Shown: positions 1-64,000 of the stretch, piece after piece
Layout: the number at the start of each line of letters is the position of its first letter
Numbering within the stretch: position 1 is the first letter of the stretch
From: a virus
Taxonomy: Duplodnaviria > Caudoviricetes
Virus record (IMG/VR): IMGVR_UViG_2974508059_000001
Coordinates: 180,951 to 244,950 of that record
DNA: 64,000 nt
Reading direction: 5' to 3' (one strand)
Made by a program: the position numbers and the translations under genes
The notes under the pieces: generated by a model
What the model was told of the DNA's origin: nothing
Seen by the model: only the letters and a program-made list of their open reading frames with translations
The model's database searches: none

Positions 1-1
1 C

Positions 2-346
2 TTCCAGCAGTATCATTTACTGGTGCAGGTGCGCGAGCACGATCGCTACATGGCGACCGGATACGACGAGAAAAAAGGCCTGGCTGACAAGCAGGCCGAT
101 GACATAAGAGACCTGTACAGGCAACTGTTTGTCTGCTTGGGCAAGGAGCCATATGATAGTTCGAAGAGTGCACCTGTAACGATGTCTACCATGCCCCCAC
201 CTCCGGTGGTTGCGCCCGAAGTGCCGGTTCACTCAGACCCAGCACCCGTAAAGAAGCGCGAAGCAGCCAAACGCCCCGTTGGGGTGGCTGAGACCAACAT
301 GTTTCGTCAATCCATAATCGACCATCTCAATGGGGAAATAAAATGA
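2..346 (+). CDS. Partial hypothetical protein with Pro-rich C-terminal half; possible i-spanin partner
   Basis: Frame is open to the window edge. Stop overlaps the next start (ATGA at 343-346). Confidence 0.5.
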   Translation, partial: FQQYHLLVQVREHDRYMATGYDEKKGLADKQADDIRDLYRQLFVCLGKEPYDSSKSAPVTMSTMPPPPVVAPEVPVHSDPAPVKKREAAKRPVGVAETNMFRQSIIDHLNGEIK

Positions 347-813
347 AACCTTTCTGTCTGGGGGCACTCCTGCTGTTGTTGGCAGGCTGTGTCCCTCACG
401 ACAAAGGTACCCCGCTGCAACCGCAGCGGGCATGGCCGACGAGGCAGCTAGACAGCCCACCAGTGGCCGCGAAATATCCTTTGGGTAACGACGATCAGAA
501 AGCGTTTGAGACATATGTTATCGACGTGAACATCTATGCGTATTATGTCTACACGTACGCACGTAACCTTAACGAATATGTCGCCGCGCGTGGTTGGCAT
601 CCACCTCGGGTCGCACCTTTGTGTGAAGAGTTTGAAACACCGGACCTCCATCCGATTCCAGACCGCATTACGCTTGACCGCAACTCACGAACCCCGGAGC
701 AGATTAGTCAGGACATCGCTAATCAGTTTCGTCAAATTCTTGAGAACTACCGGGCAGACCGTAAGGCGTTTCGGCATAACTTCTCACAGCACGAGCAGAC
801 TTGTTTAAACTAA
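343..813 (+). CDS. Putative lipoprotein (o-spanin candidate)
   Basis: N-terminal MKPFCLGALLLLLAGC is a signal peptide II with LAGC lipobox. Pro-rich linker; terminator follows. Confidence 0.6.
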   Translation: MKPFCLGALLLLLAGCVPHDKGTPLQPQRAWPTRQLDSPPVAAKYPLGNDDQKAFETYVIDVNIYAYYVYTYARNLNEYVAARGWHPPRVAPLCEEFETPDLHPIPDRITLDRNSRTPEQISQDIANQFRQILENYRADRKAFRHNFSQHEQTCLN

Positions 814-816
814 GCG

Positions 817-859
817 TATCCTCCACCTCCTTCGGGCGGTGGAGGGTATCTTTTATTTT
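817..859 (+). terminator. Rho-independent terminator
   Basis: TATCCTCCACC...GGTGGAGGGTA stem around a TTCG loop, then a T-tract. Confidence 0.75.
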
Positions 860-903
860 ACATCATCAACATTTCTAATGTATATCCAATGGAGCGCAAA
901 ATA

Positions 904-1602
904 ATGCAAAACGTAGTTATCCCCTCAATTGTAGTAGGCACAGACGTTGAAACCAAGTCGTTACGACCGGATGCGTATATCCTGAGTATTGGCTTGGCTG
1001 CGTTCGATATCGCAACTCTGCGCCTAATTGGGGCGTCGTATCAGGCCATCGATCCTAACGATGCAGACGCCGATCGTGTCTTCCATACTGACCCTGCAAC
1101 TATCGGTTGGTGGGAAGGTAAAGATAATCCGGACTATGCTCCGTCTGAAGCCGCTCGCAAAGAAGCGTTCTCAGGCACCACGAACATCAAAGATGCACTT
1201 TGGACGGCTAAGAAGTTCCTCGACGATTTGGGGAATAAGCCGATCGTATTGGCTATGCGTGGCCCAGACTTTGATTCACCGATTTTGATGAACGCCTTCG
1301 CCCAGTGCGATGTGCCACCGGGTAAGTTCCGTAAGTTTTCTATGCTGGACTCTGACCGTACCACAGAACGTCTGGCACATGCGTTTGGTCTGCAACCGGA
1401 TATGGAAGCAGAAGCCCACAACTGGACACGCGGCAAAGACTTCGTCCTGCACCACTCAGGTTTCGATGCTGCTAAAGAAGGGTATCTGACGGCACGTTTC
1501 TATCACCTTGCGCTAGTTGCGCGTACGCACGGTTTCCCGCGCATGCTGGAAGCTCACGAGCAAATGCGTACCGGTGAGTACATCCCGACGATGTTCCTGT
1601 AA
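904..1602 (+). CDS. DEDDh 3'-5' exo(ribo)nuclease
   Basis: Motifs DVET..L....ILSIG, RGPDFDSPIL and HHSGFDA. GGAG SD favours ATG 904 over 889. Confidence 0.75.
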   Translation: MQNVVIPSIVVGTDVETKSLRPDAYILSIGLAAFDIATLRLIGASYQAIDPNDADADRVFHTDPATIGWWEGKDNPDYAPSEAARKEAFSGTTNIKDALWTAKKFLDDLGNKPIVLAMRGPDFDSPILMNAFAQCDVPPGKFRKFSMLDSDRTTERLAHAFGLQPDMEAEAHNWTRGKDFVLHHSGFDAAKEGYLTARFYHLALVARTHGFPRMLEAHEQMRTGEYIPTMFL

Positions 1603-1612
1603 GAGAGGATTA

Positions 1613-3133
1613 ATGAAAGAGTACGACGTCGCCGTGCTATACACGGACGGGAGTCACACCACTGCCCCCTTAGGTTCGGGGGCGGGTATTCATGGCTACC
1701 TGTACAATAAAGCTGATTTTAAATCAGAACGTGGCTATTTCGCCGACGGGGTACCGGAGGCGGTTACGCCAGAAGAGTACCAAATCATTTCGCAGGCGGA
1801 GAAATTGCCTGCTATGCCTGAGGGCTTAGTCGAATGGGTTAACTGCACGATTCCTGTACCCAAAGAACAATTCTCGGATGTCGGTGAACTGGTGGCCTTT
1901 ATCTCGGCCTTTGATGGTGCACCGTTTAAGGCAAAGAAATACGTTATCCACGTGGATGCGACCTACGTACTGAACTCCTTCAATAAGTGGCTGGAAGGTT
2001 GGGCCAGTCGGGGTTGGTTACGGGCTGACGGGACACCGGTTGCGAACCTCAAACTGATGCAGCGTATCTGGGAGCTCAAACAGGGCTTCAAGAAAGACGG
2101 CATCTCAGTTAAGGTCGTGAAGATTAAAGGGCACTCTGACCGCTACGGCAACGACCAAGCGGATAAGATGGCCCGTCTTGGTTCGACTATGACGGCGACG
2201 TTTGAGAATGTGGAGTATCGCCCATTCTGGACAACCGAAGAGATGCCTGCGAAGGAAGAGAAAGAGCAGGCAGTCGATGTTGGTATCAATCTCTCTTTAC
2301 TGCCGGCTATCAACACGCAGAAGTTCCACTACGTGCAGGTGAATGAACCCCACCCGATGTGCACCGTGAACGGCGAGCAGTGGTATTATCTGTCCTCAGG
2401 CAACCATGCCAAAGACAAAGACGATATCGTGCTGCTTGGGAAGATGATTCCCGATGCGATGTTCTCGGTGACCTTTGCTAAGAAACCGTGGGAGAACCTT
2501 TACTTCCTCGCCAACGCCCATGCCAACACCGCGTGGCAGGACACCCCGGCACTGAAGCGGTTTGACCCGATTGCGATCATCACCGGTGATTTCCTGAAGC
2601 GTAAGAAGTTTCAGGAGGCGTGCAAGGAGGGAATACCGATTGAGCGCATGACCTTCTCAGAAGACCGCAACGTGTGGTTCTTTGAGGACTTGGCCATCAG
2701 TCGTATTCTGCGCCCTGCGCTGCTGTCGTATCGGGCGATTGGTTTTCGTGACGAACTGGCTCAGATGCTGAAGTCGGTCATGCAAAAGGAAGCGCATATC
2801 GTTTTAAACGACATCACCGATCTTCTCTTTGATGAGAAGGGGAAACCTTCCAAAGAGGTCTACCGTAACGTTGATAAGTCGTTTGAGATTCAGGCGAAGA
2901 TTCCCTTCAACGACACGCAAACCATTCCCATCATCCTGACGCGAGGTATTGACCTACCGCAACGTACCGACATTAACCGCATCAAAGAACCCACTGGTCG
3001 CTTCTACGTGGCTTGCTGGCGTCCTGAGGAGCGTTACGTGCGTTATGCAGTGATTTATCTCGGGGAAGAGTATAACGGGTTATGGATAGCCTACTACGCT
3101 GCAAACCGCATCCTGCCGACTGACATTAAGTGA
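1613..3133 (+). CDS. rnh: Ribonuclease HI with long C-terminal extension (phiKZ gp155-like)
   Basis: LYTDGS, GELVAF, HVDATYV, W...GW...DG.PVAN, KIKGHS..YGNDQADKMA motifs. SD GAGG precedes ATG 1613. Confidence 0.9.
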   Translation: MKEYDVAVLYTDGSHTTAPLGSGAGIHGYLYNKADFKSERGYFADGVPEAVTPEEYQIISQAEKLPAMPEGLVEWVNCTIPVPKEQFSDVGELVAFISAFDGAPFKAKKYVIHVDATYVLNSFNKWLEGWASRGWLRADGTPVANLKLMQRIWELKQGFKKDGISVKVVKIKGHSDRYGNDQADKMARLGSTMTATFENVEYRPFWTTEEMPAKEEKEQAVDVGINLSLLPAINTQKFHYVQVNEPHPMCTVNGEQWYYLSSGNHAKDKDDIVLLGKMIPDAMFSVTFAKKPWENLYFLANAHANTAWQDTPALKRFDPIAIITGDFLKRKKFQEACKEGIPIERMTFSEDRNVWFFEDLAISRILRPALLSYRAIGFRDELAQMLKSVMQKEAHIVLNDITDLLFDEKGKPSKEVYRNVDKSFEIQAKIPFNDTQTIPIILTRGIDLPQRTDINRIKEPTGRFYVACWRPEERYVRYAVIYLGEEYNGLWIAYYAANRILPTDIK

Positions 3134-3140
3134 GGTCTTT

Positions 3141-3878
3141 ATGCTGCGTGTTTTTAGTCACGTATTGACGCTACACAGCGACAAGTTAGTTGAAGCCTTG
3201 GCCGAGTATTACGCACTGACGTTTTACCGCTACGGCAAAGCCATGAAGCTTACCCCAACGGAGCAGAAGGCGATTGAGGAAACCACCACTGCGGCAGCGC
3301 GGTGGATGGTGGCCAACATCCTGCTGGAAGGGATAGCGCTGGCAAACGCCCGGACACATCTCTCGCCGTCATTGAAAAGCTTCGATGTTTATGGCGATGC
3401 GATGGCTGATTACTTCACCGACCCCGCGTTAGAGAACCACCTGTCGCCGAGTGTGACCGTGGGTGAGTTCTTTGCCCACATCGTTTCTACCCGACCCCTC
3501 TCGGCGTTGCTGGAAGGGGCGATGAAATGGTTCGTCGATCAGTTCATGGACGAGGTGTATAACCTGCTGGGGAAAGACTCCTTCTCGATTGATAAGTACA
3601 CGGGTATCTACATGACCCGCGACATGCTTATCAAGCAGATGGAAAACCATAAGGTTATCCTGCCGTTCATTGAGCCGTTGGAGTGGACGTTCATTGCCAT
3701 CGTCAAATGTGAAGATGCGCATGAAGCAGTGCTGGGTCTCGACCACGCGTTTGTCGTGCAGGGCGATGCGTTTATCCTGCCGGAAACTTTCCCCACCATG
3801 ATTGCCCCCGTGCCGGGTGAGGATGTCGAAGTCTACGAGCTTCTGCCCCGTATCGTTGAGGAGCTGAAAAAGCTTTAA
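3141..3878 (+). CDS. Hypothetical protein
   Basis: 245-aa ORF with GAGG SD, in operon. Confidence 0.75.
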   Translation: MLRVFSHVLTLHSDKLVEALAEYYALTFYRYGKAMKLTPTEQKAIEETTTAAARWMVANILLEGIALANARTHLSPSLKSFDVYGDAMADYFTDPALENHLSPSVTVGEFFAHIVSTRPLSALLEGAMKWFVDQFMDEVYNLLGKDSFSIDKYTGIYMTRDMLIKQMENHKVILPFIEPLEWTFIAIVKCEDAHEAVLGLDHAFVVQGDAFILPETFPTMIAPVPGEDVEVYELLPRIVEELKKL

Positions 3879-3898
3879 GATAGATATTATCTCCGTGG
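3879..3898 (+). promoter_or_regulatory. Putative early (virion RNAP) promoter GATAGATATTAT-N4-GTG
   Basis: One of five near-identical intergenic copies upstream of + strand genes. Confidence 0.7.
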
Positions 3899-3918
3899 TA
3901 AATCGTTAGGAGTCATTT

Positions 3919-4638
3919 ATGTTACGTGTGGTTATGCCCGAACTCTTTCAGTTTACAACGCCTACCGCGACGAAGCTGTTTGAGAAGATATGGGATCGCT
4001 ACTGCCCGGAGAAGCTTGCTACTCGACCTGAACTGTGGGTACGCCGAGATGAGTTCTATCTGGGCGCTTTCCCACTGTTCGTTAAAACGTTTGCAGTGGC
4101 CATTACCGGGATGTTGGATGCGGTCAACCTTGGTCGTGATTTTGACATTCACGAGTTGGAATTTAGCTACGAGGATATTTATAACGATTATCAGCATGAG
4201 GAATTCGACGGTGAGATGGAAGGGGAAGTGTTACTCTTCATGAACTTCGTCGAAGGTGTGTTGGGTGAGAAGGACAAGTTCTTAAACGAGCTGGCGGATA
4301 AACTGACAGGGGCGTATCAGAACCTGTTGGCACTGCGCAAGCAACACGACATCGTTGGCTTTTGGCTGGATGTCTATTCGATGGACATGCGCATCTGGGA
4401 AGACAACCCGTCGGTGTTCGCTATTCAGAACGGGGACTTTGAACCGCAGTGGCATGACCGTTACACCACCGGCCCCGGCAGTATGTTCTACGAGCTTTCA
4501 AAAGACGACGGTATGGAGTTCTACCTGTGGATGGATTGCATCGTGGCCGAGTCGCCACGCATCACGATTCCCGAAGGCGAACCGGTAACGTTGTGTCATT
4601 TAACCCATGAAGCCATTGCCTTTATGGAACCCGTCTAA
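3919..4638 (+). CDS. Hypothetical acidic protein
   Basis: 239-aa ORF with AGGAG SD, downstream of the promoter motif. Confidence 0.8.
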   Translation: MLRVVMPELFQFTTPTATKLFEKIWDRYCPEKLATRPELWVRRDEFYLGAFPLFVKTFAVAITGMLDAVNLGRDFDIHELEFSYEDIYNDYQHEEFDGEMEGEVLLFMNFVEGVLGEKDKFLNELADKLTGAYQNLLALRKQHDIVGFWLDVYSMDMRIWEDNPSVFAIQNGDFEPQWHDRYTTGPGSMFYELSKDDGMEFYLWMDCIVAESPRITIPEGEPVTLCHLTHEAIAFMEPV

Positions 4639-4660
4639 AATAAATCGTAAGGAGTAATAC

Positions 4661-5041
4661 ATGAAACTGAATGACCTGATTGCAACGATGATCAAAACCA
4701 GTCGGAAGAACACCACTTTTGAGGGGGGGCTGATTCTCCTCACGGTTGACCAGAATGCCGAGCCGCTAGTGCGCCTCCAACTTCCGGACGCGCTGGTCGC
4801 GGAACCCAACGATCGTGGTCTGCTGCGTACCCTGCGTGAGGACAGTGTGCGTGACCGTACTGATTGGCCGCGGGTTGTGGTGTGGTGTCACAATCCGCAC
4901 ATCTCCCTTGGTAATGAAGCTGACATTGTGCTTCACGTCTGGAAGGATGGCGACGATGTCAAAGTTCGCTGCGAGAAGTTCCGCAGCCTGATGGACCGCC
5001 CAAGCGATGTGTGGACACTCGGGGAAGAAGCTACCGCGTAA
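4661..5041 (+). CDS. Hypothetical protein; C-terminus weakly resembles the DnaB/RecA-fold motif H4
   Basis: TAAGGAG SD; SLGNEADIVLHV...VRCEKFR. Confidence 0.7.
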   Translation: MKLNDLIATMIKTSRKNTTFEGGLILLTVDQNAEPLVRLQLPDALVAEPNDRGLLRTLREDSVRDRTDWPRVVVWCHNPHISLGNEADIVLHVWKDGDDVKVRCEKFRSLMDRPSDVWTLGEEATA

Positions 5042-5059
5042 CCTGATTGAGGAGTGGTG

Positions 5060-5500
5060 ATGTTAACCGTTCAAAGCGAAACACTGATGAACGTGGATAG
5101 GCTCTTCCTCCGTAAGTACGATAAGATAATCGCCGCCGAGCCCCTTAACTGGACCCGTGTGGCGGTTAAATATTTTTTAATGCGTACGGTACTGGGCGAT
5201 CGGGATATTGCAGGTGAGGAGTTGGTGACAGCAGTCCAAGAAACCAAAGCCTGCTGGGTGGAGGCCGGTCTACCTGATATCAGTTGGTTTCGGGTAAACC
5301 AGTTCTTGCTTTACCTCGGGCAGTTCTCGCAGCATCCCATCCACGCACTTAACCACGAGCTGCAACGTATGCTCGAACAGAATTACGTTGAAATACAATA
5401 CAGTGCCCACAATCTGGTCTTCAATCAGTATCAGGTTGTTCGCGCAACTGACTTGTTGATGTCCCATGCATTATTGGAGCCTTTCAATGCAGCAAGTTAA
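5060..5500 (+). CDS. Hypothetical protein
   Basis: GAGGA SD before ATG 5060. Confidence 0.7.
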   Translation: MLTVQSETLMNVDRLFLRKYDKIIAAEPLNWTRVAVKYFLMRTVLGDRDIAGEELVTAVQETKACWVEAGLPDISWFRVNQFLLYLGQFSQHPIHALNHELQRMLEQNYVEIQYSAHNLVFNQYQVVRATDLLMSHALLEPFNAAS

Positions 5501-6119
5501 GATGCACATCCTCATGTCGTTGGAATCTTATCTCAAAGGTCTGTCGTTTCATGAGGAGGCCGTGAAAACTGCCTACCTTATTGTTGCAAGAGAAATCGCA
5601 AAGCAGGATTACATCGAAGATTGGGCACCCCTTTCCGGAATGTGGCAGGCGATGCGCTTTATTGTTCACGAGGGCGGCCTTGAACTCGCCTTGGCCGAAG
5701 AGTACGTCGAGCCGCGGATGGTGAAAAAAGTACGTCAGCTTCTCTTAGCTTTGATGGGGGACTTTGATAACTTTCCGCGACACTCCATGGATGTGAACCG
5801 CAGTTACCTCGGTAGCGTCAGTGAAGTGAAAGCCGCACTCGACATGCCGCTTGTGTTTGCGCGGGATGAAGACCTGCTGAATCACAACCTGTGGTTTGCC
5901 GGTTCCATGGAGAGTCCATGCTACGTGGAAGAGCGGGAGATTATCAGCTCAGAACAAGAGTGGGGTAATCTGGTTGTCAAATACCCACACGGTCCGTATA
6001 TGTGGCGAGCCGATTGGGATGCGTTTGTACCGCGTGCTGACTCGATGCGTCACAAGCACGTTATGATTCTTGATGTTGAAGCAGAGCGTGAGCGTTTCTA
6101 CGCGCTCTTTAAGGAGTAA
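5487..6119 (+). CDS. Hypothetical protein
   Basis: GGAG SD 7 nt before ATG 5487; overlaps the upstream stop. Confidence 0.7.
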   Translation: MQQVKMHILMSLESYLKGLSFHEEAVKTAYLIVAREIAKQDYIEDWAPLSGMWQAMRFIVHEGGLELALAEEYVEPRMVKKVRQLLLALMGDFDNFPRHSMDVNRSYLGSVSEVKAALDMPLVFARDEDLLNHNLWFAGSMESPCYVEEREIISSEQEWGNLVVKYPHGPYMWRADWDAFVPRADSMRHKHVMILDVEAERERFYALFKE

Positions 6120-6121
6120 CC

Positions 6122-6724
6122 ATGCAAGTCATTTTAAACATGGCTCTCGGTGAACAGGCTAACCAAATCAGCGAACTGATGGTCGACCTGCGTAAAGACC
6201 TGAACTTTGAGCTGCACGACATTATCAGTAAATACGAACGCAGTCTGCGCGAGGACACCGACAAAGTGCACCACGTTGTTGATGCTCCGAAGATTGTCGA
6301 TGAGTTAACCGCGCTGATTGTTGACCAAGCCAAGGACGTGTTGCAAAAGACGTTCACCATTGGCATCAACGGTTGGGACACCGTGGATGAGCTGGCCCTG
6401 CGGGTAGAAGAAGCGTTCACGAAGGGGGTAACGGACTTAGAAAGTTACGTGCACCTGAATGCCCACGAAACCTTTGTGGCCTGTGGCAACTCCGGTGAAC
6501 GCACACTGACGTTCCAAATGGAATCGCTCCACGATCTCTTTGGGGCAACCGACACCATGAAGGTGGAAGGCATTGTGATGAAAGCCAAAGAGAAGGTTGG
6601 CATCCTTGCCCGTCAGGAAATGGAAACCCTTCTGAGCAAGCTCCAACTGTACAAACTGACGCCAGAGCAAGTGGATGGTGTTCATGAGATGGGCCGTGGT
6701 GAAATGACCGTTAGTCGTTTCTAA
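6122..6724 (+). CDS. Hypothetical protein (N-terminal motif family member 1)
   Basis: TAAGGAG SD; starts MQVILNM. Confidence 0.8.
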   Translation: MQVILNMALGEQANQISELMVDLRKDLNFELHDIISKYERSLREDTDKVHHVVDAPKIVDELTALIVDQAKDVLQKTFTIGINGWDTVDELALRVEEAFTKGVTDLESYVHLNAHETFVACGNSGERTLTFQMESLHDLFGATDTMKVEGIVMKAKEKVGILARQEMETLLSKLQLYKLTPEQVDGVHEMGRGEMTVSRF

Positions 6725-6768
6725 GAAAGGCGCAGTTAATAATCAACTTCAACGAGTAAGGATAAATC

Positions 6769-7446
6769 ATGAAATTGTACCTAAATCTGACTACCGATGA
6801 AAACCGTAAAGTTTGGCCTGCTCTGATGATGTCGATGTACGACGATGTCGAGCACATCATTGCCCACCACTACGCCTCTCAGCCAGACAAAGGCCCGCTG
6901 ATCCGTCAGGCGGCTACCCAAGCGCTGTTACCGATCACCATGGGCATGTCTCGTTTGCAGGATACTTTGCTGGAATTCCGCTACGATGATATCGACAGTG
7001 CTGAAGGTGTTATCGACACCACCATCGATATCTTTACGGCAGATAACAACGCAGCACGTATCCGCGATGAGTGGGTAAAAGAAATGCGTGAGCGGACAAC
7101 GGTACACTTCCAAGACTCTGTCGGTGATGAGCATGTTTTGAATCTCAAGGAAGAAGAGATTGAAAACTTCATCGAAATGGCGGACGAACGCGTGAAAGAA
7201 ATTACGGCATCTCTTTGGGCGTCGGTATCGAAGCAGATCAAATCGATTACCATGCGTTTCACACCACACACTCACTTCCCCGCCACCGGCCGGGCAGTTG
7301 GGCGGGATGTTCCAAATACCCAGAACGCGCCAAGTGAAAGCGGTGTCGACATTCATCTGGATGACTCCAATGTCGATCTCGAGCTGACCCCTCCTGCTGC
7401 TGACGCGGTTGAAAAGCTGAAAGAAGAGCTGAATAAGGACGACTAA
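6769..7446 (+). CDS. Hypothetical protein (N-terminal motif family member 2)
   Basis: TAAGGA SD; starts MKLYLNLTT. Confidence 0.8.
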   Translation: MKLYLNLTTDENRKVWPALMMSMYDDVEHIIAHHYASQPDKGPLIRQAATQALLPITMGMSRLQDTLLEFRYDDIDSAEGVIDTTIDIFTADNNAARIRDEWVKEMRERTTVHFQDSVGDEHVLNLKEEEIENFIEMADERVKEITASLWASVSKQIKSITMRFTPHTHFPATGRAVGRDVPNTQNAPSESGVDIHLDDSNVDLELTPPAADAVEKLKEELNKDD

Positions 7447-7919
7447 TGCGCATCTATATCTCGTTTGATACCGATGATGTCCTAAAGACCATTGGTGAAT
7501 TGCGTCGAGATATCGTGGTGTTCGGCCGTCAGTTTCTGATTGACGCCATGCAAGAGGAGCCGGCCTCACTTAAAGAGTACGATGACTTCGACTTCATCAA
7601 TAGGCTGTCTGTGGCGTTGGCTTCAGGCTGGACAGAGTTTCTGGAAGCGGTGCAGCACAAGCTGTGGCTGCTCGATGAAAAGACGCTTGATAGCGGGGAC
7701 AGCTTAGACTGGTGCGTGAAAGAGTTCACGCCCATCTTTGAAGGAACCCCACCTACCATGCGTCGGAACGTCTTAGCGCTGAACTGTCCGGTTTACGACA
7801 TCATGGTCATGGAGTTGCTTACTGAACGTGCCGAGGCGGGTTATCGTGACATGCTTAATACGCTCACTGCTGAGTTGGAGCAAGTCTTCGAAAAGGCGTG
7901 GCAGCTCTTTAAGAAATAA
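7446..7919 (+). CDS. Hypothetical protein (N-terminal motif family member 3)
   Basis: TAATG stop/start coupling; starts MRIYISFDT. Confidence 0.8.
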   Translation: MRIYISFDTDDVLKTIGELRRDIVVFGRQFLIDAMQEEPASLKEYDDFDFINRLSVALASGWTEFLEAVQHKLWLLDEKTLDSGDSLDWCVKEFTPIFEGTPPTMRRNVLALNCPVYDIMVMELLTERAEAGYRDMLNTLTAELEQVFEKAWQLFKK

Positions 7920-7927
7920 GGAGGGTT

Positions 7928-8404
7928 ATGGTAATTTACATTGACACTGCATCTCCTAAAGTGAAGAAGCGGCTCTTTGGGCATCTGGAGAAACTCCACG
8001 ACAAACTTTGCCAGAAGATGCTGAAGGCGATGCCGTTTGAGGAGTTCGCAAAAGGAAAACCCCACACTCGCATTAACAACACGGTGTCGCGCTGGATACG
8101 CATTTTAGCGGAGCCCTACAGTCGGGTGCTCACTGGACAACCGCTGAAGGTAGGGGTTAGTGATTGCACCGCCAAGCGCGTCGAGGAATTCTGGGCGGCT
8201 TTCTGGGGCATGGGTGAGGACATCTTGAGTAATATCATGGAAGAGGTCCGGGAGGGCAAGTTGAACTTCTCCACGCTTTTTAATGAGCAGGAGAAGAAAG
8301 ACGTTGCCGCCCTGATAAGGCATACCCAAGCCGACATGCAGGGGACGTTGGAGGGCTTGATAAACCAACAGGTCAATGCGTCGCTGCGACTTGTGGAAAG
8401 GTAA
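7928..8404 (+). CDS. Hypothetical protein (N-terminal motif family member 4)
   Basis: AAGGAGG SD; starts MVIYIDTAS. Confidence 0.8.
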   Translation: MVIYIDTASPKVKKRLFGHLEKLHDKLCQKMLKAMPFEEFAKGKPHTRINNTVSRWIRILAEPYSRVLTGQPLKVGVSDCTAKRVEEFWAAFWGMGEDILSNIMEEVREGKLNFSTLFNEQEKKDVAALIRHTQADMQGTLEGLINQQVNASLRLVER

Positions 8405-8407
8405 CGG

Positions 8408-8902
8408 ATGCGCATTTACGTAGACATGAACACCACCAACATCTACGACGCCTTCTCCATCGGTTTCGAAGGTATGCTGGAACGCACACTGGAGTACCAC
8501 CGGATGTTGGTCTCGGGGCATGAGAATGAACGCGTCAGAGAAAACGCTGACTACTTCAAATCGAAAGCCTACGAGGGTCACCTCTCTGCACTGCTGTTAA
8601 AAGGGTTTGGGCATTTCCATACCCTCATCAATTCACAGTTGGTGTGTTTCAACACCGAACTCACACGGGTGTCGCAAGATGACCCGGTGACGCGGTTGAT
8701 GAATACCTGTACCGCAGATGTGGTGGGTGAACTGGTGAATTTCCCCGATGGGACGAAGCTTGAGTACGCGCTCTTTGACGAGGCGGTGATGGATGACCTG
8801 TACGTGGAACTGGAAGCGTTTCGCGAAGAGCTCATCCGTATCGTTAATGCCGAAGTCAACGACGCGCTCAAAGCCGCTATCCTCATTGTGAAAAATAAAT
8901 AA
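8408..8902 (+). CDS. Hypothetical protein (N-terminal motif family member 5)
   Basis: AAGG SD; starts MRIYVDMNT. Confidence 0.8.
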   Translation: MRIYVDMNTTNIYDAFSIGFEGMLERTLEYHRMLVSGHENERVRENADYFKSKAYEGHLSALLLKGFGHFHTLINSQLVCFNTELTRVSQDDPVTRLMNTCTADVVGELVNFPDGTKLEYALFDEAVMDDLYVELEAFREELIRIVNAEVNDALKAAILIVKNK

Positions 8903-8946
8903 AAGTCACCCTACTCCGAGTGGAGTAGGGTACTTCTTCTTATCTT
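8898..8946. terminator. Bidirectional terminator between convergent genes
   Basis: ACCCTACTCC-GAGT-GGAGTAGGGT perfect stem with A-rich left and T-rich right flanks. Confidence 0.8.
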
Positions 8947-9702
8947 TTATTTTTTGCCTTCACGCAACAGTTTCAAACGATCGGCGGTGGCGTTCAACGC
9001 TTCCAGCAGTTCGTTGGTTTGTTTCATGAAGAGACCGAACAGCTCAACCCAGTTAGAGGCCATGTCGAGTGCCAGTGTGAGTTGCTCAACCACCTGCGGA
9101 TGCACCTCTTGGTCAGCCAGTGCGTCTGCAGAAGCCCCGATAGAGTCAACCAGGCGGGTAACGTCTTTGCGAAGCTTCTTGCTGATGTCCGCACGCAGGG
9201 CACGGGCACGGTTGAAGGTGGCGTCGATTTCACTGGCGCTGTGATACGTCTTTTCAATCGGACGCTGGTCAACGACCGCGTTGCTGTAGGACTGGGCGAG
9301 CTTTGCCACCAAGTCCTGTGGCTCGATGTTCTTCAGCGGGTATTTGAAGTCCTTGAAGCGAAAGCCCACAGGCAGGGTCAGCATCCCTTTCTGGTGCGTC
9401 ATGCCGGCCAGCAACTTATCAATCGGTTGCAGCACACCCGGCAGGATATCTTGCAGCACATCCCACACAGACTCCAGACGCTGAAGGTGGTCCATCACGT
9501 AGGTGTTGAAACCCGGTGGCACCGGTACCAGCATACCTTGGAAGTTCAGGAACTTCTCTTTCTGCATCCAGTTCGCCATGTTCGACATGTCGTCGTACGT
9601 GGTCAGGGCCAGCTCTTGGTCGTTGTTGGTAAAACCTTTGGGTAAAATAACCGACGCTTTGGAAGCAAATGCTTGGAGCGCGGCGATGGGATTCAGTGTC
9701 AT
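8947..9702 (-). CDS. Putative virion structural protein (syntenic with phiKZ gp153)
   Basis: 251-aa helical ORF on the minus strand, divergent from uvsX; the call rests on synteny. Confidence 0.55.
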   Translation of the reverse strand: MTLNPIAALQAFASKASVILPKGFTNNDQELALTTYDDMSNMANWMQKEKFLNFQGMLVPVPPGFNTYVMDHLQRLESVWDVLQDILPGVLQPIDKLLAGMTHQKGMLTLPVGFRFKDFKYPLKNIEPQDLVAKLAQSYSNAVVDQRPIEKTYHSASEIDATFNRARALRADISKKLRKDVTRLVDSIGASADALADQEVHPQVVEQLTLALDMASNWVELFGLFMKQTNELLEALNATADRLKLLREGKK

Positions 9703-9733
9703 TATACTTCCTCGGAGACGGGTGATTGGGCTA

Positions 9734-9742
9734 CATACTAAG
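9734..9742 (-). promoter_or_regulatory. Putative late promoter CTTAGTATG
   Basis: The same 9-mer lies upstream of the sheath gene (50158-50166). TATG is the known phiKZ late-promoter element. Confidence 0.5.
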
Positions 9743-9745
9743 TCT

Positions 9746-9770
9746 TTTTACGTGTCGCCGTGTCTTTATG
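9746..9770 (+). promoter_or_regulatory. Putative non-virion RNAP promoter TTTTAC-N15-TATG
   Basis: Fixed-spacing motif recurring at several intergenic sites. Confidence 0.6.
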
Positions 9771-9803
9771 TAGAACACAAACCTAATAAACACGGAGCTT
9801 TCG

Positions 9804-11294
9804 ATGGCAGGTCCAGCTAACCAAGTAGTGGGTGAGGTAATCCGCCCTCGCTTTAACGTCTATACCATCATGGACCACGCTTTAGGTGGTTACGAACGCG
9901 GTTCGGATGGTCTGTATTACCTCAATGGTGGCTTTGCACACATCATGGGCTTCTCAGGTCGTGGTAACAGCTTTAAGAGTACGTTGCTCGACTTCTGTAT
10001 CTTCCAAATAATGTTGCGCTACCGTGCAGCGTGGGGCTCTAAATACGACACCGAAGTTTCGGCGGCATTAGACCGTCTGGAAACCGGCTACCGTTCCGCC
10101 CAGCGTGCATCCGGTATCGAAGATGGCACCAGTGTGCTGTCCATGATTGACGAAGGTCGTTATAACTTCGTGGCGTCTGATATGTTGCCGGGTGAGCAGT
10201 ATTACTCCGAATACATCCGTAAAGAAATCGAGAAGCGCTTCGCCGATTACGTCAAGAAGAAAGACGTGCGTGAGTCGCCGTTCCCAGACCCGGTTCGTCG
10301 TCAGAACAAAATGATGCTCGACCCGTGGTTCTATACCATCGATTCCCTGTCTGAATTCCACACGTCTGATATCGAAGGCAAACACGCCAAGACCGACGTG
10401 GGTGATTCCGATCAGAACATCCTGAACGCCCACGACTCCCTGCAGAAATCGAACATGATGGGACGTTGGCCATCTGGTCTGGCACGCGGTCACATGTACA
10501 TGGGCTTCGTTGTGCATCTGGCCGATGACATGGGCGGAGCCATGAAGAACGGCGGTAAGCCGTCTGCGGATAAACTGCTGGACGATATCTCCGGCGAGTT
10601 GAAATTCTCGAACGTTCCACGTCGTGCGATTTCCTTCTTAACGAACAGCCTGATTGTTGCCACCAAAACCGGTGAGCTGAAAGCAGACAGTTCGTACGAT
10701 GCGAAAACCGCGACCAACGAACCGATGTACCCAACGGCCCGTAGCCGTACCATGAACTCGTCAGCCAATGACTTGAAACTGGTTCGCTACACGCAGTTCC
10801 GTGCCAAGGGTGGTCCAACCGGTGTTAAGTTTGAGCTTATCTTCTCGCAGTCGCTGGGCTTCTTCTATCACTTATCCCTGTGGCATTACATCTCTAAAAC
10901 GCTGAGCACCGACTACGGTTACACCCGTACAGGCGCTAACTATGAGCTCCACATCTTACCGGGTGTTAAGTTCATGCGTACCACGATTCGCGACATGATT
11001 GATGAGAACCCGCGTCTGCGTCGTGCGTTAGAGATTACTGCGGCCATGGCTTACATGCGTAACAACTTCCACACGCTGGAACTGAAGTACGCTGATGTGA
11101 CGCCTGACCTGTTGTACAAAGCCATTGCTGATAAAGGATGGGACTGGGACGAAATCATGGACAAGACAGTGGAATTCTGGATGTTCAAAGACCAAGAAGA
11201 GAAGGGCGGGAAACGCACGCTGACAGCTATGTCCTTACTGGCCATGGCAGTTGATGATGATTGTGTTCCTAAATTCCTGACTCGCAAAAAGTAA
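9804..11294 (+). CDS. uvsX: UvsX/RecA-like recombinase (phiKZ gp152-like)
   Basis: Walker A GRGNSFKST, YDTE, Walker B YTIDSLSE; adjacent to the vRNAP beta-C gene. Confidence 0.85.
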   Translation: MAGPANQVVGEVIRPRFNVYTIMDHALGGYERGSDGLYYLNGGFAHIMGFSGRGNSFKSTLLDFCIFQIMLRYRAAWGSKYDTEVSAALDRLETGYRSAQRASGIEDGTSVLSMIDEGRYNFVASDMLPGEQYYSEYIRKEIEKRFADYVKKKDVRESPFPDPVRRQNKMMLDPWFYTIDSLSEFHTSDIEGKHAKTDVGDSDQNILNAHDSLQKSNMMGRWPSGLARGHMYMGFVVHLADDMGGAMKNGGKPSADKLLDDISGELKFSNVPRRAISFLTNSLIVATKTGELKADSSYDAKTATNEPMYPTARSRTMNSSANDLKLVRYTQFRAKGGPTGVKFELIFSQSLGFFYHLSLWHYISKTLSTDYGYTRTGANYELHILPGVKFMRTTIRDMIDENPRLRRALEITAAMAYMRNNFHTLELKYADVTPDLLYKAIADKGWDWDEIMDKTVEFWMFKDQEEKGGKRTLTAMSLLAMAVDDDCVPKFLTRKK

Positions 11295-11337
11295 CCCTAC
11301 GCGGGGTGGCGTGTACCACCCCGTATTGGAGGAAACG

Positions 11338-11634
11338 ATGCAGTATCAACGAGTCATTATTCAGCGCCTTGAACAGGGCTTGCGTGGCATTGATCCGAAT
11401 GCTGCCGATGCTCTGGTTGCGCACTTTGCCGCACCTGCGGAATCACTCGGGACATTTTGTCCTCAGGTGGTTTCCTTTTACCAGAACTTACTGCGCGAAC
11501 GTGGTATCCCGGATGTCTGGGGTTATCCGTCTGTGCCTGAAAACAACGAAGCCATCGCGTATTGGATTGAGGACTTAGAGAATACCGCTCTGCCTCACTT
11601 GCGTGTTGCCCGTCAGTTTCAAACTGCGTCATGA
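11338..11634 (+). CDS. Hypothetical protein
   Basis: GGAGG SD before ATG 11338, preceded by a hairpin at 11298-11325. Confidence 0.7.
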   Translation: MQYQRVIIQRLEQGLRGIDPNAADALVAHFAAPAESLGTFCPQVVSFYQNLLRERGIPDVWGYPSVPENNEAIAYWIEDLENTALPHLRVARQFQTAS

Positions 11635-12302
11635 AGCTCAACCCAGTACGTCGCAAGGCGGCGGAGAAATTCATACTGGAATTGCTGAACCTGATTGACA
11701 CCTCCGGCATCAATGCCAATGCCATGGCGAAAGCCTTTACGCGCATGACCGATGAAGAGTTTGCCACCATTCCGACCAAGGGTATCCCGATTTACAACCC
11801 GGCCGGTAGCAAAGTTCAAATCGACCACATGCGAAACGTAGAGATTGCCAAAGCGTTGGGCTTGGACATGAACCAGCGTATGTGGTTCACCGACTCCAAA
11901 ACCGGGCTTAAGCACCGTACTCGACACCCTCACCTTTATTTCCCCGTGCCTGCTCGTCGTCAGACGCAGATGCAGGAGAAGAAGATGGCGGTGGCGAAGA
12001 ACGACAAAGTGCGTGACAAGCTTTCCGGTCAGGTGGTCGGCCCATCTAAAGCCTCTGGGGTCTCTTTCCCCGAAGCGTACGTGATGTTTGCCGATGGTCT
12101 TGATGAGACCCTGCAAGAGTTCCTGCACGCGCGCGGTGGTAACGATGCACTTCAACGTGCGTTCTACCAATCTATTCGCCAAACCGGCCAAGGTCGTATC
12201 CACATTGAAGGGGCTGAGCGTACGAGTGCGAAGAGCACCCGAACGTGGAGTGCCTACTACAAACAGATGCACATTGGCAACAACCTCGGACGACCCCAAT
12301 GA
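11631..12302 (+). CDS. rpoB: Virion RNA polymerase beta subunit, C-terminal part (phiKZ gp149-like)
   Basis: RRQTQMQEKK, LSGQVVG and VSFPEAYVM....LDETLQEFL..RGG align with the C-terminal motifs of RpoB. Confidence 0.8.
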   Translation: MKLNPVRRKAAEKFILELLNLIDTSGINANAMAKAFTRMTDEEFATIPTKGIPIYNPAGSKVQIDHMRNVEIAKALGLDMNQRMWFTDSKTGLKHRTRHPHLYFPVPARRQTQMQEKKMAVAKNDKVRDKLSGQVVGPSKASGVSFPEAYVMFADGLDETLQEFLHARGGNDALQRAFYQSIRQTGQGRIHIEGAERTSAKSTRTWSAYYKQMHIGNNLGRPQ

Positions 12303-13027
12303 AATTAACTCGCCGCATCTTAGCGGACATTGATGTGTTCTTTGATACACGACTGGGACATGTCAAGGCCACTCAGCCTGAAAAGCTCGCGCTCTTGGAT
12401 GAGCAAGCTTACGTGAAGCGTTTTACGGAAGCATGGGCGGCGGTTATTGGTATTGAAGACTGGGCAACCTCGTACCGGTCACGAACTAAAGCGGCTTTGA
12501 TGAATGCAGAGCCGACGCCTTTGTTACATGTAATGAAGGATTACATCGAGCGGGAGCTGTTGACGATTGCACTCTCCTCGCCGATAGAGAAACCTGAACT
12601 CACGATTAACCTTTGGCCGTACACGGACTTAACCGAGAGCGAACGTCAAGCGTTCTTGGACATGTTCCGTAAGTTCTACAGCAGCGTCAAAGTCACACTC
12701 GTGTGCGAAAGCTATACGCGCCTAACACCAGGGCGTTTACGTGCGGCATGGGATGCGTGGTATACGTACGATTGGTTCTTGTGGATTCGACAGAACGTTA
12801 GTGAATTCCAGACCTCGCGTATTCCGGATTTCGTGATTAACCGTCCGAGCCTCTTAACCGATGAGCTCACCGAAGAGACGGTAGCCACAATAAAAAAAGA
12901 CCGAGCCAACCCCTTTGTGGAGTCGACCCGGTTTATGGCGGAATACGTCACGTTAGACGTATTTGATACAGCGCTGTTTAGTCGTCGTCCTCATCAATTG
13001 GACGCTGAGAAAACGCCGTCCGCATGA
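12299..13027 (+). CDS. Hypothetical protein
   Basis: ATGA overlap with the upstream gene; ILADIDVFFDTRLG N-terminus. Confidence 0.75.
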   Translation: MKLTRRILADIDVFFDTRLGHVKATQPEKLALLDEQAYVKRFTEAWAAVIGIEDWATSYRSRTKAALMNAEPTPLLHVMKDYIERELLTIALSSPIEKPELTINLWPYTDLTESERQAFLDMFRKFYSSVKVTLVCESYTRLTPGRLRAAWDAWYTYDWFLWIRQNVSEFQTSRIPDFVINRPSLLTDELTEETVATIKKDRANPFVESTRFMAEYVTLDVFDTALFSRRPHQLDAEKTPSA

Positions 13028-13451
13028 TTGCCTCGACGTCCACTTGTGAGCCGACCGGTGACAGTTCTCCGTCTTTGTGTGCCACACTTGGCAGCACAGG
13101 GATTACAGGACGGTAACCGGTATCGCCGCCGGGGGCGTCGTGGCGCTGTATTTTTGCACCTGCTTTACCTGTGACCCACTGGTTCAGGGTGTTCGCCACA
13201 TCGCTGCTGATTTCGTTGGCCTTCTGTGCTGTGGCAATACGGCGCATGGTCAGGATTTGTTTGTCCATCCCGTCCGCCAATTTTGCCAGCGAGTTGACCG
13301 CCTTGGGATCAGTACCCAAGTCTTTGATGTTCATTACCTGATTCAACGCAAACATACGCGCCAGTTGTGTAAAGCGGAGCGCATCGTCCTCGTTAGTAAT
13401 GTCACCATTAAAGCCGACAATCACCTCGGCAGGGGTTTCTTCTCCGCTCAT
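12978..13451 (-). CDS. Hypothetical protein
   Basis: GAGGT SD before ATG 13451; 3' end overlaps the convergent gene. Confidence 0.7.
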   Translation of the reverse strand: MSGEETPAEVIVGFNGDITNEDDALRFTQLARMFALNQVMNIKDLGTDPKAVNSLAKLADGMDKQILTMRRIATAQKANEISSDVANTLNQWVTGKAGAKIQRHDAPGGDTGYRPVIPVLPSVAHKDGELSPVGSQVDVEAIMRTAFSQRPIDEDDD

Positions 13452-13476
13452 CGCGTACCTCTTCAATCAGGTTTCA

Positions 13477-13496
13477 GATAGATGTTATCAAAGTGA
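13477..13496 (+). promoter_or_regulatory. Putative early promoter GATAGATGTTAT-N4-GTGA
   Basis: Variant copy of the five-copy motif. Confidence 0.65.
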
Positions 13497-13538
13497 GATA
13501 TATCACACTGAGGTAATTATGTTTTAGGAAAATTGACC

Positions 13539-14063
13539 ATGTTAAACTGGCTTTCGCGTGTTATTAAATCAAAGGCTTTTAAACGCCGCAGAAGCATGTT
13601 AGAGGCCGAGTACCATAAGAATACCCCTAACAGGCTGAACCGGGTACTGATAGGCTTAGAATTGCTTACAGCCCCGCTTGAGTATAATGGCAATGCGTAC
13701 CTGCCGCTGTCGCTGCAAGGTACCCTTGACATGCGTACTCAAACCATGGACATCCTCACGGCCCGCCTTGAGTTCTTGTACATGGAGTATAACCGTGTGT
13801 TGGCGTCACCGGGTTCGTACCCGGAATGGTCTACCCTGCCGTCGAGCTTGTCAAAGAAACTTGACACCGATGAACAGAAATGGCTCGATGATTATTTTCA
13901 GACAGCACGTGAAGACGTGGTGCGTGAGAAACTCATTCGGCCGTGGGTAATCCTCACCTCGTTCAAAGAGAATGAAAGTGAGAGCCCAGAACGGGATGTG
14001 TTTTTGAACCAAACATCACACATCCTGCGCGAGTTAGAAACCATAGTGGAACACTATCTCTAA
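13539..14063 (+). CDS. Hypothetical protein
   Basis: AGGA SD; 174-aa ORF. Confidence 0.75.
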   Translation: MLNWLSRVIKSKAFKRRRSMLEAEYHKNTPNRLNRVLIGLELLTAPLEYNGNAYLPLSLQGTLDMRTQTMDILTARLEFLYMEYNRVLASPGSYPEWSTLPSSLSKKLDTDEQKWLDDYFQTAREDVVREKLIRPWVILTSFKENESESPERDVFLNQTSHILRELETIVEHYL

Positions 14064-14097
14064 CTTAATCCATCCGCTCCTTGGAACAAGGTGTAAA

Positions 14098-14925
14098 ATG
14101 GGAAAGATATCAGACTTTATCCTTAACGGGCCACCGGAAGATACCCCTGCGGGTGTTGAGCTTCGGTCGGCTTACTGGAAGCTTGTTAACCTTATGCCGA
14201 TATCCCATTCGGACTGGAAGATACTCGCACAGCAATACGTCGAGAGTCCCCAGTACGTTGGGAAGTCAACCGCTGAACCCCGCGAACGTTTAGGTCGACT
14301 GGCGAATGCCTTGTCGGGCGGTAACGTCAAAGGGCTGAGTGTTGACTTTACGTGGAAACGTTTCATCGAAGGCTTGGTGCTGGTTAATGTGGAAACACTG
14401 ACCATGTCCATCAAAACCTACCGGGGACGTTTCGAAGACGCACGACTGGCCAAAGGTTACTGTCATCCGCAACGTGACTTATTACGCACTCTTAACGGTG
14501 AAGATGATGAGGACTTGCGAGGCAGCGCTTCTGATGCGTTGAACCTTTACTTTCAGAACACGCAACAGACCGCTGAGCAGGTCATGGAGCATATTCTGTT
14601 AAAGGTCTTGTGGTCGTTGTTTGCGGCGTATGGTATCACGGAGTCGCAGTGGCGACAGCTCGTGGCCAAGTACGTGAACAACCCACAGAACTGTCCACAG
14701 ATTACCAGCCGACGAAGTGACCGTCGGCATAACCTGCAACAGTCTATTCGCCACACCAAGAAGCTCAGCTGGAAACGTTTCTTAGAAGCGCTGAAAGCTA
14801 TCGATGTGCGGAAGTTCGAATGCACATTCTTAACCCACGTGCCGGGACAACCGGATGTGGAAGTTTACTTCGAGGTTGACATCACCACACTGTCTTTCAG
14901 GAGTAATAAGAATGAACCCGAGTGA
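14098..14925 (+). CDS. Hypothetical protein with internal two-domain duplication
   Basis: W.......I....W..L...YV..PQ....WKRF.E.L occurs twice. Confidence 0.8.
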   Translation: MGKISDFILNGPPEDTPAGVELRSAYWKLVNLMPISHSDWKILAQQYVESPQYVGKSTAEPRERLGRLANALSGGNVKGLSVDFTWKRFIEGLVLVNVETLTMSIKTYRGRFEDARLAKGYCHPQRDLLRTLNGEDDEDLRGSASDALNLYFQNTQQTAEQVMEHILLKVLWSLFAAYGITESQWRQLVAKYVNNPQNCPQITSRRSDRRHNLQQSIRHTKKLSWKRFLEALKAIDVRKFECTFLTHVPGQPDVEVYFEVDITTLSFRSNKNEPE

Positions 14926-16252
14926 TTCGAGTTTAACGGGGCGGATCTCCAAAGTGCAATCCGCCGCCACCGATCGTGTCAATCAGGTGGGCAACGCTGC
15001 GGACCGTGTGCAGCAAGGTGCTCAGCAGGCGGTCTCCCGCGTCACCAATACCGTTGACAGTGCCGAACGTGGCATTAAGAATGCGGCCGACACAGCGACT
15101 GGACTTTATGACAAAGCAGGCGAAACGTTTAATAAACTCAGCGATGGGGCATCGACACTGGGGTCGAAAATCGGCAATCTCTTTGGCGGTGGGGACATCG
15201 CTAGCACTGGCGGGACTAAGACCGCCGGGTCTGGACCCAGTGGTGCATCTCCGGGAAATAAAATCCCCGGATTCGCATCTGACCCGAAGAAAGTCCTCCC
15301 CAGTATTGACCCGTTAAAGCGTGAAGTCGAAAAGCCGTTTGAGGCGGCGAATAGCCAGGCGAAGAGTGCTCTGGATTACCTTAAGCCCAGCAAAATCTCC
15401 AGCTTGCTTGGCGAAGGCTTTAGCACCCTTACCACCTTGCGTGATAAAGGATTGGCGGCAGTCGGCACCGACTACGCGTCAGTGAAATCCCGCATTGAAC
15501 AAACCATGAACATGGCCGGTCAAATCTCACGTCTCCCCGGAGAAGTGCAGCAAGAGATTAACGGCTACGTGAGTGATTTCAATCAGGCGAAGTATCAGGT
15601 GCAGTCCGTTGTCGATGGTGCCAAGCAGACGTTCAACTCCTACAAGGACTTGGATGACTATCTGGCGATTGACAACTTCATCAACAGCTTCAAAAGCTCG
15701 AGCTCAGATTCCGGCTACGGGGGTTCGTATTCCGTACGGGACGTGGGCACGACCACGGCCTTGGTGTATGGCTTGTCCAGTAAACTGGCGACCTACAACT
15801 TGCCACAGAAGATCACCCCAATGGTTGAGTCCATTGCAGACCCTGCGATTCAGGCACAGATGTACCGTGAGTTAACGGTGCAATCCTCAGCCTTGGGCAG
15901 TCTGACCTCGGTGGAATTCTACGTCTCGAAACTCACCGAGAGTGACAAGGCGTTGATTTCTGCAGAAGTGATTGTGAACCTGTTGATGAATCTACAGACA
16001 GAAACCAACCCACCGTTTAAGAGTTACGGTACCCGGTTGCTGTCCCTATTCACCGCATTGGATAGTCGCTGGGATAAATCTGATGTGGTTGGCCAAACGG
16101 ATTCGATTGAGCTCTACCCGTACACCTTCTGTAACGTGAATGCTATTCAGTCGTTGTTGACCACTGAGAAGCGTCCGTTTGTGTGTGCAGCCGGTGACCT
16201 CAGTTACCAACGTGCCGACACATTAGTTAACCGCTTCTTTCCTGTCTTTTAG
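14912..16252 (+). CDS. Putative virion structural protein
   Basis: AGGAG SD; low-complexity A/S/G/T-rich helical N-terminus. Confidence 0.65.
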   Translation: MNPSDSSLTGRISKVQSAATDRVNQVGNAADRVQQGAQQAVSRVTNTVDSAERGIKNAADTATGLYDKAGETFNKLSDGASTLGSKIGNLFGGGDIASTGGTKTAGSGPSGASPGNKIPGFASDPKKVLPSIDPLKREVEKPFEAANSQAKSALDYLKPSKISSLLGEGFSTLTTLRDKGLAAVGTDYASVKSRIEQTMNMAGQISRLPGEVQQEINGYVSDFNQAKYQVQSVVDGAKQTFNSYKDLDDYLAIDNFINSFKSSSSDSGYGGSYSVRDVGTTTALVYGLSSKLATYNLPQKITPMVESIADPAIQAQMYRELTVQSSALGSLTSVEFYVSKLTESDKALISAEVIVNLLMNLQTETNPPFKSYGTRLLSLFTALDSRWDKSDVVGQTDSIELYPYTFCNVNAIQSLLTTEKRPFVCAAGDLSYQRADTLVNRFFPVF

Positions 16253-16261
16253 GATACGTAG

Positions 16262-17302
16262 ATGACCAAACCTGTAGACTTCGACGACCCTCAGGCAAAA
16301 GCTGTACTGCGTGACCTCATCCTTGAGATAAGCGCGATGCAGAACCTGACCGGGGACGATAGTGTGCCGCGGTTGCTGAAACGGTTATACCACGATCAGC
16401 TCTGCGGTGTAAATCCAGCGGTTTTCGATACCAGCCTGCATGTGGCGGAACGCATCGGGGCGTACCTGATTGGTGCGAACGACGTCCGCTTTGGGGTGGC
16501 CATGGCAAACCGCTACGGCTTTATGTTAGGGCCGGAAGCTGCACACCGTTATGACGTAATGAAATTCCCGGGCGATATTCGTCTGGACTTAATCGGTGAG
16601 GTGCGGGATGACTTTATTCGTTACCTGCGCAACATCGGGGGCGTCCCTAAGAACACCGCCATTACGGTACCCATGGATGGGGTGAATCACCTCAACATCT
16701 ATTCACGCAGTCGGGTGGTGCTGGGTCGCAAAATCAGTAACTTCTGGCAAGACGAACAACCCTTTCGCACGCAGCACGGGGAGTTCGCTACCCTCGAAGG
16801 GTATTACCACGTACTGCGGTTGATTGACTACGCCTACACTCAGCACGACCTTGCGTACAGCGTTGAGAGTGACATGTATCTCTTGGACGTCTTGATTCGC
16901 CGCTACCCGGGCATCCATCGACTCATCCACATGGACGGGTTGGAAGCCATTGCGTACGGTCGCAAGATAAAGTCGGAAGTGTATGGCGGCACCGCGTATA
17001 AACCGGGGGCGTTCTCACCCCACATCGAACGTTGCTTTGTTTGGGCCATGGCGGGTAAGTTCCATCAGGTCAAAATGGGCGACGGGACACCGTGTGGTGT
17101 GCGGGTTGCTGAATTGGTTCACGCCCACGTACCGCTGCTGCACTATTATGTGAAACACGACGGCCCTAAAACGCCGGCGTTTGCAGAATGGTTGCCAAAC
17201 ATCTGCCAATGGTTAGGGGAAAATATCGACCCGTTCGATAACGACTTTGACGTGGCGGCTTTACAGCAGAAGGTACTGAGCGAATATGAGCCGATTGGGT
17301 AA
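16262..17302 (+). CDS. Protein with C-terminal NADAR (T4 gp30.3-like) domain
   Basis: NHLNIYS.....LGRKISNF....PF....GEFATLEGYYH matches the NADAR LSNF/PF/F.S.E pattern. Confidence 0.55.
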   Translation: MTKPVDFDDPQAKAVLRDLILEISAMQNLTGDDSVPRLLKRLYHDQLCGVNPAVFDTSLHVAERIGAYLIGANDVRFGVAMANRYGFMLGPEAAHRYDVMKFPGDIRLDLIGEVRDDFIRYLRNIGGVPKNTAITVPMDGVNHLNIYSRSRVVLGRKISNFWQDEQPFRTQHGEFATLEGYYHVLRLIDYAYTQHDLAYSVESDMYLLDVLIRRYPGIHRLIHMDGLEAIAYGRKIKSEVYGGTAYKPGAFSPHIERCFVWAMAGKFHQVKMGDGTPCGVRVAELVHAHVPLLHYYVKHDGPKTPAFAEWLPNICQWLGENIDPFDNDFDVAALQQKVLSEYEPIG

Positions 17303-17948
17303 TATCCTTGCCGGGATGGAGCGTGACAAAGAGGAGGGCATTCTCAAGGTCGCGCGTGAATCCGTCTCGGTTGAAAAGGAGCGGGAGTATTGCATGTGGG
17401 TGCGTCCAACCGAAGAAGGTTGGGCGTGGTTACAAGCACAAGCAGGTGAGTATCACCTTGACGTGATGATGCCTATGTTGGGGGGTCGTCGTCGGGTTCG
17501 TGTCCATGCGGACAAAGCGGAACTGACGGTGAAGACTTTCCAAGGGCAGGAGCGCGAAGAGGAGAACTCTGACATCGGGATGAAAAGCGCACTGTCGTTT
17601 TACGGGGATGAATTTTTAACCCACCTCGTGAAGCGCGTGACAATTGACCCAACCGATGAGGTCAAAGCCAGCGGCGGTAAACATTGGGACATTGATGTCT
17701 TCTACGTGAGCCAAGGCCATCCTGAAATCCCCGACGTGGACGCACTGAAAGCCCTGTTCGAGACAGTGGCCCAAGGCACCTCGTTCGGTGACTGGGTGAA
17801 AGTTGAACTCGAGGTTGAGCGGTTTGAAATGGAAAGCATCGCGGACGTTATCCCGTTTGCAGTTGCTGAGGCAGTACCGTCCAAGCCGTCTTCGCCCGAC
17901 CTTCAGGAGTTCTTGAGGAACTACTGGGACAACGAAACCCGGCTTTAA
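17286..17948 (+). CDS. CYTH-like (triphosphate tunnel metalloenzyme) protein, possibly head-packaged
   Basis: EKEREY, RRRVRV, LTVK, EEEN, WDIDVF and VELEVE occur in CYTH order; N-terminal VARE-S site. Confidence 0.65.
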   Translation: MSRLGNILAGMERDKEEGILKVARESVSVEKEREYCMWVRPTEEGWAWLQAQAGEYHLDVMMPMLGGRRRVRVHADKAELTVKTFQGQEREEENSDIGMKSALSFYGDEFLTHLVKRVTIDPTDEVKASGGKHWDIDVFYVSQGHPEIPDVDALKALFETVAQGTSFGDWVKVELEVERFEMESIADVIPFAVAEAVPSKPSSPDLQEFLRNYWDNETRL

Positions 17949-17951
17949 GAT

Positions 17952-17985
17952 AGTCCCCTACTTCGGTAGGGGATTCTTTATTTTA
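17952..17985 (+). terminator. Rho-independent terminator (UUCG loop)
   Basis: TCCCCTAC-TTCG-GTAGGGGA plus T-tract; the 21-mer is identical to 45882-45902. Confidence 0.85.
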
Positions 17986-18006
17986 TTCACACCAAGGAAA
18001 ACCCCC

Positions 18007-18312
18007 ATGAAAGTTGAAGTGCATGCAACCAAGAATGGTATTGAAGTCGTGTGTCCGACGTCCCGCAAGAACGTCTTTGTGGCCATCGACAGCAGCTGGA
18101 CAAGCTGGTACAAAGAACTCCAGTCGGAGCTGAATTGTGCTAAGACTCACCACGCGGTTTTTATGCTCCCCGAACGCACCCAGTTGCGGGTTATGGTCTA
18201 TATTGCCAAAGACCGGATACCGCGGGTCTCCACCACACTCCTCGCCAACGCAGTCGGTATGTTTCTGGCCGAGCACGGCGACGAGAATACCCGGCTTACC
18301 ATTATCGAGTAA
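18007..18312 (+). CDS. Hypothetical protein
   Basis: AAGGA SD; flanked by terminators. Confidence 0.7.
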   Translation: MKVEVHATKNGIEVVCPTSRKNVFVAIDSSWTSWYKELQSELNCAKTHHAVFMLPERTQLRVMVYIAKDRIPRVSTTLLANAVGMFLAEHGDENTRLTIIE

Positions 18313-18317
18313 AAGAC

Positions 18318-18349
18318 AGGCCGCCGTAGGGTGGCCTTCTTTTTTTTTA
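18318..18349 (+). terminator. Rho-independent terminator
   Basis: AGGCCGCC-GTAG-GGTGGCCT plus long T-tract. Confidence 0.8.
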
Positions 18350-18350
18350 T

Positions 18351-18375
18351 TTTTACAAGTGAGACCTCTGTTATG
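18351..18375 (+). promoter_or_regulatory. Putative promoter TTTTAC-N15-TATG
   Basis: Exact spacing match to the other copies. Confidence 0.6.
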
Positions 18376-18409
18376 TCGAAATTCCCCATTTTAAGTAACG
18401 GACGTTATA

Positions 18410-18811
18410 ATGAATAAGATTGAATACAAAGACGGCGAAGGTGCCTTCATTAACGGCGTATTGATTCCGAACTCCCACAACGGGCATTGGAAAGACGCAG
18501 CATTTGCTCTGGCCACCGGTTTCAACATGACCATCACCAACGAGCTGTCTCTGAACAATTCGCTGGATGCCATCACCAAGGGCGGTTGTTTTCGTATCAA
18601 CGCAGAAGCGGCGGGTGCGCTGTTACAGAATGCGGACTTCACCAGCGGCATGTACGCCTACCGTCAGTTGGGTATTCTGCGTACCCTGTCTGGTAAGCAT
18701 ATCGGGCAAGGGCATCCGCCATCCACTTTCAAGCCGAACTCCATTGTCCTGGTCAGCTACTTCAGTGACCGCGAAGAGATGTTGGGCTTCAATGTTATCT
18801 GGGGTATCTGA
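18410..18811 (+). CDS. Hypothetical protein
   Basis: 133-aa ORF coupled to the next gene (TGATG). Confidence 0.7.
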   Translation: MNKIEYKDGEGAFINGVLIPNSHNGHWKDAAFALATGFNMTITNELSLNNSLDAITKGGCFRINAEAAGALLQNADFTSGMYAYRQLGILRTLSGKHIGQGHPPSTFKPNSIVLVSYFSDREEMLGFNVIWGI

Positions 18812-19386
18812 TGACTGACTTTAATCCCGTAGCCGTTGTTCGCCAAGTCGAACAGTGGAACGACCGTGCCTTGGTTTACCAGTTCGGTAACATCCGTCAA
18901 CAAATCACCAAATACTACCGCATGTTGGGCATGGTTGCGGAAGGTGTGCAGAAGATGGACAGTCTGTTGGTCTCAGCGGGCGTAGGACAGGCTGTAACGA
19001 CGTTAATAGGTGTCCTCGGGTTCTACTCGCGTAAAACGGACATCCCCGTAGAAGCCGTTACAGAGGTCGTGCTGCACTCTGCCCTGAATAACATCCCACC
19101 GGGCATGAAATACGGCAACGACTATAACACGATTCTGTTTGAGCACAACAAGGCTATCACCCAGTTGTTCGATGCCCTGCTGGCCAACGAGCAGGAGAAG
19201 CAGCGTCAGGACATCGTGTTCTACTCCAAGCTTGCAGAAGCACTGGCGTTGTTGCTGTCGATTGCCACCGCCAAAGACATCATCGTGACCCGCAGCATTC
19301 TGAATGCGGTGAATAAACTCGAAGCGACTGAGGGCGTGATGAACGAACTCGGTCAGTTTGTCAAAACAGTGACAGGAAACAAATAA
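18811..19386 (+). CDS. Degenerate MazG-like NTP pyrophosphatase paralog (catalytic acids lost)
   Basis: Aligns end-to-end by eye with the MazG domain of 21588-22970, but EExxE...DxxxD is replaced by RMxxM...AxxxQ. Confidence 0.65.
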
Positions 19387-20408
19387 TGCGCCAGTATCTT
19401 CAATTGATGGAATCCGTCCTCTCTTTCGGTCATGAAAAGAAAGACCGTACCGGCACCGGAACGCGCTCCTTGTTCGGGGCCCAGATGCGCTTTGACCTGA
19501 CCGAAGGCTTCCCACTGGTGACCACGAAAAAGGTTCACCTGCGCTCTATCATTCACGAGCTGCTGTGGTTCCTGAAAGGTGATACCAACATCGGTTACCT
19601 GAAAGACAACAACGTTTCCATCTGGGATGAGTGGGCTGATGAGAACGGCGACCTAGGACCGGTGTACGGCAAGCAGTGGCGGGAGTGGATGGATTACCGT
19701 GTCATTGGCGAAGACAACGCAGAGCAAGCGGCGTTGTTGAAGAAAGCAGGCTACAAGTTCTTCGGTAGTGAAACGGGTGTTGCGTTAGAAGAGCCTGATA
19801 TCTGGGTCCGTAAAACTGACCAAATCTCCAAGGTCATCGACCAACTGCGCAACGATCCGGACAATCGCCGCATTATTGTCAGTGCGTGGAACGTAGGTGA
19901 GTTGGACCAGATGGCGTTGGCCCCGTGTCATTCTTTCTTCCAGTTCTATACGCGCGAGCTGACGCTGTACGAGCGTGCTCTTGCTGCAAAAGAGAAAGGC
20001 ACCGAAGACTACTACCTGAATCTCAATGAGAAACATCAGGAGCAGCTGCATTACGAGTTCGATGAATTGGCTGTTCCCCGTCGCGGTCTATCGTGTCAGT
20101 TGTATCAGCGCAGCGCCGATGTCTTCTTGGGCGTACCGTTTAACATCGCCTCGTATGCTTTACTGACTGAGATGATTGCTCAGCAGGTCAACATGGTGGC
20201 CGAAGAGTTCGTCTGGACAGGCGGTGATACGCATCTGTATTCCAACCATCTGGAGCAGGCACGTCTGCAGTTAACACGTGACCCGCATCCGTTACCGCGT
20301 CTGAAAATCAAACGCAAGCCCGACTCTATCTTTGACTACCAGTTCGAAGACTTTGAAGTCGAAGGTTACGTTTCACACGACGCTATCAAAGCGCCAGTTG
20401 CTATCTAG
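19386..20408 (+). CDS. thyA: Thymidylate synthase
   Basis: [53 protein letters not shown] and HLYSNH motifs. Confidence 0.98.
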
Positions 20409-20416
20409 GAGGTCAC

Positions 20417-20812
20417 ATGACTATTTGTGCTTACTTCTATTCTTACCCAAAAACCTCGGTCAGTAGTATTGTGCGCAATGCTTGGGATCACAACAAGCCG
20501 ATTAGCCACATCGACCATGTCTACGGTGAGGTCGAAAATGACCAAGACAAAATGGAGTGGTCGGCTCGAACCTCATTCTGTTACGAGGCGCTGAAACTCA
20601 TTACGCCGAAAGACAAAGAAGGTTGTTATCACGGTGACGAGGAATTCTCTATCAGTCGTGAGACACTCATTGCGTTTAAAGCGAATGTCGAACAGCTCGA
20701 TCAAAAAGACGCGATGGGTGAAGATTGGGTGAAGGTAACACTCTACGAACTCCAGCAACTCATCGATACTTTCAACTTCGATGAGAAGTATCTTACCGTC
20801 CAGACCGATTAA
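20417..20812 (+). CDS. Hypothetical protein
   Basis: GGAGG SD. Confidence 0.75.
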   Translation: MTICAYFYSYPKTSVSSIVRNAWDHNKPISHIDHVYGEVENDQDKMEWSARTSFCYEALKLITPKDKEGCYHGDEEFSISRETLIAFKANVEQLDQKDAMGEDWVKVTLYELQQLIDTFNFDEKYLTVQTD

Positions 20813-20868
20813 AAACGTGATTCCGCAGTTCTATGCTGAAACACACAACTGAAAAGAAGGAAAGCGAG

Positions 20869-21060
20869 ATGTCCCAGAAAGAAAGCTCCATGCAGTCTAC
20901 CATCAACCAGCACAACCAGATGGTTGCGGATGACGCCGACGACAGTTTCGACCTGCCGGGTCTGGACGACGCCGAAGCGCGTGTGGCTGAGAAGCGCGAT
21001 GCCGAAGAAAATCAGGAAGACATTTCTGATGAAGCGGATTGCGAAGGCTGCAAAATCTAA
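20869..21060 (+). CDS. Small acidic protein ending in an NrdA-tail-like CxxCKI
   Basis: AAGG SD; C-terminus EDISDEADCEGCKI; own upstream TATG and downstream terminator. Confidence 0.65.
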   Translation: MSQKESSMQSTINQHNQMVADDADDSFDLPGLDDAEARVAEKRDAEENQEDISDEADCEGCKI

Positions 21061-21070
21061 GTAGTGCTTG

Positions 21071-21099
21071 CCCCGCCACGTGCGGGGTATTCTTTTATT
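21071..21099 (+). terminator. Rho-independent terminator
   Basis: CCCCGC-CACGT-GCGGGG followed by TATTCTTTT. Confidence 0.65.
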
Positions 21100-21115
21100 A
21101 ACCCAAGGAACTAAG

Positions 21116-21574
21116 ATGTCTACGACTCGAATCAATTACGATTTGGTAGTGCAAGAACTTACCCGGAACATGTACCCATTAGACCACACCGTTGTCCACG
21201 CCTGCAACATGTCTCTTCCACAGAGACTACTTGCCTTTCGCACCGTGCGTTTCGGCGCAGGACGCCAGCAGGGAATCACGGAGTGGTTGGCAGAAGATTT
21301 CGTTCGTAATGAAGGGCACTCTCTGGTACTCCAAACGAGTACCGAACTGCGGGCCGATTTACGTTACCGTATCCTCGCGAAATCTAATGAGGCAAAGGTC
21401 GACTCCGGGATGTTCCTTGCGAGAGATATTCCTGACTATGTCAAACACTTGAAGTTTAACCGTGTGTATATCGACGACGCGGGGCATTACTTCAACCTGT
21501 TCAAATTGAGCAAGGTGTACGAACATCTTGCAACCTGTACAACTGACGACGTTATCATCTATCATCTTAATTAA
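21116..21574 (+). CDS. Degenerate P-loop ATPase-like protein
   Basis: GRQQGIT (Walker A-like, no Lys) and VYIDD (Walker B-like); AAGGA SD. Confidence 0.5.
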   Translation: MSTTRINYDLVVQELTRNMYPLDHTVVHACNMSLPQRLLAFRTVRFGAGRQQGITEWLAEDFVRNEGHSLVLQTSTELRADLRYRILAKSNEAKVDSGMFLARDIPDYVKHLKFNRVYIDDAGHYFNLFKLSKVYEHLATCTTDDVIIYHLN

Positions 21575-21587
21575 GGGCTGACTTCAA

Positions 21588-22970
21588 ATGGGCGAGCAAT
21601 TTGTTATCCAAGTGCCATACGTTGCACTGTTTAATCCGAACAACTTCCTGATGGAAGTCAACGATGCGCTGAAGGTACTGAAAGAGGAAGGGCGTGCGAA
21701 CATCCTGTTCCGCACTATCCGTTCACTCGACCGCAATGTCGAAACCGGCACATGGTACATCGAAGGTGACTTGGCACCGGAAGAGGGCGACGTCGAAGAA
21801 GATCCGGAGATGCAGTTTAACCGCATGCGTGACCTCGATAATTACGACTGCGAACTGAACCTGCCGCTGCTGCACGTTCTGCTGGCCGCACCGTTGTACG
21901 ATGCACAGAAAAACATCGTGACCCATCCGCGTTATATCCGCCTGTTCCAAATTCCTGAGCTGATTCAGAAAATCAAAGGCTGGTCACAAGCGCGCGGCAT
22001 TCTGGACAACGGCATCTGGTACACCCAAGCCACCAAGATGTACGAAGAAGACGGTGAGATTGCCCCGGGTGTGGCCAAGTCCAAACGTAACATGGTTATC
22101 GACGGCGTCGGTGACATGATCGTGGTAATGGTTAACCTGCTGGAGCTGACGAACTTTAATTCCGAGGCCATTACGGCGATGGTTGCTTCTGTCCGTAAAG
22201 AAGCACCGCCTATGGGTAATGCACACTACCTGTACCACAAGCTGCGTATGTCGAACACGCTGTCCGTCGACTACATGTGGGAAGTCGCTGGCGTGGATTC
22301 GCCGAAGCAGTTGACCCGTACGATGTTTGATGAAACACAAATCAAATACGCTATCGGTCATCTGGGCGACTGTTTGATCTTTGCCAATGCGCTGGCTAAT
22401 GCGTACGAGTTCACGCTGGAGCAAGCCCTGTCCATGGCGTGGGATGAAATCAAAGACCGCACCGGTTTTCTGAACGCAGACGGTGTGTTTGTGAAGGAGT
22501 CTGATATGTCTGAAAACGATCGTATCCAACGTGCCCTGAAAGACACCGAAAAAGCCGGTAACTTTGACGGTGATAATAGCCCTGCGCGCAAACTGGAAGT
22601 TGACCTTTCAGGCGAACACGCAACCACGACCGCCCGTGGAATGACCTCAGCCTTCACGGCGGTTGATGAACTGGGAACTGTCGAGCCACCAACCAAAGAG
22701 ATCTCTTACTTCCCGGTTGTGCCGACTACTGAACAACTGAGCGCAGCGACCGATGCTATTCATGCAACACTCGGCGGTGACTCAGTACAGTTTGTCCGTG
22801 TAGGCACCTACTACGGTGGTGACACGTTCTACCCTCGTCCGCACATCCTGTTTGAATTCACACTCGACGGTCGTCCGGGAACGCGCCATCAGCAGGTTGA
22901 AGAAGGCGAGTATTGGGAATTTGCTGACGATGCGGCGTCTTACATCGTGCGTGAGCCTATCAGCGACTAA
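21588..22970 (+). CDS. Multidomain protein with central MazG-like nucleotide pyrophosphohydrolase domain
   Basis: W...RGI...G....Q.TK.YEE.GE......K......DGVGD and AWDEIKDRTG....GVFVKE. Confidence 0.8.
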   Translation: MGEQFVIQVPYVALFNPNNFLMEVNDALKVLKEEGRANILFRTIRSLDRNVETGTWYIEGDLAPEEGDVEEDPEMQFNRMRDLDNYDCELNLPLLHVLLAAPLYDAQKNIVTHPRYIRLFQIPELIQKIKGWSQARGILDNGIWYTQATKMYEEDGEIAPGVAKSKRNMVIDGVGDMIVVMVNLLELTNFNSEAITAMVASVRKEAPPMGNAHYLYHKLRMSNTLSVDYMWEVAGVDSPKQLTRTMFDETQIKYAIGHLGDCLIFANALANAYEFTLEQALSMAWDEIKDRTGFLNADGVFVKESDMSENDRIQRALKDTEKAGNFDGDNSPARKLEVDLSGEHATTTARGMTSAFTAVDELGTVEPPTKEISYFPVVPTTEQLSAATDAIHATLGGDSVQFVRVGTYYGGDTFYPRPHILFEFTLDGRPGTRHQQVEEGEYWEFADDAASYIVREPISD

Positions 22971-22978
22971 GGACAGTC

Positions 22979-23476
22979 ATGAACCGTATCGAAGTGATTG
23001 ATGTCATCCCCGATGACAATGAAATCGAAATCAACGGTAAGGTGATTGGCTCAGTGAACGACCGCCACGCGATGTTGTGGCGGTACTTCTCGAATGCCGA
23101 ACACATCTTCATTATCGAGGATGTGAGCCTGACGTTTGATGAAACACCGACCGAGCAGATTACCGTTCCGCTTGAAGAATCAATGCTGCGTAAACTCATT
23201 GCGTGTGCCGACTACCGTAACGAAGACAATGACCCGAACAGTCTGTGGGATGAAATTGACCCCTCACTGCCAAAGGAAATTGGTCTGCGGGCGGTCGAAA
23301 CCATCAAGCTCGATTCCATGTGGTTGGACTGCAACAGCAAGATTCCGGTGTGTACGCCCATTCTGGTTATCCACGTCGACCGTGACGAAGTAGACATGCC
23401 GGTGCTCTGCATCAGCTACCTGATTCTGCGCCACCCTGACGATCGTGAAATAGGAGACAACATTGACCGAACTTAA
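22979..23476 (+). CDS. Hypothetical acidic protein
   Basis: TAAGGA SD. Confidence 0.75.
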   Translation: MNRIEVIDVIPDDNEIEINGKVIGSVNDRHAMLWRYFSNAEHIFIIEDVSLTFDETPTEQITVPLEESMLRKLIACADYRNEDNDPNSLWDEIDPSLPKEIGLRAVETIKLDSMWLDCNSKIPVCTPILVIHVDRDEVDMPVLCISYLILRHPDDREIGDNIDRT

Positions 23477-23873
23477 TCGCATCCATCGGGATGAAAACAG
23501 TAACGTCTTCATCAACAACAAGCCTGTGCCGTTCAATCTCGGTATTGCGGATTGGGTGTGGGATATGTTTGTGCCGAAGGCGAAGAACGGGTTTGAGATT
23601 GTGTTTGTTGACCAGCCCCATGCGGTCGGTCCGTGGGCACGTATCGGCAATCCTCGCTTCTTTGAAATTGATGAGCAGCAGGCCGGTTTCTTACTGCGCG
23701 AATGTCAGTTCCGGGGTCACTGCACTGACGGTAAAAATGCGCTGGCGGTGTCACAAGAGCTGGGCATGGAAATCCCCTACCTGAACGTGCCTGTGAAGGA
23801 AGCGGACCACAACGCCATGATTGTCTGGTACAGCAGCGGTGCATGGCAAATCGTGACCTGTGACCAACCCTAA
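23463..23873 (+). CDS. Hypothetical protein
   Basis: AGGAG SD before a TTG start. Confidence 0.65.
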   Translation: MTELNRIHRDENSNVFINNKPVPFNLGIADWVWDMFVPKAKNGFEIVFVDQPHAVGPWARIGNPRFFEIDEQQAGFLLRECQFRGHCTDGKNALAVSQELGMEIPYLNVPVKEADHNAMIVWYSSGAWQIVTCDQP

Positions 23874-23876
23874 ACA

Positions 23877-23922
23877 AATAAAAGTAACCCACTCCCGTAA
23901 AGGAGTGGGTACTTCTTTTTTT
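23877..23922. terminator. Bidirectional terminator between convergent genes
   Basis: ACCCACTCC-CGTAAA-GGAGTGGGT stem with A/T flanks. Confidence 0.85.
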
Positions 23923-23923
23923 G

Positions 23924-26122
23924 CTATCGTGCCGGAGTTGAGAAGATGTTCGCCAAGACACGCGCCGGCGGCAAGTCAAACACCGAGTTCACCACCGAGC
24001 CTACCGAGAAGGCAGACTTCCACGACTGTTTCCAGTTCAGGGCGTTCATGATGGTACGGTCAATACCGTTGGTACGTTGGTGCAGCGTTGCACCCCCCAA
24101 CACCGCCATGAATTCCGTGAACTTGTTATCGTCATCCCAAACTGACTGGTCAGTGACAATCGGCATGTACATCACACGCGACATGTCACGGATGGTGACG
24201 GAGATGTCACACGACAACGGACAGCCGTCCACACGCCAACCCAAACCACCGACACCGAAGTTCATGCTGACCGAGGTCACAATCCCATTACGGATGGAGT
24301 GACGACCACGTGAATACGCCTCCACGTAGAACGGGTGCGTGAACGACTGCTTACCGGTGGCAATCGGACAGGCCGCAGCAATCCAGAACGACAACGGGAC
24401 GATAAGGTCTTGGAATACATCCAAGTCATTACCTGACCAGCAACGCAGGGGAATCGTCAGCGTGACATCATCACCGTCGGTTGAGGAACTGTCCCACACT
24501 TCAGGAAAGTCAATCACCGAGGAGTTGTACAGCGACATAATCCCTGAGAGGTGCAGGAAGTCCAATGCGCCGGTAAAGGCAGACTTCAGACCCGTGATAA
24601 GGCCGTCCACCGCATCAAAGCCTGTCTTACCACCCGAGAGGTTCACCTCAAGGCTACGGGCTTTCTGCGTGGCGGAGTTCACGGTACCGGAGATTTCAGG
24701 TTCTTTGGTACTGTTGGAGAAGTTACGACTGACCGTATCTCGCCCATCAATTTTCCACGTTACCCACTGGGAACCGTTCTTGAATTCTGCCTCTGCCTGT
24801 GTGGCAATCGAATTCGTAAAGCGTCCCACGGTCCCTTCCGCTTCTTTGGCGTAGTCCCCGAAGAGGTCACCCCACGTCTGCTTCTGACCGCCGTCCATCC
24901 AGTTCTGAATCTGCTCTTGGTTCGGCTGGTCACCTTCCCCGCCCTGAGCTTGACTCGCCATCTGGTTCTGCAACGCCTGACGTTCGGTGTTGGTTGCGTT
25001 GTCGTACGCATCCGCCGTGCCACCACCTTGGTCAGCCTGTGAGTACACGCTTCCCACACTCTGCAGTACCGCATCTTCCTGATTGTCAACGTTGGTAAAG
25101 CCTGCGTAGTAGCCCGGTGATTTGGCAAACGCCGCTTCCATCGCCGCCAGTGAGATTTCCATTCCCGCCATGGCCTTGCTGTTGGGGTCAATCGAATTGG
25201 TGAACAGGGCTTCTTTATAAAACGCCTGTACACGACTCGCTTGGTCTTCCGGTGACGTCGCCTCTTTGGCAATCTTGTCAAGCGTGTCAGCCTGATAGTT
25301 CGCCAACACCTGATAACGGTTAATCATCTTGTAGATATCAAACTCGCCGTTAGCTTTCCAGATGTCAGGGAGGGCAGAATACAAATCGGCTTTCGACTTG
25401 TAATACTTGTTCGCCGGATCGTTCACATCCCCTGACCCTTTTCCGCCAAAGAAACCGAGGATATTCGTCGGCACCAGTTTGCGGTAAATCAGCTGGGTGT
25501 TTACGATGTTCTGCACCGCGCGCAAGTACAGGTGCATTGTCGGCTTCACGTAGTAGTAACGCGAGGCCTGTTTGTTCAGGGCTGCTTTCAACACGCGTGG
25601 GATAATCAGTAACGCACCAAACGCCACGGTACCCAGTGTGGCCCAGATGGCAGCTGCGGTTACCCATGTCCCCAATGTCCGCACCATACCCGGATAGTCA
25701 CCCGTACGGGCGAGGTAGGCGAGGTTGGAGTCGTACATGTTTGCGAAGAAGGCCGCAACCCCTAAGTATTTCGGTTTGCCAAAACGGCAGTGGATATAGA
25801 AACTGTTTTGCTCAATCGCCTCGGAGTAGAACGCACCGTTGCGATACGATCCTTGTTGTTCTTGGCTGTCATGCCACTTACGAAATGAAGCACGGGTCTC
25901 ATCGTAGGGCTGCGCGAAGACACCACCGACAGGCGGATCGGCAAACAGGGTAAAACCCGGTGGGGTGTTAATCGCCTGCCCACCACCCACGGTGGTATCG
26001 GCAAACGACAGTCGAGCGTCGCTGTACACACGCAGGTTTGTGAAACGCGTGTCGCGTTGGGTTATCGCACCGCCGAACAGGGCCGTGACCCAACCGGAGT
26101 CGGTAATCGTTCTCGCATCCAC
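23924..26122 (-). CDS. Virion structural protein, probably tail/baseplate (phiKZ gp182-like)
   Basis: 732 aa directly downstream of the tape measure gene; PEVWDSSS...AAACP motifs; synteny. Confidence 0.7.
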   Translation of the reverse strand: MDARTITDSGWVTALFGGAITQRDTRFTNLRVYSDARLSFADTTVGGGQAINTPPGFTLFADPPVGGVFAQPYDETRASFRKWHDSQEQQGSYRNGAFYSEAIEQNSFYIHCRFGKPKYLGVAAFFANMYDSNLAYLARTGDYPGMVRTLGTWVTAAAIWATLGTVAFGALLIIPRVLKAALNKQASRYYYVKPTMHLYLRAVQNIVNTQLIYRKLVPTNILGFFGGKGSGDVNDPANKYYKSKADLYSALPDIWKANGEFDIYKMINRYQVLANYQADTLDKIAKEATSPEDQASRVQAFYKEALFTNSIDPNSKAMAGMEISLAAMEAAFAKSPGYYAGFTNVDNQEDAVLQSVGSVYSQADQGGGTADAYDNATNTERQALQNQMASQAQGGEGDQPNQEQIQNWMDGGQKQTWGDLFGDYAKEAEGTVGRFTNSIATQAEAEFKNGSQWVTWKIDGRDTVSRNFSNSTKEPEISGTVNSATQKARSLEVNLSGGKTGFDAVDGLITGLKSAFTGALDFLHLSGIMSLYNSSVIDFPEVWDSSSTDGDDVTLTIPLRCWSGNDLDVFQDLIVPLSFWIAAACPIATGKQSFTHPFYVEAYSRGRHSIRNGIVTSVSMNFGVGGLGWRVDGCPLSCDISVTIRDMSRVMYMPIVTDQSVWDDDNKFTEFMAVLGGATLHQRTNGIDRTIMNALNWKQSWKSAFSVGSVVNSVFDLPPARVLANIFSTPAR

Positions 26123-26171
26123 AGTGGACCTCTCTTGAAAGAAATGGGGGCAGTTGCCCGCCCCCGTTTAA

Positions 26172-29100
26172 CTACGACGCTTTCCGGTTCAGGTTAAGCG
26201 TTGGTGCCGGTGCTGTGGTTTGTGTCTTACGACTGGCAGCGCCGGGCGCAGTTGCAGCTTGAGCCGCAGGTGGTGCCCCGTTGAGCGTCCCACCTTTCTG
26301 GAGGTATTCCCAAATCTTCGAGAGGTAGTCGCGACTCTGCCCCTCGATGTCAATGAGTTCATCCATACGGCTCACCGTGACCATATCACCTGCCGAGACA
26401 GGCATGTCGTTAGCGGCTTTACGCGGTTTGGCCTGTGCCGTTGCCTGATTGGCATAGCCCGCCCCGACCTTGGCTGCATCTGCTGGAGACATTCCATCTG
26501 CCTCCGCGGCCGCTTGGATGTTATCGGCATCTTTAGCAATATCCGACGGCGAGTTCGCCGCTGACACGCCCGCAGGATTCGGTGCTGTCACAGACGCACT
26601 TTGCGTGGCCGCATCGTTCGCCGCCTGTGCACCTTTCTGCGCCAATGCCACATCCTTGCGCTGTGCTGTCTGGATTGCACCATCAGCATCGTTGGCTGCC
26701 GGAGCACCTGCTGCCCGTGCTGGGTCAGTCGGTGTCTGGCCCGACATGGCTTGCTTCGCCAAATCGGAGTTCGAGGTGGCAATGTTCGCAACCTGTGAAC
26801 CCATACGCCCGTTCAACTCTTGCATCACCTGTGCAAAGCTTCGAATACGTCCGCCGGAGGTGAAGACCGACATGTTGTTGCCTATCACGCCGCTACTGGA
26901 ATAACGGATAGAGTTGGCCGGTGCATTCGGGTTGGCTTTGTAGGCTTTCATGAACTTGGCCGCATCGCCCGCACCCAAGAAGTGATACAGGTACGCCACG
27001 CCCGGAGGGACTTGGCCGCCGTAATCGCTTTGGGCTTTGGAGATGTTGTTACGAATGAAGTTAATGCCGAGCAGGGTATTCGCGTACGGGTCGAGCTGGG
27101 TTGCCCCATTCGGAATCCCGAACTTGTTACCGTAGTTCTGCAATTCTCCAGGCGCATTGCCTTTCCCTGACCACGTGGATTTGATGAACTGATACAGTCC
27201 ACCGGCTCCCGAGTCTTTGTTCCATGCTTTATAGTTGAACTTGGATTCGGCGTACGCCATCCCCAATGCAACACCCGGTGGTACTCCGAGGCGTTGCGCC
27301 ACATCCACAATCATGGCCTTCACGTTGGCGACGTTATTCAACGACGCGCGTGGATACTTCTCTGCCAACTCTTTGTAGTTGCCATCGCCCATCTGTCCCA
27401 AGGAGATGTTGGTACTACCGGTGGTCATCGCGGCATAGTTTCCAATCCCGCCGGCTGCAGCAATTTCACTGCTGCCATTCCAACCGCCACCACCCCCGTC
27501 GTAACCGCTCCGACCGTTTAAGCCTGCGGCACGCAATGCCTCTGCTGAGCCCGGGGCGTACGAACTCACCCCGTTATCGCTCATGGCGTCACCGCCGTAG
27601 AGGCCCTTGGTCAGTTCCTTCTGTTTCCACTGCGCACGGCCTTGCTTCTTCTCGTTTTCACGCATCAGGTTTCGCACTGCCAAGTCCGCTTCTTTCGAAA
27701 GGACGTGCAGGGATTCCAGTTCTGCGTTAACCGAGGAGGCTACCGTGTTTGCATCGCCCCCGAACGGGTTGATGGCAATGTCCCAAACAGACTGACGAAT
27801 GTCATTCTTCATGGAGTAGGCACGCGAGGTCATTAAACCGACTTCGTAGAGATACCCACCCGAGAGTTTCAAGTCCAGCGGATTGGCGGTAGGCTGATAG
27901 CGATACACACCCACCACGTACGTCATGAAGACCGGCAGGAAACGGTTGTAGAACCAGTATTTCAACCGGTCGGCTTTCTCGGAAGTGGAACCCCCCGGTA
28001 CTAACGCATCAATCGCTTCTTGCCATCTGCCTTTATACGTGTTGTTCTTGACATCGATACTCGGGTAGACCAGCCGCTCCATCAGTAACAGGGATTTCAC
28101 CTGTGCCGGATTGAGGGTGGTTAAACCGTATGCCTTCATTCGGAGTGACTGCAAGGCATCGACGTCTTTTTGCTGGACCACAGAGTTGTAATCAACCTGA
28201 ACCGTAACCTGTTCGTTGCCGTCTTCCCAACCTTCTTTCTTGATGGTGTGGTCACGGCGTTCTTGGTCAAGGGTAGCGAGTCGGTTAACTGACTCTGCCA
28301 CACCGGAGACTTTGGTGCCGTCGGCCGTTGGGGGTGCCAAGTGATTGCGCACTGCCGCTGACCCTTCTGCACGGAACTTAATGGATTTCTCCACTTCGTT
28401 CTGCACATCCATCACATCGTCCGCACCCAGTAAATCCGGTGAGGTGAAGGTAATCGTATCCCATGCCTTCGAGAAGAAACCTTGGTTCGTTTTACGGGGG
28501 TCTTCGATGGCTTTCAGGTATTGCGAGTCCTTGCTCAATTTGTTTTTGGCAAACAGCGTCTTCATGTCTTCTTTGCTGACTTTGGTTACATCACCTAAGT
28601 CTTTCAAGGCCACATCGCTCTCAAGCTGACGCAGAGAACTCATCCACCGCAGGTACAGTGGAATAAAGCGCTGGAGCATAAACGCATGGAAGGAGACCAG
28701 TTCCGATTTCTCGTCCTTGTTCACCCCGAAGCCTGCTGCAAGTTTCTCCACATCGCTGGCAGAAAGGCCACGTAACGTTGCCGCCCCGTCGTTGTTGTAG
28801 GAGATGTACCCTTTCAGCTGGTCTTCCAAGTATCTCGCCTTCGCGCCGTCGTCGCTGTTCCAGCTTTCGTAATCACGGAAGCCGTACTGGGCCAGACGCA
28901 TACGGTCAAGGTATTTCGCCGGGACGTTGGTGGCGATTTTGTACGCGGCGTAGCCGATACCGGCCACCGCGGCACCCACGGCAATCGCCGGCCAACCAAT
29001 CGCGGTCACCAAGGCGGCCGCACCCGAGATAAGCGGGGCTGCAATGGCCCGTGCCGCCCACGGCAGTGCTCGGGTAGCCAATGCCCAACCACCGCGTGCC

Positions 29101-32100
29101 AAGAGCTTACCGGGCTTCCAGAGGCCCCATTTGCCGACAAAGCCCAATGCGCTACCCAGTGTGCCGAGCACCCCACCAATCCCACCGATAACACCCGTGA
29201 GTTTGTCAAGGACACCCATCACACCACCGCGTTGACCACCACCCGATCCGCCTGCATGCCCTTCACCGCCTTCACGGTGTGACTGCTTACGACGGAAGAA
29301 GTTGAGGTAGTCTTTCTTCTCGGTTGAATCGCCAAACTTGTTGCGTCGGGTGAACTTGTTCATCATGCCACGAACAAACCCTTCCGACCCACCGGCGTCC
29401 AACGTTGACGAGCGCATCTTGTCAAACCACGTAATCTCTTGCAGCCCAACCATGCGGTTGAGTTTCTCGAGCATGGCCTGACCAACCGACTGGACCTTCT
29501 TCTTGCCGGTGTTGATAACCCGACCTGCGGCATCAGTTGCTTCTTCTGCGGTGTCATTCAAATCAGAACGCAAGCGGTTCGCGTTCAACCCTTTACGACG
29601 GTGCAGTCGGTCACGGTAGAACTCGGCACTTTCATCGTCGCGTCCCGCCAAGCGTTGCTCGACCAGATAACGCAGACCGATGTCATGCTCCGCCCCGGTG
29701 TAACGGTTCGCAATATCACGCGCGGTGTCCGCACCACGACCGTAGAGGTCAGACGCCGCAGCGCGACCCCGACCAAACCAGCCACTGACGCGATTACGCA
29801 CATTGTTAAAGCGACGGCCCCAACGACGACGGGACATCACCCGACCCCGGCGGAAGGCACGACCGATGCCACCTTTGACACGTCCGAAGGTGTTTCCCCC
29901 GCCCACACCCGCTTCCATGGTATCTGCCCAACTTTCGTCTTCCGGCTCACCGGACAAACGGTTGTTCAGGAGTTTGTAGATACGCAGTAAGATGTGGTTG
30001 GTTTTCTTCGAGCCCCCGCCTAAGCCTCCAAAGAAGCTGTTACCGGAGAACCATTTGCTGTCTGAAGACGAGCCGCGATTGTTCCACCAACGGGTCAACG
30101 GGTTGTTTTGTGCCATCCCCTTGATACGGTCGATCCCCCCACGGATCATAGACGGGATGCGGCCTGCGGCGTTTAAAGCGAACCTGCCGATCCCGGTCAC
30201 CCGACCCACAATCCGACCCAGTGGAGACTTCACCGCACGACCAAAGCGGTCAACCAGTTTGAAGTTCGGGTTAGCCAGCTCTTCGGCGGTGATGACATCG
30301 TTGCCTTGCGCATCAACCACGGCACCGGTTACCTCACTGGCCTTATAGATGATACGACCGCCTTCTTTCAAGCGGTACTCACCTTCACGCATCCGGTTAG
30401 CAAACAGGCGAGGATTGGTTTCGCCTTTGACGTAGATATCGGGAGCCTGAGTAAACCAGTCCTTCACTGTGCGAAGTGGATTTTTGATTTTACTCGCCAG
30501 ACGACCGGGCAGTGACAATATACCCCGCCCTGCTTCGCCGGCTTTGTTGCCGATAACATCAAAGAGCTTCTTCCAGTTCGAGCCGTTGTAAAACGTCAGC
30601 TCGCCCCCTTGGGCCAAATCGGCAGCAGAGAGAATCACGTTCCCCTGCGCATCGATAATGTCCCGCCCCATGCGGATATCACCGAGGGCATGCAGTTGGG
30701 TCATCTGACTCCCTTGGCCGCTGCCCATCTGGTAATAGTCACCCGCGGCTAAACGTTTACCGTTTAAGACCACTTTGCCTTGGGCATTGTAGATGTCCCG
30801 GGCACCCAGTAACCCTTTACCGAAGGAACGGATACCGGACAGCGCATTACTGCCCGCGCCCAGTACACGCTGGAACATACTCGTCCCGGCAGCACCACCG
30901 CCCGAGAAGCGACCGCGTAGCCACGACGCCAAACGACCCCCGCGTGCACGCGCACCGTTAAAGCCCCGCTTCGCCTGACGCCATCCACCTGCGGCGGTGT
31001 CACGACCTAAGCGACCCCAACGACGGAACAGTCCACCGCCAGAACCTCCCCCGCCCCCTGAGCCACCGGGGGCCGGACTTGGGCCGTGCAAGTCATCGCC
31101 ACCCATGTTGAGTGAGTTCAGGATAAACACCCCTTCCTCATTCATGTCACGGACGTGGTCAAGGATTTTGCTCAGCAGCTCGCCTTGGTTGTTTTCACGG
31201 ATAGCCCGGATAAGGTCATCGTTTGAGGACGCACCACCGGAGCCGAGGGTACTTTTCATGCCCTCAAACAAATCCGGTAAGGTAGTCGGCTTGTCGCCGT
31301 ACAAGACGTTTGACAACGCAAGGGCGGATAGCCCACCGCGCATGCCACCCCCAAAGCCCGCACCCCGACGACGTTCCTCTTCTTTCTTGGAACCATCCCC
31401 CATGCCACGACGGCGCAGGAGGTCACCCAGTGCTGACCCGTTTTGCAACTTACGCTGAATTTCCTGCTCACGGGTCAATGACCGACCGCTTCGGGTTTTG
31501 CCCATGGCCAAGTCATTGAACAATGTATGCGGGTCATTCAAATCACGGTCAACGTGGAAGACATCGTTCTTGTCGTCGTAGTGGAAGATACCGGCATCAC
31601 GCAGGGCACGTTCCCCGTAGAGACCCGCAGCCGCATCAATACGCCCTTGACGACGACTGATGGACGACTGAATCGCCGCCATGCGGTTCGCCAACTCATT
31701 AGAGAGCTCGTAACCGCCACCCACCCCTTGACCGGGATGTGAGTTCATCAGTTGCTGGATTTTATCCGCACCTTCAAACCCCATGAACCGCTGAAGGGCT
31801 TGCGGGTCACGCGACAGGGCTTGGACGTCAATGGCTTTACCGGTTGAGGCACGCTCTTCGATAAAGTCCGCCAGACGTTGACGCTCACGTTGGTTCAGGC
31901 TCTTGTTGTGGTCAAGGTAGTCCACCGTGGAACCGATGCTGCCCTGCAAACGTTTACGCTCATCATCGTTGGCAACCGACTTACGCACACGGTTACCGAT
32001 AACCTTGCGGTCAACAAAGCCCCGGCTCGTGATGTCGTATTCCATGTCGGCGTGTTCGCCATAACCCCGACGAATCGATTTGTTGATTTCACTCAGCCAC

Positions 32101-33476
32101 GCAGGAATGATTTCGTTAATCGACAGCCACGTCCGGTGGTCGAACTTAGACGCCCGAGACAACATCCCCGGTTCGCGCTCATCCAACATCCCTTGCTCAC
32201 GCTGCAGTGGGTTGATAATCCCAAGCATGTGCAAGGCACGGAAGATGCTACCTGCCGCACCCATGTCTTCCCCGGCAATCGCTGAGTTAGAAATCGAGGA
32301 CAGGTTACCGAACATGAACTTACCACGCTGGGCTTGTTTCATGAAGTCGGGGTTCATCTCGAGCTTTTCGCGGGTGTGCTTTTGCAGCTTTTCAATCTGT
32401 GGACCCAGCAGACGTTTAGCTGCCTGAGAAGACAACCACCCTACAGCCTTCTGTGTGCCATTCTGCCGACGTTTGTCTGCAGATAAGGAAGAACTATCAT
32501 CGAGGTCGAAATCGTCCTCTATGGCGCTTCCCATGAGCATTTCGAGCATACCACGCGCATCGCCGAATCCTTCGGAGATTTTCTTCTTGGTATTGTTGCG
32601 AATCTGGTCAATGAACCCGTCTGCGTATTTCAGGGGGTTCATCCAGTCGGCGGCTTTACGCTTGATGTTCGCCCAGTGAATCTCGGAGAACTCTTCCTTG
32701 GCGTAATCCGGCAGCGCCGTGTTCTTGACAATCGCTTCCAGTGCCGGGGTGTTACGGTCGAACTGGGTCTGGTTGAGTTTGTTTGCATCTTCCAATGCAA
32801 AGAGAATACGGTACTGCAATTCCAACTGCTTACGGGAGATGTTGAGCATCACCCCTTTTTGCAACGAGGACTGCAGATGGATGTCTTTGGCGATCGCGTT
32901 GACCACCCCAAACATCGCATCAGACTTCATCTCACGAATCGAATCGCGGACACGGTCTTCGACGGCCTGCTCACGGGCATCGGCTTGGTCACGAACGGCG
33001 TCTTTGTAGTCGCCCTCGCCACCCATGACACCACTCATCTCGCGATCCATCTGCGCTTGACGTGGGTCGTAATTGTTGTACTGCTGGTCGTCGGACTTTG
33101 ACCAACGTTCCATTTTACGGGTCAGGCTATCAGGCAGGTACCGGCGCATTGTCGGGGTAAGCTGACGCACCTGCTGCTTGATAACCCGGTTGGTCTTGAC
33201 GACCTCCTCTTTGGTATGAGCAGCAATGTCCTTTGCCGCTGCCGACACGTCCTGATAGCCTTTATAAGCATCAGCCGCGGGCTTTGGCATACCCTTCATG
33301 ATCACCTGATCACGCTTACCTTTTGGCCACACGGCCGCCAGTGCCGATTTACGCACAGTGTTAAGTGTATTCAACACCGGATTGCGTTTCGTGTCCTTCT
33401 GGCGCGGTGGCTCACCGAAGTCATCCCAATCCATGTTGTCGAGATCAAGATCGTCGAAATCGCCTTTTTTAGCCAT
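26172..33476 (-). CDS. Tape-measure-like tail protein with lytic transglycosylase domain (phiKZ gp181-like)
   Basis: 2434 aa, largely helical and Gly/Arg-rich, with hydrophobic segments. SLT motifs MAYAESKFN...AGGLYQFI..TW and YLYHFLG lie near 27330-26780. Confidence 0.9.
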   Translation of the reverse strand: MAKKGDFDDLDLDNMDWDDFGEPPRQKDTKRNPVLNTLNTVRKSALAAVWPKGKRDQVIMKGMPKPAADAYKGYQDVSAAAKDIAAHTKEEVVKTNRVIKQQVRQLTPTMRRYLPDSLTRKMERWSKSDDQQYNNYDPRQAQMDREMSGVMGGEGDYKDAVRDQADAREQAVEDRVRDSIREMKSDAMFGVVNAIAKDIHLQSSLQKGVMLNISRKQLELQYRILFALEDANKLNQTQFDRNTPALEAIVKNTALPDYAKEEFSEIHWANIKRKAADWMNPLKYADGFIDQIRNNTKKKISEGFGDARGMLEMLMGSAIEDDFDLDDSSSLSADKRRQNGTQKAVGWLSSQAAKRLLGPQIEKLQKHTREKLEMNPDFMKQAQRGKFMFGNLSSISNSAIAGEDMGAAGSIFRALHMLGIINPLQREQGMLDEREPGMLSRASKFDHRTWLSINEIIPAWLSEINKSIRRGYGEHADMEYDITSRGFVDRKVIGNRVRKSVANDDERKRLQGSIGSTVDYLDHNKSLNQRERQRLADFIEERASTGKAIDVQALSRDPQALQRFMGFEGADKIQQLMNSHPGQGVGGGYELSNELANRMAAIQSSISRRQGRIDAAAGLYGERALRDAGIFHYDDKNDVFHVDRDLNDPHTLFNDLAMGKTRSGRSLTREQEIQRKLQNGSALGDLLRRRGMGDGSKKEEERRRGAGFGGGMRGGLSALALSNVLYGDKPTTLPDLFEGMKSTLGSGGASSNDDLIRAIRENNQGELLSKILDHVRDMNEEGVFILNSLNMGGDDLHGPSPAPGGSGGGGGSGGGLFRRWGRLGRDTAAGGWRQAKRGFNGARARGGRLASWLRGRFSGGGAAGTSMFQRVLGAGSNALSGIRSFGKGLLGARDIYNAQGKVVLNGKRLAAGDYYQMGSGQGSQMTQLHALGDIRMGRDIIDAQGNVILSAADLAQGGELTFYNGSNWKKLFDVIGNKAGEAGRGILSLPGRLASKIKNPLRTVKDWFTQAPDIYVKGETNPRLFANRMREGEYRLKEGGRIIYKASEVTGAVVDAQGNDVITAEELANPNFKLVDRFGRAVKSPLGRIVGRVTGIGRFALNAAGRIPSMIRGGIDRIKGMAQNNPLTRWWNNRGSSSDSKWFSGNSFFGGLGGGSKKTNHILLRIYKLLNNRLSGEPEDESWADTMEAGVGGGNTFGRVKGGIGRAFRRGRVMSRRRWGRRFNNVRNRVSGWFGRGRAAASDLYGRGADTARDIANRYTGAEHDIGLRYLVEQRLAGRDDESAEFYRDRLHRRKGLNANRLRSDLNDTAEEATDAAGRVINTGKKKVQSVGQAMLEKLNRMVGLQEITWFDKMRSSTLDAGGSEGFVRGMMNKFTRRNKFGDSTEKKDYLNFFRRKQSHREGGEGHAGGSGGGQRGGVMGVLDKLTGVIGGIGGVLGTLGSALGFVGKWGLWKPGKLLARGGWALATRALPWAARAIAAPLISGAAALVTAIGWPAIAVGAAVAGIGYAAYKIATNVPAKYLDRMRLAQYGFRDYESWNSDDGAKARYLEDQLKGYISYNNDGAATLRGLSASDVEKLAAGFGVNKDEKSELVSFHAFMLQRFIPLYLRWMSSLRQLESDVALKDLGDVTKVSKEDMKTLFAKNKLSKDSQYLKAIEDPRKTNQGFFSKAWDTITFTSPDLLGADDVMDVQNEVEKSIKFRAEGSAAVRNHLAPPTADGTKVSGVAESVNRLATLDQERRDHTIKKEGWEDGNEQVTVQVDYNSVVQQKDVDALQSLRMKAYGLTTLNPAQVKSLLLMERLVYPSIDVKNNTYKGRWQEAIDALVPGGSTSEKADRLKYWFYNRFLPVFMTYVVGVYRYQPTANPLDLKLSGGYLYEVGLMTSRAYSMKNDIRQSVWDIAINPFGGDANTVASSVNAELESLHVLSKEADLAVRNLMRENEKKQGRAQWKQKELTKGLYGGDAMSDNGVSSYAPGSAEALRAAGLNGRSGYDGGGGGWNGSSEIAAAGGIGNYAAMTTGSTNISLGQMGDGNYKELAEKYPRASLNNVANVKAMIVDVAQRLGVPPGVALGMAYAESKFNYKAWNKDSGAGGLYQFIKSTWSGKGNAPGELQNYGNKFGIPNGATQLDPYANTLLGINFIRNNISKAQSDYGGQVPPGVAYLYHFLGAGDAAKFMKAYKANPNAPANSIRYSSSGVIGNNMSVFTSGGRIRSFAQVMQELNGRMGSQVANIATSNSDLAKQAMSGQTPTDPARAAGAPAANDADGAIQTAQRKDVALAQKGAQAANDAATQSASVTAPNPAGVSAANSPSDIAKDADNIQAAAEADGMSPADAAKVGAGYANQATAQAKPRKAANDMPVSAGDMVTVSRMDELIDIEGQSRDYLSKIWEYLQKGGTLNGAPPAAQAATAPGAASRKTQTTAPAPTLNLNRKAS

Positions 33477-33508
33477 GATATTTTATTTCCAATTCGGGAG
33501 CTTGCAAC

Positions 33509-35122
33509 GTGAAAAAGCTAAACTGGGTTGACTTCTATTTGTTGAACGTCAACAGCGGACTCGTGTCTAACCTTAAGCCGGTTACTACCACTGACACGTA
33601 TCAGGGGATGACGAAAAACTTCCACCCAGAAGGACTCTACTCCACCGAGATTTTTGGCCTCGTCGGTAGCGAGGAACGTGATGCCACGTTTTCGTACATC
33701 GATATCAAACTCGACATCATCTCTCCTACCGTGTGCTTGGGGCTGTTTAAATTAAAAGCCCTGTACGAGGACATTTGTGCGGGTCGCCGTTTTGCCGTGT
33801 GGAATGAAAAAGAGAAGGACTTTGAGCCTGCTCTTCCGGGTGACAAAAACGCGGACACCGGCTTTAACTTCTTCTTGAAATACTACAAACAGTTGACCCC
33901 TGCCCGTAACGATTCCCTGCGTCGTGATGACACCCTCGACTTCTTCTTCAAATTCCGTGACATGTCTTTGTCACGTTATGTACTGGTTCTACCTGCCGGG
34001 TTACGCGACCTTGTGGTTCGCGAAGATGGCCGGGACCAAGAAGAAGATGTGGGGGGTTTATTCCGCCGAATGATTTCCCTTTCCCGTGCGATTCCAGACC
34101 GTAACGCGCGCGTCGAATTAACCGACCCCGTACGCTGGAAACTGCAAAGCACGTTCAACGATATCTGGATGTACTTCTTTAACATCCTGGATGGGAAAGG
34201 CGGATTTGCACGCAGGAAGGTCACCCGTCGTCGGTTGATGAACGGCACACGTAACGTGTTGTCATCGTTCCCAACCGGGTCGAAGGTGATGGGGCGTGAG
34301 GATGAGGTCAGGCCAACTGACACCCGTGTAGGTTTGTACCAGACCCTGAAAGCCCTGCTGCCTGTGGCGCAGTTCAATATCCGCGAACGTTACTTAGGTA
34401 ACATCCGGGCAGGTGACGGCAACCTCTACGGGGTGAACACCAAAACATTACGTCGTGAGTTCTTGGAAGTCAAAGGACGCGTCTACGACCTCTATACCAC
34501 CGATGACGGTATTGAGACATTGATTAACCGGATGGAAGCGCGTGAACTCCGCCACCAACCGGTGATGATAGATAAAAACCATTACGTGGCCCTTATCTAT
34601 CAAGACGCTAATTTCTTCAAAGTGTTCTACGACATCACAGACTTGCCAGCCAACCTCGACAAGAAAAATGTTCGGGGCATCTCGCTGGCAGAACTGCTGT
34701 ACCTGTCGGGTTATGACCTGTGGAATGACTATTTCTCATTCGTCACACGTTACCCCGTAGCAGGCCGTGGTTCGACGTACTCCTCGACCATAAGATTGGA
34801 GACCACCACCTCATCTCTTTACTTAAAAGAGCTCGAAGACGACTGGATTACCGTCAAAGAGAAAGGGGCTGTGAGCTTCCCAGACCGTACAGTGGAAACC
34901 TTCGTGGAATCGATGGCTCCCCACCCAACGCGTCTGGCCGGTTTAGGCGGTGACTACGATGGTGACACGGGTTCGTTCAACGCCCCGATGTCGCAAGAAG
35001 CCGTAGACGAAAACCGCAAATGGTTACGTTCGAAGAACTACTGGTTTGCAACAGATGGCAGTTTTAAAGTTAACCCGGTGAACGATGTGATTGCACGTTC
35101 CATGAACGCACTGTTGCGATAA
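33509..35122 (+). CDS. rpoC: Virion RNA polymerase beta-prime subunit carrying the catalytic loop (phiKZ gp180-like)
   Basis: GLYSTEIFG, VLPAGLRD, GKGGF.R, TRYPV and catalytic GGDYDGD motifs. Confidence 0.9.
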   Translation: MKKLNWVDFYLLNVNSGLVSNLKPVTTTDTYQGMTKNFHPEGLYSTEIFGLVGSEERDATFSYIDIKLDIISPTVCLGLFKLKALYEDICAGRRFAVWNEKEKDFEPALPGDKNADTGFNFFLKYYKQLTPARNDSLRRDDTLDFFFKFRDMSLSRYVLVLPAGLRDLVVREDGRDQEEDVGGLFRRMISLSRAIPDRNARVELTDPVRWKLQSTFNDIWMYFFNILDGKGGFARRKVTRRRLMNGTRNVLSSFPTGSKVMGREDEVRPTDTRVGLYQTLKALLPVAQFNIRERYLGNIRAGDGNLYGVNTKTLRREFLEVKGRVYDLYTTDDGIETLINRMEARELRHQPVMIDKNHYVALIYQDANFFKVFYDITDLPANLDKKNVRGISLAELLYLSGYDLWNDYFSFVTRYPVAGRGSTYSSTIRLETTTSSLYLKELEDDWITVKEKGAVSFPDRTVETFVESMAPHPTRLAGLGGDYDGDTGSFNAPMSQEAVDENRKWLRSKNYWFATDGSFKVNPVNDVIARSMNALLR

Positions 35123-35131
35123 GGTTTAGAC

Positions 35132-38100
35132 ATGCTGCAGATTCGCCAATTCAACCAACACTTCTCGATTCGTAAAACGGATGAGTACAGCACCCCGCGT
35201 ATCATCCCGCTTGAGAAGTTGCAGATCCCTCGCGGCTCTGTACTCCACACGGTCGACCTCGACCAAGTGGTATTGGCACCACCCAGCACCCTGCCGTACT
35301 TCAAGGAGCTGACCAAGCCTGCTCAGGTACGCCACCATTACCGTCTGGCAACAGACGGCATTACCGGGAAACCTATCCCGGTGCCGGTACAAGGCCAAGA
35401 GCGGGCTATTCTGGCGTACCACCGTGAGAACCGTACCTTCCGTCGGATGCAGTCTGATGAGCTTGTGCGTCGTGATGACCTGACCCTGCTTATTGAGAAC
35501 TACACCCCGCTGCTGCCGCACTACCGTTATGCCGACACCCTGCTGAGCTGGTATGACCGTCTGCACAACGTGGTCGTGACCATTGCGGAGCAGATGAAGT
35601 ACGACACTAACGAGTACACCCGTCAGAACTACTACATTCTGAATGTGGGCTCTCGTCTGCCAGCGTTTGAGAAGTTCAAGAACACCTACAACGATCGTAT
35701 CAAAACCCGTCTGGAGCATTTTCAGACCTTCGATCTGCAGTGGCTGTTAGAGCTGTTTGCTTGGGCACACGGCGAGCAAGAGCTGTCGGTGTTTGCCGGC
35801 ATGGACTTCTCCCAATTGTCACGCATGAACTTCATCATTACCCACAACACCGGTTTCACCGTGATGAACATGGGTGTGGTGGAGCGTATGCGTAAGGACT
35901 CGGGCGGTCGTTTCAACGACGACATGATGGCCCGTAAGTTCCACAAACTGATTGCACAGGTGTTGACCCGTAACCCAGACCCGGTTGCTGATATCGACTT
36001 CGTAAGCCCAAGCGGTGAAGAAGTCACGCTTATCGAATCGGCTGCACCGCAGGGCAACATCGACGGCTTGGACGATGAAGCGGATCTTGAAGACGCGGAA
36101 ATCACCGAAGACGATGACCACTTCGATGAGAAAGCCGATTTGGTTATTCAGGAGAAAGTCGAGGACGTCAAGCCGACCACCATTACGGTTGAGAAAGCCA
36201 TTGACCACGGACAAATCATCAAGAACGAAGTTGCTCGACTGGCTGAGGCGGGCCGCCTGTCAGTGAAAGCCTTCACCTTCTTGAATGAGTCGTCTGAGCG
36301 ATTTGTTTCTCTGCCAAACCCGTATGACAAAACGGGCAAAGAGACTTACGGTGATGCTCTGAAGTACACCGAAGCCGATTTGAAAGTGGAAGCCAAAACA
36401 CTGGTTAAAAATCCCACCGTCATGACAGAAGCATGGACGCAGAACACCACCGATGCGATGACGAAGAAGTACAACCGCACTATGCTCCCAAAAGACATCT
36501 TGGGTGCTGTTGCGTCGTCTCAGCGTTTGGGTCTCGTGGTTCACAACCACACCGTGGATAAAGAAGTGGCTGTCACGGGTAACGTCGAACACCACACACT
36601 CCGTCTCCAGCCAGTGGGCGGGGAACCTGTAACGGTCCGTTTCAGTGTTCCTTCCCTGACAGAAGATGGTACGTGGATGGCGAACGGCACCGAATACACC
36701 ATGCGTCGTCAGCGTGTTGATATTCCTATCCGTAAGGTTAACTTTGATACCGTGGCCCTCACAACGGCGTACGGCAAAAACTTTGTTTCCCGCTCTGAGA
36801 AGGCAGTAAACGATTACGGTCGCTGGATAACCAACGCTATCATTACGCGTGCGGTTGATCCGAAGAACACCGAAATCACCGATGCGAAGTTGGCTAACGT
36901 GTTCAACCCGGAACTGACACTCCCACGTCAGTACACCATGGTTGCGCGTCGTGTGTCGACCTTTAACGCCATCGGTTACCGCTGGAACTTTGAACATGCG
37001 GTGCGCGATAGCTTCTTTGGTGAAGCAGTCGTGAAAGACCTTGAGAAGAAAGACCTTGTACCTGTGGCTACCGGACGCGGTGGTGTACTGGGCATGGACG
37101 AACACTCTCAGGTTTACCGTGTCAAGGGTGACAGCGTTGAGCCACTGGGTTCTTTGGCCGATACCTTGGGTATCGATCAGGTGAAAGCCCCACGTGAGGT
37201 CAGTGAGTTGTCGATTATGGGCCAGAGCCTATCGCTCGGGTTTGTGTTCTCCTTCTATCTCGGGTTAACCGGGATGCTAAAACACTTCGGGATTCGCTAC
37301 GAGGTGTTACCGCCGGGCCAACGTGTCGATAAGACCACGTTTGATTCGGTGATTCGTTTAGCGGATGCGAAGATTGTCGTGATGTGTGACAACGACAAAC
37401 AACGCATGGTCGTCAATGGGCTTGACAAGTACCTGAAACACTTGGTGATGTATACCGAGTCGGAAGTGGAACGTGAAGATATCTACCTGAACCTGATTCG
37501 CGATGCAGACAGCCTCACCCCGAGGTACGTCAATGAGCTGAAACAAATGCGGTCCGCGTTTGTCGATGACATGCACGCCCGAATCCTGCGTCAGATGGGT
37601 GAGCCAGAGACGTTCATTGGTTTGCTGGAGCGCAGTAATGAGCTGCTGCAGACCGACCACTCGAAGCCGGAGATTAACGGTGACGAGATGATGTTTGTTG
37701 GCAACCAGCGTATTGCTTACCACGTTTATACGGCGTTGGTTCGTGCGATGCGTAACTATCAAAACGCGCCGGGCTCGTCTCGTAAGTTCGAGCTGCCTCA
37801 AGACATGGTGTGGGGTGCTATTAACTCCGACCCGTCTGTGCTGCTCGCACCGGGAGCGAACCCGATTCAGAACATTAAAGAGAAGGACGTGATTACCATG
37901 GGAGGTACGGGAGGCCGTAACCGAAAAACCATGGTGTACCACACGCGTGAATTCCAGCCCAGCGACTTGGGTGTGGTATCAGGCAACACCGTCGATAACG
38001 GTGATGTGGGTATTACTGCGTTCTCCACTGCCAACCCGTGCTACGCCACGGTGGATGGTATCACCGCACCACGTAACGTAAAGGACCTGCAACCGGGACA

Positions 38101-39304
38101 GCTGCTGTCATTCATTGATGGCCTCGCCCCCGACACCTTGATGGACGATGCGAAGCGTCAGAACTTCGTCGGTATCCAATGGGGTTCCGCTATGGCTTGT
38201 GTGGGTGCGACCACGCTGCCGTATCGAACCGAAATGGAGAAACTCGTGGCTCACCGTACGTCGGTGAAGCACGCCCGTGTGGCTGAACAAGCCGGTAAAG
38301 TGTTGGAGGTCAGCGAAGACCACATCAAAATTAAGTACGACGACGGCAGTGAAGTGTCGTTTGAATTGGGTCGTTGGTTTGGTGCCCACGAGGGGAGCAA
38401 TTACCCTCACACCTTAATCACCGATTTCAAGGTCGGCGATAAGTTCCCAGAAGGCACGGTTGTGACCTTCAACGAACAACACTTCGAGCGTGACCTGATG
38501 GACAGAACGCAGGTTAACTTGAAGAACGGTATCGTCGGTTGGATGGCACTCATTGAGGGTGAGGAGGTTATCGAGGACTCCAACGCAATTTCTGCACACG
38601 CAGCGCGACTGATGGCGGCAGACGTTACAAAGGCGAAAGAAGTCACCGTACGCTTCGACCAAAACATCATGGAAATCCTCAAGGAGGGCGACCATGTTGA
38701 TGTCGACAGTATCCTATGCACCTTCAATGACCAAATGTCTGACGACTCTGCGTCCTTTAGCGAAGAATCGGCAGCGACACTGTACGGTCTGAGTGCGTAT
38801 GCGCCACAAGCAGGTCTGCGTGGGTTTATTGACAAAATCGAAGTCGTCTACCACGGCGATATCGAGGACATGTCCCCGAGCATTACCTCACTGGTGCAGA
38901 AATACGACCGCGTTCGCAAGAAGCGAGCCACCGCACTGAGCAAGGACGACGTCCCTACCTCAGGCAGCGTAAACGGCGACTACCGTGTTGATGGTGTCCC
39001 ACTGGCTTACCAAAATGCGGTGATTAAGTTTTACATCACCCATCGGGTTGACATGGCAGCAGCGGATAAGTTGGTCTTGGCCAACCAGCTAAAAACCACC
39101 GTCTACCAAGTCATGCCCGGTGAGAACCACACCGAGGCGGGCGACCTGATTGATTTCAAATTCGGTCGTACGTCAGTTGATGCGCGTATCGTTGGGTCGG
39201 TCATTAAAATCGGCACGACGAACGGGGCGTCATTAAAAGGTGGTGAGTGGGTCGGTCGCATCTTAGAGGGTGAAGCCCCGCCTAAGTTGCCTAGCAAAGT
39301 GTAA
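35132..39304 (+). CDS. rpoB: Virion RNA polymerase beta subunit, major part (phiKZ gp178-like)
   Basis: G.GGR, DLG.VS..T.D.G.VG, DD.KR..F..IQ, EDS..IS and DKL....QLK RpoB motifs. Confidence 0.9.
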   Translation: MLQIRQFNQHFSIRKTDEYSTPRIIPLEKLQIPRGSVLHTVDLDQVVLAPPSTLPYFKELTKPAQVRHHYRLATDGITGKPIPVPVQGQERAILAYHRENRTFRRMQSDELVRRDDLTLLIENYTPLLPHYRYADTLLSWYDRLHNVVVTIAEQMKYDTNEYTRQNYYILNVGSRLPAFEKFKNTYNDRIKTRLEHFQTFDLQWLLELFAWAHGEQELSVFAGMDFSQLSRMNFIITHNTGFTVMNMGVVERMRKDSGGRFNDDMMARKFHKLIAQVLTRNPDPVADIDFVSPSGEEVTLIESAAPQGNIDGLDDEADLEDAEITEDDDHFDEKADLVIQEKVEDVKPTTITVEKAIDHGQIIKNEVARLAEAGRLSVKAFTFLNESSERFVSLPNPYDKTGKETYGDALKYTEADLKVEAKTLVKNPTVMTEAWTQNTTDAMTKKYNRTMLPKDILGAVASSQRLGLVVHNHTVDKEVAVTGNVEHHTLRLQPVGGEPVTVRFSVPSLTEDGTWMANGTEYTMRRQRVDIPIRKVNFDTVALTTAYGKNFVSRSEKAVNDYGRWITNAIITRAVDPKNTEITDAKLANVFNPELTLPRQYTMVARRVSTFNAIGYRWNFEHAVRDSFFGEAVVKDLEKKDLVPVATGRGGVLGMDEHSQVYRVKGDSVEPLGSLADTLGIDQVKAPREVSELSIMGQSLSLGFVFSFYLGLTGMLKHFGIRYEVLPPGQRVDKTTFDSVIRLADAKIVVMCDNDKQRMVVNGLDKYLKHLVMYTESEVEREDIYLNLIRDADSLTPRYVNELKQMRSAFVDDMHARILRQMGEPETFIGLLERSNELLQTDHSKPEINGDEMMFVGNQRIAYHVYTALVRAMRNYQNAPGSSRKFELPQDMVWGAINSDPSVLLAPGANPIQNIKEKDVITMGGTGGRNRKTMVYHTREFQPSDLGVVSGNTVDNGDVGITAFSTANPCYATVDGITAPRNVKDLQPGQLLSFIDGLAPDTLMDDAKRQNFVGIQWGSAMACVGATTLPYRTEMEKLVAHRTSVKHARVAEQAGKVLEVSEDHIKIKYDDGSEVSFELGRWFGAHEGSNYPHTLITDFKVGDKFPEGTVVTFNEQHFERDLMDRTQVNLKNGIVGWMALIEGEEVIEDSNAISAHAARLMAADVTKAKEVTVRFDQNIMEILKEGDHVDVDSILCTFNDQMSDDSASFSEESAATLYGLSAYAPQAGLRGFIDKIEVVYHGDIEDMSPSITSLVQKYDRVRKKRATALSKDDVPTSGSVNGDYRVDGVPLAYQNAVIKFYITHRVDMAAADKLVLANQLKTTVYQVMPGENHTEAGDLIDFKFGRTSVDARIVGSVIKIGTTNGASLKGGEWVGRILEGEAPPKLPSKV

Positions 39305-39355
39305 TTAACTCTCTTGGCGGGTCGCTCCCGCCAAGCCATTAACTCCGGAGTAAAC

Positions 39356-39649
39356 ATGAGCATCCTGGATAGCATTCGTCTACGCAACGGCTTGCCGGTA
39401 TCGCGTAACAACCAAAGCCGCGAGACGCAGGGTTTCTCTGCTCAGCAGCGTAAGAACTTTGTCGCCCTCGGCAACACCATTGAACTGGGCACCGAGATTC
39501 TGTTTGAACTGCTGCACAAGACCGACGGTCTGAGCGGTTACGTTGGTGACCAGCGTTTGTTTAAACGTGACATCGCCGATATGATCGGGGGCAAGCTGGC
39601 CGCCCGTATCCAACAGAAAACCAGCACCGATAATGGAGGTGTAGCGTGA
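39356..39649 (+). CDS. Hypothetical protein
   Basis: GGAG SD before ATG 39356, preceded by a hairpin at 39313-39335. Confidence 0.7.
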   Translation: MSILDSIRLRNGLPVSRNNQSRETQGFSAQQRKNFVALGNTIELGTEILFELLHKTDGLSGYVGDQRLFKRDIADMIGGKLAARIQQKTSTDNGGVA

Positions 39650-41106
39650 TTAACCAATATTCCCTGAACGCTGCCACCAACGCGATGCTGTTGGCAAAGC
39701 AAGCTAACCTGCACATCACAGCTGATGAAGGTTCGCCCGTTTCACTGCTGAACAAAGCAACCCCAAGCGCCACGATTTACGACTCGTCTATCACCGATGA
39801 ACAGTTTTACCAGAATCTGGCGAACGCGACCAAAGCGCGCAAGCCGACCATGGGTACCGGTGAAGAAACGATCGTCGTGGATACTGCCGCGGGCGCTGAA
39901 ATGCTGCGTGTCGATGACCACGAACCGACCCTGTTCGAACTGAAGAACATGGCGGTACAGCGTGTGAACGGTATGGTCGATTTTGGCCGTAACGTGGTCC
40001 AGCCGTTTATTGATGACGTGTTGAAGAACATGGACGTGCGTCCGGTTCAGGACACCTCGGAAGACTGGTCACTGGAACCGGTATCGATGGAAGCCTCTAT
40101 CGATGACCCGCTGGTGAATGCGCTTATCAACAGCGTGGCCAAACCCACCGCGTTTGATTTCGTGCGTGAAGCTGCCGGTATTAAAGTGCCGGAAGGTATC
40201 GAGCCACCAGTATCGGGTAGCCGTGCGCTGGACGATTTGGTTGCGCGTATCCTGAACGAAAAAGGCTGGAGCATTGGTGATGCCCTGAGCCGCATGGTGG
40301 AACCGTTTAACGTTTCCCCAGCGAACCCCGATGCCCCGAACTTTGCCAAAGACCAAGTGCTGTTTATGCTGCTCTCGTCTTACTACGTGGACAACCCGTG
40401 GGAAGGCAGCGGCGTAACGGCCAGCAAATGGGAAAACATCCTCAACGGTATCTTCTACTCCACCGTGAGCTGGACGTACCTGTTCGCCCAGAACATTGTT
40501 GAGCGTGCCCATTCTGGTCAGGTCGTGTACTCGTTCTCCCGTGCGGACAAAACCGTTTACGTTTGTCAGGAAGCGTTTGACAAGTACCTCGAAGATGGCG
40601 GTACCACCGAAGCGCTGCTGGGTGCTATCTACGCCAACGACGAAGGCGACATGAAAGCGTCTCTGCTGGGCTCGTCCATCATTGACCGTCTGGCCCACTA
40701 CACGCAGGTGTGGGAGCGTCGCTCTTCAGTGAGCCGCATGAAGGAAGACACCGATTGGTTATCTGCAAACCGTCAGGCGTTGAAAGCCGCGTTTACTGTT
40801 GCGCTGAATAATGCCGACCCGGAAACCTTCGCGCGTAACGCAGCGGACGAGCTCTTCACACTTGAGCAGATTCGCATCGGGGTGTTCTCCTCTATCGACT
40901 ATCGCTTCAACCGTGACTGTACGGACATTGCGGCATTCGTTATCCCACTGACCGCTGCGGAAGTCTTTGGCGAATACGAAATCAGTAAACTGCTGATGGC
41001 GATTCACGAGGGTATGATCAGAAATGATAACCCAGCCGAAGTCGCGTCCGAGTGGGCAGCGAACTACATCATCGAATGGTTGATGCTGGGTCTGCTGGTT
41101 GAATAA
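39646..41106 (+). CDS. Putative virion (head) protein
   Basis: GGAGG SD; lies between the vRNAP and protease genes as in phiKZ-like phages. Confidence 0.65.
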   Translation: MINQYSLNAATNAMLLAKQANLHITADEGSPVSLLNKATPSATIYDSSITDEQFYQNLANATKARKPTMGTGEETIVVDTAAGAEMLRVDDHEPTLFELKNMAVQRVNGMVDFGRNVVQPFIDDVLKNMDVRPVQDTSEDWSLEPVSMEASIDDPLVNALINSVAKPTAFDFVREAAGIKVPEGIEPPVSGSRALDDLVARILNEKGWSIGDALSRMVEPFNVSPANPDAPNFAKDQVLFMLLSSYYVDNPWEGSGVTASKWENILNGIFYSTVSWTYLFAQNIVERAHSGQVVYSFSRADKTVYVCQEAFDKYLEDGGTTEALLGAIYANDEGDMKASLLGSSIIDRLAHYTQVWERRSSVSRMKEDTDWLSANRQALKAAFTVALNNADPETFARNAADELFTLEQIRIGVFSSIDYRFNRDCTDIAAFVIPLTAAEVFGEYEISKLLMAIHEGMIRNDNPAEVASEWAANYIIEWLMLGLLVE

Positions 41107-41129
41107 CCTGCCTACACGGGAGGGTTGCC

Positions 41130-41852
41130 ATGAGCGCCATTGAAACAGCAACGCGGAATCCCAGTAAGGTGCACGCGGATTTGATGAAGCAAGGCGTGGC
41201 GACATTAACCAAAGGGGGGTGTTTCATTTACATCCCCGTTGGTTTCGCATCAAAGGAGCTGGCGTTTATTTCCAGCACGGTTGAGATTGTTGGCATGTTT
41301 GCTATCAGTACCGACCGTAAAACCTTTGGCGTGAGTAACGTCACAACGCTGATTGAAATCACCCCTTCCTCTTTTGAGGAAATTACGGTTCACGGCGAGC
41401 CGTACTACGAATTCCGATTCGACCCGGGGACGGTAGTATTCCCGAACCGACAGCTACAGGTCGTCTCCAACCACGTCTACAACATTGCTTCCTTTGTGTA
41501 TGACTTTGGTAACCGTCCGTTCTGGATGAACGCGGTGGACGATGCTGAGCTGCTATCGAATACAAAAAAATGGAATGGCTTCCAAGTATTCGCAGACCAG
41601 ATTACCGCTGACTGTTATGCTGCACACACACAGCGTACGCTCGGTGACCCGCGTCAGTTCTTTCGTTATTCGTTGAAGAAGGACTCGGACTTGTTCAAAC
41701 CTGTCCAGTTCATTCCTCTGCGCGACGGCAGCCTAAACAAAACATCTCGTTTGGCGAAACTCGCCGACGTTGAATTACGTCGCGGTATTATGTCCGCGCT
41801 GTCAGTCGACCCGGTACGAGCCGAACCACTCGAAGATCTCTTTATGCGGTAA
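41130..41852 (+). CDS. Conserved virion protein (phiKZ gp176-like)
   Basis: GGAGG SD; immediately upstream of the prohead protease. Confidence 0.65.
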   Translation: MSAIETATRNPSKVHADLMKQGVATLTKGGCFIYIPVGFASKELAFISSTVEIVGMFAISTDRKTFGVSNVTTLIEITPSSFEEITVHGEPYYEFRFDPGTVVFPNRQLQVVSNHVYNIASFVYDFGNRPFWMNAVDDAELLSNTKKWNGFQVFADQITADCYAAHTQRTLGDPRQFFRYSLKKDSDLFKPVQFIPLRDGSLNKTSRLAKLADVELRRGIMSALSVDPVRAEPLEDLFMR

Positions 41853-41864
41853 TCAGGAGCGGTC

Positions 41865-42680
41865 ATGGAAAATTTATCGATGCGTTACAACTGTGTAGCG
41901 CTCGCCGGTGTCAACGCCGGGGCTTCACTGCAAAAAGACAGCGACGGCTACTACCGCGTGCTGCTGGCGGCGCTGAACGTGTTCAACTCCGAAGGGGTGT
42001 TCTACGCGTTCAACGAATCCAAGCACGTGTTCGATCGTTCGAATGTCTTTATGCGCAAAGTACAGGCAGGTAACCTCTACGGTGAAGAGGATCACCCACC
42101 GTGGGAACAAGGCATGTCGGATTCGGCGTTTATGGAACGCAACGAATGGATTGAAACCAAAAACGTTTCACACCACATTCGTGAAGTCGAACTCGTCAAC
42201 ACCACGCAGACCTGTAATGGGATGCCTGTGGTCGAAGTGTGGGGTTGGGTTAAACCTAACCGTGAACGTGGCCCGCTGTTGGCGGAAGCGCTGGAAAACC
42301 CACACCAGAACGTCTGCTTCTCACTGCGTGCCATCGTACGTGAGAAACGTGTCAACGGTGTTGTCACTCGTCGTATTGACAAGCTCATCACCTTTGACTG
42401 GGTTATTGAAGACGGTCTGCAGATCTGTAACAAATACTCCGCGATGCAGCGTGGCTCTAAAGTCGCGCAAGAATCGACCCGTATGTATTTGGACCGTGTC
42501 ATCACCCGTGAAGCGCTGGAAGATATCCTTTACAGTGCACGCGAGAAGACACTGGTCGGAACAGAGTCGACCCGTCAGAATCAACTGCGTTCCATCGCAG
42601 AGGAATACTTAGGCTTTGCTGCGCAAGCTGAGCAACGCTCTAACTTCCGTGTGATGGGCTTAGGGACGAAGCGCTGGTAA
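41865..42680 (+). CDS. Prohead protease (phiKZ gp175 / SPN3US gp245-like)
   Basis: LYGEEDHP, NVSHHI, CFSLR and TFDWV motifs; C-terminal AQE-S and GTE-S candidate autocleavage sites. Confidence 0.9.
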   Translation: MENLSMRYNCVALAGVNAGASLQKDSDGYYRVLLAALNVFNSEGVFYAFNESKHVFDRSNVFMRKVQAGNLYGEEDHPPWEQGMSDSAFMERNEWIETKNVSHHIREVELVNTTQTCNGMPVVEVWGWVKPNRERGPLLAEALENPHQNVCFSLRAIVREKRVNGVVTRRIDKLITFDWVIEDGLQICNKYSAMQRGSKVAQESTRMYLDRVITREALEDILYSAREKTLVGTESTRQNQLRSIAEEYLGFAAQAEQRSNFRVMGLGTKRW

Positions 42681-43306
42681 TGGACACTTACGCCGCGTCT
42701 CTTGAGAAATGGCTTCAGAACCAGATGCCCCGTGTGGCGAAGAAATCAACCCTTCGCCTGCTGGACACCCCGCCGCTGCACATCAGCACCGCGCGGATTA
42801 AAATGTTCAGCCCACGTATTCCGTTGTCATTAACGAATGATGAAGACAAAACCGTTCCGCGGGTTTGTTGTTCAGTAGACTTAGCCCGGTGTCTTGCATC
42901 GGCCCGTCACATTCTGAGAACGGATGAACCGCCTCGACAGATTTTCATCTACGCGTTTACTGAACGAAGTGTTGTTCAGCCGTCGATAGAACTCAGTCAG
43001 GAACCGGTACGTGCTGGGGAAGTGTGGATTGTGCCACATCGCATGGGGAACTGGGAATTGTACCCGGATGTGATTGGTGAACTCCGCCTGATGGAAATGA
43101 ACGGGGAAGGTAATCGCTTTGTCTTTGCAGTCCGCTGTGGGCAGAGCGTTACATTGCGCAACGGTGAAACGCTGCGCGAGGGTCCGATTTACCGTATCGA
43201 AGTGACGATTAACCGTCAGGACTGTACGGTAAACGTGGGTGAGTGCTGGGAGATTGATCCTAGCATTTTCGATCGTGCACTTGACTGTTACACCGTCAGC
43301 AACTAG
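42680..43306 (+). CDS. Hypothetical protein (phiKZ gp174-like position)
   Basis: TAATG coupling; FSPRIP......ED.TVPRVC and GEVWIV motifs. Confidence 0.7.
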   Translation: MDTYAASLEKWLQNQMPRVAKKSTLRLLDTPPLHISTARIKMFSPRIPLSLTNDEDKTVPRVCCSVDLARCLASARHILRTDEPPRQIFIYAFTERSVVQPSIELSQEPVRAGEVWIVPHRMGNWELYPDVIGELRLMEMNGEGNRFVFAVRCGQSVTLRNGETLREGPIYRIEVTINRQDCTVNVGECWEIDPSIFDRALDCYTVSN

Positions 43307-43350
43307 CTCCAGTGTTCGTGGTCTGCAATCACATCACACGAGGGGGTCGC

Positions 43351-43653
43351 ATGAAGGTTGTAAATGTTAAAGTACCTCCGAGCCTTCAGTCGCTCTCAGC
43401 CGATGAGCTTAAGCAACTGGCGGTCCGTACGATTATTGGTCGTGGCGGGAAGGAAGCACTGATTGAGGTATTGGGTTTAGGCGGGCGGTTGGACACCAAA
43501 CGCAAACTCAACAACGCCGCTTCTGCGGTCGCGCCGATGGACTTGGCTGCGTTCGCACTCGACCTGCAAATGGTTGGGACAGACATTGATTTCAATAAGA
43601 CGTATTTCTTGCTAGCCGAACCTCTGCGTGGTCTCTTAACGCTGAAGCAATAA
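43351..43653 (+). CDS. Hypothetical protein
   Basis: GAGG SD before ATG 43351. Confidence 0.6.
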   Translation: MKVVNVKVPPSLQSLSADELKQLAVRTIIGRGGKEALIEVLGLGGRLDTKRKLNNAASAVAPMDLAAFALDLQMVGTDIDFNKTYFLLAEPLRGLLTLKQ

Positions 43654-43757
43654 TGCGAAGGGAGACCGTGCACCTTCAGTAATGGTGGGGGCTGTTACTT
43701 TTTTACTGCATATGGGTTTGATGTAGTAGAGGTTGTCACGGATTAGGATCAATTGAA

Positions 43758-44309
43758 ATGATTAGTTTGGATAGCGATGGCGTGTTTGCCGCTTGGCGAA
43801 AGTATGTGTTCACCAAGCACCTAACGACGATGACCCCGGAGGTGTTTAACAAGCTTCCTGAGTCGCGTCGCCGGTTTCTGATGAGGGAGATGTATCAAAA
43901 GGACCCGGATCTGTTTTACAAGTTGGAACCCATTCCCGGTACTGAGAAAATACTCGAGGCCGCGATGACATGCACAGACGGTTGGCAGATACTGACTTCG
44001 GCAGCAGATGATCACCCCGAGTACAATCATGTCGTTGAGTGTAAACACGAATGGTTTAAAAAGCATTTTGCTGTACCCGCTGCGCGTATTACCGTCGTGG
44101 AGAATTCGGCAGCGAAAAAACAATACGCAGGACGCGGAGACATGCTGGTCGACGATTATCGTCGTAACTGTAACGAGTGGTCAGTCAATGGTGGTTTTGC
44201 GGTATGGACGTTAACAGACCGCCCAGACATTGACGGCATCGTCAGTATCATCAGCAACTATCAGGAAGATGCAAGCTTGGGCACAGGCCTGCTTTTGCAA
44301 TTGCATTAA
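43758..44309 (+). CDS. HAD-family 5'(3')-deoxyribonucleotidase (NT5C-like)
   Basis: LDSDGV, ILTS, K..W, K..Y and LVDD motifs. Confidence 0.85.
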   Translation: MISLDSDGVFAAWRKYVFTKHLTTMTPEVFNKLPESRRRFLMREMYQKDPDLFYKLEPIPGTEKILEAAMTCTDGWQILTSAADDHPEYNHVVECKHEWFKKHFAVPAARITVVENSAAKKQYAGRGDMLVDDYRRNCNEWSVNGGFAVWTLTDRPDIDGIVSIISNYQEDASLGTGLLLQLH

Positions 44310-44323
44310 ACCGGTTTATCAGA

Positions 44324-44363
44324 GGTGGGTCCCTTCGGGGGCTCACCCCTACTCTATTTTTTT
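44324..44363 (+). terminator. Rho-independent terminator (UUCG loop)
   Basis: GGTGGGTCCC-TTCG-GGGGCTCACC, with the T-tract about 9 nt downstream. Confidence 0.65.
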
Positions 44364-44366
44364 AGA

Positions 44367-44386
44367 GATAGATATTATCCATGTGA
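44367..44386 (+). promoter_or_regulatory. Putative early promoter GATAGATATTAT-N4-GTGA
   Basis: Copy of the five-copy motif. Confidence 0.7.
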
Positions 44387-44434
44387 GCTATTACGTATTA
44401 AGCTTTACTAATCGACTAATCATAGAGGCCTATC

Positions 44435-45121
44435 ATGGAAAAGATGTCTGGTTTGGAAATCAATGCACTGCGTTTGAAAGTTCGTACTTACTTCAAAGAG
44501 TTCTACAAGAAGACCGATTCTGCACATCGTATCGACCACATCGATTCGGTGATAACCAACACAATTCGTATCTGTCATCTGATGGACTGGCAAGAGCACC
44601 TGCCACTGGCTATCGTTGCCGCCGGTCTGCATGACATTTACAGCACCACTGAATTTCGCACTGACCATCACATCCGGGCATTCACTTGGGCCATGGATAA
44701 CAAAGCCAAACTCAAGCGTCGCTTTAAGATGACTGACGATGATGTGATGACGGTTGCCTACGCCGCGTTGGAACATCGGGGTTCGTACAAGGGTGAGCGC
44801 TACAACGGTATCGTGTCTGAGATACTGGCCGCGGCTGACCGGGGTATTCCGTCCACCGAGGAAGTCAGCAATTACGCTGGAAGGTCCTATTTGTACGCGC
44901 GCTCGCATGGCAAGTCGTCCACCGATGCGAAGTTCCATGCCATTCGTCACATCCAAGACAAATTCGGTCGTAACGGTTATGGTCGTGTACCTGACTGGTA
45001 CGGCGTTTTATTTGCAGAGCGTTTAGAGAAACGGTTGGAGCTGATTGAGTCACTCGATATCGATTTCTTCGATGCTGCATTTACCCAAGAGTTAGAACGT
45101 ACCTACCAAGCGTCCCTTTGA
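44435..45121 (+). CDS. HD-domain metal-dependent phosphohydrolase
   Basis: D.AH...H, LHD, H, EH and AAD motifs. Confidence 0.85.
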   Translation: MEKMSGLEINALRLKVRTYFKEFYKKTDSAHRIDHIDSVITNTIRICHLMDWQEHLPLAIVAAGLHDIYSTTEFRTDHHIRAFTWAMDNKAKLKRRFKMTDDDVMTVAYAALEHRGSYKGERYNGIVSEILAAADRGIPSTEEVSNYAGRSYLYARSHGKSSTDAKFHAIRHIQDKFGRNGYGRVPDWYGVLFAERLEKRLELIESLDIDFFDAAFTQELERTYQASL

Positions 45122-45132
45122 AAATAAAAAGG

Positions 45133-45152
45133 GATAGATATTATTTCCGTGA
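45133..45152 (+). promoter_or_regulatory. Putative early promoter GATAGATATTAT-N4-GTGA
   Basis: Copy of the five-copy motif. Confidence 0.7.
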
Positions 45153-45186
45153 ACTACTACCCATTAACCATTGTAAGGATTAAAGA

Positions 45187-45696
45187 ATGACCGTTAAATT
45201 GCACTCACTGAAAGACCTCGTTGCCGCTCTGTCTCCAGAAGACGAAAGCATTGTTACCATCAACGAAAACAACGGCCTCGATGGCGCGGTCAAAGACCGT
45301 GTGAACGAAGCGTACGCAGCGACTCTGCCGACACTGTCACTGGAAGTGCCGGAAGACCACAAAGGTAAACTGGTCTATCAGGTTACCCCAACCGATATGG
45401 ATGGCTTCCGTAAGCACGACGCTAACTTCGGTGAAGCGCTGGGCTCCATCATCGCACCGGTTGTAGCGGCACACGTTAAGGCCAACGAAGACGTGGCGCA
45501 GCTGGACCTGACGGTGAACGTCGGTAACGCCGACTTCTCCACCGTGTTCGCGCGTCCGACTAGTGAGACCCCGTCTGAGAAAGAGTGGGCGTCCTCCATC
45601 GGCTTTGGTTATTCCACACCGAAGATGAAGTCGCTGGAAGGCAAAGTCCGCAAAGACTTCGGCAAGTCCTTCTTCGAAACTGAAGATGAAGAGTAA
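45187..45696 (+). CDS. Hypothetical acidic protein
   Basis: TAAGGA SD; own promoter motif; acidic tail ETEDEE. Confidence 0.8.
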   Translation: MTVKLHSLKDLVAALSPEDESIVTINENNGLDGAVKDRVNEAYAATLPTLSLEVPEDHKGKLVYQVTPTDMDGFRKHDANFGEALGSIIAPVVAAHVKANEDVAQLDLTVNVGNADFSTVFARPTSETPSEKEWASSIGFGYSTPKMKSLEGKVRKDFGKSFFETEDEE

Positions 45697-45877
45697 GAGC
45701 TTCTGGGTCCCCCGGATGACCATTGAAAGTCATCCGGATGTGATTCCGTTCACAGGCATTCGAAAGGATGGCACTGTCGCACCTCCTGAACAATTGGGGA
45801 TGACGATAACCATTCAACGGCCGCCGTATGAGATGCCAGAGAAACCTTATCCGGTACCTAAGCGACGTCGTCAGTAA
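45686..45877 (+). CDS. Small hypothetical protein
   Basis: Fills the gap up to the terminator; start codon uncertain. Confidence 0.4.
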   Translation: MKSKSFWVPRMTIESHPDVIPFTGIRKDGTVAPPEQLGMTITIQRPPYEMPEKPYPVPKRRRQ

Positions 45878-45881
45878 CACA

Positions 45882-45914
45882 AGTCCCCTACTTCGGTAGG
45901 GGCTTTCTTTTTTT
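45882..45914 (+). terminator. Rho-independent terminator (UUCG loop)
   Basis: CCCCTAC-TTCG-GTAGGGG plus T-tract. Confidence 0.85.
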
Positions 45915-45927
45915 ATCGGAGACTCAC

Positions 45928-46287
45928 ATGCACGATAAAGGCAACGGCCGAACCGTCGAAAACGGTGTAGTAGTTCGTGACCCGAATGGGCTTACCGGCA
46001 TCGAAGTTGATATCCACGGCTTCCCAATCAAGATCAGCTCACTGCGCAGCAGCGACAACCCGCTAATGAAAGAAGTCTGGAGAGAGATTTTGTATCTCAG
46101 CGATTCCATGCACTCCATTATTCCATTGGCGGCTTGGGTGCACTTTGAACCACTCCCCGAGCGGGTACTGAATCTGATTGGTTCAAATCGCAACACGCAT
46201 ACCCTGTCCCTCTCCCCCACTAAGTTCGGCGAGGCCTTTAAGAATTGTGAGGTACACTTGACGTGGGAGCCACTCCCAAATATGTGA
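45928..46287 (+). CDS. Hypothetical protein
   Basis: GGAG SD. Confidence 0.65.
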   Translation: MHDKGNGRTVENGVVVRDPNGLTGIEVDIHGFPIKISSLRSSDNPLMKEVWREILYLSDSMHSIIPLAAWVHFEPLPERVLNLIGSNRNTHTLSLSPTKFGEAFKNCEVHLTWEPLPNM

Positions 46288-46384
46288 CCCGCTGGGAGAC
46301 TTCTGTCTCCCTTTCTTTTTTTTGTTTTTACACGTTACCCAATACATGTGTAGCGAACCACACACAGCATCCGAGGAATTTACC

Positions 46385-46669
46385 ATGCCCAATCTGGGAA
46401 CCATTAATCAAATCCATAACATGCCGCCAGAGCCTGTTGCCATTGCCGTACTGGAAGTGTTAGAAAAGCACCCAGAGAAGTTTCCACTCGAAGCCATTGT
46501 TGAAGTCGGGATCAGCTTTGAATTCCGGGAGAACTATATCCCGTTGGAATTCTATGACTTCCACTCACACGTCATTAAAATGAAGATGACGGCGAAAGTG
46601 CCGTACACTCAAATGCGTGTGTCTTACTTCACAGCCAAAGGCGAGAGTAATGAACCTAAAGAATCCTGA
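46385..46669 (+). CDS. Hypothetical protein
   Basis: GAGG SD; preceded by TTTTAC-N15-TGTG at 46326-46350. Confidence 0.65.
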   Translation: MPNLGTINQIHNMPPEPVAIAVLEVLEKHPEKFPLEAIVEVGISFEFRENYIPLEFYDFHSHVIKMKMTAKVPYTQMRVSYFTAKGESNEPKES

Positions 46670-47138
46670 TTTCCGTAAAGCGTTTATGGACGACCTTGGT
46701 GCCATCGTTGACACTTACGTGGCCGCGTACAAAGGCAGCGTTGAGTCTGAAGAAACGTTTAACGGTGCAACGAACTTCGCAGCTGAACTGATTCCCCACA
46801 CCACCAACGGGTATCAGCGTTATCTGGATGAGCAACGTCAGTCCGATAACAAGGTCAGCGTGCTGGCCGGTTTCCTGATTAACCTGACGGCGCATCTGAA
46901 ATGCCAGTTTGGCACCGCGGTGTTAGATGAACTGCAGTCGGAAATCATCAAGGTCAATCTGGTACAGGGACCCAGCGATCAATCGCGCAATGCCTTGTCG
47001 CTGTGGATGCTGGCCTACAACTCCGGTGACGAATACACCCCGCCCAGTGACTACAATGCGCTGGTCACGTATCTGTTCCTGCAACGGGCACGTTGGCTGT
47101 TGGTCAAGGGCAAAGTTGTTGAGATGACAAAAGAATAA
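46650..47138 (+). CDS. Hypothetical protein
   Basis: 162-aa ORF overlapping the upstream gene. Confidence 0.7.
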   Translation: MNLKNPDFRKAFMDDLGAIVDTYVAAYKGSVESEETFNGATNFAAELIPHTTNGYQRYLDEQRQSDNKVSVLAGFLINLTAHLKCQFGTAVLDELQSEIIKVNLVQGPSDQSRNALSLWMLAYNSGDEYTPPSDYNALVTYLFLQRARWLLVKGKVVEMTKE

Positions 47139-47183
47139 AAGTAACCCCACTCATCTGAGTGGGGTACTTCACTTATTTTTTTT
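47134..47183. terminator. Bidirectional terminator between convergent genes
   Basis: ACCCCACTC-ATCT-GAGTGGGGT stem with A/T flanks. Confidence 0.85.
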
Positions 47184-47186
47184 GCC

Positions 47187-48065
47187 CTAGCCGCGCAGCT
47201 GGTTGGTCATGAACTCGTCAGAAACTGAACGATAACCACCCGGGGTCGCATTGACGTCTGGGTTGATGCCATCAGTTTGCTGAGACGGAGTCAGCCACAG
47301 CTTACGAGAGTACGGACGCAGACCGTACAGCTTCATGCGCTCCAGTTCCACATCCGCCGCCTGCATCGCGCCCCAACCTGTCCATTGCTGGGAGGTAAAG
47401 GAGATAGACAGTTCGTTGGTCTGTGGACCGGTATTTGGATCACGGTCGCCCGTATCCTGACCGGCCGCTTCTGGAATCATGTTCGTGAGCCAGAAGGCGT
47501 TCTGTGCTTTGCGCTGGTACGCATCCGGTTCGATATACAGCACAGTCATGCTATACATGTCCGGCAGGAAGTCAGGTACGTTCGGGTTGATTGCAGCAAT
47601 CCCCGGGTGCCCTGTATCCTTATCCATGATGCCGTACGTCAGCCACGCCCACAGCATGTTCTGGAACACCTTACCGTGTTTATCCGGTGTGGTGTGCGTC
47701 ACAGCTGAGATAGCTTCGGTAACCATACCCGCTTCATACTGGATACGGTTGTTACGGCCCTGCTGGGTCTGCACGGCTTCGTGGCTCAGGGTCTTGTCCA
47801 GTCCAGAGATGGTGGAGTGCACCTCAATGAAGGACTTGATGGCCTGACGCCAGATAGCCGGGTTCGGCATGTAGTCTACCCATTTCGGGTATTCCATCAC
47901 GCGGGCAATGACGTTACGACGCAGACGGTGGGCGTTCGTAACAAACTTACCAACCTGTCCAACCGGGCCGTTCTGGCCCGAGCTGAAGGGGTTGACCATG
48001 TCGTATTTACCGCCATCGACATGCAGGCCTTGGTCAGGAAGGACCAAACGTTCAACAAGTGCCAT
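47187..48065 (-). CDS. Tail tube protein (phiKZ gp30-like)
   Basis: 292 aa directly downstream of the sheath gene; YSMTVLYIEPD and WLTNMIP motifs. Confidence 0.8.
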   Translation of the reverse strand: MALVERLVLPDQGLHVDGGKYDMVNPFSSGQNGPVGQVGKFVTNAHRLRRNVIARVMEYPKWVDYMPNPAIWRQAIKSFIEVHSTISGLDKTLSHEAVQTQQGRNNRIQYEAGMVTEAISAVTHTTPDKHGKVFQNMLWAWLTYGIMDKDTGHPGIAAINPNVPDFLPDMYSMTVLYIEPDAYQRKAQNAFWLTNMIPEAAGQDTGDRDPNTGPQTNELSISFTSQQWTGWGAMQAADVELERMKLYGLRPYSRKLWLTPSQQTDGINPDVNATPGGYRSVSDEFMTNQLRG

Positions 48066-48071
48066 GTTCTA

Positions 48072-50117
48072 TCACCCCCGACGTGTCACTTTGATAGTGG
48101 TATTGAATTGAGTCAGCAATACACCGCCGGCACAGTTCAGGTCCAGTGTGATTGAGTACCCGTTCGCGATGTCTTCTGCTGTGAAGTAGGCTTTCGGCGT
48201 GATATCAGCGATACCATCCAGACGGCCTGCTAAACGAGCAATGATGTTGTTTTCAACATCCTTCGCGACTTCGTCACGGGTCATGCGGTCTTCACCAGTG
48301 GTGTCGGCCCAGACGCGATCGGAAACACGGTAGACGTAAGTCATCGCGGCGTTGAACATTGCGTTGTTCAGAACGGAACGGTCTTCGCTGTAGATGGACT
48401 GAATCGCCGGAATGAACAGACGATAGTAGTCGAAGCTACGCGCGGTGATGAGGTTCGCTTCCCAGTCGGAGGCGTACACGTCATTACCCTTCCACGGCTG
48501 TGACAGGTCAGCCAAATCTTCAATCACGGTTTTGGAACCGCGGTTGAAACGGGCTTCTGTCTTACAGATGCCATTACCCGCGCCCATGTACTTGGAGAAG
48601 AAGCTTGCGATACTGTAGAGCATCGGCACGCGCTTTTTCCAGCTGGAGTTACGGATGATGGCAGACTGGCCAGCAATCAGACCACGTGCCGCCGGGGTAC
48701 CGAAGAAATCGGATTCCGGGATGGAGGTGATCATTTCGTTCAGCGCAATCTTCGCCGCTTCTTCGGTCTGGTCGTCGTTGGTACCTTGGTTGTACACGTG
48801 CGTACACAGTGCCAAGAAGGTATTACGAGACCCGGCGAGGAAGTTGCACAGCGACTGCTTGGTTTCCATGCTGAAACCGGAGTCCCAGAAGAAGCCCAGT
48901 GAGTATTTCAACTCATTGTCGTAGCGCACTTTACCGCCGTCCGGGAACAGCTGCATTTCACGGCTGACGAGTTCGTCGTAGACGTCGTCATTCATGGTGC
49001 CGTCTGAACCGCCAGACAGGAAGTGGATATTGCTGCCGCCCAGAATGGCTTTGCCGGTGACGGTTGCAGAGTTAACCTGCAGACCATCGTACAGACCGCC
49101 GTTCAAGTCGTAACCTGCGAAGATGTCCACGAGCCATTTCGACGTAGGCGCTTTCGGACCCACAACCGCGAAGGCCAAGTCCAGAACCGCTTCCATGTTT
49201 TCTTGGTAAACGTGGAACTCTTCGAACGGACCGTAGTCCGGCAGGTTGCCGTAATCCGGCAGCTTGTTACGGTAGCTGTCCGCAACAACGTTAGCGAAGT
49301 CCAGGTCGAGCTTCATCGCTTGATAATATGCATCAGGCATAAAGCTGAACTTGATGCTGCTGAGTCCGCCGATTGTCTTCCAGATGACGGGAGACGTAAC
49401 CCCTTTCAGGGTTTCGAAGAACTGCAGGCTGAACACGCGCGCGCCAACGTCTTCTTGATACTTCGCCGACAACGCCGGTGAAGATTTGGCATGCAACGGA
49501 ACGAGTTTATAGCCGAAGCCATTCGCGTCCGCGCCCGCATATGGGGCTTTAATGTCCCACATCGGATAAAGCTTGGACTTCTGTCCGCCGGTTCCGGTGC
49601 GATCGCCATCGACGACTTTACCATTTTTGAATTCGCCGGTCTGTTCGTTAATCTCGACAACGCGATAAACGATGTCCAGACCCAGTACCTGCGATTCAAC
49701 CTTCGGCTTGCCATCGGCACCGTACTGCACTGCGCCGTTAGCGTCACGGGTGTATTTGGGAACTTCCGTTTCCAAAACATCCGCTACCATACGGTGCGTT
49801 GCGGTGGCGGCATCGTCAGGCACCAAACGCTGCATCATCATCTCGTTCGCGTTGGCGTTGAACATTGCCATAAACGGCGTGTTGAACGTTACGAACGGAC
49901 TGCGCAAATCGAACAGGTTGCGTCCGAAAAGTGACAAAGCATTATCCCCGACAACCGGGAACGCCTCGTTGTCCACATTGCGCTGCGCGAAGGTGAAGAT
50001 CAGCGGCTTATGAATGGGGTCACCGGTTGGTGTCCGCACAAGCGGTAGGACAGAAATATCCTGCCACCCCTGCTTGTTATTCAATGGCGCGCCGTTTCGT
50101 GGAATAAAAATACTCAT
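48072..50117 (-). CDS. Contractile tail sheath protein (phiKZ gp29-like)
   Basis: About 680 aa; LSGGSDGT, FWDSGFS.ETK and PES.FFGTP..R motifs; GGAG SD before ATG 50117. Confidence 0.85.
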   Translation of the reverse strand: MSIFIPRNGAPLNNKQGWQDISVLPLVRTPTGDPIHKPLIFTFAQRNVDNEAFPVVGDNALSLFGRNLFDLRSPFVTFNTPFMAMFNANANEMMMQRLVPDDAATATHRMVADVLETEVPKYTRDANGAVQYGADGKPKVESQVLGLDIVYRVVEINEQTGEFKNGKVVDGDRTGTGGQKSKLYPMWDIKAPYAGADANGFGYKLVPLHAKSSPALSAKYQEDVGARVFSLQFFETLKGVTSPVIWKTIGGLSSIKFSFMPDAYYQAMKLDLDFANVVADSYRNKLPDYGNLPDYGPFEEFHVYQENMEAVLDLAFAVVGPKAPTSKWLVDIFAGYDLNGGLYDGLQVNSATVTGKAILGGSNIHFLSGGSDGTMNDDVYDELVSREMQLFPDGGKVRYDNELKYSLGFFWDSGFSMETKQSLCNFLAGSRNTFLALCTHVYNQGTNDDQTEEAAKIALNEMITSIPESDFFGTPAARGLIAGQSAIIRNSSWKKRVPMLYSIASFFSKYMGAGNGICKTEARFNRGSKTVIEDLADLSQPWKGNDVYASDWEANLITARSFDYYRLFIPAIQSIYSEDRSVLNNAMFNAAMTYVYRVSDRVWADTTGEDRMTRDEVAKDVENNIIARLAGRLDGIADITPKAYFTAEDIANGYSITLDLNCAGGVLLTQFNTTIKVTRRG

Positions 50118-50157
50118 GGACGCTTCTCCATACATTCGTCTTTAAAGACCAGATGGT

Positions 50158-50166
50158 CATACTAAG
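50158..50166 (-). promoter_or_regulatory. Putative late promoter CTTAGTATG
   Basis: Identical to 9734-9742; lies upstream of the sheath gene. Confidence 0.5.
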
Positions 50167-50176
50167 GTAATCACCC

Positions 50177-51082
50177 ATGGCTCTCGAAAACGCTTACACA
50201 GGCAATATCTTTCGCAGCTTTGACTTAGCCTCAATCAAAGCCCAGATTCTTCTGGCACGCGGACTTAACCAAACGGTTGCCCAGTCTGAGGAAGTCCACT
50301 ACGTGGTCGAGACTGCCGATGTGACACCGTTTCCTCTCCCGATTATTATCGAGAATGACGTGTATGTAGACGCACGTACATTTACCACGCTGGATAAAAC
50401 CGGCGCGCTAAAAATTCGAAACCCGATCGAGCACGCTATGCGACTCGACCAGGCCCGTTGGGAATTGGTGTGGAAACGGAACAACGGTAAGCTGGGTGCG
50501 CTCATGGCGCAACTGCCCTACCACCATGAAGTTTTCAGTAAATGGGTGAGTGATACAATCTCTCATGCATTTTCACTCGCTCCATATCAAAGCGGGCAAG
50601 TTCAAGCTTTGGCAGCGATGTTCTCTGTTGGGCAGTTCTACAACAACTTTTCTGACGACGCGCAGATGTTCCGGTTGCAGCAATTAATGAGCCGCGACCT
50701 CGGTATTCCGTTCAACTTGTTTGAAAGCGTGACCGGCAATACCGACCATCTGTTCCCGCGCGACGCCGCAGAGTTTGTAGAAACCCTCAAGGCCGCTGAC
50801 ATCACGCCGCGTCTGAGTGACTTCTCTGTCCTGACGCTGAACCAAGCATTGGCAACCAGCTTCTTTGGGGTGAGCTACGACAAACAGTTGTGCTGGAGTG
50901 CGATTGAGTATCCGCCGTCTCTGATGGTGATGATCAAGACCTGCTTAGAGCATAACATGTACAACCGCTCCCGGTTGGGCGCTGTCGTGAAGAAAACCAA
51001 CGTGTCGAAGAAAAAGGACAAGTTCCTCTTTACCTACAACACGATTCTGAACCAGTCGTCTAAACCGACCAACATACAGTAA
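50177..51082 (+). CDS. Virion structural protein (phiKZ gp28-like)
   Basis: Divergent from the sheath gene; synteny. Confidence 0.7.
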   Translation: MALENAYTGNIFRSFDLASIKAQILLARGLNQTVAQSEEVHYVVETADVTPFPLPIIIENDVYVDARTFTTLDKTGALKIRNPIEHAMRLDQARWELVWKRNNGKLGALMAQLPYHHEVFSKWVSDTISHAFSLAPYQSGQVQALAAMFSVGQFYNNFSDDAQMFRLQQLMSRDLGIPFNLFESVTGNTDHLFPRDAAEFVETLKAADITPRLSDFSVLTLNQALATSFFGVSYDKQLCWSAIEYPPSLMVMIKTCLEHNMYNRSRLGAVVKKTNVSKKKDKFLFTYNTILNQSSKPTNIQ

Positions 51083-51092
51083 GAGGCACGTC

Positions 51093-53609
51093 ATGGAGAA
51101 ATGGCTCGTCCACCACGCAGCGCAAAATGCGTGGCAGCGCCCGTATCTCGATGGACAACTGAATGTTCGCCCTGCCCGTTTGACTCCGGTCACGGGCGGG
51201 ATTAACTTTGTGCGTGAAGGCGGGGGTCTTACCCCGATGCCTGACCAAGGTTCATGGTGGCATGTTTTCCACATTGGAAAACTCCATCCGAGCTATGGCA
51301 ATCTGGCAATTGGGGCCGGCATGTGGAAACGTGTCTCGACCTGCATTAACGCCTTTAGCGCATTCATTCTGTTGTACAACGAAGCGGGTGTCACGATTCC
51401 GGCACACAACGCGTATTTCTACCGTCGCCCGAACGGTGCGGTGTTACTGGCCATTCCCCAGTCAGACCGTTACAAGTGGCTGGAGACTGACGGTCTGTAC
51501 GTGCGCTTCTATCCGGGCTATGACGGTGGCTCGAATGCTCCGCTCATTAACCCAACCAGTATTGAGTACCACGTTATCTCCACCCTGCAGAACCGGCAGA
51601 AAGCATTTGACCGTTACACACTGTTGCGCTCCACTGCGAAAGGGTACGTGACGCTGTGGGTCAACGGCAAGTGCATTGACAATCCACAGGTGGCGGATAT
51701 CACCCTGTGGGATGATTTTGAAATCCGGGTAGATGGCCGGGTGAAACGTGTGGTGGATTTCCGTTGTGGCGACCTGCCAACCTTTATCTCTGAACTCGAC
51801 GGTAAGCGCAAGTATTTATTGCACCTGCCGAAACAACCAGGGACGTGGGCGTTTAACAACGACGTGGAACTCCATGTGCTGTATAAGCGCGAGGTGCGTT
51901 ACTACCACCGTCATCGTCAGCAGGCGGTGCGTAACCTTACGTGGAACGACATGTCAATTCCAGCCGAGCGGGTGTCGCAGTTACTGAACTCCTATTCGGT
52001 TGGGGTGAGTGACATTGATGACATCGTGATTCGCGTGTTGATTCGTGACGATTTCTTGGACTTGGCTCCGCTGTTCAATACTGACCATGTGCATGACCTC
52101 TACAAAATGTCCGATGAACAAATCATTGCGGCATTGGTGGGTGCACAAGCGACGTTGCCAACATGGCAGGCCTCTAAGCTCGAGCAATCGTACGCCAACC
52201 GTTTGGCCGCGGCGAAGCCCAACAACGTCACCCGCGACTTCTGCACCAAAGCCTACGGCTACAATGCGGTAACGCGTTATGCCGCGGACACACCTCAGCG
52301 TTTAACGATGGATGCACGGGGTTGGTTCTGTGTGCTCCCGGCACTGCTTGCTGAGGAGTCGGCCGTTTACGAATACGACGGCAACGGTTTGTTGTTGGGT
52401 TACCAGCCCCACAAGGGTGGCAGCCTGTACTACGCCAAGAACCCGAACGCCCGTATCGTGGAAGCCATTGCCGGCACAGCCGGTACCTCGGTGACCATCA
52501 CGGACAACGCCCCGGACTTCACCATTGCCGATGGCGATAACGTGGGTCTTTGGATACGCATCGTGAAAAGCGATGTGCCAACCAATGACTACTACGCCGC
52601 GGTCGAGGGGGACGACTACGTCCGTAACGGAAATCTGATTACGTGGAAGGTTGACCGCACCCGCCGTCACCCGACTGTGATTCATGATAACCAGCATCTG
52701 TTCTTTGAAACCGATGTCAAGTTAACGGAAGGGGAGATTCGGGTTGCGATTACGGCCACGAACCAGAACGGGGATGCGCGTACGTTGTGGATTCCAATGG
52801 AAACCGTAGAAGCGTGGTTGAACGGACACCCGTTGGTGCACTCGATTGACTACGTGACGCACTGGCCCGATGTGGCCGTGGTGTGTAAGTCGTGGTCATC
52901 CGACACCGACATCAACCGGGTTGCAATTCGTGCCCGCGGTGTGACTGGCGAGTTAAAGATCCCGAAATGCGGCTTTGTCGCCAACGGGCTTTTCTCCAAC
53001 AACTCACACTTCGATGTGCGTGATGACAAAGTGATTCGTGTTGTGGCCGGTGGGGGTCTGTTACTGCGCGATGATGTGGTGTTCCGCGAGGATTCGTCTA
53101 TTGGCTCCGATATCGTGGCCGATGGGTTCCCGTTCTCGGTGGATGACCCGACCATTCCGTTACGGGACACGGTCACGGGCAACACCTACGAGTTGCGTGA
53201 TGCAGCCCGGGCATTGGACAGCGCGGTTGAGGATTACCTCTCCGTTAAACTGCCAACGCCACCACCAAACCCTCTGGTGACCATTCCGCACTGGTATCAT
53301 CTGTATTCGCCATTGCTGAACAAACTACTCTGGGACCATAAGTCCGGTGCCCTCACCTTGGTTGAGGATGACCCGAACTATCGTATCTCCACCCAACAGC
53401 TCGATGAGATTATGCAGCGGTATAACTACCTGCTGAAATTCGACCCGGCGTACGTGGGCTACGATGAGGTCTTTGTGAAGGTGCACCCGCACATCCAGTA
53501 TTCTGTCATGGAAGTGGATGAGTTGATGTTTGCGTTTGCTGACCGAGTGAACCAACGTTACCTGCGTGGCAAAGTGCAGCTAAACCAGTATCTAAAAATC
53601 AAGGGCTAA
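51093..53609 (+). CDS. Virion structural protein (phiKZ gp27-like)
   Basis: 838 aa, beta-rich; synteny. Confidence 0.7.
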   Translation: MEKWLVHHAAQNAWQRPYLDGQLNVRPARLTPVTGGINFVREGGGLTPMPDQGSWWHVFHIGKLHPSYGNLAIGAGMWKRVSTCINAFSAFILLYNEAGVTIPAHNAYFYRRPNGAVLLAIPQSDRYKWLETDGLYVRFYPGYDGGSNAPLINPTSIEYHVISTLQNRQKAFDRYTLLRSTAKGYVTLWVNGKCIDNPQVADITLWDDFEIRVDGRVKRVVDFRCGDLPTFISELDGKRKYLLHLPKQPGTWAFNNDVELHVLYKREVRYYHRHRQQAVRNLTWNDMSIPAERVSQLLNSYSVGVSDIDDIVIRVLIRDDFLDLAPLFNTDHVHDLYKMSDEQIIAALVGAQATLPTWQASKLEQSYANRLAAAKPNNVTRDFCTKAYGYNAVTRYAADTPQRLTMDARGWFCVLPALLAEESAVYEYDGNGLLLGYQPHKGGSLYYAKNPNARIVEAIAGTAGTSVTITDNAPDFTIADGDNVGLWIRIVKSDVPTNDYYAAVEGDDYVRNGNLITWKVDRTRRHPTVIHDNQHLFFETDVKLTEGEIRVAITATNQNGDARTLWIPMETVEAWLNGHPLVHSIDYVTHWPDVAVVCKSWSSDTDINRVAIRARGVTGELKIPKCGFVANGLFSNNSHFDVRDDKVIRVVAGGGLLLRDDVVFREDSSIGSDIVADGFPFSVDDPTIPLRDTVTGNTYELRDAARALDSAVEDYLSVKLPTPPPNPLVTIPHWYHLYSPLLNKLLWDHKSGALTLVEDDPNYRISTQQLDEIMQRYNYLLKFDPAYVGYDEVFVKVHPHIQYSVMEVDELMFAFADRVNQRYLRGKVQLNQYLKIKG

Positions 53610-53612
53610 GCC

Positions 53613-55256
53613 ATGGCATTAACTTCAGACATCATCGACAAGGACCGCGGCTGGCGTCCGTGGGGTGCCGGTGATCTTTACGACAAGATCACGGGGACAG
53701 GGTTTGTTCCCAATCCCACGGATTGGATTTACCACCCAGACACCAACATCGTTTACAAAGTGCTCACTGTTAACTACAGTGAGCCATCGTGGACGGTGGA
53801 ACTGTTAAACGGGATTCCGCTGGTTAACGACGGCAAACCGTTGGGTGGGCATTATCCTCTGCGCTCGGACAAGTTCCGTGTCTACGTTGACACCACTAAA
53901 AACCCGGCGACCATGACGTTTGATAAAAACGTCACGTGGAACGGGGCGGACTTGGAAGGTATCCGTATCTTCCGCGGGACCGACATCACCGACAGTGGTG
54001 AAATCCTCTCCGGGTCGTACAAAGATGGTCGACTGGATAAAACCTATCTGCCGCTGCAGGCGATTTCCAATCAGGGTGCTGACACCGTGGTGAAACAAGC
54101 CCTGCCGGGTGCTTGCTTAGCCGCCGTCGAGCACGGGGACATGTTCAGCTTCGTGGTCTACGACGATGTGGGCAACGGGGTCGCAATGGGTTCCGGTTAC
54201 ATCATCAAAACCAATCTGGTGATGGCACTTGAAACGCCAGCGCGAACTATCCTCAACATCAAACTGGTGAGCCCGTTTATCTCGGGTGATGACTCCTCGG
54301 TGTTGACACTGCCGATTAACATGCCGCTGGAATCCATTCCGTTGTGGTGTGAAGTCCAGTACAACGACGGGGTCAAGACGCTGGCCGTGGACGGCTCTCG
54401 TGTGAAACTGAACGGCTTGCGTAACTCCGGTGCGCACGACACGTTCTACATTTCCTCGAATGCCGGCAATGAGCTGCCGCTGACGCTGAGTTACCAGTTG
54501 GCCAAAGGCGAATCGTACGCAGGGGATAATCTGGTCGATGGCAAAACCATCGTGAAGGATTACACCGCTGTCACCGAGGCGGTCGATGGGGCCTACTCCA
54601 TGAAACTGTTTGTGGTGCCTGTGTGGTTGGATTCCACCCGTGGTGTGCGCTTGCAGTATCTGTTGTACAACCTGACCCGTGGCACCGTTTACGATGCGAC
54701 TGCGCAAATCAACTACACCGGCGGTTCGTCGTTTGACCCAACGCTTTACGGGGTTAAGCAACGTCTGAACGTGCAGTGTGATATCAGCAAGGTCAACACC
54801 GCTTACCGTCCGTACACGCACCCGCAGTCCTTTAGCATCACGCTGATGAACCCGGGTACGGAGAAAGACACCAACTTCGTGCTGGAGTATCTGCCTAACG
54901 GGCTGAAGTACGGCGAGAAGATTTGGGCGGAGTTCAAATACTCGAACGTCACCTATTCTGAATTGGACGTGTCTTGCCAGAAGACCTCGAAGGCAGAATG
55001 GTTGGCAGCCTTGTACGATCCTATCTATCCGCTGTTTGACCGTCGTAATGAAGATGGTCCTCCAACGCCAACCCATTTCCAGATTCATATCGGGGGTAAT
55101 ATTTACACCTACGAGATTGACGACTGGATGGCGAAGAAGGTCATCAATTACAAAGTGGGCTTGGATGCCTCGTTGGTCATTCGTTGGCTGCGTCGTACGC
55201 CAACGGACGAATTGCAGTTAGGTGCAACCCCGATGTTGGCACACCACATCGAATAA
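53613..55256 (+). CDS. Virion structural protein (phiKZ gp26-like)
   Basis: 547 aa, beta-rich; directly upstream of the terminase. Confidence 0.7.
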   Translation: MALTSDIIDKDRGWRPWGAGDLYDKITGTGFVPNPTDWIYHPDTNIVYKVLTVNYSEPSWTVELLNGIPLVNDGKPLGGHYPLRSDKFRVYVDTTKNPATMTFDKNVTWNGADLEGIRIFRGTDITDSGEILSGSYKDGRLDKTYLPLQAISNQGADTVVKQALPGACLAAVEHGDMFSFVVYDDVGNGVAMGSGYIIKTNLVMALETPARTILNIKLVSPFISGDDSSVLTLPINMPLESIPLWCEVQYNDGVKTLAVDGSRVKLNGLRNSGAHDTFYISSNAGNELPLTLSYQLAKGESYAGDNLVDGKTIVKDYTAVTEAVDGAYSMKLFVVPVWLDSTRGVRLQYLLYNLTRGTVYDATAQINYTGGSSFDPTLYGVKQRLNVQCDISKVNTAYRPYTHPQSFSITLMNPGTEKDTNFVLEYLPNGLKYGEKIWAEFKYSNVTYSELDVSCQKTSKAEWLAALYDPIYPLFDRRNEDGPPTPTHFQIHIGGNIYTYEIDDWMAKKVINYKVGLDASLVIRWLRRTPTDELQLGATPMLAHHIE

Positions 55257-55266
55257 AAAGAACTGC

Positions 55267-55294
55267 GTACCCCCGGCCAAAAGGTCGGGGGTAC
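55267..55294 (+). promoter_or_regulatory. Stable hairpin immediately upstream of the terminase SD
   Basis: GTACCCCCGGCC-AAAA-GGTCGGGGGTAC with no downstream T-tract. Confidence 0.55.
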
Positions 55295-55306
55295 CGGGAG
55301 GACTGT

Positions 55307-57415
55307 ATGATCTTACGTGAATCGGATTGGGGATTACACCCCGGCTCGATCGTCCACGACAACACACGTAACAAGCACTTTCTAAAATTTGCTGATACGC
55401 TGCTGGGGTTGGGGGTACGACACTATTACCTGCACCTTGCCTTGCACAACCCTGCGCTGAAAGACGTCGATCCGTTTGACCCCGATTTGACGATTCAGCA
55501 AAAGGCCGATGTCATTCATGAGTGTGCAGAGAACCCGTGGTACTACTTCCGTGAATGCTTACGCGTTCCGGCGGATGGTTCAACCGGCGTACCGTTTAAA
55601 ATCGACCGCGGTAACTTTGCGCTGTACTGGATATTCTTCAACAACATCGACGTCGCGCTGGAGTTCCTACGCCAGCACGGTAAAACCATCGGTGTGGCCT
55701 CACTGGAATCGTGGCTCCTGCGCTTTCTGGAAAACTCGCGTACCATCCATGTTACCAAAGGGCCGGTCCTGCGTGAGGAAACCATTAACACCTTAAAGCG
55801 TCTGCGTGACGGTTTGCCAGATTATCTTTGGCCGATTCACAAAGACGACCCGGACAACAAAGAATCCTTTGCGTGTCTCGCCATGGGTAACAAGCTTATC
55901 ACGGCTATCGGTCAGAACGACCAACAGTCTGCCAACGGTGTGGGTCGTGGACTTACGGCCGGTCGCCTGTTCTCGGATGAGGGCCCCTTCACCAAACACA
56001 TTCACGATATCTTGCCAGCGGCATTGGGTTCCGGTACTGCGGCACGTCGTATCAACGAAGAGAACGGGGTACCTTACGGCAACGTGTTCGCCACGACGCC
56101 GGGTGACTTGGCCACCGACGAAGGTAAGTTCATGTATGAGCTCATGACCTCAGGGATTATGTGGGATGAGCGCTACATCGATATCGCCACCCGTAAAGAG
56201 CTGATTGACCTTATCCGTCTGAACTCCACGGCGCGCATCCCGCGTATCATGTTCTACGTGAAGTTTACCCACCGACAGCTCGGTACCAGTGACGAAGAGC
56301 TCGCGAGCATGATTGCCAACGCCACCGGTACACCCGACCAGATTCGTCGTGACTACGGCGGTCAATGGACCACAGGTGGTTTGAACAAACCGTACTCAGA
56401 AGAAGATGCTGCACGCATGACGAAGTCTCGTACCCGTGCGGAGTTCAAAGACATCTCTTCCTCCGGTTACGTCACGGACTGGTATTACAAAGAGTCCGAG
56501 ATTGGCAGCAAGTTGCGCGCGCGTCACATCATCGGTTTGGATACCTCTGAAGCGGTGGGTCGAGATGCGATTGCAATGTCGATTGTGAATTCCGAGACTG
56601 CTGAAATGGCCGGTAAATTAACCGTAAACGAAACCAACGTTATCGGCTTCGCCATTCACCTCGCGAATTTCATGATAAAATATGAGAATACTGTTTTGAT
56701 TCTCGAAAGACGTAGCACAGGGTCTTCAGTTGCCGATGCAATAATCTTGCAGCTGCAATCGAAGGTGCGTGATTTACACCGACGTCTGTATGTGCGCATT
56801 ACCCAGGACTATAGCCGTAATGATGAGCTCTTTAAAGAGTACCATCGTGGTCCGGGCAATTTCCCAGAGAAGTTCTGGGACAAGTTCCGTAAGTACATAG
56901 GCTTCTCTACGGATCAGAACAAACGCCTTAAGCTTTATGGTGAAGTCTTTACCATGGCACTGCGTCTGTCTGCGCACCTCATCCGGTCTGGGGAACTGAT
57001 TGACCAGATTCTCAGTTTGGTCGAGCGTAGTGGTCGTATTGACCACCAACGTTCAGGGCACGATGACTTGGTAATCTCTTGGTTGCTGGCAATGTGGCTG
57101 CTTATCTTCGGTAAGAATCTCGCGCATTATGAGATTTCCAATCACCGTTTGATGATCCGTAACAAAACCATGCTCGAAGGAGGTGATACCCAAGATGAAG
57201 AAAAGTTGGTGGAGGAAGAACAAAAACAACAACAGCTGATGGGTGAGATTGAGGCGGTTATCCGTAGCATGCAGGGGGTTGCATGTCCAGTGAAAACCAT
57301 GCAGTTGAAGAATAAGCTTCAGCACCTTGTCAGTCAACTTAACACTGATATGCGAAACGTCGCATCGATGGAAAGTCTTAAGGACTTGATCCAGCGGCAA
57401 AGGATGAATTCATGA
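55307..57415 (+). CDS. terL: Terminase large subunit
   Basis: ENPWYYFRE, Walker A RQHGKT, GRGLT, Walker B LFSDE, ATTPG; nuclease motifs IGLDTSE, ILERRS and HDDLVISW. GGAGG SD before ATG 55307. Confidence 0.93.
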   Translation: MILRESDWGLHPGSIVHDNTRNKHFLKFADTLLGLGVRHYYLHLALHNPALKDVDPFDPDLTIQQKADVIHECAENPWYYFRECLRVPADGSTGVPFKIDRGNFALYWIFFNNIDVALEFLRQHGKTIGVASLESWLLRFLENSRTIHVTKGPVLREETINTLKRLRDGLPDYLWPIHKDDPDNKESFACLAMGNKLITAIGQNDQQSANGVGRGLTAGRLFSDEGPFTKHIHDILPAALGSGTAARRINEENGVPYGNVFATTPGDLATDEGKFMYELMTSGIMWDERYIDIATRKELIDLIRLNSTARIPRIMFYVKFTHRQLGTSDEELASMIANATGTPDQIRRDYGGQWTTGGLNKPYSEEDAARMTKSRTRAEFKDISSSGYVTDWYYKESEIGSKLRARHIIGLDTSEAVGRDAIAMSIVNSETAEMAGKLTVNETNVIGFAIHLANFMIKYENTVLILERRSTGSSVADAIILQLQSKVRDLHRRLYVRITQDYSRNDELFKEYHRGPGNFPEKFWDKFRKYIGFSTDQNKRLKLYGEVFTMALRLSAHLIRSGELIDQILSLVERSGRIDHQRSGHDDLVISWLLAMWLLIFGKNLAHYEISNHRLMIRNKTMLEGGDTQDEEKLVEEEQKQQQLMGEIEAVIRSMQGVACPVKTMQLKNKLQHLVSQLNTDMRNVASMESLKDLIQRQRMNS

Positions 57416-57666
57416 CTGTATTTTACTTTATAAGCGTGTTCATTGTGTGGGGCATTGTCTTTGCTATTGCAACGCACCTTTTACATGCTGTCCGGGACTA
57501 CGGACGACGGGAACATTTAGGCGTGGTAGCTATTGCCCGCTGTAAGGTTATCGTCATCTCGTTTGTACTGGTTGCCGGAATGGCTTCTAATTACGGCATG
57601 TCACAAGTTTATCGAATGCATCAGGCGGCAGTAGTGGCGGCTGAATCGGCGGTGAAGGTTGCCTAA
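57412..57666 (+). CDS. Small membrane protein with two predicted TM segments
   Basis: Two hydrophobic stretches separated by a basic loop; ATGA overlap with terL. Confidence 0.65.
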   Translation: MTVFYFISVFIVWGIVFAIATHLLHAVRDYGRREHLGVVAIARCKVIVISFVLVAGMASNYGMSQVYRMHQAAVVAAESAVKVA

Positions 57667-57686
57667 TACTGCACCAACAAATAATT

Positions 57687-57728
57687 AATACCCCCGACGC
57701 AGGTCGGGGGTATTCCTCTTTATTTTTT
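57687..57728. terminator. Bidirectional terminator between convergent genes
   Basis: AATACCCCCGAC-GCAG-GTCGGGGGTATT stem with T-tract. Confidence 0.85.

Positions 57729-64000: not shown

Follow-up and report, generated by a model that had tools for sequence, protein, structure and literature searches.

A free-standing acidic microprotein of a jumbo phage and of Enterobacterales chromosomes ends like the redox tail of ribonucleotide reductase

Here we show that a jumbo phage with no ribonucleotide reductase (RNR) of its own encodes a real 63-residue acidic protein, under purifying selection, whose last residues copy the cysteine-bearing C-terminal arm that recharges that enzyme. The protein belongs to an uncharacterised microprotein family (phrog_10239) that is also found in the chromosomes of Erwinia, Pantoea, Serratia and relatives, so it may be an unrecognised, free-floating part of the DNA-precursor machinery. 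The first-pass annotation of the sequence had described the open reading frame as a very acidic, probably disordered mini-protein with its own Shine-Dalgarno site, an upstream TATG (20832) and a terminator, lying in a thyA/MazG nucleotide cluster without nrdA; that observation is confirmed, with the refinement that the predicted disorder holds for the tail and not for the whole protein. Its interpretation, a phage-encoded tail acting in trans on host RNR or as a decoy for RNR, thioredoxin (Trx) or glutaredoxin (Grx), is only partly supported.

The gene and its genomic setting

The window analysed here is the last 64 kb of a 244,950-bp IMG/VR phage record rated 99% complete, whose nearest named relative is Erwinia phage pEa_SNUABM_11 (Wellingtonvirus; homolog 82.5% identical). 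The open reading frame spans 20869-21060 on the + strand, stop codon included, and ends SDEADCEGCKI; it carries 19 D+E against 5 K+R, a pI of 4.05 and exactly two cysteines. A Shine-Dalgarno-like AAGGA (20857-20861) lies 7 nt before the ATG, and a terminator-like hairpin of 8 pairs, 6 of them G-C (21069-21089), is followed by a T run, the whole element covering 21069-21099. No sigma-70-like promoter was found just upstream, so the gene may be read together with thyA and an intervening 131-aa ORF. An in-frame ATG at 20833 would give 75 aa by adding 12 residues, but close homologs conserve only the MSQKE start, placing the start at 20869. Pairwise dN/dS among the window gene and three relatives at 70-86% identity is 0.10-0.32 (dS of 0.55-1.33), and dozens of homologs keep the terminus.

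An AlphaFold2 model built on a 43-sequence alignment predicts helices at residues 3-23 and 32-47 and a coil tail at 48-63 with pLDDT 53-57. The first 23 residues (20869-20937) form a lineage-specific N-terminal extension, predicted to be helical, that is absent from the 43-aa host proteins and from most phage homologs; consistently, the family profile match starts at residue 24 of a 63-aa relative. Residues 24-47 (20938-21009) make up the conserved family core, an acidic-hydrophobic F-D-L-x-G-L-D motif plus the A-E-A-R..A-E-K-R helix. Residues 48-63 (21010-21057) comprise the acidic linker, predicted to be flexible, and the terminal motif D57-C58-E59-G60-C61-K62-I63, encoded at 21037-21057, of which D57, C58, G60, C61, K62 and I63 are invariant in both of our family alignments.

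Thymidylate synthase (thyA, 19386-20408, +; PF00303, E 7e-115) and a MazG-like nucleotide pyrophosphohydrolase (21588-22970, +; phrog_7855, E 9e-118) flank the locus. The 131-aa ORF directly upstream (20417-20812, +) is of unknown function, with no Pfam, PHROG or PADLOC hit and no NrdA similarity by tblastn. The whole phage genome holds no RNR large subunit, NrdB, NrdD, Grx or Trx. Furthermore, tblastn with 13 NrdA proteins finds nothing in the window except 7-20 residues at the end of the ORF itself, excluding a decayed nrdA.

A microprotein family shared by phages and their hosts

The window protein matches the 47-position profile phrog_10239 (PHROGs v4, "unknown function") at E 3e-5, with relatives at 9e-8 to 2e-10; the phage relatives and the host 43-aa protein match it too, although neither the link to NrdA tails, the chromosomal orthologs nor the fusions described below are recorded there. 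By tblastn, the family is present in 67 GenBank phage records: 49 Erwinia, 8 Serratia, 5 Pantoea, 2 Dickeya, 1 Pectobacterium and 2 Xanthomonas DIBBI. Six diverged members share only an F-D-x-D / G-L-D-E-A-E-A-R core and an invariant end, D-C-[ED]-G-C-K-I-stop. A profile search of 1.84 billion representatives found 48 members of 31-223 aa, in which every intact member ends C-x2-C-K-[I/L/V] and the longer ones carry unrelated N-terminal domains with no known family; the Cys pair is likewise invariant in 39 retrieved representatives. Both cysteines, the lysine and the terminal hydrophobic residue are kept in every intact homolog found by searches that did not rely on the motif, and the only tail-less hits are frameshifted singletons; loss of the cysteines had been named beforehand as an outcome that would count against the tail reading. 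Across the family the only invariant feature is the acidic C-terminus, predicted to be unstructured, D-C-x2-3-C-K-[I/L/V]-COOH.

Pfam gave no family for the window protein (no hit at E <= 1) or the host protein, a PDB sequence search gave no hit at E <= 10, PADLOC gave none, and the ESM Atlas returned only unnamed small-protein clusters below 0.9. A word-index protein search found only 4 close relatives among proteins of similar length and none among longer proteins, and megablast of the region against GenBank phages gave no match. Searches of the literature found no description of such a protein.

The resemblance to the NrdA redox tail proved closer than the first-pass annotation had recognised from the E. 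coli ending alone. A scan of IMG/VR for the pattern DC[DE]GCKI-stop gave 110 loci, of which 57 are one recurrent provirus artefact: a 135-aa S/R/C-rich ORF ending FTYLDCEGCKI, antisense to a 96-residue ORF that we read, by eye and without a family search, as KilA-N-like, and which we therefore count as chance. Of the other 53 loci, 13 are the C-termini of full-length class Ia NrdA, 27 are this family (most stand-alone, a few with an N-terminal extension), 9 are Gp49/Sf6-gp66-like proteins (PF13876) of N4-like Erwinia phages such as Frozen and Ea9-2 that carry the same tail, and 4 are other small carriers. One of the NrdA ends is identical over its C-terminal region (residues 1-84 of a 100-aa query) to the annotated "ribonucleoside-diphosphate reductase large subunit" of a T4-like Klebsiella phage. 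A Tequatrovirus NrdA ends KAEDCSSCKL, a Jiaodavirus NrdA ends DSADCAACKL and other phage NrdA proteins end EDC[ED]GCKI, whereas host NrdA proteins from Serratia, Erwinia, Pantoea, Budvicia and Hafnia end DD[GD]CESGACKI, two residues longer than the phage microprotein ending, and their NrdE proteins end GCVSC[AS]L. The family variants CEGCKI, CDGCKI, CESCKI and CGDACKI all stay within the class Ia NrdA signature [DE]-C-x2-4-C-K-[ILV]-COOH, and the ending is letter-identical to some phage NrdA ends. Most class I RNRs use a terminal CXXC, the CX4C of E. coli being the minority form (PMC9669993). However, the family profile aligns to NrdA only over the last 11-29 residues, of which only about 11 are convincing; homology of the whole microprotein to the NrdA C-terminal extension is not supported, and what is shared is the tail.

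The same pattern scan of one genome per prokaryotic species gave at least 120 loci; of 120 of these, 110 are a chromosomal 43-aa protein, M[SNK]DD[IM]F[DE]FDIDA[EQ]L..AE..A..K...P....DE[AED]DCEGCKI, and 2 are NrdA. This protein occurs in Erwinia, Pantoea, Serratia, Rahnella, Hafnia, Budvicia, Sodalis, Tatumella, Mixta, Ewingella and others, aligns end to end with the phage proteins, and is single-copy in about 60 of 301 sampled genomes of the GTDB family that contains Serratia. A second chromosomal subfamily of 46 aa, ending DDDCGDACKI, occurs in Cedecea, Pluralibacter, Jejubacter, Enterobacter and some Klebsiella, and one Erwinia-like symbiont has ECESCKI. No ortholog was found in E. coli by blastn, which is weak evidence for a 132-nt query. 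These hosts have intact NrdA tails and grxA, so the phage gene is the viral copy of a host microprotein, neither a phage-specific invention nor a substitute for a missing host tail. No conserved neighbourhood was found across host families, the neighbours being DUF808 in Erwiniaceae, YlaC/CvrA in Serratia and ApbE/DUF305 in Sodalis. Membership of the NrdR regulon is not supported: NrdR-box-like sites (at least 12 of 16 positions) occur in 3 of 109 host upstream regions, all Ewingella-type, a rate similar to background, while the nrdA control regions scored 12-14.

The RNR large-subunit domain PF02867 is absent from the window's genome, from 5 GenBank carriers and from 25 IMG/VR carriers of the free or N-terminally extended protein (31 in total), as well as from all 9 Gp49-fusion carriers; most of these genomes are 98-100% complete. 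Conversely, in 11 viral contigs that encode NrdA with this tail (3 of them complete), the only family match is NrdA's own end. As the carriers fall into only about ten lineages and many small phages lack RNR anyway, this pattern is suggestive rather than decisive. Four of 36 carriers encode a glutaredoxin, and all four are of the AH04 type. Among five diverged AH04-type jumbo phages, none of which has an RNR, the grx gene ends a few bases before the microprotein gene in AH04 and in three we label L010, L061 and L064, and lies 450 nt downstream of it in a fifth, L013; the Grx proteins are only 51-71% identical, so the linkage has survived divergence and one rearrangement. A glutaredoxin annotated as GrxA-family, in a phage with no RNR and next to an RNR-tail look-alike, is the best contextual hint of dithiol-disulfide chemistry. 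The nucleotide-metabolism neighbourhood claimed in the first-pass annotation holds for some carriers only: the gene lies near thyA and MazG here and near CMP deaminase and thyA in phage Y3, but in the 50-kb phages it sits near packaging or lysis genes.

A possible trans-acting redox tail and competing readings

Our preferred reading, which we hold tentatively and at less than even confidence, is that the gene encodes a free-standing version of the C-terminal redox tail of class Ia RNR alpha, a short helical, acidic body carrying a flexible acidic arm. In E. coli NrdA, which ends DDGCESGACKI, the corresponding pair is C754/C759. In this view, host glutaredoxin 1 or thioredoxin, or the neighbouring phage glutaredoxin in AH04-type phages, would keep the Cys58/Cys61 pair reduced, and the arm would enter the same thiol relay as NrdA's own tail, delivering electrons in trans to the active-site disulfide (C225-C462) of the host enzyme. 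A phage that has thyA and MazG but no RNR, Grx or Trx would use it to raise or secure turnover of the host RNR on which its dNTP supply depends, and the hosts' 43-46-aa orthologs would do the same job, or tune it, in uninfected cells. The analysis establishes that the gene is real and under selection, that its terminus is invariant and identical to genuine NrdA termini, and that the carriers examined lack RNR; that Grx/Trx and NrdA are the partners, that binding and electron transfer take place at all, and that the effect is supportive rather than inhibitory are inferences from sequence, predicted structure and gene content. We favour support of turnover because the carriers depend wholly on host RNR for de novo dNTPs while investing in thyA, dCMP deaminase and MazG, because a phage Grx partner suggests a working couple, and because a second dithiol acting beside the tail raises RNR activity, the oxidised tail having to leave the active site to be re-reduced (PMC4078304). 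The predicted unstructured tail behind a helix also agrees with the description of class I tails (PMC9669993). Against this reading, a spare tail is not obviously needed in hosts with intact NrdA tails and grxA, no conserved RNR or redox neighbour exists in host chromosomes, and, with only about 11 residues of supported similarity, convergence on a generic Grx/Trx-substrate motif or on another partner cannot be excluded.

Among the alternatives, a function unrelated to RNR is unlikely but the strongest rival: the acidic CxxC-K-I end would be a thiol or metal (Zn, Fe, Cu) site or a docking tag for another host factor, its likeness to NrdA being convergence, and phages would copy the host microprotein or graft its tail onto other domains to mimic or hijack that factor. 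Indeed, phage homologs occur only in phages of hosts that own the microprotein (Erwinia, Pantoea, Serratia, Dickeya, Pectobacterium), although NrdA tails are universal in Enterobacterales, so the phage proteins may track the microprotein's partner rather than NrdA; furthermore, the tail is grafted like an address tag onto unrelated phage domains, namely Gp49-like PF13876 and several unknown ones. However, the exact heptapeptide occurs, in two large collections, essentially only on NrdA and on this family, the family's variants mirror those of NrdA in their CKI or CKL end, 2-4 residue spacing and acidic run-up, the glutaredoxin adjacency points to dithiol-disulfide chemistry, and two cysteines alone make a poor metal site. 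Slightly less likely still is an antagonist, in which the free tail competes with NrdA's own for the active site or docking surface, or soaks up or traps Grx/Trx, and so throttles class Ia RNR; the host copy would then be a brake on dNTP synthesis, and the phage copy would reprogramme or silence host RNR. The motif evidence serves this reading equally well, an extra copy in a host that already has a cis tail is more easily seen as a competitor, and the small, acidic, partly disordered (as predicted) protein recalls yeast RNR inhibitors. Yet blocking the host enzyme would cut the carriers' only de novo dNTP source, pairing with a phage glutaredoxin fits a working redox couple better than a decoy, and a binding-only decoy would not need both cysteines to be invariant.

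We consider a RiPP-like precursor or secreted peptide, with an acidic F-D-x-D leader and a modified, exported Cys-containing core, very unlikely. The FDFDID / FDLD motif is leader-like, the Cys-rich end resembles RiPP precursors, and in Serratia a MacAB-TolC-type exporter lies about 1.5 kb away; however, no maturase and no conserved neighbour of any kind was found across host genera or in the phage contexts examined, the exporter is divergent and specific to Serratia, and the motif also sits at the extreme C-terminus of cytoplasmic NrdA. A decayed 3' nrdA remnant or chance ORF, suggested only by the last residues, is refuted by the lack of NrdA similarity elsewhere in the window or genome, the gene's own Shine-Dalgarno site and terminator, the dN/dS values, and the conserved stand-alone gene of fixed length in Serratia-family genomes, those checked also having intact nrdA.

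Compared with the class Ia RNR alpha tail, the protein shares two cysteines 2-4 residues apart at the extreme C-terminus, the last at position -3 and followed by K and a hydrophobic residue, on an acidic segment predicted to be flexible. It differs in not being attached to the PF02867 catalytic barrel, in being encoded in phage genomes without any RNR or, in hosts, at a locus away from an intact, tail-bearing nrdA, and in carrying an N-terminal F-D-x-D/helix module that NrdA lacks. GrcA/YfiD of E. coli and Y06I of T4, autonomous glycyl-radical spare parts for pyruvate formate-lyase, embody the same concept, as the first-pass annotation had suggested for GrcA, and phages carry them too; but this is an analogy of principle, as the window protein has no glycyl-radical RVxG motif and no sequence or fold relationship, the chemistry differs (glycyl radical versus dithiol), and GrcA replaces a damaged part whereas the hosts' NrdA tails are intact. 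The small, intrinsically disordered yeast regulators Sml1, Spd1, Dif1 and Hug1 act on the RNR large subunit, and Sml1 interferes with the function of the R1 C-terminal CX2C tail; they are eukaryotic, not homologous, and inhibit without a conserved terminal Cys pair.

Re-reduction of the active site is an obligatory and often slow step of every RNR cycle, so far known only as a job of the enzyme's own tail. A separately encoded tail, conserved in plant- and human-associated Enterobacterales (Erwinia, Pantoea, Serratia, Hafnia, some Klebsiella) and copied by roughly ten phage lineages, would be a new handle on dNTP supply, a central battleground of phage infection; several defence systems are reported to sense phage-driven dNTP changes (bioRxiv 10.64898/2026.10.27.754916). 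It is possible, though somewhat less likely than our core reading, that Enterobacterales and their phages use a diffusible 43-63-aa tail of this kind to shuttle electrons from Grx/Trx to class Ia RNR, that phages lacking RNR deploy it, alone or with their own glutaredoxin, to take over recharging of the host enzyme, and that they graft it onto other proteins to plug them into that relay, which would constitute an undescribed layer of dNTP-supply control in well-studied bacteria. The hypothesis offers a function for a family annotated only as hypothetical and covers the unexplained tail on Gp49-like phage proteins; if the RNR link is wrong, the family is still a conserved host microprotein that phages mimic. 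Two database associations were set aside in delimiting this family: the UniRef label "Conjugal transfer protein TraD" on some 43-aa proteins, which other sources name "hypothetical protein", looks automatic and is not supported by any other source's naming, and a 715-aa cluster mate is a tape-measure protein grouped with the family by a clustering artefact.

The tail on other phage proteins and beside a phage glutaredoxin

Beyond the stand-alone microprotein, the same ...DDCEGCKI tail is carried, after an acidic linker, by Gp49/Sf6-gp66-like proteins (PF13876, a family of unknown function) of N4-like Erwinia phages, including Frozen and Ea9-2, whose genomes are about 75 kb and have no RNR. An example lies at 11321-11665 on the minus strand of the IMG/VR locus L113, with others in loci L041, L049, L059, L083, L097, L107, L108 and L121. 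The domain of these proteins has a conserved G-x-S-[AS]-C motif. The tail seems to be a portable module. In AH04-type jumbo phages, which are without any RNR, a GrxA/NrdC-like glutaredoxin (active site CVFC in AH04) is encoded directly next to the tail microprotein gene, as seen in the phage loci L003 (3709-3963 with 3968-4105), L010 (5729-5977 with 5986-6123) and L061 (2246-2485 with 2510-2647), as well as in L064 and L013.

Chromosomal relatives of the microprotein

A second chromosomal subfamily, of 46 aa (MEIDLDNLVISGLEEAEERNAER...DDDCGDACKI), occurs in Cedecea, Pluralibacter, Jejubacter, Enterobacter and some Klebsiella strains, in the last of these either as a core or as a prophage-borne gene (chromosomal loci L253-L258; for example, L254 at 2001-2138, minus strand). 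The body of this subfamily is closer to the AH04-type phage proteins than to the 43-aa type. For the 43-aa gene itself, an NrdR-box-like 16-mer (12-13 of 16 positions, for example ACACTATATGTGGTGA) sits at the same position, about 105 nt upstream, in three Ewingella-type genomes only (loci L152, L168 and L197); it is possible that this reflects chance or, alternatively, a lineage-specific link to the nrd regulon. A phage-type family member (MADEEFNLDFIGDLDAAEKR...EADCEGCKI), near-identical to that of the IMG/VR locus L012, sits in a Pantoea stewartii chromosome (locus L182, 4412-4540, minus strand) and is presumably prophage-borne; UniRef also lists a 43-aa type for P. stewartii, in that case for DC283.

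A false positive of the motif scan and MazG-related paralogs around thyA

One recurrent sequence picked up by the motif scan is a false positive, of relevance to anyone repeating the scan: an S/R/C-rich ORF of 133 aa ending FTYLDCEGCKI, found at 8791-9192 on the plus strand of the IMG/VR locus L020 and in 56 further IMG/VR provirus loci, lies antisense to a 96-residue ORF (9078-9368, minus strand) that we read, by eye, as KilA-N-like.

Within the window, the 191-aa ORF just upstream of thyA (18811-19386, plus strand) hits MazG-like PHROGs (phrog_10269 at an E-value of 3e-34 and phrog_7855 at 2.5e-6), as does the 460-aa MazG-like protein encoded downstream (21588-22970, plus strand). Two MazG-related paralogs thus flank thyA, the shorter of which has been called catalytically dead in a separate first-pass annotation, on whose reading alone that suggestion rests.
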